A DNA stretch of 63,458 nt, filler included, from Globobulimina sp. (lineage: Eukaryota), in assembly GCA_003354225.1 (NCBI GenBank). It is 24 parts of 24 records of this genome, joined end to end, with 100 filler letters (N's around TTAATTAATTAA, not from the genome) between each part and the next. Parts side by side here need not be neighbours in the genome. Positions count along the whole stretch, not along the records: positions 29,141 to 31,689 come from PIVH01006053.1; 23 more parts are not named here. One strand, written 5' to 3'. A program made the position numbers and the translations under genes. How positions within the stretch are numbered: the stretch's first letter is position 1; the number at the start of each line of letters is the position of its first letter. Below are positions 1 through 63,458 of this stretch, in pieces. The notes below the pieces were generated by a model. The model ran no database searches and was not told the DNA's origin. It worked only from the letters and a program-made list of their open reading frames with translations.

Positions 1-212
1 TGATTTATATAAGATCAATTGTGTGTATGTGTGTATTTGTTTTTTATTATTTTTGTTTAAAACACGAAATATAAGCACAGTTTAGGTGATGATCGCTCTA
101 TGACTATGATTCGACGGACTGTATCTTTACTTAGATCAAGCGCGTTGTTTTTAGGTTTTTGGCGGAAGTGGTTTTAAAAAGTAAACTAAATATAACAATG
201 TCGATCCACTGG

Positions 213-1486
213 CTATACTTTGGGGACAGGTTTTTCCTTAAAAGGTGTATATAGATTCTCTCTTAATATAACATCAATTTTTTGATCACCTAAAATAACA
301 TCATTTCTAGCCACAGCGGGCCATACAATATACAATATATTTTTGCAATTTCTATCCGACCCCAACACTCTTTTATGATATCTTTCATCATAAACTATAT
401 CCTCCGCACACCTCCATTGCAATGGTTTAATATCCAATGCTGGATCTTGCAAAATCATCACCCAACAAACCTATATATTTGTATCATAGCAGTCGCATCA
501 TACAAATGACAAAAACATACTTCGCTGCATTCAATAATATATTCACATAATCCATTCTTTCCTTCCTCATTCAAATCCGTTAAATAGTCCGAATATTTGT
601 CGGTTATTAAGCGCAACACATTGGACACCAAATCTTCCTCTTCTTGTTTGCTCTCATCCATTCCATTAATATTCAAATGTTCATTTTCCTGATTCACATT
701 TTCCAGCCGAGGATACAATTTCTTCTGTAACACAAACTTAAAATTATTCTTAAAATATGGTCCAAATATATTTGACAATAAACGTATTTGATGTTTTTGT
801 ATAATGGGCGTCGATGAAGTATCATAAATGTCATTGATATCAAAGGACTCTGCGATGGCATTCTTCATATTCAATATATTTGCAATCCGGTCGTAAATCT
901 GTAACCGATAACTTTCTAAATACGTATAACATTCACACAAAATGTCAAACATAACCGCATGGACAATTTGGTTAATAAAATATTTTTGCCATTTGTTATT
1001 TTCATGTCGTTTCCGAATAAATTTCTTAAGCAAAGTGGAAGTATCATGATGTTTTTGGTCGCGAATGCTGCGAAATTGCTGTATGGTCTCTTGGACAGTG
1101 GGGAATTTTTGCTGTACGCCCACCACCGAAGTCATCTCAATGATGGTTTTCTGAGCAGCGGCCAACTCTTTTTTTAATTTGTTGATTTGTAACTGATCCA
1201 TTCCATTGTTGCTATGCTGCCGTAAGTCATCCATCTGTTGTTTGTATTGTTCGTTTTCTGTTAGTAAATGCTCGCAATCTGCTTTTAATTTGGAATTCGT
1301 TTCTACGGTGTTTAGGGTTTCAAGTTTATAGTTTTCGTATTCTTGCCTGATTTCATTATGATCAAATTCAATTTGTTGACGTTTTTCTGTTTCCGCGTCA
1401 TATTTTGTTTGGATTTCGGTGAGTTCAATCTGGGCGTCATCGCCATTGATATTTATCTCGGTGGTATTGCCACCTTCATCTTTCAC
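213..1486 (-). CDS. Coiled-coil protein with C-terminal Mieap/SPATA18-like domain; intron 471-520; 5' exons unresolved
   Basis: A 50-nt GT-AG intron joins the two ORFs into YIIECSE-VCWVMILQDPAL...YDERYHKR..GSD...YIVWPAV, matching the Mieap C-terminal pattern (CWxMxxQDPP...YxVWPAL). Confidence 0.7.
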
Positions 1487-2014
1487 TAAAATTTGAACAT
1501 CTTCGTCACTGTCGCTGTGGTTGTATTTTATATTGTTTTTGATATTAATTTCTAAATTTTTCAGAGATTTTCAAATAAAAAAAAGGAATAACTGTTGTGA
1601 ATCATCGCCGCTATGCATGTAATCTTTTCTGTTGATTACCAAATCGTTATCAGTTTGTACTGGTTTTAAAAAATAAAATGCTAACAATGAATTAGTAAAA
1701 CACCATGTAACTGATACTGTTTTGTTGTTTTGTTTATTATTATTGTTTTTTTTGGAAATATGTAAATAAATTAACCGATTCCAATTGCTTCTGTGGACCC
1801 GAAATCATCATTGTTAATTGGCTTGTTGTTATTTAAATGCATTGTGTGTTATTCAAATGAATAAAAGATTGTAATACAAACCACAAATACTAAGATGAAA
1901 ATGATCAAAATGAACACAACATTGCACCCACCGATAATAAGGAACTTCTTAGTTGCCATTTAGAAATCTTTTTTAGGGGATTAAATAAAGTAAACAGTTT
2001 TTTGGTTGGCGTGA

Positions 2015-2550
2015 ATGATGGCGGATGATAACAAGGAAGAAAATAAACAACCTAACGATAGAGCCAATATTAGCAAAACATATGCTGATATTCAATTTAA
2101 TAAAGTTGGGGATCAATATACGGTGATGGTCGAATACCATTCAAATGCAGAGTTGTTATCCCTTCAATTAATAAATCAAACAACGAAAAATGTGTATAAA
2201 CAGGATTTTGATAAAGAAAATGTACATAAAATCACTGATGGATGCAAATTAAAACCACATTTAGTGGTTAAGATGATCATTGATACGCTAGCATCAAAGG
2301 AATTAACTTCCAAAAATGTAAGAATGTTTTTATTACCAAATATTAAACAAGGTTTGTTGTTAACTTTGTTACTGTATTCCATGTTAATTATATGATTTAT
2401 ATCGCTATCTGACACATAATCACATATATGCTACAACATAGATCCAAACTCATACATTCTGCGGTCGAACTACAAGCGTGAGCAAACAACTCCAGTAATC
2501 ATGGCCACAGAAGAAGAACATAAGCTTATCAACGGACAAACCAGTAAGAC
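2015..2550 (+). CDS. Partial protein with CCDC61/VFL3-like (XRCC4-superfamily) head domain
   Basis: YTVMVEY..LLSLQLINQTTKNVYKQDFDKENVHKIT...KMIIDTL resembles the CCDC61 N-terminus. Probable intron about 2352-2442; runs off the contig end. Confidence 0.45.
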
Positions 2551-2650
2551 NNNNNNNNNNNNNNNNNNNNNNNNNNNNNNNNNNNNNNNNNNNNTTAATT
2601 AATTAANNNNNNNNNNNNNNNNNNNNNNNNNNNNNNNNNNNNNNNNNNNN
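2551..2650. other. Artificial contig linker (44 N + TTAATTAATTAA + 44 N), repeated 23 times
   Basis: Identical 100-bp spacer with stops in all six frames, starting at 2551, 5200, 7849, 10498, 13147, 15796, 18445, 21094, 23743, 26392, 29041, 31690, 34338, 36986, 39634, 42282, 44930, 47577, 50224, 52871, 55518, 58165 and 60812. Intervening contigs shrink from 2550 to 2547 bp. Confidence 0.99.
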
Positions 2651-4003
2651 ATTTGAGCAATCTACAACAGTCAGTCACGTTTTTTTTTTTTTTCAAGGAT
2701 GTACATAAAAATGGGCGAGAAGTTTGTACTTGGAAATTAAAAATATCGATTCCGATTTTGATTTGAAACAGTTTCCCCAATGTCATATAAACATTACCTT
2801 TGGCATAAACGACATTCCATTTTGCTGCATCTTGTCTCAAATCTATGCATTCGATGACATTTCCAGTCAATGACGCAACACATAAAATATTTTTATTTTC
2901 CTCATGCCATACCACCGGATAACAGCCATGTTTTTCATTGGTTGACGGCAGCCGATACCATACATTTTGTGCAATATCATAGCATTCAAATTTATTCAAA
3001 CTATAACCATATCCATCCTGCCCACCAACTAGAAAAATATTGTTTTTATGTTTATCATAAAACATTCCACATTTTTGCCTGGGATATATAGCATTTTTCA
3101 ATGACATCCATTGACCACTGTTGAAATCATAACATTCTGTCCGTTTCATCGCTGGTCTTGCAACAGTACTTTGCGAATATGACGCTGGTCTTCCATATTG
3201 ATATCCGCCCATTGCCATCAATTTATCCTCGCCGCCTCCAATGATGACACAGCATGGATGTTGTCGACTAACTTCTGTTTTGGTGATGTTGTTCCATTTC
3301 CATTCATTTCCATCAATGTCCTCTGTTCGAAAGGACAATGTATGAACATTCATAAATTTGTGCGATTTTTCATGTCCACCAATGGCTATTAATCCGTGTT
3401 TGTTTGAGTATATTACAGAGCATCCTTTGTATTGCTTCGGTAACGACGGCAACTTCCATTTATAACCAATAATTTCTGCAAAAGACGCTAACTTCAGAAG
3501 TGTTTCCATATGCAATGTATCACAAATATACCTTTTTTGTCGTGATGGTGGCAAAGGAGCTTGGCATAGCAACTCTGGTCGCATTGGAATATGACATCAA
3601 TCTCTCTTCTTAGTTTGTGTTGGAGTGGCGATAAAAACTTGTTTTTCGCAAATATTACATTACTTTTACAGCATATGCCGCCATCCAGAAAATCAATGCT
3701 CGCCGCAATGGGAAGTTGTACCGTTTCATCTGTTATATCAAATATTTTACATTTATAATTTGCAGTTTGTTGGTTGATATACAATGTTTGAACGTCTTCA
3801 ATGTCAATATCAGGAGAGATATATATTCCGCTCGGACGTTTAACATGTTTTCCGGCAATGTTTATAAACCATAATTGTTTGGCGACTTCAAGATAATATT
3901 TGAAGATCAGCATTGTGATTACATCAGGGATTATTTGTTTGCGCCCCAATTCTCTACGCCTGACATAACCATCTACCAATAGGTTTGTTGTGACTGATGT
4001 CAT
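2651..4003 (-). CDS. Kelch-repeat beta-propeller protein; intron 3476-3531
   Basis: GG-containing Kelch repeats (LIAIGG, LMAMGG, IFLVGG ... YD...W). A 56-nt GT-AG intron joins ORFs 3494-4003 and 2595-3584 (DKK-E-IIG). N-terminal LLVDGYVR..IIPDVITMLIFKYY motif. Confidence 0.85.
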
Positions 4004-4513
4004 TTTACCTTAACAGGCTTGGGCAGTCTAGCTAGAAAAATGGCAACGTCATCTTAATTGACTGCAAAACAACAACCCTGCCGTATAATCGAACACGAAA
4101 AAAAGCTGCTTGAAAAATATTTCTTTTGATGTATGTGTTCCTTTAAGTGTTGTGCATTTAAAATCAAAATTTCAACGAGATATGTACATACAATATATTG
4201 AAATAACACAGTATGAATTGATGAGTCAGCAAAATATATCTAAAATGCTCTTATGTCTTCGCCTCAAAATATCCATATGTCCAAATCTATCCTTGCACAA
4301 ATGTTTTGATTATGGTACTCTGCATTATTCTATGAACAGAACAATTTCTATGAACAGAACAATTTCTAAGATTTGTTTGATTAAAATTGTACAACTAATA
4401 ACATAAAAAAATTATCACATCAAACAAAATAAATAATATTAAGTCTAGTTTTTAGAAAGATAGAATATTTATTTATTTACTTAATTATTGATACTAATTC
4501 TTCCGTATTATAA

Positions 4514-5199
4514 TTAAATTAAATTTTTCAACATTTCTTGTTCACTCACTACAGAGACATCTGTATCGTCGACAATATCATATTTAACGCCTTTCACTTT
4601 TCTTCTCTTTGACGTTTTACACACTTTGCATACGGAAAGAACCCATCCAACGGCAACCACAATAAATAATGTAAACAAAATAATCGATACAACCATTGCC
4701 ATTAAGATTGGATTATTAAAATAATTAACGGATTGGCCATCCGGTGCAATTGTTGTAAATCTTAATAAAAATTTGAATAAAGAATTATAAACAAATCCAT
4801 TATCGCTGGTCATTACATATTTATACACAATCAAATTATCATCAAAATATTTTCTTGTGATTAAACAAACGGTTTCTGGCATTGATCCGACGCCGGGAAT
4901 GTTTCTAAATGTTAACAACATACAATAACTAATCTCCAAAGCATCAGCTTCATCAGAAACAAGTTGTGTTGTGGCACTGCCAACTTTTGAAACTGAACCA
5001 TCAGTGACATGATTCCGTAACATATTCACTAACTGCATAAATTGGCCATATCCAAATTCATGTCCATCGATAACAAAATCTAATGAAGAACTCCATCCAC
5101 CGTCGGCTTTTCTATATGCCGCCACACTCTTTATATCTCTGTTCAAAAAATCTACCATATTATCACTCACTAAATTGCCAAATGCTTGCAAATCTTCAT
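4514..5199 (-). CDS. Single-pass membrane protein, 5'-truncated, function unknown
   Basis: 225-aa ORF open to the contig edge, with a hydrophobic helix (ILMAMVVSIILFTLFIVVAVGWVL), basic stop-transfer and acidic tail with YDIV. Confidence 0.7.
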
Positions 5200-5301
5200 N
5201 NNNNNNNNNNNNNNNNNNNNNNNNNNNNNNNNNNNNNNNNNNNTTAATTAATTAANNNNNNNNNNNNNNNNNNNNNNNNNNNNNNNNNNNNNNNNNNNNT
5301 G

Positions 5302-5472
5302 CCACATTTGCCCAGTTTGGAGATCCGCGAAGGTGCCATCGATAATTTATTGAAGTTTTACAAGTCATTTTTGCCCAAATTCAGAGGCTTTTTGACTGAA
5401 AATGGAGGAAAAGTCAACTGGCAGCGCGCCGGCGTCTTGTTGCAGAAATTGGGCGATCGCCACTTAAAATAA
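5302..5472 (+). CDS. XRN-family 5'-3' exoribonuclease fragment (XRN2-like), ending early
   Basis: Not in the ORF track. Translates as PHLPSLEIREGAIDNLLKFYKSFLPKFRGFLTENGGKVNWQRAGVLLQKLGDRHLK*; LPHLPSLEIREGAID is a conserved XRN2/Rat1 motif. Confidence 0.8.
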   Translation, partial: PHLPSLEIREGAIDNLLKFYKSFLPKFRGFLTENGGKVNWQRAGVLLQKLGDRHLK

Positions 5473-6217
5473 ACCGAACAAAAAAATGGAATTTAAATTG
5501 AGGAAAAAGAAATGGGAATTTGGTGGCCTTTTCATCGCCATCAAAAAATGAGAAATTATGATGATGATGATGACCTAGTGCATGGTCGTCGTTATCTTAC
5601 TTTGTTTTTGGATTTGTTGCTTGTTAATTTTATTATTTTTGTATTGCGAAAAAAAAACGAATCTATACGTTCTATTTCCTAACAGTCAGATATCTCTCCT
5701 TGCGCTGAGTTGCACACAAACAAATTTATTTTATCACAGGAAACTATAAAAACAAATAACCAGAAGCAAGAGAGGTCACAAAATCAATTATTAATTTCAT
5801 TCATTTCGTTGTGGTATAATGCCACTAAATTCACCTTTTCTTTTTTCAATTTTTTTTTGTGTTTGTGTTTGTGTTCGAAAATAGAAACGATTCAATCCAT
5901 CCAAGTGTATAAAATTATTTTGAATGAATGATGATGATTTCTCATATTCAATACATACATCTGATGAATTCTCATTTATTATGTGTTGCAATGAATTAAT
6001 TTTGATGCGTTTGAGGTTGCCATATTTCTCTCTTTCTTTTCCCAAATATTTCATCTGTATCGATATCGCTGTCGCTTCAGGATTTGAACCTGAATCTTCT
6101 GAATTAATCCAGTGCTCTGCTTGTTTAGACATAAGTAGATTTTAAATGTAACGGTCTCGAAAAAAACTTAGTTGGACATAGTCTAATAAAGCCACAACTT
6201 ACTGAACTTAGCAAACA

Positions 6218-7802
6218 ATGACATTCTCAGTAATGCTATGGACGTTGTTACTATTGCAATTTACTCCTACCGCAACTGCTACGGAGCCCCCTGACGGTCC
6301 CCCTGACAATCCTCCAGTGGCTCTATGTGACACTGTTACTGTCGTTTTGGATGCAAATGGTGTGTATGATATTGCTCCTTCCGATTTTGATGCTGGTTCA
6401 TATGATCCTGATGGTGACCCTATTACTTTATCATCGCCTAATTGTGATGCGGGGACGAGAACATTTACTTGTGGGGACGTCATTTGGTCATTTCTATGCG
6501 AATTGGTTGTTGACGCAGGAGGGGCGTCAGCTTCCTGCATTTCAAATGTGTCTCCAGTGGATGGTATGTGTATGTTATATCATGTAATATCATACAAAGT
6601 ATTTATGTTTTTGATGTACACCCAAATATTATTTATAGTAACACCTCCAATTGCAATCTGTGGAGACATCCACCCGCAATTTGATTGTGGAGAAACAGAG
6701 AGATCTGTATGGAACTTCGACTTCGATGCTGGTTCATCGGATGAGTGCGGCATTGCGACTATGGATATTACTGAATCCACCGTATCATATCCAGGACATA
6801 ATGGAATTACAATGACTGTTACGGATCCGAGTGGAAATTATGCAGAATGTATTGCAGCAGCTTATGTGGCAAGTATGTCGGCTAAATAATATTTAATATA
6901 ATTATATTTATGTTGCTATACATTGCATTGTTTAATTTGTTGCTATAAATGTACAGCCTCTCCATCCGCTGTGTGCCAGGATATTACTATTGAAACTGGA
7001 ACAGAAATTTGCCCAAACGATATTGATAATGGTTCATCAGATCTTGATGGAGATCCAATTACTTTGACGTGGACAGGACCTACGTTTACAAATTCCAATG
7101 CTTGTTTTTCACCGACTGACGTCGACGTGGGGACGAATAGTTATACATTATTTGCCAGTGATGGTACACATGAATGTGAGTGCAGTGCATCTGTGACCGT
7201 AGAAACCGCAGCGCCAACAACCGCCGCGCCAACAACCGCATTGCCAACAACCGCATCGCCAACAACCGCATCGCCAACAACCGCATCGCCAACAACCGCA
7301 ACCCCAACAACCACATCGCGTAAACACTATAAGTTTAGTAACACATTCTGACGAATTTTTGTATCCATTAAACCAAACGTATTGTGTTTGTACTGCAAAT
7401 ATAATATACGGTGACATATAAACAGTATTTGCTAACAAATTGTATTTTATTTTGTATATATACAGAAATAAAAGAAAAAAAACTTTTGAAAGTGAGGTAG
7501 AATCAGCATCTGAAGGATCTGAAGAAGAATCTGGTGCACAATCTGAAGAATCTGGGGAAGAGTCTGAAGAGTCTGACGAAGCTGAACTGTTTGCATATAA
7601 ATATTTGGGTAAAACGGACACGAATGTAAATGATGCAAAATATGATTTGATATCAGCACATTTTAATGATACCACATTATGGAATTTTGGGGCAATGTTT
7701 ATTGTAATTATTTTAGTAAATATTGCAATGTGTTTTTGTTTTTCTTGCATTGCAAAAAATGATTCTAAAAAATCACAAAATGATAAATTATCATTTGTGT
7801 GA
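6218..7802 (+). CDS. Type I surface protein: signal peptide, three HYR-like repeats, PTT stalk, acidic linker, C-terminal TM; introns 6564-6638, 6873-6956 and about 7320-7465
   Basis: Repeats PPVALCDTVTVVLDANG..DFDAGSYDPDGDPITLS / PPIAICGD..DFDAGSSDECGIATM..MTVTDPSGNYAEC / PSAVCQDITI..DIDNGSSDLDGDPITLT. The first two introns splice in phase 1; the phase of the third is unresolved. Confidence 0.8.
7205..7318 (+). repeat. 15-nt coding tandem repeat, about 7 copies (TAxPT mucin-like stalk)
   Basis: ACCGCANNNCCAACA units visible in the sequence. Confidence 0.9.
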
Positions 7803-7948
7803 TTAATTTATGTATTATTTTTTCTCGTTATTTATATTTCAGTTTTTTNNNNNNNNNNNNNNNNNNNNNNNNNNNNNNNNNNNNNNNNNNNNTTAATTAA
7901 TTAANNNNNNNNNNNNNNNNNNNNNNNNNNNNNNNNNNNNNNNNNNNN

Positions 7949-8443
7949 GTCCTTCGCAAAAAAGCCGCCTTTATCTAATTCCACTTTGCGTTGTCTCTTT
8001 GCAAAGGCTCCCTCGATTTGCGCAATGGTCTCAATGTCGTATTCTTTCCATCCATAATCATCTTTCCATTCCCATTTCCCTTGTAAATTATCCACCAAAT
8101 TCTGTAATTCGGGGTCTAAGGGAGGATCTAAGGGCGGCGAACGTTTTATGGGCCGTTTATAACCAGAATTGGTATTTGTTTGCCGCGCTTGATGCACAAT
8201 GGGGTGCTCAGGGTCGGCACAGTCGACGATGAGAACACAGGAATAGACTCCTTTGTTCTTTTGTAGTCCAAACCATGGCCCTGCGGATAAATGGACTTCG
8301 ATTGGGCCTTTGGTTTTGGCAGCCACTGCTTCGGCCAATCTGCCCTCGATTTGTCTGGATGTGTGATCGTCGAATTTGGTGTATCCGCCGTGGTCTGGGT
8401 CGTCCCATAACCATATTCCTTCAGAGTAACCACTGGCAGCCAT
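7949..8443 (-). CDS. Tandem WWE-domain protein, 3'-truncated
   Basis: WLWDDPDHGGYTKFDDHTSRQIE and WEWKDDYGWKEYDIETIAQIEGAF match the WWE consensus. Confidence 0.8.
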
Positions 8444-8646
8444 TGTTTTATTGCAAACAAAAAATCAACTTTCAACCAATAAAGATAAAAATGTAAGATG
8501 ATTAAGAAACGCATTTATATTTTATACCAACTCACCATATATATGTTTCATAAAACGATCAGTCGTTCAATTTGTATGGAACGCATGTTATTTGAAATTA
8601 TGAGAGGTTTATATAATAATAATCAAAGTTAAATTTATCTGTTATA

Positions 8647-9726
8647 ATGACAAGTTTCCATCAAAAATATCGCGATGTAAATGCGCGGAGTGGTGTGGAT
8701 CCGGTGCAATTGACATTGGATCATGTATCTCCAGCAACACTATTATTGGAAAAACGTCGGGAAATGCTGGAAATCCAACAAGCATTGGATTCGCAAAAAG
8801 AAGAATATGGTCGGAAACAAGGAATGTTTCGTCGAAGAGAGCAACAATTAAGGAAAAAAGATTTAGAATTACAAGAAAATCTGTGCCAATTCAATAAGTT
8901 TTTAAAAGATAAATCCGATAAAAGGCAACAATATCTGAAAAAATCTGAAGATGAAAGACGGATTAAATTGCAGAAAGATAAAGAAATCCAACACAAGCAT
9001 TTTGAATTAAAAAATATTATAAAAATATGCAACGACTTAGAGTTAGAATTTGAGGAACATGAGAAATACGAAAAATATCTGGAAAAAATAAAACAGAAAT
9101 CATACCAAGAATTTCCGGAAATAGAATATATTCTGAAAAGATATAATTTGTTAAATGATGCAAGGAAATCGTTGGAATTGAAAGAAGAATCATCATCAAA
9201 GGAATTAGAAGCACTACGTTTGGAATTGCAGGAATATACAAAAGAACAAAATAATAAATATCTAGACTTAAACAACGAAAAGCAACGTTTACAGCGGATA
9301 TTAGAAAATTCAATCAACGAATTAAATGAATTACAATCGGAGTTATCGAAAATTGTGTTGACAAATACAAACAGAAATCGTCAGTTGGGACAATTAATAA
9401 TGTGTTCCAGAAATGTTTATTCGCGGTGCAGACATTTTTTGCGAGGAATACATCATTTTCAAGATTTAAACATTGATGAAGATGATGAAAATAATACTAA
9501 TAATAATATCCCAAATGATGAAAATAAGAATCTGTTAAATGACCAAACTACTTTATCAGCAACAAACAAGTCACAAGAATCCAACGATAAAATAATCGAT
9601 ATCGATGTTGAAAATGTTGATGGAGTTTTGATAAAACATGAGATCTCGCAAAAGTTACAAATAATAGCCCATTATATCAAAGATTGTAAGCACATCGTGT
9701 CCCAATACGAATCAAATAATAAATAG
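8647..9726 (+). CDS. Cilia/flagella coiled-coil protein of the CFAP73/CCDC42 family (DUF4200)
   Basis: DHVSPATLLLEKRREMLEIQQALDSQKEEY...LQENLCQFNKFLK matches the family N-terminus. Complete, intronless 359-aa ORF. Confidence 0.85.
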   Translation: MTSFHQKYRDVNARSGVDPVQLTLDHVSPATLLLEKRREMLEIQQALDSQKEEYGRKQGMFRRREQQLRKKDLELQENLCQFNKFLKDKSDKRQQYLKKSEDERRIKLQKDKEIQHKHFELKNIIKICNDLELEFEEHEKYEKYLEKIKQKSYQEFPEIEYILKRYNLLNDARKSLELKEESSSKELEALRLELQEYTKEQNNKYLDLNNEKQRLQRILENSINELNELQSELSKIVLTNTNRNRQLGQLIMCSRNVYSRCRHFLRGIHHFQDLNIDEDDENNTNNNIPNDENKNLLNDQTTLSATNKSQESNDKIIDIDVENVDGVLIKHEISQKLQIIAHYIKDCKHIVSQYESNNK

Positions 9727-10430
9727 TCAAATATAGAACGCCCAAAATTCAATTTTGAAGACTACACATCTTAAAAGGAAGAAGTTAATAAACTAAAAAA
9801 TATATGGTGCGCAATTAATTATTTTCCCATTGTAAAAAATTTTTCTTAGCCTATCTTGACGTTTCTGTAAACGTTTCAGAAACAATTGTCAGATAAACAA
9901 ATTTAAACGGATTGGTAGGTTTGTTTTAGCAAACAAAGGATGGGGCTTTTCCTAAAATTATGAGCATGATAAAAAATAACAGTTTGCATAATTATTACAC
10001 ACATCCACATATTACCGCTGGTAATGTGTATGTTGCTACATCGTGCGTATAAAAATGCGACACAAAAAATTCGAGCGGCGGATCCAAACAGAGCCCAGAG
10101 ACATTGGCTCGTATTGGAAAGATATCGCATGATCATTTAATGGACGGAACAGTATCGCGATTTAAGACTGATAGATTGAGAGATAAGGCATATTCCATTG
10201 GTTCCACCCTATAATGTGAAGACTGCCGTGATTCGGACGGTGGCTGTGGCTGTGGCTGTGGCAAAGAAGCATGTCGTATCATCCATTGATGATACATGGT
10301 ATTTGTCTTTCTTGTGGAAAAACTGTCAAAGTGGTTATGATTGTGACTGTCAAAAAATGACTTCTTTGTTTTTTATTTCATATTCTAAATGTATATAAAT
10401 ATATTTTAGCAGTGATTAGATACTCATAGG

Positions 10431-10497
10431 ACGAATCAAATAATAAATAGTCAAATATAGAACGCCCAAAATTCAATTTTGAAGACTACACATCTTA
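10431..10497 (+). repeat. 67-bp exact direct duplicate of 9707-9773 at the contig end
   Basis: ACGAATCAAATAATAAATAGTC...CTACACATCTTA occurs at both positions. Confidence 0.95.
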
Positions 10498-10597
10498 NNN
10501 NNNNNNNNNNNNNNNNNNNNNNNNNNNNNNNNNNNNNNNNNTTAATTAATTAANNNNNNNNNNNNNNNNNNNNNNNNNNNNNNNNNNNNNNNNNNNN

Positions 10598-13146
10598 ATG
10601 ATTGAGCCTATATTTAAAGCCAATAAAATAAGGTAAATGCTTTTTTTTTTGATTGGTGACATAGTTTGTGGCCAACCAAAAGAATATATTGTAATATAAA
10701 TGTATGTAAACACAACCAAAAGGTACATGCGAATGGATGGTAGTACGCCTATTGGGGAGCGGCAAGGCCACGTTGATGTGTTCAATAAAATGAATCGATT
10801 CCAAGTTTTTTTGCTAAGTACACGCGTCGGCGGCTTAGGTCTAAACTTGGTGGGCGCCGATCGAGTGATTATTTATGATCCGGCGTGGAACCCAGCCACC
10901 GACGCACAAGCAGTGGACCGTTCGTATCGAATCGGGCAAGTTAATGATGTGATGGTGTATAGATTTGTGACCTGCGGTACCATCGAAGAGAAGATATACC
11001 GGCGACAGATCAGCAAAGTGGGACTATTAAAGTCAGTGACTGGCAAATCCAATCAACACCGATATTTTAGCAAAGCTGAGTTGAAGGAAGTGTTCAAATT
11101 AGAAAATCCAGAGATGAGTCAGACTCAAATCCAGTTTAAGGCGTTGGGACAACATCGGGTTGGCACCAATGCAGAGTTTGACCGAGAAACTGATTTCGTG
11201 GAACATGTGTCGAGTGTGTACGGGATCAGCCATCACGACCTATTGTTTAGGACGTGTCCGAAGGAGGAGTTGGACGACAATGCGGAGTTAGCGGAGCAGA
11301 TTGAAGCAGTGAGGAAGCGAGTTATTAATCAAACGCCGCGGGTCAAGGTCAGGAATAATAAGAATGAGAGGAAAAAAGAGAAAATCAATGATTTGTTGGA
11401 GGGCAGGTTGGATTTAAGCGATTTTATGCCAGTTTCGAATCGGAAGAATAAAAATATTAAACCCAAAGTACAAAGAGAAGTGGATGACGCCCCATGGCCA
11501 TTTAGATACAACTTTGATGAGAATATGAACCATAATTTAAATAAATCGAATTCGATTTCGAACCCAAACTCAATGGATGTGGATTCGGAGGATAATGTAA
11601 ATGCAAATAATGCGTCATTTATATCAAATATATCGAGCATACACAAAGAAAATAGCAATTCCTGGAGCGAGAATATAAATGTTAATCAAGTAAATAATAA
11701 TAATAATGTGACAATGTCGACGACCGAGACTGGAAAGAAAAGGCGGACACTTAAAAAAAAGCAGAATCGGTTTATTGCCGATAGTGATTCAGAGAGTGAG
11801 CATGCGAATGATGATAAGAATCAATTTCCGAATAGAAAGCGAAATAGTTTTAGTCATTTTAATTTTATGCCATCGACACATACGAATAATAAAAATAAGA
11901 ACGATAATAATAATTCGCGAATCAGTAATTATACGATTCTTCAAACACCGATATTTAATCAAACCATTAACAAAAAGAACAATGATAAAGAGGAAGATAT
12001 GGAGGCAATTAATATGAAAGATATTGTGAGTGTCATTCGGACGCAGCCAAGGCGAAAAAGGAGAAAATCCTTTGCTAATTTGCAACAATTACTGGATGCA
12101 CAAGAAAGTGAAGAAAGTGATAAAGAGGACAATGATAACAATGATAATATGGAGAGTAAAAATGATGAGGAATATGACTCTGAAGCTACGCAGTCTGAAG
12201 TGGAGGAAGTGTATCATCCTCAATCAAATAGCAATCCTCAATCAAATAGCAATGCAAATACTGCTTCCAATCCTCAATCAAACAGTAATATAAATAATAT
12301 ATCCTCTCATTCCAATGTTGAATCAAAAAGTAATTCATTTGCAAATGGTACAAGTTCACCACAGCCTTCATCCAATAATTCATTTCATAATTTTACAAAT
12401 AATAATATTTCATTCCATGCCAATCATAACGACTCACCAAAATTAAATAGCACTGTAACAAATAATGCAGTTCCATCGCGTAATAATATCGGTAATATTT
12501 CATCGCATTCACACCAACAGCCACCATCTAACAATCCATTTTTTGGCACAAGTAACACGAATACAAATGATGTGTCAATGCATATGTCATTCCACCCGAA
12601 TAACAGTAACAATTCATCCCATCACCATTCACCAAATATAAATATGAATACAAACCTATCGAATAATATGTCATTCCAATCAGATGAAAACAATAAGAAT
12701 AACAATATCCACTGCAATAATAATAATAATAATCCATACATAGATAATAATTTATTGAACCAATTACAAACATTTTCGCCGAAACAAAATAAGAGTTTTG
12801 AGGAACTACATAATCTTAAAGCAAACAATCAGTCTCAATCAAACAATAATAATTCATGGGATTTTAATCAATCCCAATCCCAACCAATTGCGGATGGCCA
12901 TGAATATGAGTATGATGATGAAGAGACACTAAGTGATGAAGAAATGTTTGATTTATCACCATCTCAACAAATAAAACCATTGCAAGCAACAGAAGCAGTG
13001 ACAGCACAAGAAATATTTGAAACTGATAACATCGAAAAAACAGAGCATAATATAATTTGTAAAACGCCGTTAAAACATGTCTCACCGCAAAAAATCAAAA
13101 ACTTATCCACCAATTTTAAAAGATATCGACGCAAATCATTTATTCC
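10598..13146 (+). CDS. ERCC6L: SNF2-family translocase ERCC6L/PICH-like, partial (helicase C domain plus Asn-rich tail); intron 10633-10722
   Basis: RMDGS, GGLGLNLVGADRVIIYDPAWNPATDAQAVDRSYRIGQ, TCGTIEEKIYRRQ, RYFSKAELKEVF and GISHHDLLF, including the PICH-type post-helicase motifs. Confidence 0.8.
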
Positions 13147-13246
13147 NNNNNNNNNNNNNNNNNNNNNNNNNNNNNNNNNNNNNNNNNNNNTTAATTAATT
13201 AANNNNNNNNNNNNNNNNNNNNNNNNNNNNNNNNNNNNNNNNNNNN

Positions 13247-13449
13247 CATATAAAGGAATGGAACGGATATTCCATACAATCGCAATAGTTATCATTGACA
13301 TATTTGGAAGGAATTTGTATATTGGACGAGCCACCACAATAAAATACATCCGGCTGATCCAGTTTACGTACTTTACGATCATTATTATTATAATTATTTG
13401 CATCATATCCTGCAATGAAATAAATGAATAGAGCAGCAAAGCAAGACAT
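13247..13449 (-). CDS. Glucosidase II beta-subunit (PRKCSH)-like N-terminal fragment
   Basis: Hydrophobic leader followed by FYC...IPSKYVNDNYCDC. Confidence 0.65.
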
Positions 13450-13617
13450 AGTTTGAACGTTTTTACCTTTTTATATACGTAGATAAATTATCCCAACCCC
13501 TACTCCCTACCTTTAATTAATTTTGTATACACGTACGAAAAAAGCAGAGTTGAACAAAGTTATTATAATAATACAAAACAATGACAAAAGAAAGAAAAAT
13601 GTCTAGCATAAAATAAA

Positions 13618-15740
13618 TTATTCAATATTATATGTCTCGTCATCACCTTCCATTAATATGAAGGAATTTACCTCCCGAAATGTTTGAATTTCTTGTTGAA
13701 GCTGCAAATTTGGAAAAGTATACAAGGTATGAGCATCTTTTTTTGTTTTGGGTGATTTTTTATATTTTTTTAAATATTCTTCAATCGCAGCTTTTTCATA
13801 GGTATATCCATCAAATGCCATCACGGGCTCAGTCATTAAATTCTTGGTAATTGGACACATAAATTGCGATGGAATTATATTATTATCTTGCGAAGTAACT
13901 GACGCATCAGAGGTATTTGAATGTGATCGAAGCCTTTCTTCTTTTCTTGAACCATTGGCTGTAATGCTAGCACAATTTGCTATGTTTGACCTATTAATGG
14001 GCGCTGGATATTTTGTTCGTAATATACGAATATGATCAAATATTTGACATCGTAATTGATAATTTGTAAAACCAACACAATACAAATCATTCTTACTAAA
14101 TTCCACCAATTGTAGGCCACAAATTCCTTGCTTGACAATATTTAATTCAATCACATTTAAATCAATCTCATTATTGAATAAATGGCCATTTATGTTAAAC
14201 CAATGCATCTTAAATTTAATGAATGCCATTATATCTTTTCCATTCCATTCAATCCAATTATTTTCAAAATTATTCCATTTATCGCGTATATATTTATTCA
14301 ATCTCGTAATATTTTCATTATTTACGTTGACAAAGTGGTTATATTTCTCAATTAATATTTTGCACTCTTTGCTCATGGCTCCAAACACCGCACTCTCAAT
14401 CACCATGGCATTCAATTCATTGTCTTTGTTACATTTCTTTTTATTTAACGCATTCTCTTCGTCAATCTTGTGATTGCATTGCGATACTTTCTCACTTAAT
14501 ACCTTTTGCAATTCCATTCGCTCATTCTTTACATCATTGTATTTCTTCAATAGATTTATATATCCATTCTTGGCTTGGCTTGATTCTAATTGCCATTCTT
14601 CGATCCGCTGCAAAAATTGTGTCTGTTGCGCCAATAAAATGGACACTTTCTTGGTTACCTGTTCCAATCTATTTTCTTGTTTATCCATAATCAATCGACA
14701 TTTGCTATACTCTGACAACAAATGGTGTTCCTCTTTCTTTTCTTCTTTTAATATGTTAATATTACAATTATTATCCATCACCACTCTGTTTAAGGCCACT
14801 GTGGTGATATCCCATTCTTTTAATATTTTGCTATGTTCTTTTAATATTTTCTCGCTCTCATCATTCATTCTCTTGATTTTGTCCCTTATTCCAACTTCTT
14901 TCTCCTTGCTCACAATCACTTTATTGCAGATATATTGTGTCTGTGATTGCAATTTTTTATTTTGCTCTTTATGCTCATACTCAATGCGTTTATGTTTTGC
15001 TTTTAATGAATCTCGCTCTCGGATGCAATGCCACCATTTCTCGCCATTAATACTGACCGATACTAAATCAATACGACAAGAAATGGCAATGCCTTGATTC
15101 TTATTTAAATAATTTAAAGTATTATTGTTGAATGCGGAGGATATTCCAAAATATACTTCTTGTTTTTTATTGTAGTACGTATGGAGGAACTCATTGGATT
15201 GGTATTGAATGTCCTGACTTTCGAATTGCATTTTTACTTTCATATTGCGGATGTGATAGGCACTGTTATCTGGGAATTCTAATAATTTTAAATATAATGA
15301 CACCATGCCGCTATTTGCGTATTTATCACCGGAGGGATAACATTGTAAACACCATTTTGAGCGATGTAATGGGAAAGAAGTAGAATCAAACGATTGTTTT
15401 GTAGATGATGAGGGTGTCGATGCTGATGCGGAGGCTGAGGACCATAAACGTATCATATTTGGATCAATATACCATACGACATTATGCGATGTTTTATTGA
15501 TTTTTTCTTTGTCAGATATTATTTCGCCATCAGATGTATAGGAGCTAATGGATGAGGATGAGCCGCCAGATATATTTGGCATAGTTACAATGGAAACTAA
15601 TAATACCTTTTTCATACAACATCGAATACTTAAAATTTTCTTTTGCAAATTGATTAATAGATTTCGTTTAAATGTCTCTGGGTAACCCCAGGATGAATGT
15701 TTTTTATTAAAAATATTTGTCAATTCTGATCCATATTCGT
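13618..15740 (-). CDS. MATH + coiled coil + SAM-like + U-box E3 ubiquitin ligase, 5'-truncated
   Basis: KWCLQCYPSGD..MVSLYLKL (MATH); WIEWNGKDIMAFI..GICGLQLVEFSKNDL..GF (SAM-like); IPSQFMCPITKNLMTEPVMAFDGYTYEKAAIEEYL..SPKT..PNLQL (U-box). Confidence 0.9.
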
Positions 15741-15913
15741 CTGTTTGTGCACAAATATATATATATTGTATTTATTTGCATATGTTGTGTATAGANNNNN
15801 NNNNNNNNNNNNNNNNNNNNNNNNNNNNNNNNNNNNNNNTTAATTAATTAANNNNNNNNNNNNNNNNNNNNNNNNNNNNNNNNNNNNNNNNNNNNGTTTT
15901 GATAATTATATTG

Positions 15914-16017
15914 CAATAGGCATTTTTGCTTTATCGTAAGAATCTGTTTTTAAAGAGAAAAAAACAGTTTTTTCCGTTACAAAATAGATTTTTACGATAA
16001 AGCAAAAATGCCTATTG
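15914..16017. mobile_element. 104-bp foldback / MITE-like element with 37-bp inverted arms
   Basis: CAATAGGCATTTTTGCTTTATCGTAAgAATCTgTTTT pairs with 15981-16017 with 2 mismatches. Confidence 0.6.
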
Positions 16018-16215
16018 TGGAGGTTTTCGAACTGCGCCTCCAAGCTTTTTCATGTTTAACATTAAATGCTTGAAGTTTTTAAGTAAAGATGCATTTTGGA
16101 ACTTGGAAGCCATCTTCGTCGCACCGGTGGAATCGGACTTGAGTCTGAGTCCTGACGGCACCGCATGATGAAGCAAAGGGACAATATTATAAACTGTAAT
16201 TAATAATTATAGGTA

Positions 16216-17061
16216 CTAATCAAAAATAGGGTCTCTTCTCTCCATCATGGCTCTCGTGCCTTCACTCGCATCATTTGTCTCAAAACATTCAACCATATAT
16301 TTTTCGCAAATTTCATATTGTCGCTTTAAACTTCCTTTACATTTTTGTTGATTGAAAAATCCTAATTTCCCATTATATATATTCTTAGATGCATTGATAA
16401 ATTTATTTGTAATTTCAAACGTTTTGTCATCGATGCTCTCATTCTCTTTCACCACAAAATTTATTAAACCAACATTTAATGCCTCGTCGGCCTTAACCAC
16501 TGTACCAAGCAAGAGATACTCCAAAGCTTTATTTGATGATACACGATTTGCCAAAGCTACGCCTGGGCCATGACAGAACCTCCCACGCTGCGACCCAGGC
16601 ACTGAGAATAACGATTTTTGAGTAGCTATTATAATATCACACGATGCCGCCAATTGTAAGCCTCCGGCAGCGGCATGGCCATCAATGACAGCAATGCTTG
16701 GTTTTAAAAATTCATTTAGTTTAATATGTTTTTTGTCATAAGCACACCAATTATTTTGTTTATCGAATATGTCATTCACATCATGTCCAGAAGAAAAATA
16801 TTTGCCTTCATGTTTGATAACTACACATCGAGCATTACCATCCGTTTCTATTTTGTTTAATATGGAGTGTAATTCTTGCATTAAATGCATTGATAACGGA
16901 TTTGCTTTTGCAGGATTTGTTAATGTTATAGTTGCAACATTATTTTGTATGCTATATTTCACGATATTATCATTATTAGTCACATCAGAATATCTTCTAG
17001 ATCTCGATAAATAGAATGAGGACTTTCTAGCACGATGTAGTGAGCGTGCTAAACTGCACAT
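16216..17061 (-). CDS. ECHDC3: Enoyl-CoA hydratase domain protein, ECHDC3-like, mitochondrial
   Basis: Arg/Ser-rich transit peptide, NPAKANPLS, FSSGHD, IDGHAAAGGLQLAASCDIIIA, FCHGPGVALAN, DASEG. Confidence 0.8.
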   Translation of the reverse strand: MCSLARSLHRARKSSFYLSRSRRYSDVTNNDNIVKYSIQNNVATITLTNPAKANPLSMHLMQELHSILNKIETDGNARCVVIKHEGKYFSSGHDVNDIFDKQNNWCAYDKKHIKLNEFLKPSIAVIDGHAAAGGLQLAASCDIIIATQKSLFSVPGSQRGRFCHGPGVALANRVSSNKALEYLLLGTVVKADEALNVGLINFVVKENESIDDKTFEITNKFINASKNIYNGKLGFFNQQKCKGSLKRQYEICEKYMVECFETNDASEGTRAMMERRDPIFD

Positions 17062-17106
17062 AATTCGAATAGAGTTGAAAAACCTTCTTGAGTGTAAGTG
17101 GTGATA

Positions 17107-18444
17107 ATGAACACTGGACATGAACTCACGCAAATCATTGCAGACTTGCAAGAAAAAAAGAAAGTTACTAAACGAAGAAAAGCAGTCGAACAATTAGCGC
17201 AGGCATTGTGCGAAGAAACCAATTCTTTATCGACCTTATTAACAAAAAATTCATTAAAAAGCAATAAAACCTTAACCTCAACAAAATGCATTGACTATGG
17301 ATGGAGAGAATTACTGTTTAAAGTACTGATATCATTTCAGTTTGAAAATTCCAAAAAATGGGTTCAAAAAACCAAGGATATGTACCAACACTTAAAACTA
17401 ATCATTGATATTGCGGAAAAAAACGGACATTTCTTAAAAGATAATATCTCTGAAATAATAAAATTATTTAAACTTATCATAAATGACAATGATAAATTAA
17501 TGCAAGTCGGTGCTTGTTTATTTGACATATTATCCAAATTAATAAAAATTCCAATCTATGCAACTAAAATAAAATCTAATTTCTATAAAGAACTGTTTCA
17601 TAACATCTCAAGTTCATTTTCTCCGCCAGATCCAAATTATTTCAATGCAAATATTGGTTGGAACCATTGCTCCAAACACAATTCAACCATTTTGGCCAAT
17701 TTGTTATGCGAACTTATAGCTGCGATCCAGAGCTCATTCTCAATTAACAAAAGCATACAATTCATTGATAAATATATTGTGCCATTTTATGTGCGCTATT
17801 TTACAAATAACACTCGCAGTGATTCTGCGCATATCAATGCCATTTTGCTGGCTTGTTTGAATGAGCTATTATACAAATATTCATTTAATATCTTACATAA
17901 ATATGAGGTGTTATGTACAAATGCATTTACGTACTTCTCTCAGTTATGGGATCATACAAAAACAAAGAATTTAGGCATAAATCCTACCGTTAAGACGCAG
18001 ATTATTAAGTTTATCAATTTATTTTTCAAAATCAATAATTATTTGCCAAATGGTGTTGGAAAATATGAGCAATGTTTGCAGATTTTATATAAAATTTATC
18101 CAACGTTCAAGTCAGAATTAAATAATACCAAATCGAATAATGAAATGTTATTAGGTCCACAGTACAGTCATTGTAAAAATACATTGAAAGTCATCAATTT
18201 ATGTGATACACAATATGGATTTTATAGAATGTTATCAAACATTACGCATTCACTCATGAAAAGTGATGAAAATAATATATATACAAAGAAACAGACGAAC
18301 AATAAAATTGTAAATAGACATATTAATATCAATAATGGCAATAAAAAACGCGGGAAAAAGAGGAAGAGAGCGGACAAGGAAGAGCATGACGACTCGGATG
18401 ATAATAAGAGCATAGGTAATGACTCAGATATTGTTATTATTGAA
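17107..18444 (+). CDS. ATM: ATM/Tel1 kinase N-terminal (TAN/HEAT) region, 3'-truncated
   Basis: TAN-like LQEKKKVTKRRKAVEQL, then WRELL...FQFE, IDIAEKNGHFLK and GACLFDILSKLIKIPIY..IKSNFYKELF, colinear with the ATM N-terminus as recalled. The kinase domain is not in the contig. Confidence 0.65.
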
Positions 18445-18545
18445 NNNNNNNNNNNNNNNNNNNNNNNNNNNNNNNNNNNNNNNNNNNNTTAATTAATTAA
18501 NNNNNNNNNNNNNNNNNNNNNNNNNNNNNNNNNNNNNNNNNNNNC

Positions 18546-20168
18546 ACAGAAGCAACTCAGTTGGTATTTGCTTCGGAAAGAAATGGAATGTTGACATACA
18601 ACATAAATCAAGAAGCACTCAATATAATATCGTCGAATTTTGCTTATTCAAATCAACCATTTGAAGTAATATCAGCAATCGGCCAGGCCAGAAAAGGCAA
18701 ATCGTATACAATGAGCAAAATAATGCAGAAACTATGTCTTCGACCAGTGTCATTTATGCCTTTTAAATCATCAGATTTTAATAAACCATTCACTGACGGA
18801 ATATGGATGTATTTATTAAGAGATTGTACATCCACATCGAAAGGCTATTTGTCGAAAATAGAAACGAAATCATATCCGTGCAGTGAGGACAATAAACCGT
18901 ATCTTTTGTTGGATATTCAAGGATCATACACAGAGTCAGACGATGAAGCTATGCGATATGCGTCGATTGTTGCATTGATATCAACTCAAACCTATTTATT
19001 GCTGCATCAAAAACTATATAAACATGACATAGATCAAATTCGTTACATTTCCAGTTTTATTCACGAAATGAATGAAGAAAAAATAAGCTTTGCTATGAGT
19101 GATATTAATTTAGGTGCAATCATTCGGGAACCATTTAAAAATAAATTCGATAATGTTGAGAATGCAGTAAATGATGACTTATCTCACTATTTACATTATT
19201 TCCATGGTTTTGCTCAATTTGCAGTTGTTAAATCTATGCCGCATTATCGTCAACATTCAGAATATAGCAAATCGATGGAAGATATCGCCCAATATATCGT
19301 ATCAATGAGTAATGAGAATAAAAAAGCGTCGAGAATGAACTTTGTAACGTACAATTTTGGTAAATTCAAAACATTATTAACGGAAATAATTAATCAATTT
19401 AATAACAACCAAAATATATCCAGAATTTGCGTTGTTTGTATTTTTAAACGTATTGTTGAATGGGAACCGTTTACAGATTGGAGCAAATGTAGCAAAAATT
19501 GTGGTGCTGGAATTCAAAAAAGAAGCAGGAAATGTAACAGCGAGAATGCTGAAGATTGTGAAAGATTTATTGGTGGAAAAGCGGTCGAAACAGCACCATG
19601 TAATACATTTAAATGTGAATGGAAAGCATGGGGTGAATGGTCAAAATGTAACAGAGTATGTTTGGGAGGAAAACAAGTGAGGAAAAGAGAATGCGTTACA
19701 AAGGATATTCAGGATTGTCTTTCTGTGGTAGGTGGAAGTAATAAGGAAAGCAGAACATGTAATACACAAAAATGTAAATGGATGCCGGATAAAATAGGAA
19801 AATGTAGTGTCGAATGTAATGGCGGCACGCAAATTATTTATAAAAAATGTGAGAGTGGACATGATGTTGACTGTGAAGGAGATAATCAATATAATCGAGC
19901 ATGCAATGCACATAAATGCAAATGGATAGAAACAACAAAAGGGCGTTGTAGTGTGCTATGTGGTTCTGGCGATGCAATAGTACGTAGAAAGTGTGAAAGT
20001 GGAGATGAGCATGATTGTGATGGACAGAGTAAATATTTTGAGTCATGTTTTAATTTGGTAGGATGTCTCTGGTACTTAATCTATGCTGTTTTTGTAGTGT
20101 TTGTGGTTGCGTGCGGATGTGCTGTGTTATATGAAGCAATAATCAAAAATCAGCCTCGTCAATATTAA
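18546..20168 (+). CDS. GBP/atlastin-like GTPase domain + four TSP1 repeats + C-terminal TM, 5'-truncated
   Basis: VISAIGQARKGKSY (G1), PFTDGIWMY (G2), LLLDIQGS (G3); WSKCSKNCGAGIQKRSRKC, WGEWSKCNRVCLGGKQVRKREC and two further CS..C..G repeats; hydrophobic LWYLIYAVFVVFVVACGCAVLY. Confidence 0.85.
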   Translation, partial: TEATQLVFASERNGMLTYNINQEALNIISSNFAYSNQPFEVISAIGQARKGKSYTMSKIMQKLCLRPVSFMPFKSSDFNKPFTDGIWMYLLRDCTSTSKGYLSKIETKSYPCSEDNKPYLLLDIQGSYTESDDEAMRYASIVALISTQTYLLLHQKLYKHDIDQIRYISSFIHEMNEEKISFAMSDINLGAIIREPFKNKFDNVENAVNDDLSHYLHYFHGFAQFAVVKSMPHYRQHSEYSKSMEDIAQYIVSMSNENKKASRMNFVTYNFGKFKTLLTEIINQFNNNQNISRICVVCIFKRIVEWEPFTDWSKCSKNCGAGIQKRSRKCNSENAEDCERFIGGKAVETAPCNTFKCEWKAWGEWSKCNRVCLGGKQVRKRECVTKDIQDCLSVVGGSNKESRTCNTQKCKWMPDKIGKCSVECNGGTQIIYKKCESGHDVDCEGDNQYNRACNAHKCKWIETTKGRCSVLCGSGDAIVRRKCESGDEHDCDGQSKYFESCFNLVGCLWYLIYAVFVVFVVACGCAVLYEAIIKNQPRQY

Positions 20169-20311
20169 ATACAACACTTATTCACGATTTCCCTGAACTT
20201 TCTAACTATTAATATATTAAATTCCAGAGAACAGCACTTAATTGTTTATGATATTAATTTAATACTTATATGTGACATACAATTAAAAAAAAAACGATAT
20301 ACAAAATTCTG

Positions 20312-21093
20312 TCAAGGCTTATCATGTCCATATATGGCAACGTCTTTACCTCCATTCGATATCACCACACCTCCTTTACACGCTGCTTCTGAAGTCGTCT
20401 GCCAATTCGTTGCAATATTGGCTCCATTCAAGCCGGTAATCACCATATCATTGCAATTAAATGCTTTGCCATTCTTTTGAGCACAAGTCGCAGAATAATC
20501 TTCCAATGTGGCGCACGCCCAATTAAATTTTCTATTGTTATTCTTGACCGTCAATACGGTGGGACTCGAGCCGTCAGCTTTACTTTGCCCAATCACCACA
20601 TCCCCCGTTCCTCCAAACGAATAAACCCAGGCTTTCGCGCTCTGTCCTTCTCCCATTACCACGTTTTTACCCGTATGACTCTGCCCCGCTGGGCAACAAT
20701 TCCTGTACAAAACATATAAAACATACCATTTATGGCATAGGCAATGCATCTGACATACCATGGTTCCATCGACCAGCCTTTGGGAAATTGTCCGGATAAA
20801 TCATAATTAACTACAGGTTGCACGATGGTGACCCCCTGAGTTCCCGCTTTATTCTCAAACCCAATGAAATAATATAATAACTGCCGTCCACCTAATTTAG
20901 TATTGTTACATATAACATTTTTGGAGAAATATCTATTTATGTATATGGTATATGAGTACCTGACGGGGATTCCTTTGGGATCTGGTAAGTTGAGGTAAAA
21001 TTGCCGACTTCAGTGGGTGTAGTGAATGAGGCGTAATCTTCCCATGTTTCTAAACCATCATTGCCGTTTCTTTGGGATAATAATTCTTTTGCA
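20312..21093 (-). CDS. Probably secreted beta-sandwich protein, glutamic peptidase G1-like candidate; introns 20892-20959 and 20703-20758
   Basis: Splicing gives TYQIPKESPSGGRQLLYYFIGFEN..TIVQPVVNY..GWSMEPWNCCPAG...FNWACATLEDY. Confidence 0.55.
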
Positions 21094-21426
21094 NNNNNNN
21101 NNNNNNNNNNNNNNNNNNNNNNNNNNNNNNNNNNNNNTTAATTAATTAANNNNNNNNNNNNNNNNNNNNNNNNNNNNNNNNNNNNNNNNNNNNTATCCGA
21201 TTCAGATCCATTTTGAAATCGAGAACACGTACTCACAGATAGAGATTCAGCATGTTTATGATATTGAGCAAAAAGAGGAGTTCGAGTATAGTGTGAAAGG
21301 AACCTGCGTGGCTGAAAAATTTGTTCTTGAAACATAATTTGTTCTTAACAATTGAATTGATATTGCTTTCTTTAGTCTCTTTAATTTGTTTTGCAGAAGC
21401 ATTTAAATGTAGGAAAAACTAAAAAC

Positions 21427-22455
21427 ATGCATAAGCAAATAAGTGATGATCACAACATAACTACAATAGTAACAATACCAACATCCGTTACACCAACAAA
21501 TGAAGTGAAACATGAATGGAAGGAACTTGCAAAATGTCCATGCGAAAGATTCAGTGTCCCGTTTAAAATAAATGAGAGTGAATTTGCTATTGCAGTAGTC
21601 ACAAACGTAACATCTTTTACATACAATGGAGTGATGAAATACGACCTAACAGAAAACAAATGGATTGAATGGATCCGTTATCCCGCTAGCTTTAAATCGA
21701 ATTATCACACCGCCTCTATGGATAGATGTAGAAATATATTATACATCTACAATTCAGAACAAATACTAACAAAAATTGATTTATTAACACAGAAAACAGA
21801 AACAACAGAGGTTGAGAAGTATGACGGAGCGTTTTCATCCTCGTTGGTTGTTAATAACGAATTCCATTTGTTTGGTGGCTGGGATCACTCCAAACATTTG
21901 GTATGGAATGATGAGCAGCAATCATTTGATGCAGTATATGAATTTGAGGATTTTGATCAAGGTTTTATTGATCACGAGGTAGTTTACATAAAATCACAAA
22001 ATCGCATCTATGTATTTGGTGGAAAAGACAGTTCAATGGGAATAACTGCGAGGGACATTATACATTGTTATTGTTTGTCAGCTAAAAGGTGGACTAAATT
22101 AAATGTAAAAATGCCAATTGGAATGGAACAATTTGCAGCTTTGATTACAAGCAATGATCAATATATTCTATTAATTAAATCTGAAATATATATTTTGCAT
22201 TTGGAGACTATGATATTTACGCAGAGCAAAATAAAGATTCCGGCTGATGATATTTACAGAGCTTTTATTTATGAGGATAAGAAAGGTAAACATTTATTGA
22301 TTGATGGCTATGTTCGGGATATGGGATATATTGCGAATGATTTGGTCAATGTCATTATGTCGTTTTATTGTAATGAATATGTGCATATAATATCGTATTC
22401 GAGGAATCAAAATCATTGGAAAATAAATGTGGACGTCATTTTAAATGCTGTTTGA
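21427..22455 (+). CDS. Kelch-repeat protein
   Basis: FHLFGGW and IYVFGGK..IHCY...W repeats; C-terminal LLIDGYVR..IANDLVNVIMSFY motif. Confidence 0.85.
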   Translation: MHKQISDDHNITTIVTIPTSVTPTNEVKHEWKELAKCPCERFSVPFKINESEFAIAVVTNVTSFTYNGVMKYDLTENKWIEWIRYPASFKSNYHTASMDRCRNILYIYNSEQILTKIDLLTQKTETTEVEKYDGAFSSSLVVNNEFHLFGGWDHSKHLVWNDEQQSFDAVYEFEDFDQGFIDHEVVYIKSQNRIYVFGGKDSSMGITARDIIHCYCLSAKRWTKLNVKMPIGMEQFAALITSNDQYILLIKSEIYILHLETMIFTQSKIKIPADDIYRAFIYEDKKGKHLLIDGYVRDMGYIANDLVNVIMSFYCNEYVHIISYSRNQNHWKINVDVILNAV

Positions 22456-22749
22456 TTTTGTTACGTACTTTTGCATTTGCTTCGTAGTTATCTCCCATAA
22501 ACGACTGCGTCTTGGTTGTAAATACTAATTGGTTCGCGAACTAACTATACATGGTTTGGTCGCTTCTCCAATGTGTCATATTCTGTTGCGACGGTATATA
22601 AATGTTTAATTCGCCAGACACAAACCCACCGCATGCACAGTCACTACAGTCACTAGTGTGGTGATCTTATTTCTGAGTTGATCTATCACCACAAATAAAG
22701 AGCATGCATCGACGTTTTTTTGTTACGACCGGTTTACTTACTCCTGATC

Positions 22750-23523
22750 ATGTCACACTTATCCCGTGAAGAAAGATTGGGATTGATATTATTTGCAAAT
22801 CGCGATAATCCTCACTTTCTCAATGATCCGATTTTAGGCAATGTCACTCGCCTCATGCAAATTGAACAAACAAAACAAAAATGTATCCATCGATTAAAAC
22901 CATTTGTCACACCCCGTTCAAGTTTTGGTTGTGATATTTGTCATCGTCGATTTCCAGAAGGAACACTATTGTATGGCTGCAGAATTGATAATTATGATGA
23001 ATGTGAATCATGTCATATGCGTCAATCTAAAATGAAACATAGAACCAACCGTGTTTGTACAAAAGGACATAAATTAGATTTTATAATTCCGTATCCATCT
23101 TATAATGGTTTTATTTGTAATGAATGTGATCGACGAGTTTATAGTAGAAATGTAAAATGTTATCATTGCAATCGATGCAAATATGATTTGTGTAAATCGT
23201 GTAATGATAAATCGAAAAAAAAGAAAGAATTATATTCCACTAAAAATGAGCATATCGCGGTATTAGAAGAAATTGTAGATTCTCAGCATAGAGAAATAAA
23301 CAAATTTAAAAAAAGAATAAAAAAATTGGAATCTCGGAATAAAAATAAAAAAAAACAGGAAAAAAACGAGAATGAAGAATGTGTAATTTGTTTTTCTGAA
23401 AAAAGGGAATTTATTTGCACTCCCTGTGGTCATTGGTGTTTATGTAAAAATTGCAAAACTCAAATTCACAGAAAATGTCCCATTTGTCGTCAGAAATGTC
23501 AAGTTATTAAACTCTTTAAATGA
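22750..23523 (+). CDS. Two ZZ-like zinc fingers + coiled coil + C3HC4 RING (E3 ligase)
   Basis: CxHxL..FGCDIC..YGC..YDECESC and CTKGHKL..FICNEC..CNRCKYDLCKSC; CVICFSEKREFICTPCGHWCLCKNC..CPICR. Confidence 0.9.
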   Translation: MSHLSREERLGLILFANRDNPHFLNDPILGNVTRLMQIEQTKQKCIHRLKPFVTPRSSFGCDICHRRFPEGTLLYGCRIDNYDECESCHMRQSKMKHRTNRVCTKGHKLDFIIPYPSYNGFICNECDRRVYSRNVKCYHCNRCKYDLCKSCNDKSKKKKELYSTKNEHIAVLEEIVDSQHREINKFKKRIKKLESRNKNKKKQEKNENEECVICFSEKREFICTPCGHWCLCKNCKTQIHRKCPICRQKCQVIKLFK

Positions 23524-23842
23524 TATCAATATATATTATATACAATTGACATTATTGTGTTGTGTTGCTTCTTGTTGATTGTTTATATGAACACCCCTCA
23601 AAAAGCTTAAGAAAACTTAGTCAATCAGTCTGTCAGTCACACTTGTGAAAAACCGCATATTTTGGGATTCATATTTGAACATAGTAACAAGGCGTTCATA
23701 TGATAAAAAAATCTAGAAATCCAATATTATATTATGTATTTGNNNNNNNNNNNNNNNNNNNNNNNNNNNNNNNNNNNNNNNNNNNNTTAATTAATTAANN
23801 NNNNNNNNNNNNNNNNNNNNNNNNNNNNNNNNNNNNNNNNNN

Positions 23843-26391
23843 AAATTGGTTTCATTCGATTTCATATTTTTAATTGCTTTGGTTTGCATTTTATTATGTG
23901 ATATATTTAATTCTTTATAAAATTGTTTTTGCGATATTCTGTACCCTCTGTTACATAGTAACTCCTGTTTTAAATTGAGATATAACGGTATTTCTGCATC
24001 ATATTCAACAAAAACGCCATGATGATACACTGGGAAGCGATTATATTTTTTGATTGTCGCTGCATCTTTCTTCAGCATATTCATTTTGAGCTCATTGATA
24101 TCATTTATGTGTAGCATTTGTGAATGAATGCGCGAACAATAAGATATATAAACATAATCCCTCCAATCATCACATTTAAAAAATTTCTGTTTCGATTTCA
24201 ATGATTTATACTGATCTTTCTCTCGCGTCGCGCGTATAAAATGAATGCAATCTCTGGCGGTGTTATTGCAATTAATATATGGCTGATTAGTTAAAATCTC
24301 ATTGTGTGATTCTTGGAAAATGTGATCAATATCTTTTACAAATCGTAGTGGATCATAACCATCCAATTCATATAAAAACTTTTTAATTTCATACGGATAT
24401 CGGTTATAATCGGATAGTTTGTGATAATGATCCAAAATACAACATATTCTTTTCATTGCTCCACAACATAAAACATTGTCGGTTATAATGGTATAAACAT
24501 CTTTTAATATCAACAGCAATTTTTTAACCTTTATTCGTCCAATAAACTCTTTAATTAAATTGGCAAACTCGCGGCTGTTTTTTATCATTAAAAAGGCATT
24601 TCCACTGATTTTCGCACTTTCGACCCAATTTAAAATATCCTGAATAATATCTTGCAGCGACGTGGCATATTTATATTTATTGTTGACCATATTACGAATT
24701 ATTACCGTTTCTATCATTTTTTTCATATCTGACACATTATATTGCCCCGCATGCACTTGCTTGCAATGGATTTGTGCATCACCGTTCATTTTATAATTGC
24801 ATTTTGCGTTTTTAATTCTATTCCAGTATTTTACGAGTGTTGGTGGTAAATTTAAAGGTTTATAATAAATGCTATCTCGTTTCTGATTGATACTAAATAC
24901 TTTTTCATTGACATTTAATTTATTTCTGCCCCTTTTAGCACCACACAATCCACATTCTGATAATTGTGTATATAATCTCCAAAGACCACCGACCATCATC
25001 TTCCTGTTCATAAAATGGCAGTCATTGCATTTCCATGGCTTTATATATTCCATATCATTTAACAATTTCTCGAATAAATAATTGCATAATTTTACTTTTG
25101 TTTCATTGTCAAGCACTTTAATTGATTTCGCAACATTCATAAAATCATCTTTTGTCACATTTTTATCTGATATCGGACCATAAAACTGCAGCAATTGTTG
25201 CTTAAATTTAGTCGCAAACACAGTTTTTTGATCTCTTATTTGCATCAAATAATTTAATCCAATCGCATTTCCATTTTTATTCAATTCATTCAAAAATAAT
25301 CCGATCACACAATTCATTATTTTTCTGTCTTTATTAATGCAATATATTTCATCTACGTTCTCCGTTTTTATTTTACTAAAAATATTAACCGCAATGGCTT
25401 GGGTAATACCAATCTGCCTCAATTTGAAAATAAAATCTTTCTGAACCACAAGTTTCCCCACTTTCAAATCCAACTCTTTTAACTTTTTCTTAAACAATGC
25501 TTTTAATATTTCATTTTTATAGTAATGATTAATAAAATCAAATCCAATGTGGTGCAACGCATCGACAATCAAATCCGGTATCTCATGTTGGCAGCAATTG
25601 GATAGCGTGCTATCGATGGGCGGCGAATAATTCTCATCGATATTTGGCCGAGTCATATGTTTTAAGGTTGTACAAATATATTCAGCTCTCATTTCTTGTG
25701 TTTTCATCTCTATAATATCTGGAATTGGAAATTTTTCATCAAAACTAGCCAACGCACAGTCAGACAGGTTCCCGTTTAAACGTTGCCGCACTAAATCCGG
25801 GTCATAGTTTGCTTTATTACACCACAGTTTAAATTTCCCCTCGGCTTTATTGTCACACTCATAATATGGCGCATTGTGCTGTTGATAGTAATATGAGAGA
25901 TTCTTGTCGATGGTGTCTATAATGTTTGTAATGTACACAACATTTTTGTTGCAGTCTCTAAAATAAATTAGATTGGGTAGCAATGTGCGGAGGTTTTCAA
26001 TTTTGACACTATACTGTTTGTTTGAACTCCTTTGTTGAATGAAAAACGTTTTTAACGAATAAGTCATGTATGGGATCTCCAAAGGTAAGCATTCCAATGA
26101 TATGAAATCTTTCTTGTTGCACCAATTTAATAACAAATCCACCGCGTAAGTTATTTCCACCATGGATTTGGATGCCGGGAAATAATGATCAATGACATCG
26201 CGTTTTTTATATATTAATTTGCTTCGACTGTTTGCGTTGTTGCTGTTTATATCTTTGCAAATATTGATTAGTTTTAGTAGCGTTTTTTGCATTTGATTGG
26301 ATTTTTGATACAAATACTTTAAATTTGAGAAATGATAATCGAATATAGTTTGTTGTAATATCTTCTCCAAATACACCAACGCAGCCATAAA
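23843..26391 (-). CDS. Large lineage-specific protein, partial, with a RanBP2-like Zn finger; shares a module with 29141-31099
   Basis: ORF spans the whole contig. WKCNDCHFMN...CGLCG; CxxxxRIxxILxHYH..LxxY..D..H and YxNLKxEL..N....S.KQF blocks are shared with the ART-like protein. Confidence 0.8.
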
Positions 26392-26491
26392 NNNNNNNNN
26401 NNNNNNNNNNNNNNNNNNNNNNNNNNNNNNNNNNNTTAATTAATTAANNNNNNNNNNNNNNNNNNNNNNNNNNNNNNNNNNNNNNNNNNNN

Positions 26492-29040
26492 AACACATAA
26501 AACTGTTTCAATGACAATTTGCGTGTATTAAACATACACATTGCCAATGAATCACAGTGTTTCTTGCTAAATAATAAATTATTATCGATGTTAAATCCCA
26601 AGGTCTCAAACACTTTGATATAATCATCGTATTCCGCTTTTTTTGTCATTTTCTCGTCTTGTTCATCAAAGGATAGTTGACAGATATCGTCAATATAAAA
26701 ACAGCATAATTCCATCAATAATCGATAGAAATACGCAGTGGTAAAATTATCAAATGTCATTTTCTTGGTCGTATCTCCGCGATATTGAATACAGCCAAAT
26801 TTATCAAATAAACCACTCAAAAACGATGATGAGTTACATATTTTTATCATCATTAAACTATCATTAATATCATCCTTTTCTTCGTCATTACTAAATATTA
26901 ACATATTGTTCTTTGACATTGTTAAAAAATCCTCTTTCTGTAAATATTTTTCTTGATTGCTGTCAATTATCGAATGTAAATCATATTTATATCTTAATAA
27001 TATATATTCAGACATGGAGTATAAATAAATATGTTGCAACACTGTGACCATTTCATCATAATCAATGACTCCGGATCTATTTACATCCACTTTGTAATAA
27101 CACAACTTTAACATCTTCTCTTCAGAACGGATTAAAGCATCATTTAACCCAAAATTCATATTTGTGACAAACTCAGATAACTCTTGCAATGTTATTCCAT
27201 CTTCGTCATTATAACTCGGCACACATTGTTTAAATTGTTTCTTTATTGATGTCTCGAAATAGGAATAATACCAAATATTATATACAATCCGTTTGAACAT
27301 CTCCCAATTAATTACATCCGTGTCACCATCCATTATTTGTGCAGTTATCCACCATTTATAAATCTCTTTATTCTCCGCAAACCCATGAATGTCCCATTTA
27401 TATTTCTCACTCATTTCAATAATATCTTCCACTGAAACCGAGTCATATTTATTAAATTCTTTCTGCAATGCATTCTCTATCAACTTCTCATAATTAATAT
27501 TACCTAAATCGATCACAATATCAACAGCAATGTCTTCCTTTGTTTCTTCTTCGTGCTGCTTATTCCAATCATCCTTAAATATTTTCTCATAGTTCACCAT
27601 ATCCTCCAAATGGAAATTAATGCATTCCCGAATACAAACACTATACTTATCCCATTCAATCATGCCGCCATTGTGGCGATCATTATTTTTAAACAATTTC
27701 AGCAACGCAGTGGTCCCATTCTTATACTTCAAATGTTTAAAATTATCGTCACCTCTCGTACTCGGCAAGTTTGCTTTTATCGCTTCAAACGAATTCACAA
27801 ATTGCTCAAACGACATCAATCCCTGACAGTGACTATCGAATATACCCCGCACAGTTTGGTCCGATATGCCACGAAAATACTGCTGCAACATTATCTGTAC
27901 AAACATCCTGAAATCAGTGTGATCCCCGTCACCATTCGCTGCAGTTATCTTATTATACACACCACGCAAAGTCTGGATGTCGCCATAGGGCTTATTCGTA
28001 ATCCCCAAATACTCCGTCACATTGGCCGTCTCTGTGCAATTTAATAAACCATCGTTGTCCTCGTCCATTAACTTAAAACTCTGCATTAGAATATGCCAAC
28101 ACAACGACAACAAACTGCCAACATAATGTACTGGACTGTTCTGCGCATAATCGCTGATCTCGTGACTTAACTCAACCTCACCAAATGCAAATGGCTGCGC
28201 TGTCAATAAACCAGACTTAAAATGCACAAAATCACACACCATCCCTACACCCTCCTCGCTATCACTGTCGCTGTCACTGTCCGTCCCACCACTGCTATTA
28301 TCATGAACCAGTAAATTAATTTGCGAATAATCATCTTCCAGCGCCTTGACACCCGCATCCTCTGCCTTGTCAAACATGGAATTGTAATGTTTCTCAGTCA
28401 TGTTCACATTCAATATCTCCAATGCATTGCGCATCTCTTCCTTATCCAGCGCGCCATTAAAGTCATCGTCACATTGCCCGAAAGTTAGTCGCAACTTCCG
28501 GTCCAAAATCGAGTTTAAAAACTGTACGCAGAGCGCATACAAAAACTCATCGATATCCAATCCATTATTCCCATCGGTATCCGCATAATAAAATATCGCA
28601 CGGAGCTCATATTCAGCCGTATCGTCCAATTCTAACACCTTCAGCGCTTCAAAGAAGCCTTCAAACGTAATACAGCCAAACTTATCAAAATCATACTCCT
28701 CATAAAACAGCTGAATACCAAATGAATATTCAGAGTGATTGATGCCCATATTCTTCGAATTTATCTTTGCTAATTTTATTTTAGCTTTGCGTTCCTCGCG
28801 TAATCTGTCCTCTTGCTCTTGTTTGTTCTCCATGCGGTCCTTCTTAGCCTCAAACTCTTCATCTTCGTATTCTTCCTCGTTGATTATGAGAATTCCGCCG
28901 CTTTTGATCACCGGTAACATTGTGCTTGTACTGACTAAATCGCCGGGAATATTAATATTATTCGCAAGTAATAGCTGCTGCAAACGGATTATTTCGTCAT
29001 TCAATATTTGTATGTCAGTGTCTTCGATATTTGCTGAATT
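26492..29040 (-). CDS. Large multi-EF-hand protein, partial
   Basis: ORF spans the contig. Loops DTDGNNGLDIDE, DDDFNGALDKEE, DEDNDGLLNCTE, DRHNGGMIEWDK and DVNRSGVIDYDE, plus degenerate ones. Confidence 0.9.
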
Positions 29041-29140
29041 NNNNNNNNNNNNNNNNNNNNNNNNNNNNNNNNNNNNNNNNNNNNTTAATTAATTAANNNN
29101 NNNNNNNNNNNNNNNNNNNNNNNNNNNNNNNNNNNNNNNN

Positions 29141-31099
29141 CGACTCGTCCAACGTAATGCAGGGCAAAATCTGTCCGGTTTGAATATTGCCGTTATACAA
29201 TTGAATATGTCTAACATTGGGAAATAACAGCAATAAGCGATCAATATATATCCACCCATCATTCTGTATGAACAGCGAATGTAATCTCAAAAAGCCATAT
29301 TGATTGCCGTCATTTGGCGGTCTGTTCATTCCCATATAATATCCATCCTCCTCCATATCCTCCTCATCGTCCATCAACTCGTACGAGTCAATGATCATTA
29401 ACCACACATTTATCTGAATATTCTCAATGCTTTGCCGGAAACTCTCAAACAACGACAATATATATTTTGGAATCCGACTCAATTTCTTGTCCAAAATCTG
29501 CGCCAAGAACTTGGGGATTAACGGAGTTAAGATATTGTAATTCAACTCGGTCCCAATCACCATCGATTGCAACACGTTGAACGCGTTCAGATATTGCGAG
29601 TAATTGTGGTATAATCGCGGGTATAAAATGGATTTAAACGACAGCATGATGTTTAAAAATAACTTCTCAGACTCGATGCCGTAGTCACTGAACCAGGCAC
29701 AATCCATAAAATGTTGGTCCCCGCAATATTCCACATCCTTCTTCAACTGCAAAATCAGGCCATCGTCGGGACAGTACACATTGCACACACTCAACGACGA
29801 AGTCGTGCTGGTCGGATAATAAAAATACACATGAAACTCGTCGAAATAGATCGGTTTCTCCAGACAATGATAGAAAGTCATCTGGAAACCGTCGTGTTTG
29901 GCGATGTTGGTGCCATATAATCGGACCCCTTCGTACAATAAGCGGCAGATATGGGCGTATTCGCTGTGTCTGGCACGTAACATATGGTCCTCCTCCGCCA
30001 TGCTCTGTTTCTTGTACACAGAAACGACGTGTTTTCGTATAATATCATAATTGCAAAATATCAGCAATGCCAACATATGGTCGATAGTAATGGCCGCAGA
30101 CTCTGCGATTTTGATCTCTAAACAAGTCGGTTCGTTGTAGTTTTCCGCCAAATATTGACATTTTAACTTTCGACCTCGTCTGCAATTTTTGTAGGCAATG
30201 GCGCGTTTTATGCCATCTTCGAACTGCTTGGACGACATTTTACAGATTTTATTGAGCGTCAACTCTGATTTTAAGTTGTCGTATTTGTTGGCGATGAACC
30301 ATTTGTTCTCTGCGTAGGACCGCCAATATTTGAATTGATATCCAAACTCGATCTCATATCTGCGATTCTCTTTGCTTTCGCTGCCATCGTTGTGGCCGCT
30401 GACGAATTTGTTGTGATTCATTCTGTTCGTACCGCGAATGGCATGCAACAATTTGCTTTTCTTTCTGGTTATATTTACTATCAATTTCAATGGGTTGTCG
30501 ACTGCGTCATCCTTGGCGTTGTTGGTGTGGTTTATGATTTGTTTGCTTTCTTCGATTTGCGAGGTTGCTATCTGTAATATTTCGGTCTGATTCAATATGT
30601 ATCCGGCATCAAAGGATAATATTAAATGACAATAGATTTTATCCATGATTTTCTGGACCGACACTTCTTCGCTGCTGTTATAGCCGCCGTAATATTCACA
30701 GCGAATGTCGTTGTTCAGGCTGCAATGTTGGCGGTTGCGGTTATTTCGGGCAAATATTAATGACGTTGCTATGTCGTAGTGTATGTTTTTGGAGAGGTAG
30801 GAATGTACGGTATTGAATTGATTGAAATATTTGTTTAGTAGATGGTGGTAATCATCTAATAATTTGACGGTGGAGTAATTGCGTAATGTGCGCGAGAGAT
30901 AGGCGTACATTCCTATTCCTCGGTTGTCTATATAATTGATGCCATTTATGCCTGAATTCGACTCTATGAAATCGTGGTAATGTTCTAAGATTATGCGCAA
31001 TCTGTTGACGGCTGGACAGGCGCTTGCCTTCGTGTCCTTGTGTTTGGAGTTGCGGATTAGTTTCTTGTTGAACCATCTTGCGATATCTGGCTGTGCCAT
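29141..31099 (-). CDS. Large protein with ADP-ribosyltransferase (ARTC/exoenzyme-like) domain, 3'-truncated
   Basis: FYHCL ... PTSTTSSLSV..Y..DGLILQL ... WFSDYGIESEKLF follow the R-S-ExE order, with His in place of Arg. Confidence 0.65.
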
Positions 31100-31179
31100 G
31101 ACGCAAGTCAAGTGTTAGAAAAATAAGCAAGTTTGGAGTATCATAGTGTATACATTTTGCTAAAGTTTTCTTTTTTAAG

Positions 31180-31689
31180 ACTCTTGTGTTTTTCTTGTTG
31201 AGTGTGGCATTATCAACAACCCTAAATGACATTTCCGTCGATACAACTTTAATCGTAAATAATAACCCATATCAAGTGAATGGAGACATCAATATCCAAC
31301 AAGGCGTCACACTCACAATACCAAATGGTGTAGAAATTATATTGATGGATGAGTACACGGCATTATTGCCGGCTGCCAGTCTGTCACTCGCAATTACAAG
31401 GATCGTGCCTTAGTATTTGCACAAAACACGCACATTCACAGTCTAAATAATGACCGCAAAGGCGGCCTCACCTTCAGCGGCGCGACCGCAGGCGGCTCAT
31501 TCTGTAATGTAAAGTTTGAAGGATTGAATACGGCGATGCGCGCAACTTCTATGAACGAGGGATTATCCATCGATAACTGCGAATTCACAAATGTGAATGA
31601 TGTAATTCTCGGCGGTTCGGGCCCCAAACATACATTCAACGACACTTACTTTCATGACTTAGATACTGTCGTCAGTGAAGGGGGCTGCA
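31180..31689 (+). pseudogene. Secreted parallel beta-helix-type protein N-terminus with a frameshift near 31358
   Basis: Signal-like leader, then DISVDTTLIVNNNPYQVNGDINIQQGVTLTIPNGVEI; continues in another frame as GIIAGC...GSFCNVKFEGL..IDNCEF with no intron signal. Confidence 0.55.
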
Positions 31690-31791
31690 NNNNNNNNNNN
31701 NNNNNNNNNNNNNNNNNNNNNNNNNNNNNNNNNTTAATTAATTAANNNNNNNNNNNNNNNNNNNNNNNNNNNNNNNNNNNNNNNNNNNNGC

Positions 31792-32451
31792 AATAAAGGC
31801 ATATATGGCGGTGTATCATTAGACGGCGAGGTATTGGCCGTTCGGAAAGATTGTAATGAAGCCTTTTATGGGAATACGGTGAATAATAAAGATATATTGA
31901 CGGGAGCCGTGAAAATGCCAAAGAAAAATAAAGACTATAACGATTTGATACATTTATTGAATGATTATTGCGTTGGTAAGGATGGCAATGATGATGATGC
32001 CAAACAAAATGATGTTGGAATGGAGTTTCCAGTGCAACCGGTTCAGAGAGCGCCACAACAAAAACAGAATAAGAGCAATAATAATAAGTATCAAATACCA
32101 CAAAATCAATATGTTGAAAATAATGCAACAAATCAAGCAGCGTTACAGTCGATGACAGAGAATAAAGAGGTTCGGGATGCAGGGAAATCTGCAATGAAAG
32201 ATAAGAATGTACAGAAAGCTGCTTTTAATGCATATCGGAGTGGTGGTAATGATCAAGGTGCTAATAAAGATTTAGCCAAATCGTTAGCAAAAAATAAAGC
32301 AGTTCAAGGAGCAGCGGTAAGTGTAGCAAAGGACAAAAAAGTACAAAAAGCAGCCATGCAGAGTGCAAAGAAAAATGCAAATAAAAAAAACTTTGCTAAA
32401 GCTAAGAAAATGATGTTACCCAAATCTGGTGCTAATGATGATTTTGTTTGA
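31792..32451 (+). CDS. SYLF/Ysc84 (SH3YL1-like) domain protein, C-terminal part
   Basis: NKGIYGGVSLDGEVLAVRKDCNEAFYG...KDILTGAV..P matches the end of the SYLF domain. Confidence 0.8.
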   Translation, partial: NKGIYGGVSLDGEVLAVRKDCNEAFYGNTVNNKDILTGAVKMPKKNKDYNDLIHLLNDYCVGKDGNDDDAKQNDVGMEFPVQPVQRAPQQKQNKSNNNKYQIPQNQYVENNATNQAALQSMTENKEVRDAGKSAMKDKNVQKAAFNAYRSGGNDQGANKDLAKSLAKNKAVQGAAVSVAKDKKVQKAAMQSAKKNANKKNFAKAKKMMLPKSGANDDFV

Positions 32452-32470
32452 TTGTATAATTTTAAATTAT

Positions 32471-32611
32471 ATACTTTAGAATAGGACCTGTTTGAAACAC
32501 TGCGTTTTAGAAAAATTTTAAAACCTATGGAGAGGTCATCACCATCTCCTAACAAAACGACTTGCGGATTTTAAAAACAATGTGTTTCAAACATGTCCTA
32601 TTCTAAAGTAT
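32471..32611. mobile_element. 141-bp MITE-like element with 30-bp TIRs and TTAT flanks
   Basis: ATACTTTAGAATAGGACcTGTTTGAAACAC pairs with 32582-32611 with 1 mismatch; TTAT at 32467-32470 and 32612-32615. Confidence 0.65.
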
Positions 32612-32998
32612 TTATGGCACCGTCCATATAAACCCAATCCTGATTTTTTTGTATACAGAATCTGTTTTGTGACAAAGTCGCATTATCCGTAAATTAAATA
32701 GCCAATCCGTGTAACTTTGTGCATACCAAATCTCTTAATCAGAGGATCCAGGAAACAAAGGGGAAATAATCAATTTACAAATCACCAATACGTGACCAAT
32801 ATTAATATATGAAAAAAACAAACAAACAAAAAAAACAAACAAAAAAAACAAAAAAACAAAACAAAAAAAACAAAAAAACAAAACAAAAAAACAAAACATG
32901 CAAACAAAAAAAAACATGTTAATAATATACATATATACTTCAGTCATGAAAATCCGCATTATCAGCTCCTTTGTCTATAATATTATTATTAATATATA

Positions 32999-34310
32999 TT
33001 ATATGGTATTTGGATAAAATATGTTATACATACCAACGATACCATCACCATTATTATCAGCATCTTCTTTTGCTTCATTGCCACCTTTCTCTGCATCCGA
33101 TCCATCATTTCCAGCATCTCCATCATCCGCATCATTATTATCAGCATTATAATCATCACCTTTTGCTTCATCATCACCTTTATCTACAGGCGATACATCG
33201 CCTTGTTCTGGTTCTGGCTCTGGCTCTGCGGGTACAGATTGCTTCTTGGCTTCACCATCACCTTTATCCACATCAGATCCATCACCTTCACCTTGTTCAC
33301 CGACTTCTGACTCCTTTGGTTCTTGTTTTGGTACTGGTTCTGGTTCTGGTTCTGGTTTTGGTTCAGGTTCAGGTTGCTTCATTGATTGTGTGTCTGTGTC
33401 GGCAGTTTGCTTTGTATGCAATTCCGTGTGTTGCTGCATTTTATCTGCTACCTCTGGCTTAGTTGTAACAACGCCACCAAATGTATTAAATTTTAGGCCT
33501 TTTTCAACAGGATCTAATTTAATCCAATGTTTCTCGCAATGCACTTTACATTGATCGTATAAGCAGCAAAGATAATATTTGCAAAATAAACCAACGGACA
33601 ATCTTTGATATTTTGTACACATAACAGCAGCAAGCAATATATCACCAAAGCAACAAATAATAACAATCACTAAAAATCCAATCACATCACCTGATCCAGC
33701 CAACAGTACAGCTGCTAGAAAAGCAAATATCTGTTCAATTAATAACAAAAATAATTTAACTCCGGCCCACATTGCATTCCACAAAATAGTTTTTTGAGCG
33801 GATTGCGCGGGTTCTCCTGGCTCCAATGAGTCAACATTTAATTTACCAGAAATTTCTTCGCGAACAACATCTGCATTGAATGCGCACGAAAACGTTGCTG
33901 CTGATGTTTCGGCAGATGTCTCTATTTTAGGCACAAACATTAGTAATTTGGTAAGGTATTCATCCGCCATATCAATAAATTCCTGGATGGCGCCAATGAC
34001 CGCTGCTCCTTTAATCAAGTTAACAACCTTTGATTCTCCGTCTGAATCAGTGCCGGAATAATCGGAACCAACAATAATTGCGAGACCCGCAAATATCTTA
34101 AACATGGTATCTGATGATGTAATAATTAAAGCCTGTAAATTTTTAATTTGATATGACTTCACAATTTCTTTCTGTTCACTTCCTTTTGCCACTTGGTGTG
34201 ATGTCCATAAATCTTTGGCTTTTAATGCAAACCCGATGGAAACAAAAGTAATTATTGTAAGACCTTGAACAACTTTTGGATCGATATCACCGACCATTCT
34301 AGCAACACCT
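32999..34310 (-). CDS. Multi-pass membrane protein with PE-repeat acidic tail, partial
   Basis: Several hydrophobic helices, a PEPEP/acidic C-terminus and a probable intron donor near 33033. Confidence 0.7.
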
Positions 34311-35438
34311 GTACATATACATATGTTATTATATATANNNNNNNNNNNNNNNNNNNNNNNNNNNNNNNNNNNNNNNNNNNNTTAATTAATTAANNNNNNN
34401 NNNNNNNNNNNNNNNNNNNNNNNNNNNNNNNNNNNNNTGGATCTAAAAAGATTACAAGCTGTCGAACATAAGTACAGGATATAAAAATAATTGGTTTGTT
34501 CTGGGTTTATTTAAAAAAACAGATGTGTAGTAACGATTTTAATTGATTTTATTGGTAAATTATATAAACAAATAACAGACGATAAAAAAAAAACAATGGT
34601 AAAACAAAACAAAATACATAAATCCGCAAAATAAATGAGAACAAACTATATCAATGCTTATACATATATCAATTACTCATTACCTTTGTCATTCTCAATC
34701 ATTATTAACCATTAATTTAAAACAAACAAACAAAAATTTGCTTTACATCGATGACAATTCATATGTTCAATTCACAGCCATCCGTATGATTTATTAATTG
34801 ACTGCATGGACATACGAATGGACCGAACATCTGAAACTGAACCAACTCTTTTTAAGGCACATTGTGATAATGGACATGTACAGTGAGATATTTTGCTCGA
34901 TCTTTATCATCACAACAATGCCATATAATCGCATCAAATTGTTCAATATTATACGCCCAAACAATATGTTTAGATACCTTTTAATAATGCTTATTAATAA
35001 TAACAATTTCCATGTATGCCAAATCTGTTATTTAGAATGTTGCTTTGTTTGATGGGAAATAATTATTTGCATTTAATTTAAACGAATTAATTTGTGTGGT
35101 GTACGTGTTCGGACTAAAGCATGGTGTTTGTACCGAGCGTGTGTTTTTGGAAAAGAACGAAAAAACTTGTTCACCATAGTTCCTGTTTTGTTCTTTTTTT
35201 GTTTACTTATTGTTTACGTTTGTTATAGGTTTATGGGTAGAGACGAATTCAAAAAATATCCAAAATCCACAAACTTTTTACTTTTAATCTTTTATAGAAT
35301 ATACTCAATATAGTCTAATAAACATGGTGATAAGTATTTGTGAACCAGAGAAAACTTGAGCTTTATCCTTGCACTTGATCGAGAGTTGAGCTCTCCGTTG
35401 CTATAAATAAAAACACTTTACGTGTATACAAACGAATA

Positions 35439-47925: not shown

Positions 47926-49069
47926 TCATCCAGTGCAAGATATGGAAAATGGTTGATGGAAATTAAACATATGGATCCACATATTTGCGCCATACTTGAC
48001 GCCTTTAATCGGCGGCAATGCTTCATGATTTGCTTTGGCTTCAATCTGGAATGGATCCTCATTCTTTACATTATTCCATAAAACCACATTTCCTCGCTTT
48101 GGTTTGACCGCAGCTCCCAATCTATTAAACTTTGTCTCGCCGCCTTCCTCCACGTCATTCAAATATATATAATATGTATATACGCGAGGACCAATCGGCA
48201 AATCCAAATGGCCAACAATATAATCCGTGTGTTGCACATAATATTGTCCTTCAAAATAGCGCAACACTTGGAAATACTCGCTGTTTTCCTTAGGAATTCG
48301 CGTTATATTCTCGGCCTTTTGCGCCATTCCATTTATTATAGGATTATCCCAACAGCCTCGGACGCACCAATCGTTTGAGGAGGTTCTCGCATCACTAACA
48401 CACAAAAAACGATGGTTTTTATAACATATAAGCAATATATAAATACCTTATAACCTCTGCAAATTTTGCGTCATTTCCGCTCATTTTTCCGGCATCGACT
48501 GAACGCTTAAAATTTCTGCCACCAATTTCAATCATAGTATCACACTCTTCTTTGGTGTAAACCTTGTGTAGTAATACCACCCACGGATCATATTTATGAC
48601 ATATTTCAGCCGAATACTGAGGGAATGCCTTGATTATACGTTCAAATGTCTTGTCAATATCACCGGGATAGACTGCTTGTATTGCTTTTGGATGCCTTTG
48701 ACAACGCATTTTTGGGTCAGATAAATGGCAAAATCCACATTGCTGTGGACAGGAAAACATCATAAAACTTCTGTTTTTTTCACATTCGCCAGTTTTGCTC
48801 CAGAATTCACATTGTTCAGTTTTATATTTGTCAGGGTTTTTGCAATTATAATTTCTAAGGTCCTCTGATAATACGTGATCTAATAAATAAAGCGGATCAT
48901 TTGGATCTAAATCTGATTCTTGGCATTGCTGTGATTCTTTATCATTTGTTGGTGACGGAGTGGGTCCGGTCGCTGGTCCTTCTTCCTCAATATCTGTTGA
49001 TGTCGGCGTCGGGACCTCTTGCGATTGACATAAAAATAACAATAGATAGCATATGAATTGTAGAAACAT
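47926..49069 (-). CDS. Prolyl 4-hydroxylase alpha-like with ShK domain; intron 48395-48446
   Basis: Signal peptide; CEFWSKTGECEKNRSFMMFSCPQQCGFC (ShK); RTSS, QVLRY..GQYY..HTD, YLNDVEEGGET.F, HEALPPIKGVKY. Confidence 0.93.
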
Positions 49070-49138
49070 TATGCAACTGAATGAGGATTTTCAGTGCGGT
49101 CCTAAAGTGGAAACGGTTTTGATTTGTCATATCAGAGT

Positions 49139-50223
49139 CTATAGCATTAGGATATTACCTCGTATGTACGCCTTATTGATAGTACCTAGTATGTAAGGAA
49201 CTCCCCTGTTAACTACACATACTTTTCCATGTTGTGCTACATCCAATGAATATTCACTTTGTATAGCATCTAAATGATTACTTGATAAATCATCGTCTTT
49301 GGTGATTAAATTAATACAAACTCCTTTTTCACCAAATCTTCCAGTTCTTACAATCCGTTGCATAAAAATATCAGAATATGATTTGACAGGAATTTCAAAA
49401 TTAACAACCAATCCAACACTCGGCATATCAACACCTCTTAAAATCACATCCGATGCAATTAAACATCGAATGTATCCATTTCTAAATTCCTGCATTGTTT
49501 TATCTATCTTTGCAGCATTTAACGCTCCATATAACACACCACAAGCAATTTCAATATGAATTATATCATTTTCTTCCAATGCTTCCATCAAATACTTGGC
49601 CATTTTTACCGTATTCACAAAAACTATCATTTGTCCCACATTTGAAAACGCCACAATTCGTAACAAAATCTTTAATTTATACGCAATATCATCGCAAATA
49701 ATTGTATTAAATATAATAGTGTCAAAAGTCTCTGGTCTCCGTACACGTATAATTGTTGCATTGGATGTCAAGTTTGTAACATATTTTTTAATATACGTTG
49801 GGAAGTGGTTGGATGCAAACAATGTTTGGAATCGATTTACTTTCCTAATGAGCTCAATGATATCCTTCAATTGATCAAATAATGAATTCGAAACTCGAGT
49901 ATTTTGTGTCTGTACATGTATTGGTGCAAAATAATTCAAATCATCAATAACTAATATTTTAAAATCACTCAAAAATCTATCCAATAGGTTTGCATTTGCC
50001 GGTAAATATTTATATATTATGCTGCCCGGAGTACCAATACAAATCTGTCCTTTCCATGGATTTGGTGCTTTGTTATTGTTACCTTTCAATGCGATCACAA
50101 CGTCCAACTGTTCAATAAATTGTGCCAATGTTATTATAGTAGCAGATGTTTGAATTGCTAATTCACGCGAGCTCACAATCCATAATCCCTGAAATTTATC
50201 ATTGTATTCATCAATCAGAGACA
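49139..50223 (-). CDS. Degenerate DEAD-box helicase (DDX19/25-like), 5'-truncated
   Basis: SSRELAIQT, GTPG, IVFVNT, LRGVD, LVVNFEIP and QRIVRTGRFGEKG; motif II reads DDLN. Confidence 0.8.
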
Positions 50224-50664
50224 NNNNNNNNNNNNNNNNNNNNNNNNNNNNNNNNNNNNNNNNNNNNTTAATTAATTAANNNNNNNNNNNNNNNNNNNNN
50301 NNNNNNNNNNNNNNNNNNNNNNNAATCTTCTAATTCTTTTTTATAATTTTCAACCTCTCCTTGGACAGATTTTAAATTTAGTTCCAATTCGGAGGTGTCA
50401 CCTTGCTGTATATTTATATATGGAGTATTTTGCAAATTAATTGAAAATACTCTTTTATCGAAACATTATCTCTCTCATTCATATGATACAAGTTACCCGC
50501 TGACGCACGGCATGCGCAGCGAGGCCAAACCAGTAAAGAATGAGAGATCGAAATATGGTAAGTCGCATTAAATCTGATGTTAAATCCCTATTAAACAGGA
50601 AATAACTTCGATTTCACCTAAAAAAAAGCAAATAAAAAAGAATCCCTATCTCAGATGTTGAGTG

Positions 50665-52870
50665 TTATTGTGCTGTAATGTATGACTTATGCACTGCCTC
50701 TACACTGTACACTGTACACTGTACACATACGTGTTGCTCGTTTTTCTCCCGAAACATATCCAAAGATTGAATAAAATACATGCTTAATGATCGAACATCG
50801 GCCAAACATCGTTTTAAATATTCCTCATCGGTTTCATTTAAATCGACATCGTTTGCATCCACGGCCATGGCCACAACCACCGACGTTGACGTAGATTGGC
50901 TATTATCTGCATCATTATTCATATTATTAATAAACAACTTCCATTTTTCCAGCGATCTCCGGATCTCACAATGAATGGTTTGCAACGATTTGTGATATCG
51001 TTGCGATGTTGTAATCGTTTGCTTTAATTTCAACTTTGTTGTTTCCAAACTCGTTTGTAATTTTGTCCGAAGAGCTTGCAGTTTGCGCACAGTCACTGCC
51101 AATCGCTTAATTTTGTCAGTCTGTTCCTTCAATTTGAGCTCATGGTCGCTTGCAGCCGACTTGCTCTCTGACTGTTTGATGCTAATATCTTCATAATTGT
51201 GTGCCAACGCGGCCACACCTTCAACAATCCGCGAACGTGTACGGTCAATACCCATCGACTCGGAGTCATTTGATTTAATATAATTAAAACAACTGCATTC
51301 AGCCAATGAGACTGATATGTTATTCAAGGCCTCCTCTCGTTTGTCATTCGCCACACTCAGCGAAGCCATCTCTGTTGTCAACGACTGTTGAGTCTGAATT
51401 TGGGCTTTTAATTTATTTTGCAATGTTTCCAAATCATTCTGATTCGCTCGCAATTTCGCATTCAAATCGCATAGACTTTGTTCATTGACTTGATTCTCAG
51501 CTGTAATTACTTGCAATTTCTGTTTTATTTCATTTACTTGTTTTTCAGCATTTACTTTGTGTCTATTGATGACATTTTTAGCTTTTTCCTTATATTTAGC
51601 AAAGGCATCTTTCTGTGCTATCTCCATTTCATTTATTTTCTGCTCCAAAGTTATTTTCTGAGTGTTTAACTGTACCAAATCGGATTGACTCACTTGATGT
51701 TGATCTGACAATGTCTGATATCGGTTTTGTATGGCATCATATTCTGTTTTTAACGATTCATATTTTCGAATTGCCTCAGTTTCATATTCATTGGCCATAA
51801 TGGCTTTGCTTTCATATTCTTTTGTTAATCGAGTATGTTTTTGCTGCAAATCAGTATGTTTCTGTGTGCTGGCATTTATATTTTGTTTTTGTTTGTTAAT
51901 GTAGGCTTTATATTTATTTTTCAATTTATCCTTTTCTTGTTTCAACTCCAATACTCTTTGTTCCAATGCTTCATTCTGTTTCTTCATTTCATTATGTTCC
52001 ATCTCTAATATTTGTCTTTGCTGTGTTGCTGACGCGTGGTCCTCTGTTAATGTGTTCATTTTTGTGTTTTTAACCTCGATTTCTTGCTGTAATGCACGCA
52101 AAGTCTTAGCATTGCCTTCATTTCTTGCCATTAATTCATTGTATTTCTCACTTAATCCATTGGTGGCTGCCAAATCATTGTTTTTCTCCGTTAACAATTT
52201 TGTAATTTCGTCATATTCCCGTTTTAATTTTGTATTTGTTTCTTGTAATTCTTTTCTAATTTTCTCATTTTTCATATTTACAGCTTTATATTGTTTTAAT
52301 TTTTGCATCAAAGTCTTTAAAGTTTGTGAATATTTCGCAAGTTTAACAGACAAAGTTTGTTTTTCTTGTGTTATTTGGGTGATACTCTCCGATAATCCAT
52401 CACATTTATTCTGCGATTCGTTATATTTTTGTATTTGTGTTTGTAGTTCAACTGCAGTTTCCTGATATTGTTCATTTGCTGCATTTATTTCCTTTCCCAG
52501 TCTTTCATTTTCATCTTTTAACTGTTTATGTATTTCTGTGGAAAAATCCATAGATTTGGGCTTTGGAATTGGTGTTTGTCTCCGTTTTAAGATAATCGAA
52601 GTAGCTTCGACATCATTCTCCGCATCGTCCCCTTGTTTAATTTTGACGATCTCATCCTGCATATTTTGATTATTACAGAATAGCTCTTCAATTTCCTTTT
52701 TTTTTATATCTAATTCATTTTGAGTTTGTTGATGTGTCTTAAATAAACCATTATATTTGTGTAATAATTCATTTTTTTCATTATTTATAATCGCCACTTC
52801 AGTTTCATGTTTGTCACTTATTTCATTATTTATTTTTTCTATTTCTTTTTTTAAATTTTCATTTTGTTGC
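50665..52870 (-). CDS. Long coiled-coil protein, partial
   Basis: More than 700 aa of heptad-rich E/K/Q/N sequence, open at the contig edge. Confidence 0.8.
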
Positions 52871-52970
52871 NNNNNNNNNNNNNNNNNNNNNNNNNNNNNN
52901 NNNNNNNNNNNNNNTTAATTAATTAANNNNNNNNNNNNNNNNNNNNNNNNNNNNNNNNNNNNNNNNNNNN

Positions 52971-55472
52971 TCAAAGTTTGATCCGACACGTAATGGTTCG
53001 CTATATTTTTGTCAAGATTGTTATGGTGGGAGATATTTATATCCTTGGATATGGGACCAGAGTACCAGTTATTATCAATGGAGAATACATGATGATCCTA
53101 CCACAGGGAGTGGATCTGCGTATTGCGAAATTCTCAATTCTTATGCATCACCAAATTACATATTTAATTTAGAAGAGTGTGGCAGCTGGCATTCGTGGTA
53201 TGATTCAGATTGGCATGACGATGGCGCAGATGCCGCAGTGGGTAGATGTGTGACCTCGTCACCAACCCCAGCACCATTTCTTTATGAACCTGAAACAGGT
53301 ACAGTATGACTGTCGTTGAATGAATTATTAAAGTCAAAAATATATATTTTGATAATATATATAGAGAGAGTATGTGCATCAGGGTCTACCTTATCAGTAA
53401 ATGGTGTGTATAAATACTGGTATACTGACAGCAATGGTGTTGTATTTTATAATGCAAATAAAAATAAAGATTTATATCCATATTTTAATGTGACATCAAA
53501 TGTCTATCAATACCGTATAGGTAATGAGCTATATTGTAATACTGATTCTGCATTTGATCTCTCTCAATGTATAACTAATTGGCAATATTGGAACGGAACT
53601 GTTGATTTAAACATGCGATTGGTAAACTGCAATGATGTTTGCGTTTCCGGGCTTTATTGGACTGGGTATAATAACGTGTGGCAATGGTCAAAGTTTGATC
53701 CGACACGTAATGGTTCGCTATATTTTTGTCAAGATTGTTATGGTGGGAGATATTTATATCCTTGGATATGGGACCAGAGTACCAGTGATTATGAATGGAG
53801 AATAGATGATGATCCTACCACAGGGAGTGGATCTGCGTATTGTACAATTCTCAAATCTTATGCATCACCAAATTACATATTTAATTTAGAAGAGTGTGGC
53901 GGCTGGCATTCGTGGTATGATGAAGATTGGCATGACGATGGCGCAGATGCGTCAGTGGGTAGATGTTTGACTCCATCACCAACAGCACAACCCACTGTGG
54001 ACCCAACTACTGCACCAACCTTTGATCCTGCGCTGGGTATGAATAATTTTCTGAGATAATATTCATGTCTCCAGTTATTACAAAATGCTAAATTTTTGTT
54101 GATATAAACAGACAGATTATGTGTAACAGGATCTGTTGGCTCTTTTGTCAGTTTTGTGAATGGTATGTATAAATATTACGACTGGGATTCGAGCACAGAT
54201 GCTGCGGTATATTATAATTATGGCAAACAATTGTATTTGGAACCAATGTTTGGCTCCACAGCCTATCACATTCGAAACAAATCAAGTAATTATAATCAGA
54301 CTGAAGCATATTGCAACACGAGCACGAATGTTGTTGATTGTTTTGATAATTGGGAATATAACAATGGCTCTCAATTTGTGAATGATGCAAATATGCGATT
54401 GGTAAACTGCAATGAAATATACATAACCGATCAAAATACATATCCATGGTTGAATGGTGTCTATGAATGGTCTCATTTTAATGTTACAAGAAACGGTTCA
54501 CTGTATTTTTGTGATGATTGTTATGACGGTGTAGGATTATATTTATTTCCATGGAGACGATCTGATGAAGAAATAGGACATTCTCATTGGATAATTGCTT
54601 CTGAATATACTGATGACAACAATCAATTTGCATATTGTCACATTGGATTTATCGGTAAAGATTTGCCAATTAATTATGTATTTGATTTGAAGCATTGTGG
54701 TTCATGGTACATGCGGGTATGGAATGACGTTACAAATGAGATGGAAGATAGGAAAAGTAGTAATATTTCAGTACATAGATGTATGACTTCATCACCAACA
54801 GCTACTCCTTCATTATCACCATCAATGAAACCAACATTATCCCCAACATTTCCGTATTCATTTCCTATTGAAAAATCTGAATTTAATGTGACAGATAATT
54901 ATCAAAACCTAAGTTGTGGAGAGTCGCTATCAAACCAATACAATTCGTATGAACATTTAGTATCATATTATAAATTTAGTATTCCTGATAATATATATCC
55001 TCAACAACAACAACAAAAAGTTACAACCTGTCCTGTAGCGGATACTTCTAACTATTCAAATGAATATGATACATATATGTATATAATACGATATCATGGA
55101 TCGAGTACGACTGTGATAGAGAAAGAATCCGCCATTGCATCCTGTAATGCCTTCGCATCAGAGATTGAAATCAATTCATTACCGAATGGTGATTATTATG
55201 CAGTGGTCCAAGGATATATGAATGAAATTGGCTATTTTTCCGTTGAAATGCAATGTATAACACCACCTCCAAAGGTTTCAAGAGAATTAGTGATGGGATT
55301 AGTATTTGGAACGTGTATTTATTTGATATTAATATTTATAATATATTACATATATAAATGGAGACAATATATTAGAAATAGTGAGAATACATTCTCACAA
55401 AGAACACTGCCTAATGTTGCAAAGAGCACTGATCGCGGTCGCGCAGGACACAGACACACCAGAGTACCATAA
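52971..55472 (+). CDS. Cell-surface protein with tandem Cys/Trp/Tyr-rich modules, PT linkers, PPC-like domain and TM; introns 53299-53364 and 54037-54111
   Basis: Repeated NGxY..W..RNGSLYFCxDCY..YLxPW modules; YDTYMYI..SLPNGDYYAVVQGY..GYFSVEMQC; TM LVMGLVFGTCIYLILIFIIYYIY. Confidence 0.8.
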
Positions 55473-55617
55473 TTTTCTGCAATTAATCAAAGTGAAATGG
55501 CAGAGACCGCAGAGGCCNNNNNNNNNNNNNNNNNNNNNNNNNNNNNNNNNNNNNNNNNNNNTTAATTAATTAANNNNNNNNNNNNNNNNNNNNNNNNNNN
55601 NNNNNNNNNNNNNNNNN

Positions 55618-57479
55618 TTAATGTCATTTTTCTTTTCTTCAGCAGCCACTGCTTCCATTTTCAAATCACCATTCAATGCGTAATCTAAATACGTTATCCA
55701 TTCGAAACGCGCATTATTTGAATCCACTCGAAACGTTAACCGTTCTTTCTGTACAGGTTTATTTTGCGTTTTTAGGCAAAATCCATAGCCAATATCTTGC
55801 AATTTAACTAATTTAATGTCATTAAATTGTTTCAAGTCTACGACTTTTAATTCATTTTGCGAAAATATTGTATTATTAAAACAACGTGAAACCTTTAATC
55901 GTTTTTCATTCATAAACAAAGATCTGTCTTCCAAATATTTTTGTTTTCGTTGATTCAAACTTTGAACCACCGAACTATTGCAATATTTTTTCAATGTGAT
56001 AATGATGGAATTATTTTTTTTATTTTCATCAATCCATTGAATATCTTCAAACATAAATTGAAGCAAATCACTTCGAAGATGTTGCGGGATAACATTGTCA
56101 TTATAAAATTCAGAAATAATTATATATTTAGTATCTCTTAGATCAGTTAGGTCTGCATCCTGTATTTCTAATGCTTTGCCTTTGTTTAATAGTTCCAGCG
56201 GACCACCAAATTCTTCATTTGATCCAATTGAACTGTTATTTTTATGATGTTTTAACTCAAATAATGATGCGACTGATTTAATGTTATTCGTATTCAACAA
56301 TATATTCAATTTTATCTCTTTTGCCGTTTTCCCAGTGAGATATATCATAATTTTCGCGTTTGTGTTGTGATCATTCGTCAAATCCAAATTCTTAACAAGC
56401 TGCGATGCCATTTTAAGTTCGATTTTTGTATTTTCGTCGTCCATCAAATAATTAATTTTTGTTCTGTCCCTAAATTCCATCCATATTTGATATTTTGTGG
56501 CAGAGATTAAATATAAATTCTCTTTGGTCAATACACCGCAAACATCAATATATTGCTCCATATGCGTTGAAAATACTTTTATCAATGAATCGTGTAATAT
56601 TTCTTCATTATTTAGCATTTCTTCCAACGTATATTCACAAATACTATCTAATTTATACAATACATCGTCATTTCTATTGTCAAACATAATGTCGTCAATG
56701 GACGTGCTGTGACTGCTATACCCACAATGACTCGACGCGTCGCACGGAAATTCATTGTCAGACTCAACGACCGTGTTAGTACCAGTTGCAATCGCAGCAA
56801 ATGGTTCATTTAATAGCGGGAAAAATGTCGCGGATATTAATGTATCGCTGCATTGTCGATGACTACGTCTACGTTTGTAGGGAACAACATTGCTGATATC
56901 AAATAATTCATATTCCATAAAAAGGGCGGATGCTGTTACAAATATTCCATATTTAGGAGCACATTGAAAATAACAGTGGCCGTTTACAGTTCCATTGTTT
57001 TTGCCATTTGGTGTTTTTAATTCAACTCCATACCATATTCCCTTTTTGTTGGATGGTGTGCCAATATATCGGACAGTACCATCGTATTTAATTTTTGATT
57101 TAGATTTTTGTACTTTGACTTTATCCCAAACGGTGATGCGTGGCAAATTTTCATTGTATTTGGGGTTACGTTTCTGTTTATTTGTCATTGAAATTGAGTT
57201 TTCCCGGACAAATATTCCTTTATTTTGCGCAGTTTTGAAATAATATGTATTCGATACTGATCCATCATTTTTTCCTTTATCTTCGTCTAACTCAATTCCA
57301 TAAAAAATACCTTGTTTTGATGGAATTTCCCCAATAAATTTGATAACTCCAACAGCGTTATATTTCTTTAATTCAACCTTTTTTATTTTAACTAGTCATA
57401 ATTTATAATTATCACTACCAAATAAAGGAATGCGCTTAACCGTATCTCCAACAACATATTTGATTACATGTTCTGTCAT
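55618..57479 (-). CDS. Tandem CAP-Gly protein with C-terminal PH-like region; intron 57378-57440
   Basis: GVIKFIG..GIFYGIELDEDKGKNDGSV..YF and GTVRYIG..GIWYGVELKTPNGKNNGTVNGHCYFQC..YGIFV; TFRVDSNNARFEWITYL. Confidence 0.88.
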
Positions 57480-57662
57480 TTGAAGTCAGAGTTCACTGAA
57501 CTGTTTTTTAGTGAACAATTGACAGCATCTTATTTATTATTTAAGATATTCATGGATGTTGAGCGAATTCACGTGATTAGATTCAATGCCAAAAAATTGA
57601 CAACTTTTTTGATGCGAGTTTTTGTTGCGTTCTTCACACGTTTTTCATAGTAATTCTTCATA

Positions 57663-58164
57663 ATGATGTTCAAAGACGACAATATTTTACGGATCACTGC
57701 ATCAATTATCGCAGGAATTGGTACTTTAATTTATTTACCATTAGGTTTTTATTCAATGTATCGGTATTATCCATATCGTAATCACGTTATTCTACAGAAA
57801 CACTACTCAGAAATCAATCTATATATGATAACATCTTCTTTATTATGTATATGTTGGCAACAATTTTTTGTCTTAATTGTTGGCAAAATAATCAGCGAAA
57901 AGTTTCAGCATTATGCAGCAATCCCAGCTTTATCCTTTGCCCTTATTAGTGCTACATTATTCGCGTGGAGATGTTATATGAATTATTATTGCATAAAATA
58001 TTCGAATGCGATCGATAGCGATGAATGGCAACAATTAATAAATCCAGAAACATGCACAAATAATTGGTTTATTATAAATAAATATAAATATGGAAATTAT
58101 AAATATTTCTACAAACATGTGACTGTTGTATGCGTTGCCTACATCACAATATTAATAGCATTAC
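57663..58164 (+). CDS. Multi-pass (7TM-like) membrane protein, 3'-truncated
   Basis: At least four hydrophobic helices and a W..LINP...NWF..NK.KYGN loop. Confidence 0.6.
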
Positions 58165-58274
58165 NNNNNNNNNNNNNNNNNNNNNNNNNNNNNNNNNNNN
58201 NNNNNNNNTTAATTAATTAANNNNNNNNNNNNNNNNNNNNNNNNNNNNNNNNNNNNNNNNNNNNATTGGATTTT

Positions 58275-58482
58275 ATAACGTTACATATATAACGTTACAT
58301 ATGTGACGTCATAAAATATGGAAGTTGTAACGTTATGATAATTACGTAACAAATTCCATATTTTGTAACGTAACGCTAGTAACGTAATAGGCATTACGTT
58401 ACAAAATGATAGAATTCATAACGTAACTCTAGTGACGTTACGAAAATATCTTTGGTGACGTTATCGACTAGTCTACCACGTA
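58275..58482. repeat. Dense array of ACGT-core motifs (TAACGTTA/GTGACGT/TAACGTAAC) with an internal hairpin
   Basis: About 12 ACGT cores in about 205 bp; AAAATATGGAA...TTCCATATTTT inverted pair at about 58313-58364. Confidence 0.75.
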
Positions 58483-59312
58483 GTAGCTAAGAAAAAGTTA
58501 GTTGGCACGAGTCAATTGGCAGTAGTCAATTGTTAAAACTTTTTTCTGAAGAAAATAAATTAATTCAAAGAAAACACATTAATTAAATATAGGACGTACA
58601 GATATTATCTTATTTATATAATATCAATATCTCTTTAGCCTATAAACATACAAAAAGCAAATACACGAATAAAAAATAAACCAATAAATATTTAATGATA
58701 AATAAGTTATAAATTAGTGACTATGGCAATACTATTGTTGGAGCACACATTTGAGAACAAAATACAGCACATGCAGCTGCTCCATAAACTATTCCACCAC
58801 TTGCTACATACACACCAGCTGTGATACCTATGTTATGTGCATATGTTATTTTAAAATATCAATTAAATTATTTTATATTATTACTACAAACCAGCAAACA
58901 TTCCATTTCCAGCTAAACATCCAGTCATACATGCCGCATAACAAATGGCAGTTGAAATAACTGGTTCTGTTTCTCGAACGCACATCAACAAAACCAATAA
59001 TACTGACATTAAAAAACAATACGATTTCATTCTTCTTCTTTTGTGCAAATTAAAGTGGTATTAAACAAATAAGTACGTTGTAATGGTAGAATGTTTGAGG
59101 TTGCTTTAAAAATGAAAAGAGTTTATTGTTGAAAAACTGTTTAATTTATCATCAGAGATAGGCACTAATCATCAAATGAAACAGTAGTGCATTGTCTGAA
59201 CATTGAACATTGTAAATATTATTAATAATTGCACGTTTTTGATTTTGTTGCAAATACCTAATTAAATTACATTACATTACATTTGTATCTTGTAAACTGA
59301 TTAAATATTAAA

Positions 59313-60491
59313 ATGAAAAAAGAAATGACATTAATTATCATAGCTATTTTACTACTAACTCACATAAATGGATATATGGATAATATTAATATTGATTCTA
59401 GATGGAATCCGTTGCAATTCCCGAATACAAAGATCTACACAATACTCACCTTCGACACTGTTGATTGGAATAAACTTTTCAATCAAACAAATAATGACAG
59501 CGACAGTGACGATGGCAATGATGATATACATTATATATGCAATATAATCCAACAATGTTTTCATGATTCATTTGGATACACTCTCCAATCAATATATTCA
59601 TCAAACACCATCACCACAACACAAAGTACTCCAACAACACCAACACCAACAACACATCCGACGCAATATAGGTACACCGCCGCGCACTCTTCATCTTCTT
59701 CGTCAGTCAGGAGACTGCTACAAAACCACTCTAATGAAGGTGGAGATGGATATGATTCATTGTTGCGGCACAAAATATCATTTAAAAACATTAAAAAATC
59801 ATTGTTGCCACACCATCGCTTTAATTATACATTTGGCGTTTTATTTAATGATATGGATATTTATAATGAGTACGCCTCAATATCGATAGACACAGACCAG
59901 CAAAGTTACCAACTGCTCCGCGCGGTATTTTGTCAGTGTCTGTTTCTGTCATTGAATACAAAACGCGTTCACCTACATATCGTGTCATCATCGCACGGGA
60001 TGTATACACACGAAAATATAACAGGTCACAACAACACCAATGACAGTTTGATTGTGGACTTGGAAGGCACACAAACGCCCATTTCCACGCACAACATACA
60101 GTACAAAGTGATGATAACATTGAATGAAAGGTGTTTGAGCTCCAAAGGCGGGCAATCTGCGAAAGATGGCGTCATTGATGAGATAATTGCATTTTACGGA
60201 GATTGTTTACGTTGGAAAGATGATGCTGATATTGATAAATATGAAACATATCATGTATCAGAGGTTGATATGGTATATTTTTTTAAGATTATAGACAATG
60301 ACAGAGCGTGTTTAATAGATATTGATATGGAATATTTGCGACGCAAATGTGTGGATATGATTGAATATGAACCTATTTACGAATTAGACAGTATACAGTG
60401 TGAGTCGCTGGGTTCGGATTTATGGAATTTAGACTTTTTTGATGGGCTGCCGCATAATGGAATGTATTCTATACTGTTAATTATCAATTAA
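59313..60491 (+). CDS. Secreted protein of unknown function
   Basis: Signal peptide MKKEMTLIIIAILLLTHING, Thr/Pro linker, RRLLQ motif. Confidence 0.7.
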   Translation: MKKEMTLIIIAILLLTHINGYMDNINIDSRWNPLQFPNTKIYTILTFDTVDWNKLFNQTNNDSDSDDGNDDIHYICNIIQQCFHDSFGYTLQSIYSSNTITTTQSTPTTPTPTTHPTQYRYTAAHSSSSSSVRRLLQNHSNEGGDGYDSLLRHKISFKNIKKSLLPHHRFNYTFGVLFNDMDIYNEYASISIDTDQQSYQLLRAVFCQCLFLSLNTKRVHLHIVSSSHGMYTHENITGHNNTNDSLIVDLEGTQTPISTHNIQYKVMITLNERCLSSKGGQSAKDGVIDEIIAFYGDCLRWKDDADIDKYETYHVSEVDMVYFFKIIDNDRACLIDIDMEYLRRKCVDMIEYEPIYELDSIQCESLGSDLWNLDFFDGLPHNGMYSILLIIN

Positions 60492-60811
60492 CTGTCTCCT
60501 TGAAAGTGGATGAATATATTTTTAAATCTCGAAAAGGTGCCGTCACCGATTTGAATTTGTAACAAACCAAAAAATAAACGATTATCATCCATTGCTTTGG
60601 ACATTTCATCAATTCCTGCGATGCCACGTCCAATTATTTGAAATGGAGCCAATGCAATGATCTCTTCATCGCTTTTATGTTTCATCTCTTCCTCCAATTC
60701 TTTTGCAAATGCCTTCCCTCCAAATGAGATGGGTATCGATGCAATTCTGTTATGTAACTTTATTGCTTTGCCATCCTTTCCTGTCGCATAAAATATTATT
60801 TCTGGCTCTTT
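60488..60811 (-). CDS. Coactosin-like ADF-H domain fragment
   Basis: IIGRGIAGIDEM...DDNRLFFGLLQIQIGDGTFSRFKNIFIHFQG. Confidence 0.65.
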   Translation of the reverse strand, partial: KEPEIIFYATGKDGKAIKLHNRIASIPISFGGKAFAKELEEEMKHKSDEEIIALAPFQIIGRGIAGIDEMSKAMDDNRLFFGLLQIQIGDGTFSRFKNIFIHFQGDS

Positions 60812-60911
60812 NNNNNNNNNNNNNNNNNNNNNNNNNNNNNNNNNNNNNNNNNNNNTTAATTAATTAANNNNNNNNNNNNNNNNNNNNNNNNNNNNNNNNN
60901 NNNNNNNNNNN

Positions 60912-62196
60912 AACGTACCACATTTAAGTATGGATAATTGGTTCCATCCATGCAACGAATCTCTGGAAAATAAATTCAACGGAACCTGCCCGTCGGATGC
61001 AGATAATTCGTGGATGCCATATGGTGTAAATGGCATGATCGCAGCGGCCGGATTATGTGTATGGAGTATTGACGGTAGTTGGTATTGTGTGACTGTGGCG
61101 GAAGAAGCTACCAATCCGAAAAAAGACATACCGAGAGCTATTATGATATGCCTGGTCATTGTGGTGGCATTATTTATTGGATTGACGGTGGTTATTACAG
61201 GCAAACAAACATTAATTACTTATACAATACATTGAAAAACGATATTACTGCTAACAAATGATGTTTTTTTTTGCATAGTAATTAATGTTTTTTGGTATAG
61301 GAATGGTTCCATTTTGGGCGTTGAGCGAAGGAAGTTGCGTAGCTGACGCATTTGAAAAAAATGGCAGTAAATGGATGCAGCGAATCGCCGCTTTGGGTGC
61401 AAGTTCGAATATGATCATATCCGCTGTTGGCTATACAATGATAGGTCCTCGACAGGCCTGGAGATTCGCGAAAGATGGCTTTCTTTGTAATTGTTTCGCA
61501 TATTTATCGCCCAAAACTAAAATACCAACGATTGGGACGTGCATTTTTATGATTTTCGGCATGCTCTTAGCTGGTTTTGTCGATTTAACACATATTTTGT
61601 CATTTGGTATTGTTTCTATTTGCATTTGGTACTCCGCCGTACAGTGTGGTTTGTTGATATTAAGATATTGCCCGCCGGAGTTATCTGCATTCATTGCGGA
61701 GCAGAATAATGACAATCGATTAATAGTGGAATATCCAAAGATAATTGATCAGGAATTATATATTACGGAGACATGGACGGAATCGAAAATATTTAAAATT
61801 ATTTGGTCGTATTTTTTATTATCGATGATAGTCTCTCATTTATTAGTATATCGATCATATTTTGTGTCGCATGACTCTTTGTTGATATTTTGGTGGATTT
61901 TATTCAGTGTTTTTACTGTGTTATGGATAGTTTGTATTCGTTGTATCATATATTTTAATTATAAGTTTGATTGGAAAGCATGGATAGATCAATTGAATGG
62001 GGAAAATGATATTACATTAATGCCATTGGTGCCTGGTTTTTCATTCGTGATCATATTTGTCAATTGCTATATGATTGGTACTTATGGGCCGTGGCTGCTG
62101 TTAGAATGCACGTGTTGCTTTTTAATAGGACTCTTGTTTTATTTTTGTTATGGTTATAAACAATCTGTGCTGTGGTCCAGACAAATGTTACAATAA
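60912..62196 (+). CDS. Cationic amino-acid transporter (APC/CAT), 5'-truncated; GC-AG intron 61201-61300
   Basis: WMPYGVNGMIAAA, AEEATNPKKDIPRAI, PR..W.FAKDGFL, PKTKIP, MPLVP..IFVNCYMI, FYFCYGYKQS. Confidence 0.9.
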
Positions 62197-62381
62197 CAAT
62201 CAATAAATAAATACATAATTATTATAATTACCTACGACTGCGACACTATTTTGTTATATATTATGCTGAGTTTTCGTAAATTAATTGCTTTTTTTGTGCA
62301 TTTAACGTCGGAGTCCTTCGGAATTAGTTTCCGGCTTTGATAGTCAATAAAATATATAAGAAACACAAGTGTAGAATGTTT

Positions 62382-63208
62382 TTATGTTGCATTGCCGGGA
62401 TCCGTTATAGTTTGCACAGTACGAATTTCCTCTAAATCATCCATTTCAGATTGATTCAACATTATCGACGCTTGTCCTGATGAAGAAATACGTGCTCTTT
62501 GTTGATATAATCTTAATCTAAACCATTCAAATAATTCTATAATAAATGTTTTTATAATTTTATAATTTTTTTATATTTCTATGTAAACAAACCTGTGATA
62601 TCAATAGCTCCCGATTTATTTGTATCCATTATATTCCATAATATTTCAGTTTCCGCAGCATTTAATCCAATCAATGCCCCAAACTGTTCAAATTCACCAT
62701 ATTCCAATTTACCAGAATGATCCGTATCCATTTCCTTAATTATTCTCAGTGATTTTGACAATAATTGCCATGTTATCTGCTGTACGATGTGTTTTTTAAT
62801 TTGAAAAACACTCGGATTAATTGCTTTATTTGTAAAATAATCCATCCATTCATTCATTGTTAATCTCCCATCTTCAATGTCAGTATCAATTAATTTAAAC
62901 ACTGCTTCCACAGAATCATTGATATTGACAATGCCTAAAAAACGTTGTAGCTCTTTTTGATGCATATACAATCCAGTTTTTTTAGCCCATGGTTGATATC
63001 CGGCAAATGTATAAAATACTAATTGCATCAGATTTGCATATTCCTTCCAATCTTCCGCACTTTCTATATCTACTACTTCTGCTTCTTTTTCTTCATTTGC
63101 ATTGAACGCATCATTTGTCATTTTTTTGTTTGGATCGCTAGCAATTGGTGCATAACCATCGTGTCTATATGGATCCAAATCATCACAACCACAACAAGTA
63201 CCACCCAT
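62382..63208 (-). CDS. N-acylated EF-hand calcium sensor; intron 62537-62592
   Basis: MGGTCCGC N-terminus; loops DTDIEDGRLTMNEW, DTDHSGKLEYGEF and DTNKSGAIDIT-E, the last completed by splicing. Confidence 0.85.
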
Positions 63209-63458
63209 TTACAACGCAAATGTTTTGGGAATAACTGGGAATATTAAATCATCCAAAAAAACTTTCACAAAAAACATCAAAGTACGAACCATCCTGTCAT
63301 TAACTTTTGAGAGATTACCTAACAACACACATAACAATTTGCAGGATCAATCATTGTACGTTGTGTATTTTTCGTAGTGACTGCTCATATATATACTATT
63401 ATATTATGACAAAATGCGAAATTGCGTGTTTATTAATGAATAAAATGCAAAATATATA

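Follow-up and report, generated by a model that had tools for sequence, protein, structure and literature searches.

The cholera-toxin-like ADP-ribosyltransferases (ARTs) described so far belong mainly to three groups: toxins and effectors of bacteria, enzymes of phages, and a small number of vertebrate ecto-enzymes, the last being secreted or GPI-anchored and carrying an N-terminal signal peptide. In diphtheria-toxin/PARP-type enzymes, the residue at the first-strand position is a His. According to PMC7827354, NAD is bound with the help of an Arg or His on strand 1, NAD+ cannot be cleaved without the Glu of strand 5, and the ARTT loop, of the form X-X-aromatic-X-X-E/Q-X-E, contributes acceptor recognition in the transferases. 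The same source describes the SidE/SdeA mono-ART as an R-S-E enzyme that acts on ubiquitin and has both an alpha-helical lobe and an ARTT loop of the E-x-E type. In the eukaryotic LRRC9 family, PMC7955679 describes a predicted ART-like domain that is intracellular and was detected by remote methods only; there, the ART domain lies between LRR domains, the classical site is not clearly detectable, and the members are likely pseudoenzymes. In the present work, we compare these systems with a gene encoding an ART-like protein from a Globobulimina sp. assembly.

Gene and domain layout

The window, i.e. the whole stretch of DNA analysed (63,458 nucleotides), is composed of 24 unrelated contigs of 2547–2550 bases each, arranged in descending size and separated by 23 spacers of 100 bases (a run of N, TTAATTAATTAA, and a second run of N). 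Because the contigs were joined artificially, adjacent genes in the window carry no context, and the true genomic context of the gene is limited to 29141-31689; neighbouring genes were dropped as context, the window being a concatenation. The features identified are as follows.

29141..31689, no strand: contig with the ART-like gene, 2549 bases, with an artificial spacer on each side
29141..31099, minus strand: ORF of 653 codons in the standard code, ATG at 31099, open at the contig edge
30362..31099, minus strand: N-terminal all-helical domain, residues 1-246 (predicted secondary structure, pLDDT mostly >80)
29597..30361, minus strand: predicted ART-fold domain spanning residues 247-501, with a helical lobe first and a beta core after it (structure search)
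29141..29596, minus strand: C-terminal region spanning residues 502-653, modelled as helices with short strands, cut by the contig end
29312-29383, minus strand: acidic low-confidence loop, residues 573-596 (pLDDT <50 at 573-580 and 582-596)
29861-29875, minus strand: FYHCL, in the same frame as the other motifs
29864..29872, minus strand: Y410-H411-C412 on the first core strand (predicted 409-413), the class-defining Arg/His position
29798..29815, minus strand: PTSTTS (P429-T-S431-T-T-S), S-T-S-type motif, predicted strand 430-433
29744-29761, minus strand: GLILQL, same frame
29657-29695, minus strand: WFSDYGIESEKLF, same frame
29666..29689, minus strand: ARTT loop S471-D-Y473-G-I-E476-S-E478, leading into predicted strand 478-481

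The region 29141..31099 is a real gene, truncated by the contig end. The ORF runs on the minus strand from 31099 to 29141 without a stop up to the first base of the contig, and an in-frame TAA is located 15 nt upstream of the ATG. Alignment with a Bolivina protein and metagenome relatives (56–73% identity) was colinear with a common start. Contigs from four runs of four studies map onto the ORF, within which only two indels were observed, each of 3 bases, and contigs of runs X5, X6 and X7 continue beyond 29141. Among the listed substitutions within the ORF (n = 40), 31 fall on codon position 3, 9 on position 1 and none on position 2. The encoded protein comprises 653 aa in the contig, compared with 741–773 aa in full-length relatives, and approximately 89 C-terminal residues are missing relative to the 741-aa relative P0002.

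The gene source, a foraminifer or close relative, is supported as eukaryotic because the closest relative is a protein of Bolivina argentea (73% identity) and other contigs of the window carry RhoGEF, CAP-Gly, EF-hand and TSP1 genes. The original prediction had given a span identical to this ORF, running from the ATG to base 1 of the contig, and had described a large eukaryotic protein; the eukaryotic assignment was borne out, while the size was not, given the 653 aa recovered and the 741–773 aa of the relatives.

As a separate observation, the contigs of runs X5, X6 and X7 span the ORF but do not include 31181-31520; X6 and X7 are only putative RNA runs, no RNA record is listed among those carrying this stretch, loose ends are present, and the coverage was not counted as evidence of transcription. 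When the family HMM was run against all six-frame ORFs of the window, the ART-like gene was recovered together with one biased match in a low-complexity ORF (E 1.7e-7), a scan that covers 24 random 2.5-kb contigs and is no measure of paralogue copy number.

Structural comparison with described ARTs

The whole-protein AlphaFold model presented a pLDDT of 87.4 and a pTM of 0.89, and the domain model (residues 300-570) a pLDDT of 93.3. Both were used in an unbiased VIA-align structure search against 48,161 chains, in which R-S-E ARTs occupied ranks 1–20 with the whole model and ranks 1–18 with the domain model; the next non-ART rows in the whole-model search had Z ≤5.3. With the whole model, the highest scores were obtained for ART2.2 (Z 12.8), Tre1 (11.2), XopAI (11.0) and HopU1 (10.7), and the ranking also included ExoS, Vis and C3 after these; with the domain model, ART2.2 (11.3), Tre1 (10.3), a Listeria ART (10.2) and HopU1 (9.9) were found. 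Rat ART2.2 (1gxy_A) was aligned to the whole model with an rmsd of 3.8 Å over 192 of 223 residues (model 247..501 against chain 4..206), and to the domain model with an rmsd of 2.6 Å over 148 residues. The central domain is thus assigned to the ADP-ribosyltransferase superfamily fold in a predicted, not a solved, structure. Within the N-terminal domain, a helical hairpin (residues 166-222) was the sole part matched in the whole-model search, with Z ≤5.3.

Sequence-level searches gave no significant link to an ART family in Pfam or in the PDB sequence and profile searches. Pfam returned no family for the ART-like protein at E ≤10, PF01129 and PF03496 included, and the protein lies below the gathering thresholds of both. 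Among its relatives, PF01129 was touched by 1 of 56 (E 0.0099), and PF03496 was absent among the best 25 of the 59 Pfam families touched. A phmmer search of the PDB yielded no ART, with a PilC fragment (E 0.92) as the sole match; the family profiles A2 and A3 found no ART in the PDB either, and a homologous-protein search with the family alignment A2 retrieved 6 proteins. The top Foldseek matches of the domain model were all ARTs, with a best E of 2.4e-3, compared with 0.19 for the whole 652-aa model. The whole-model Foldseek signal was weak, and the ART signal required the domain folded alone together with VIA-align. As leads only, the ESM Atlas linked the domain alone to ‘Mono(ADP-ribosyl)transferase’ clusters (0.93) and the whole protein to LRR_6 and ART+LRR clusters (0.78–0.82). 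Among BFVD viral structures, ART-like matches were obtained at E ≥1.3e-3, with no close viral relative.

The ART fold proposed in the original prediction agrees with these rankings, ARTs of the R-S-E class leading both searches with ART2.2 at Z 11.3–12.8. Its assignment to the cholera-toxin-like/ARTC group holds for the R-S-E fold; the nearest structures are ART2.2, HopU1, XopAI and Tre1 rather than cholera toxin itself, with LT and pertussis toxin at Z 5.3–5.8. The expected Foldseek agreement with ARTs was seen in the identity of the top matches and was weak in their E values given above, for the domain as well as the whole model, and recognition by the PF01129 and PF03496 models did not occur.

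ART2.2/RT6 (PF01129, ARTC) is the best structural match, and its N-terminal helical lobe is also aligned. Both proteins have a strand of the S-T-S type and an ARTT loop whose last residues are [E/Q]-x-E, whereas the ART-like protein carries His for Arg on the first strand, and structural-alignment identity is approximately 15%. In contrast to vertebrate ecto-ARTs, it has no signal peptide, and its ART domain is located between a 246-aa helical N-terminal domain and a C-terminal domain. As judged by hydropathy rather than a dedicated predictor, no hydrophobic N-terminus was observed in the ART-like protein or three orthologues, the Kyte-Doolittle 19-residue maximum over the first 40 windows being 0.03–0.28. 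This result, together with the cytosolic nature of the family fusion partners described below, is consistent with a cytosolic protein.

The bacterial R-S-E ARTs Tre1 (6drh), HopU1 (3u0j), XopAI (6k94), Vis (4xzj), ExoS (6gn0) and C3 (1r45, 1ojz) have the same fold and the same order of helical lobe and beta core, with Z 9.3–11.2 for the whole model and 9.4–10.3 for the domain model. By the class definition, these enzymes would carry R-S-ExE or R-S-QxE. Compared with them, the ART-like protein is eukaryotic, intracellular, endogenous and multi-domain, has His for Arg, and has no evident secretion or immunity partner. The SidE/SdeA mono-ART, which ADP-ribosylates ubiquitin at Arg42, matched more weakly than ART2.2 (5zq2_A, Z 6.4–7.4; 9fgm_A, 5.7–6.1), and no SidE/SdeA-type accessory domains were seen in the family Pfam scans; its likeness regarding ubiquitin arises through domain fusions in paralogues only, and not through the ART-like protein. 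Scores were lower for the H-Y-E class with the domain model (diphtheria toxin, Z 6.7; PARP16, 5.2; PARP4, 5.0). Unlike the LRRC9 family, the ART-like protein has an intact site and no LRR by Pfam.

Active-site motifs and the family in Foraminifera

All four motifs were located at 29657-29875 on the minus strand, in one frame and inside the 653-codon ORF. The model contains predicted strands at 409-413, 430-433, 448-454, 463-466, 478-481 and 484-493, an extra strand at 423-426, and a helix at 436-442. His411 occupies the first strand, where the R-S-E class has Arg, and S431-T-T lies on strand 430-433. Residues 471-478 match the ARTT form, with E478 opening strand 478-481 in the predicted structure. 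Judging from strand order and motif fit rather than measured distances, His411, Ser431 and Glu478 would converge on one pocket.

Site conservation was counted in the 138 sequences covering the site, out of 155 (the ART-like protein, P0001, and 154 relatives). The conserved positions were Y410 (112/138), H411 (125), G412 (121), P429 (135), S431 (136), T432 (115), G447 (134), S471 (134), E476 (135) and E478 (137). At position 433, 103 sequences have T and 33 have S, and position 473 is aromatic in 132 (F in 80, Y in 49). The family consensus of the first strand is F-Y-H-G, and the ART-like protein has C412. The complete H-S-ExE signature was found in 121 of the 138 sequences and R-S-ExE in three; the presence of Arg in these 3/138 at the His column supports the equivalence of this column with the canonical Arg. 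The site is kept even though the overall identity of the relatives is only 22–37%. Being conserved and placed on ART-fold strands of a confident model, the motifs are more than a chance resemblance.

The predicted triad is a hybrid, with a His as in PARPs and diphtheria toxin and an S-T-S motif and ExE ARTT loop as in cholera-type enzymes. With the H-Y-E class (diphtheria toxin, PARPs, Arr) it shares the ART core and the first-strand His followed by Gly (family consensus Y-H-G), and it differs in having Ser, in S-T-T, rather than Tyr on strand 2 and a full ARTT loop, which that class lacks according to PMC7827354. The original prediction had placed the motifs at about 29650-30090 and had anticipated His for Arg, an S-T-S motif, an ExE loop and the absence of a signal peptide, in a lineage-specific family. 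Each of these was recovered: the S-T-[ST] motif and the ExE within a textbook ARTT loop are conserved family-wide, the highest Kyte-Doolittle mean, 0.28 in this protein, is consistent with a protein lacking a signal peptide, and the family distribution is described below.

The family comprises 1945 clusters at 50% identity (E ≤1e-3), with 1000 representatives at E ≤1e-10. Taxonomy rests on 30 looked-up members, with the best 150 of the 1945 clusters listed; organism names were available for 23 of the 30, and all 23 are Foraminifera. A Foraminifera-dominated, very large family, undescribed in the literature searched, is therefore supported; most subscription journals fell outside that search, which found no description of the family, and an earlier mention is possible. 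In the 137 long relatives, the N-terminal domain is a family core element (124/137), the C-terminal part is present in 128, and the three-part core of N-terminal domain, ART domain and C-terminal part is kept in 115.

Many paralogues carry PITH, PUB, UBA or PH modules ahead of the same core, and Ank is also among the fusion partners. PITH, PUB or UBA modules were identified in 31 of 94 scanned relatives, a non-random set made up of 36 selected for their length and the other 58 of at least 300 aa. This variety suggests that individual paralogues are targeted to distinct places in the cell, in many cases to the ubiquitin-proteasome-p97 machinery. No PITH, PUB or UBA module was detected by Pfam in the protein of 29141..31099 itself, so that any ubiquitin link is a family analogy only.

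Predicted activity and alternative explanations

We consider it moderately probable that the gene encodes an intracellular three-part protein with an R-S-E-fold ART domain, His in place of the first-strand Arg, and a predicted mono-ADP-ribosyltransferase activity on cytosolic targets; in terms of activity, the protein is probably a cytosolic mono-ADP-ribosyltransferase. The gene, its conservation, the predicted fold and the motif placement have direct support, and from these we infer how NAD+ binding, catalysis and acceptor choice may proceed. His411 and Ser431 would hold NAD+ in a cleft formed by the helical lobe and the beta core, and Glu478 would promote breakage of the bond between nicotinamide and ribose. 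In the ARTT loop, Glu476 and Tyr473 would position the acceptor, most likely a protein arginine side chain, and the net reaction would be mono-ADP-ribosylation of cytosolic targets. ExE alone does not fix arginine as the acceptor, and without the first-strand Arg the enzyme could bind NAD+ less tightly or follow a different chemistry. A role in signalling or defence, as put forward in the original prediction, may be envisaged.

The departure from classical transferases represented by this Arg loss is shared ground for two other explanations. One is an NAD+ glycohydrolase, which would split NAD+ into ADP-ribose and nicotinamide with no protein acceptor, acting as a switch of a metabolic or death type. 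Such an enzyme would have the same fold and catalytic Glu, and Tne2 (6b12_D), an NAD-glycohydrolase-type toxin, is among the structure matches of the domain model (Z 5.3). The best structural matches are nevertheless transferases, and the existence of hundreds of paralogues whose targeting modules vary is easier to reconcile with modification of chosen targets than with hydrolysis of NAD+ in bulk. The loop to which PMC7827354 assigns acceptor recognition is also kept (E476 in 135/138, aromatic 473 in 132/138), and we regard a glycohydrolase as rather unlikely. The other is a catalytically dead ART-fold scaffold binding NAD+, ADP-ribose or a partner protein, as proposed for LRRC9. In its favour, the class-defining Arg is absent, the protein goes unrecognised by sequence models of active ARTs, and a predicted pseudo-ART family conserved in eukaryotes has been published (PMC7955679). 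A dead site is not expected to be kept at 22–37% overall identity, but E478 (137/138), E476 (135/138), Ser (136/138) and His (125/138) are, which makes a pseudoenzyme improbable.

Transfer of ADP-ribose to a non-protein acceptor, a nucleic acid or small molecule as in pierisin, ScARP and Arr, is given a similarly low probability. Scabin (Z 6.5), pierisin-1 (4.8) and Arr (6.6) are weaker structure matches of the domain model, whereas the top matches ART2.2, Tre1, HopU1, XopAI and ExoS are named protein-type ART toxins or effectors, which act on proteins. The fusion partners PITH, PUB, UBA, Ank and PH are protein-binding rather than nucleic-acid-binding modules. PMC7827354 presents the ARTT-loop mechanism as common to protein- and DNA-targeting ARTs, which leaves room for such an acceptor, but it also notes that DNA-targeting ScARP has Gln at loop position six, where Glu is found here in 135/138. 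Finally, the lack of significant sequence similarity to any ART would be expected if the motifs resembled those of ARTs by chance in an unrelated domain. This explanation is very improbable, as ARTs fill the first 20 (whole model) and 18 (domain model) rows of the 48,161-chain search, ART2.2 is covered over 192/223 residues with the next non-ART rows at Z ≤5.3, and both the strands that carry the motifs and their order are as expected.

For a predicted cytosolic mono-ADP-ribosyltransferase of this kind, a wider reading by analogy with the family is speculative and, taken as a whole, doubtful: Foraminifera may have an ADP-ribosylation system of their own that has diversified massively and is directed against the ubiquitin-proteasome-p97 machinery, with His-for-Arg as a third catalytic flavour. 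PITH (proteasome), PUB (p97) or UBA (ubiquitin) modules would dock the cytosolic H-S-ExE transferases, hundreds in number, and the substrates of these enzymes would be ubiquitin, p97, proteasome subunits or clients. Such a system would be a host-side counterpart of the bacterial effectors SidE and CteC, possibly used in proteostasis control or in symbiont or prey handling in giant single cells, and the His-for-Arg flavour would lie between the R-S-E and H-Y-E classes.

The new elements here are a predicted cholera-type fold that makes up a very large family of intracellular proteins within a single protist lineage, a hybrid His/S-T-S/ExE triad outside every Pfam model, and the fusion of this core to proteasome-, p97- or ubiquitin-binding modules in approximately one third of the scanned members. 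If active, these proteins would widen the chemistry of the class, with His replacing the first-strand Arg, and would offer a directly testable case of eukaryote-encoded crosstalk of ADP-ribosylation with ubiquitin. Foraminiferal biology would also gain a major signalling or conflict family that has so far lacked annotation.

The gene and its contig

The open reading frame of P0001, the protein encoded in the window, and the motif strings named in the original prediction are located as follows:

31099 to 29141, minus strand: P0001 open reading frame, 653 codons from an ATG at 31099 to the first contig base, without a stop
29861–29875, minus strand: FYHCL, in the P0001 frame
29798–29815, minus strand: PTSTTS, in the P0001 frame
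29744–29761, minus strand: GLILQL, in the P0001 frame
29657–29695, minus strand: WFSDYGIESEKLF, in the P0001 frame

All four predicted strings were thus present. An in-frame TAA lies 15 nt upstream of the ATG. Five close relatives (56–73% identity, 741–773 aa when complete) share the start methionine and align colinearly, showing that approximately 89 C-terminal residues are absent from P0001 because the contig ends. Contigs from public sequencing runs of four studies match the frame, and those of runs X5, X6 and X7 extend beyond the low end of the P0001 contig. Among the run contigs, only two indels, of 3 bases each, were observed within the frame, and 40 listed of the 156 substitutions affected codon position 3 in 31 cases, position 1 in 9 and position 2 in none. 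P0001 is encoded by a genuine gene, and purifying selection acts on it.

The sequence TTAATTAATTAA occurs 23 times in the window at regular intervals, one copy about every 2,649 bases, where chance alone would give 0.11 occurrences. Every copy lies inside a 100-base N spacer (e.g., 29041–29140 and 31690–31789) and introduces stops in all six frames. The spacers separate 24 contigs in descending order of length, from 2,550 to 2,547 bases, with the P0001 gene on the contig at 29141–31689. Since the window consists of joined contigs, unrelated fragments from one draft assembly, adjacent genes are not genomic neighbours. The rest of the P0001 contig, 31147–31689 (+), contains two overlapping reading-frame pieces in different frames (31147–31413 and 31353–31689), neither with a Pfam match, the former starting with a hydrophobic, signal-like stretch. 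In a contig of run X1, a cluster of small insertions at 31357–31384 coincides exactly with the frame change; an allelic difference, a short intron or a misassembly could account for it.

The other contigs encompass clearly eukaryotic reading frames with RhoGEF, CAP-Gly, EF-hand, TSP1 with GBP, MATH with U-box, and Cys-loop channel domains. Unusual domain pairs were observed at 13621–15771 (−) and 18546–20165 (+): in one case MATH is joined to a U-box, in the other thrombospondin type 1 repeats are joined to a guanylate-binding-protein GTPase domain. The contigs at 23845–26391 (−) and 26494–29040 (−) each form one 849-codon open frame from end to end, the latter EF-hand-rich and the former without a Pfam match. 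Long intron-free reading frames seem common in the Globobulimina assembly.

Predicted fold and active site

P0001 matched no Pfam family, even at E ≤ 10, and no ADP-ribosyltransferase (ART) was returned by PDB sequence and profile searches. When 56 aligned relatives were scanned singly, one touched PF01129 (ART), with an E-value of 0.0099. Taken by themselves, sequence searches are uninformative on function, and P0001 went undetected by the Pfam class models, which had been proposed as a check.

AlphaFold produced a confident whole-protein model with a mean pLDDT of 87.4 and a pTM of 0.89 (56-sequence alignment), and a model of residues 300–570 with a pLDDT of 93.3 (73 sequences). For the latter, Foldseek gave weak E-values with top matches that were all R-S-E (cholera-toxin-like) ARTs, led by Vis (2.4e-3) and ART2.2 (4.4e-3) and followed by XopAI, HopU1, Plx2A, Certhrax, ExoS, VIP2, C3 and iota-like toxins. 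Through VIA-align, which is independent of Foldseek, both models were compared with 48,161 representative chains, and rat ART2.2 ranked first in each run. The domain model aligned to it over 148 residues (Z 11.3, rmsd 2.6 Å), whereas the H-Y-E enzymes diphtheria toxin and PARP16 scored only 6.7 and 5.2. The whole model covered 192 of the 223 chain residues (Z 12.8; model 247–501, chain 4–206), followed by Tre1 (11.2), XopAI (11.0), HopU1 (10.7), ExoS (9.3), a Listeria ART-ARH toxin (8.6), Vis (8.1) and C3 enzymes (about 8.0). This coverage places the ART domain at approximately residues 247–501; it includes a helical lobe, as is typical of ART2.2, HopU1 and SidE-type enzymes. The predicted models show the ART fold that had been anticipated.

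According to PMC7827354, a review of ART mechanisms, an Arg or His on the first core strand serves NAD binding, the second strand carries Ser or Tyr, and a catalytic Glu on the fifth is essential for NAD+ cleavage; the R-S-E ARTT loop comprises eight residues (X-X-aromatic-X-X-E/Q-X-E), the sixth setting the target residue. In the P0001 model, His411 is located within strand 409–413, Ser431-Thr-Thr within strand 430–433 ahead of helix 436–442, and Glu478 opens strand 478–481. Residues 471–478 (S-D-Y-G-I-E-S-E) fit the ARTT pattern exactly. From this topology, His411, Ser431 and Glu478 are inferred to meet in one pocket.

We aligned 155 sequences (P0001 and 154 relatives) to a family HMM, 138 of which covered the site. 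The predicted combination of His for Arg, an S-T-S-type strand and an ExE loop recurred broadly, with H-S-E-x-E in 121, R-S-E-x-E in 3, H-S-Q-x-E in 2 and other states in 12. The three Arg-bearing members support the His411 column as the canonical Arg position, and natural variants of both class-defining positions are thus found inside one family. With the R-S-E class, where it is functionally placed, P0001 has in common its fold, an S-T-S strand and an ExE ARTT loop, but it lacks the class-defining first-strand Arg. Given this and the silence of the Pfam class models, P0001 is set as an H-S-ExE variant rather than a member of PF01129 or PF03496.

Proposed activity

The leading reading, reasonably probable, is that P0001 is an active cytosolic mono-ADP-ribosyltransferase with a protein acceptor and a His411/Ser431/Glu478/Tyr473/Glu476 site. 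His411 and Ser431 would hold NAD+, Glu478 would cleave it, and Tyr473 and Glu476 would present the acceptor, probably an arginine. The hydrophilic N-termini of P0001 and its orthologues (maximum 19-residue hydropathy 0.03–0.28) agree with the predicted lack of a signal peptide and are consistent with a cytosolic protein.

Among other readings, an NAD+ glycohydrolase, which would cleave NAD+ through the same domain, is unlikely, and a transferase for non-protein acceptors is somewhat less likely still. A pseudoenzyme stands equally low: the missing first-strand Arg speaks for it, but the site is kept across relatives at only 22–37% overall identity, which points to a functional site and not a remnant. 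Chance likeness to ARTs is very improbable; the highest non-ART row for the whole model had a Z of 5.3 and involved a helical hairpin only. Returning to the mono-ADP-ribosyltransferase, the original prediction stands in its observations and in the main points of its interpretation, with enzyme activity and targets as predictions only.

A foraminiferal family and its paralogue fusions

An exhaustive phmmer search with P0001 over 1.84 billion cluster representatives yielded 1,945 proteins at E ≤ 1e-3, of which 1,000 also passed E ≤ 1e-10 and 47 passed E ≤ 1e-30. Among 30 members looked up from the best 150 of the 1,945, all 23 with organism names were Foraminifera (Bolivina argentea, 11; Nonionella stella, 11; Ammonia sp., 1), in line with the lineage-specific family that had been proposed, and 7 were unnamed metagenome proteins. 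The closest relative is a Bolivina protein (73% identity), which makes a foraminiferal source for P0001 most likely. The second-best representative match, P0007 (an unnamed 1047-aa ENA protein; 34% identity, E 1.7e-87), carries a papain-like phytochelatin-synthase domain (PF05023, E 2.3e-29) preceding a complete family core.

Full-text literature on ADP-ribosylation in foraminifera or Reticulomyxa, and on PITH, PUB or UBA with ADP-ribosyltransferase, returned a PARP survey and unrelated papers and no description of the family; most subscription journals fall outside this scope, and a prior mention there is possible. The predicted eukaryotic LRRC9 ART-like family is set apart by its description in PMC7955679, which, in the passage concerned, places the ART part between LRR domains without a classical site, unlike the P0001 family. 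The family is large, lineage-specific and without an earlier description found.

P0001 is organized in three parts:

Residues 1–246: helical N-domain
Residues 247–501: ART domain
After residue 501: C-terminal region that includes a disordered, acidic loop (573–596)

This core is complete in 115 of the 137 relatives of at least 450 aa, and 50 of the 137 carry at least 150 further residues N-terminal of it. The family N-domain has a consensus D-x-I-H-C-x3-H-S-F-D, with both His kept in 43 of 56 relatives. At residues 153–164 of P0001 (about 30608–30643, minus strand) and in close orthologues, Tyr156 and Leu161 replace this possibly metal-binding pair, which the subfamily has lost.

PITH, PUB and UBA modules bind proteasome, p97 and ubiquitin. 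A Pfam scan of 94 distinct relatives (36 picked as long, E ≤ 0.01; the remaining 58 of at least 300 aa, E ≤ 1e-5) identified PITH in 18, PUB in 14, UBA in 4, PH in 6, ankyrin repeats in 3, and zf-MYND and RanBP zinc fingers in 2 each, with single occurrences of YEATS, TLDc, FKBP, cNMP-binding and phytochelatin synthase. P0001 and four full-length orthologues carry no extra module of this type, and no fusion to a macrodomain or ARH eraser was seen among the scanned relatives. At least one of PITH, PUB and UBA was present in 31 of the 94. The boldest reading, considered unlikely, is an endogenous system that would ADP-ribosylate components of the ubiquitin-proteasome-p97 machinery, suggested by these paralogue fusions only.
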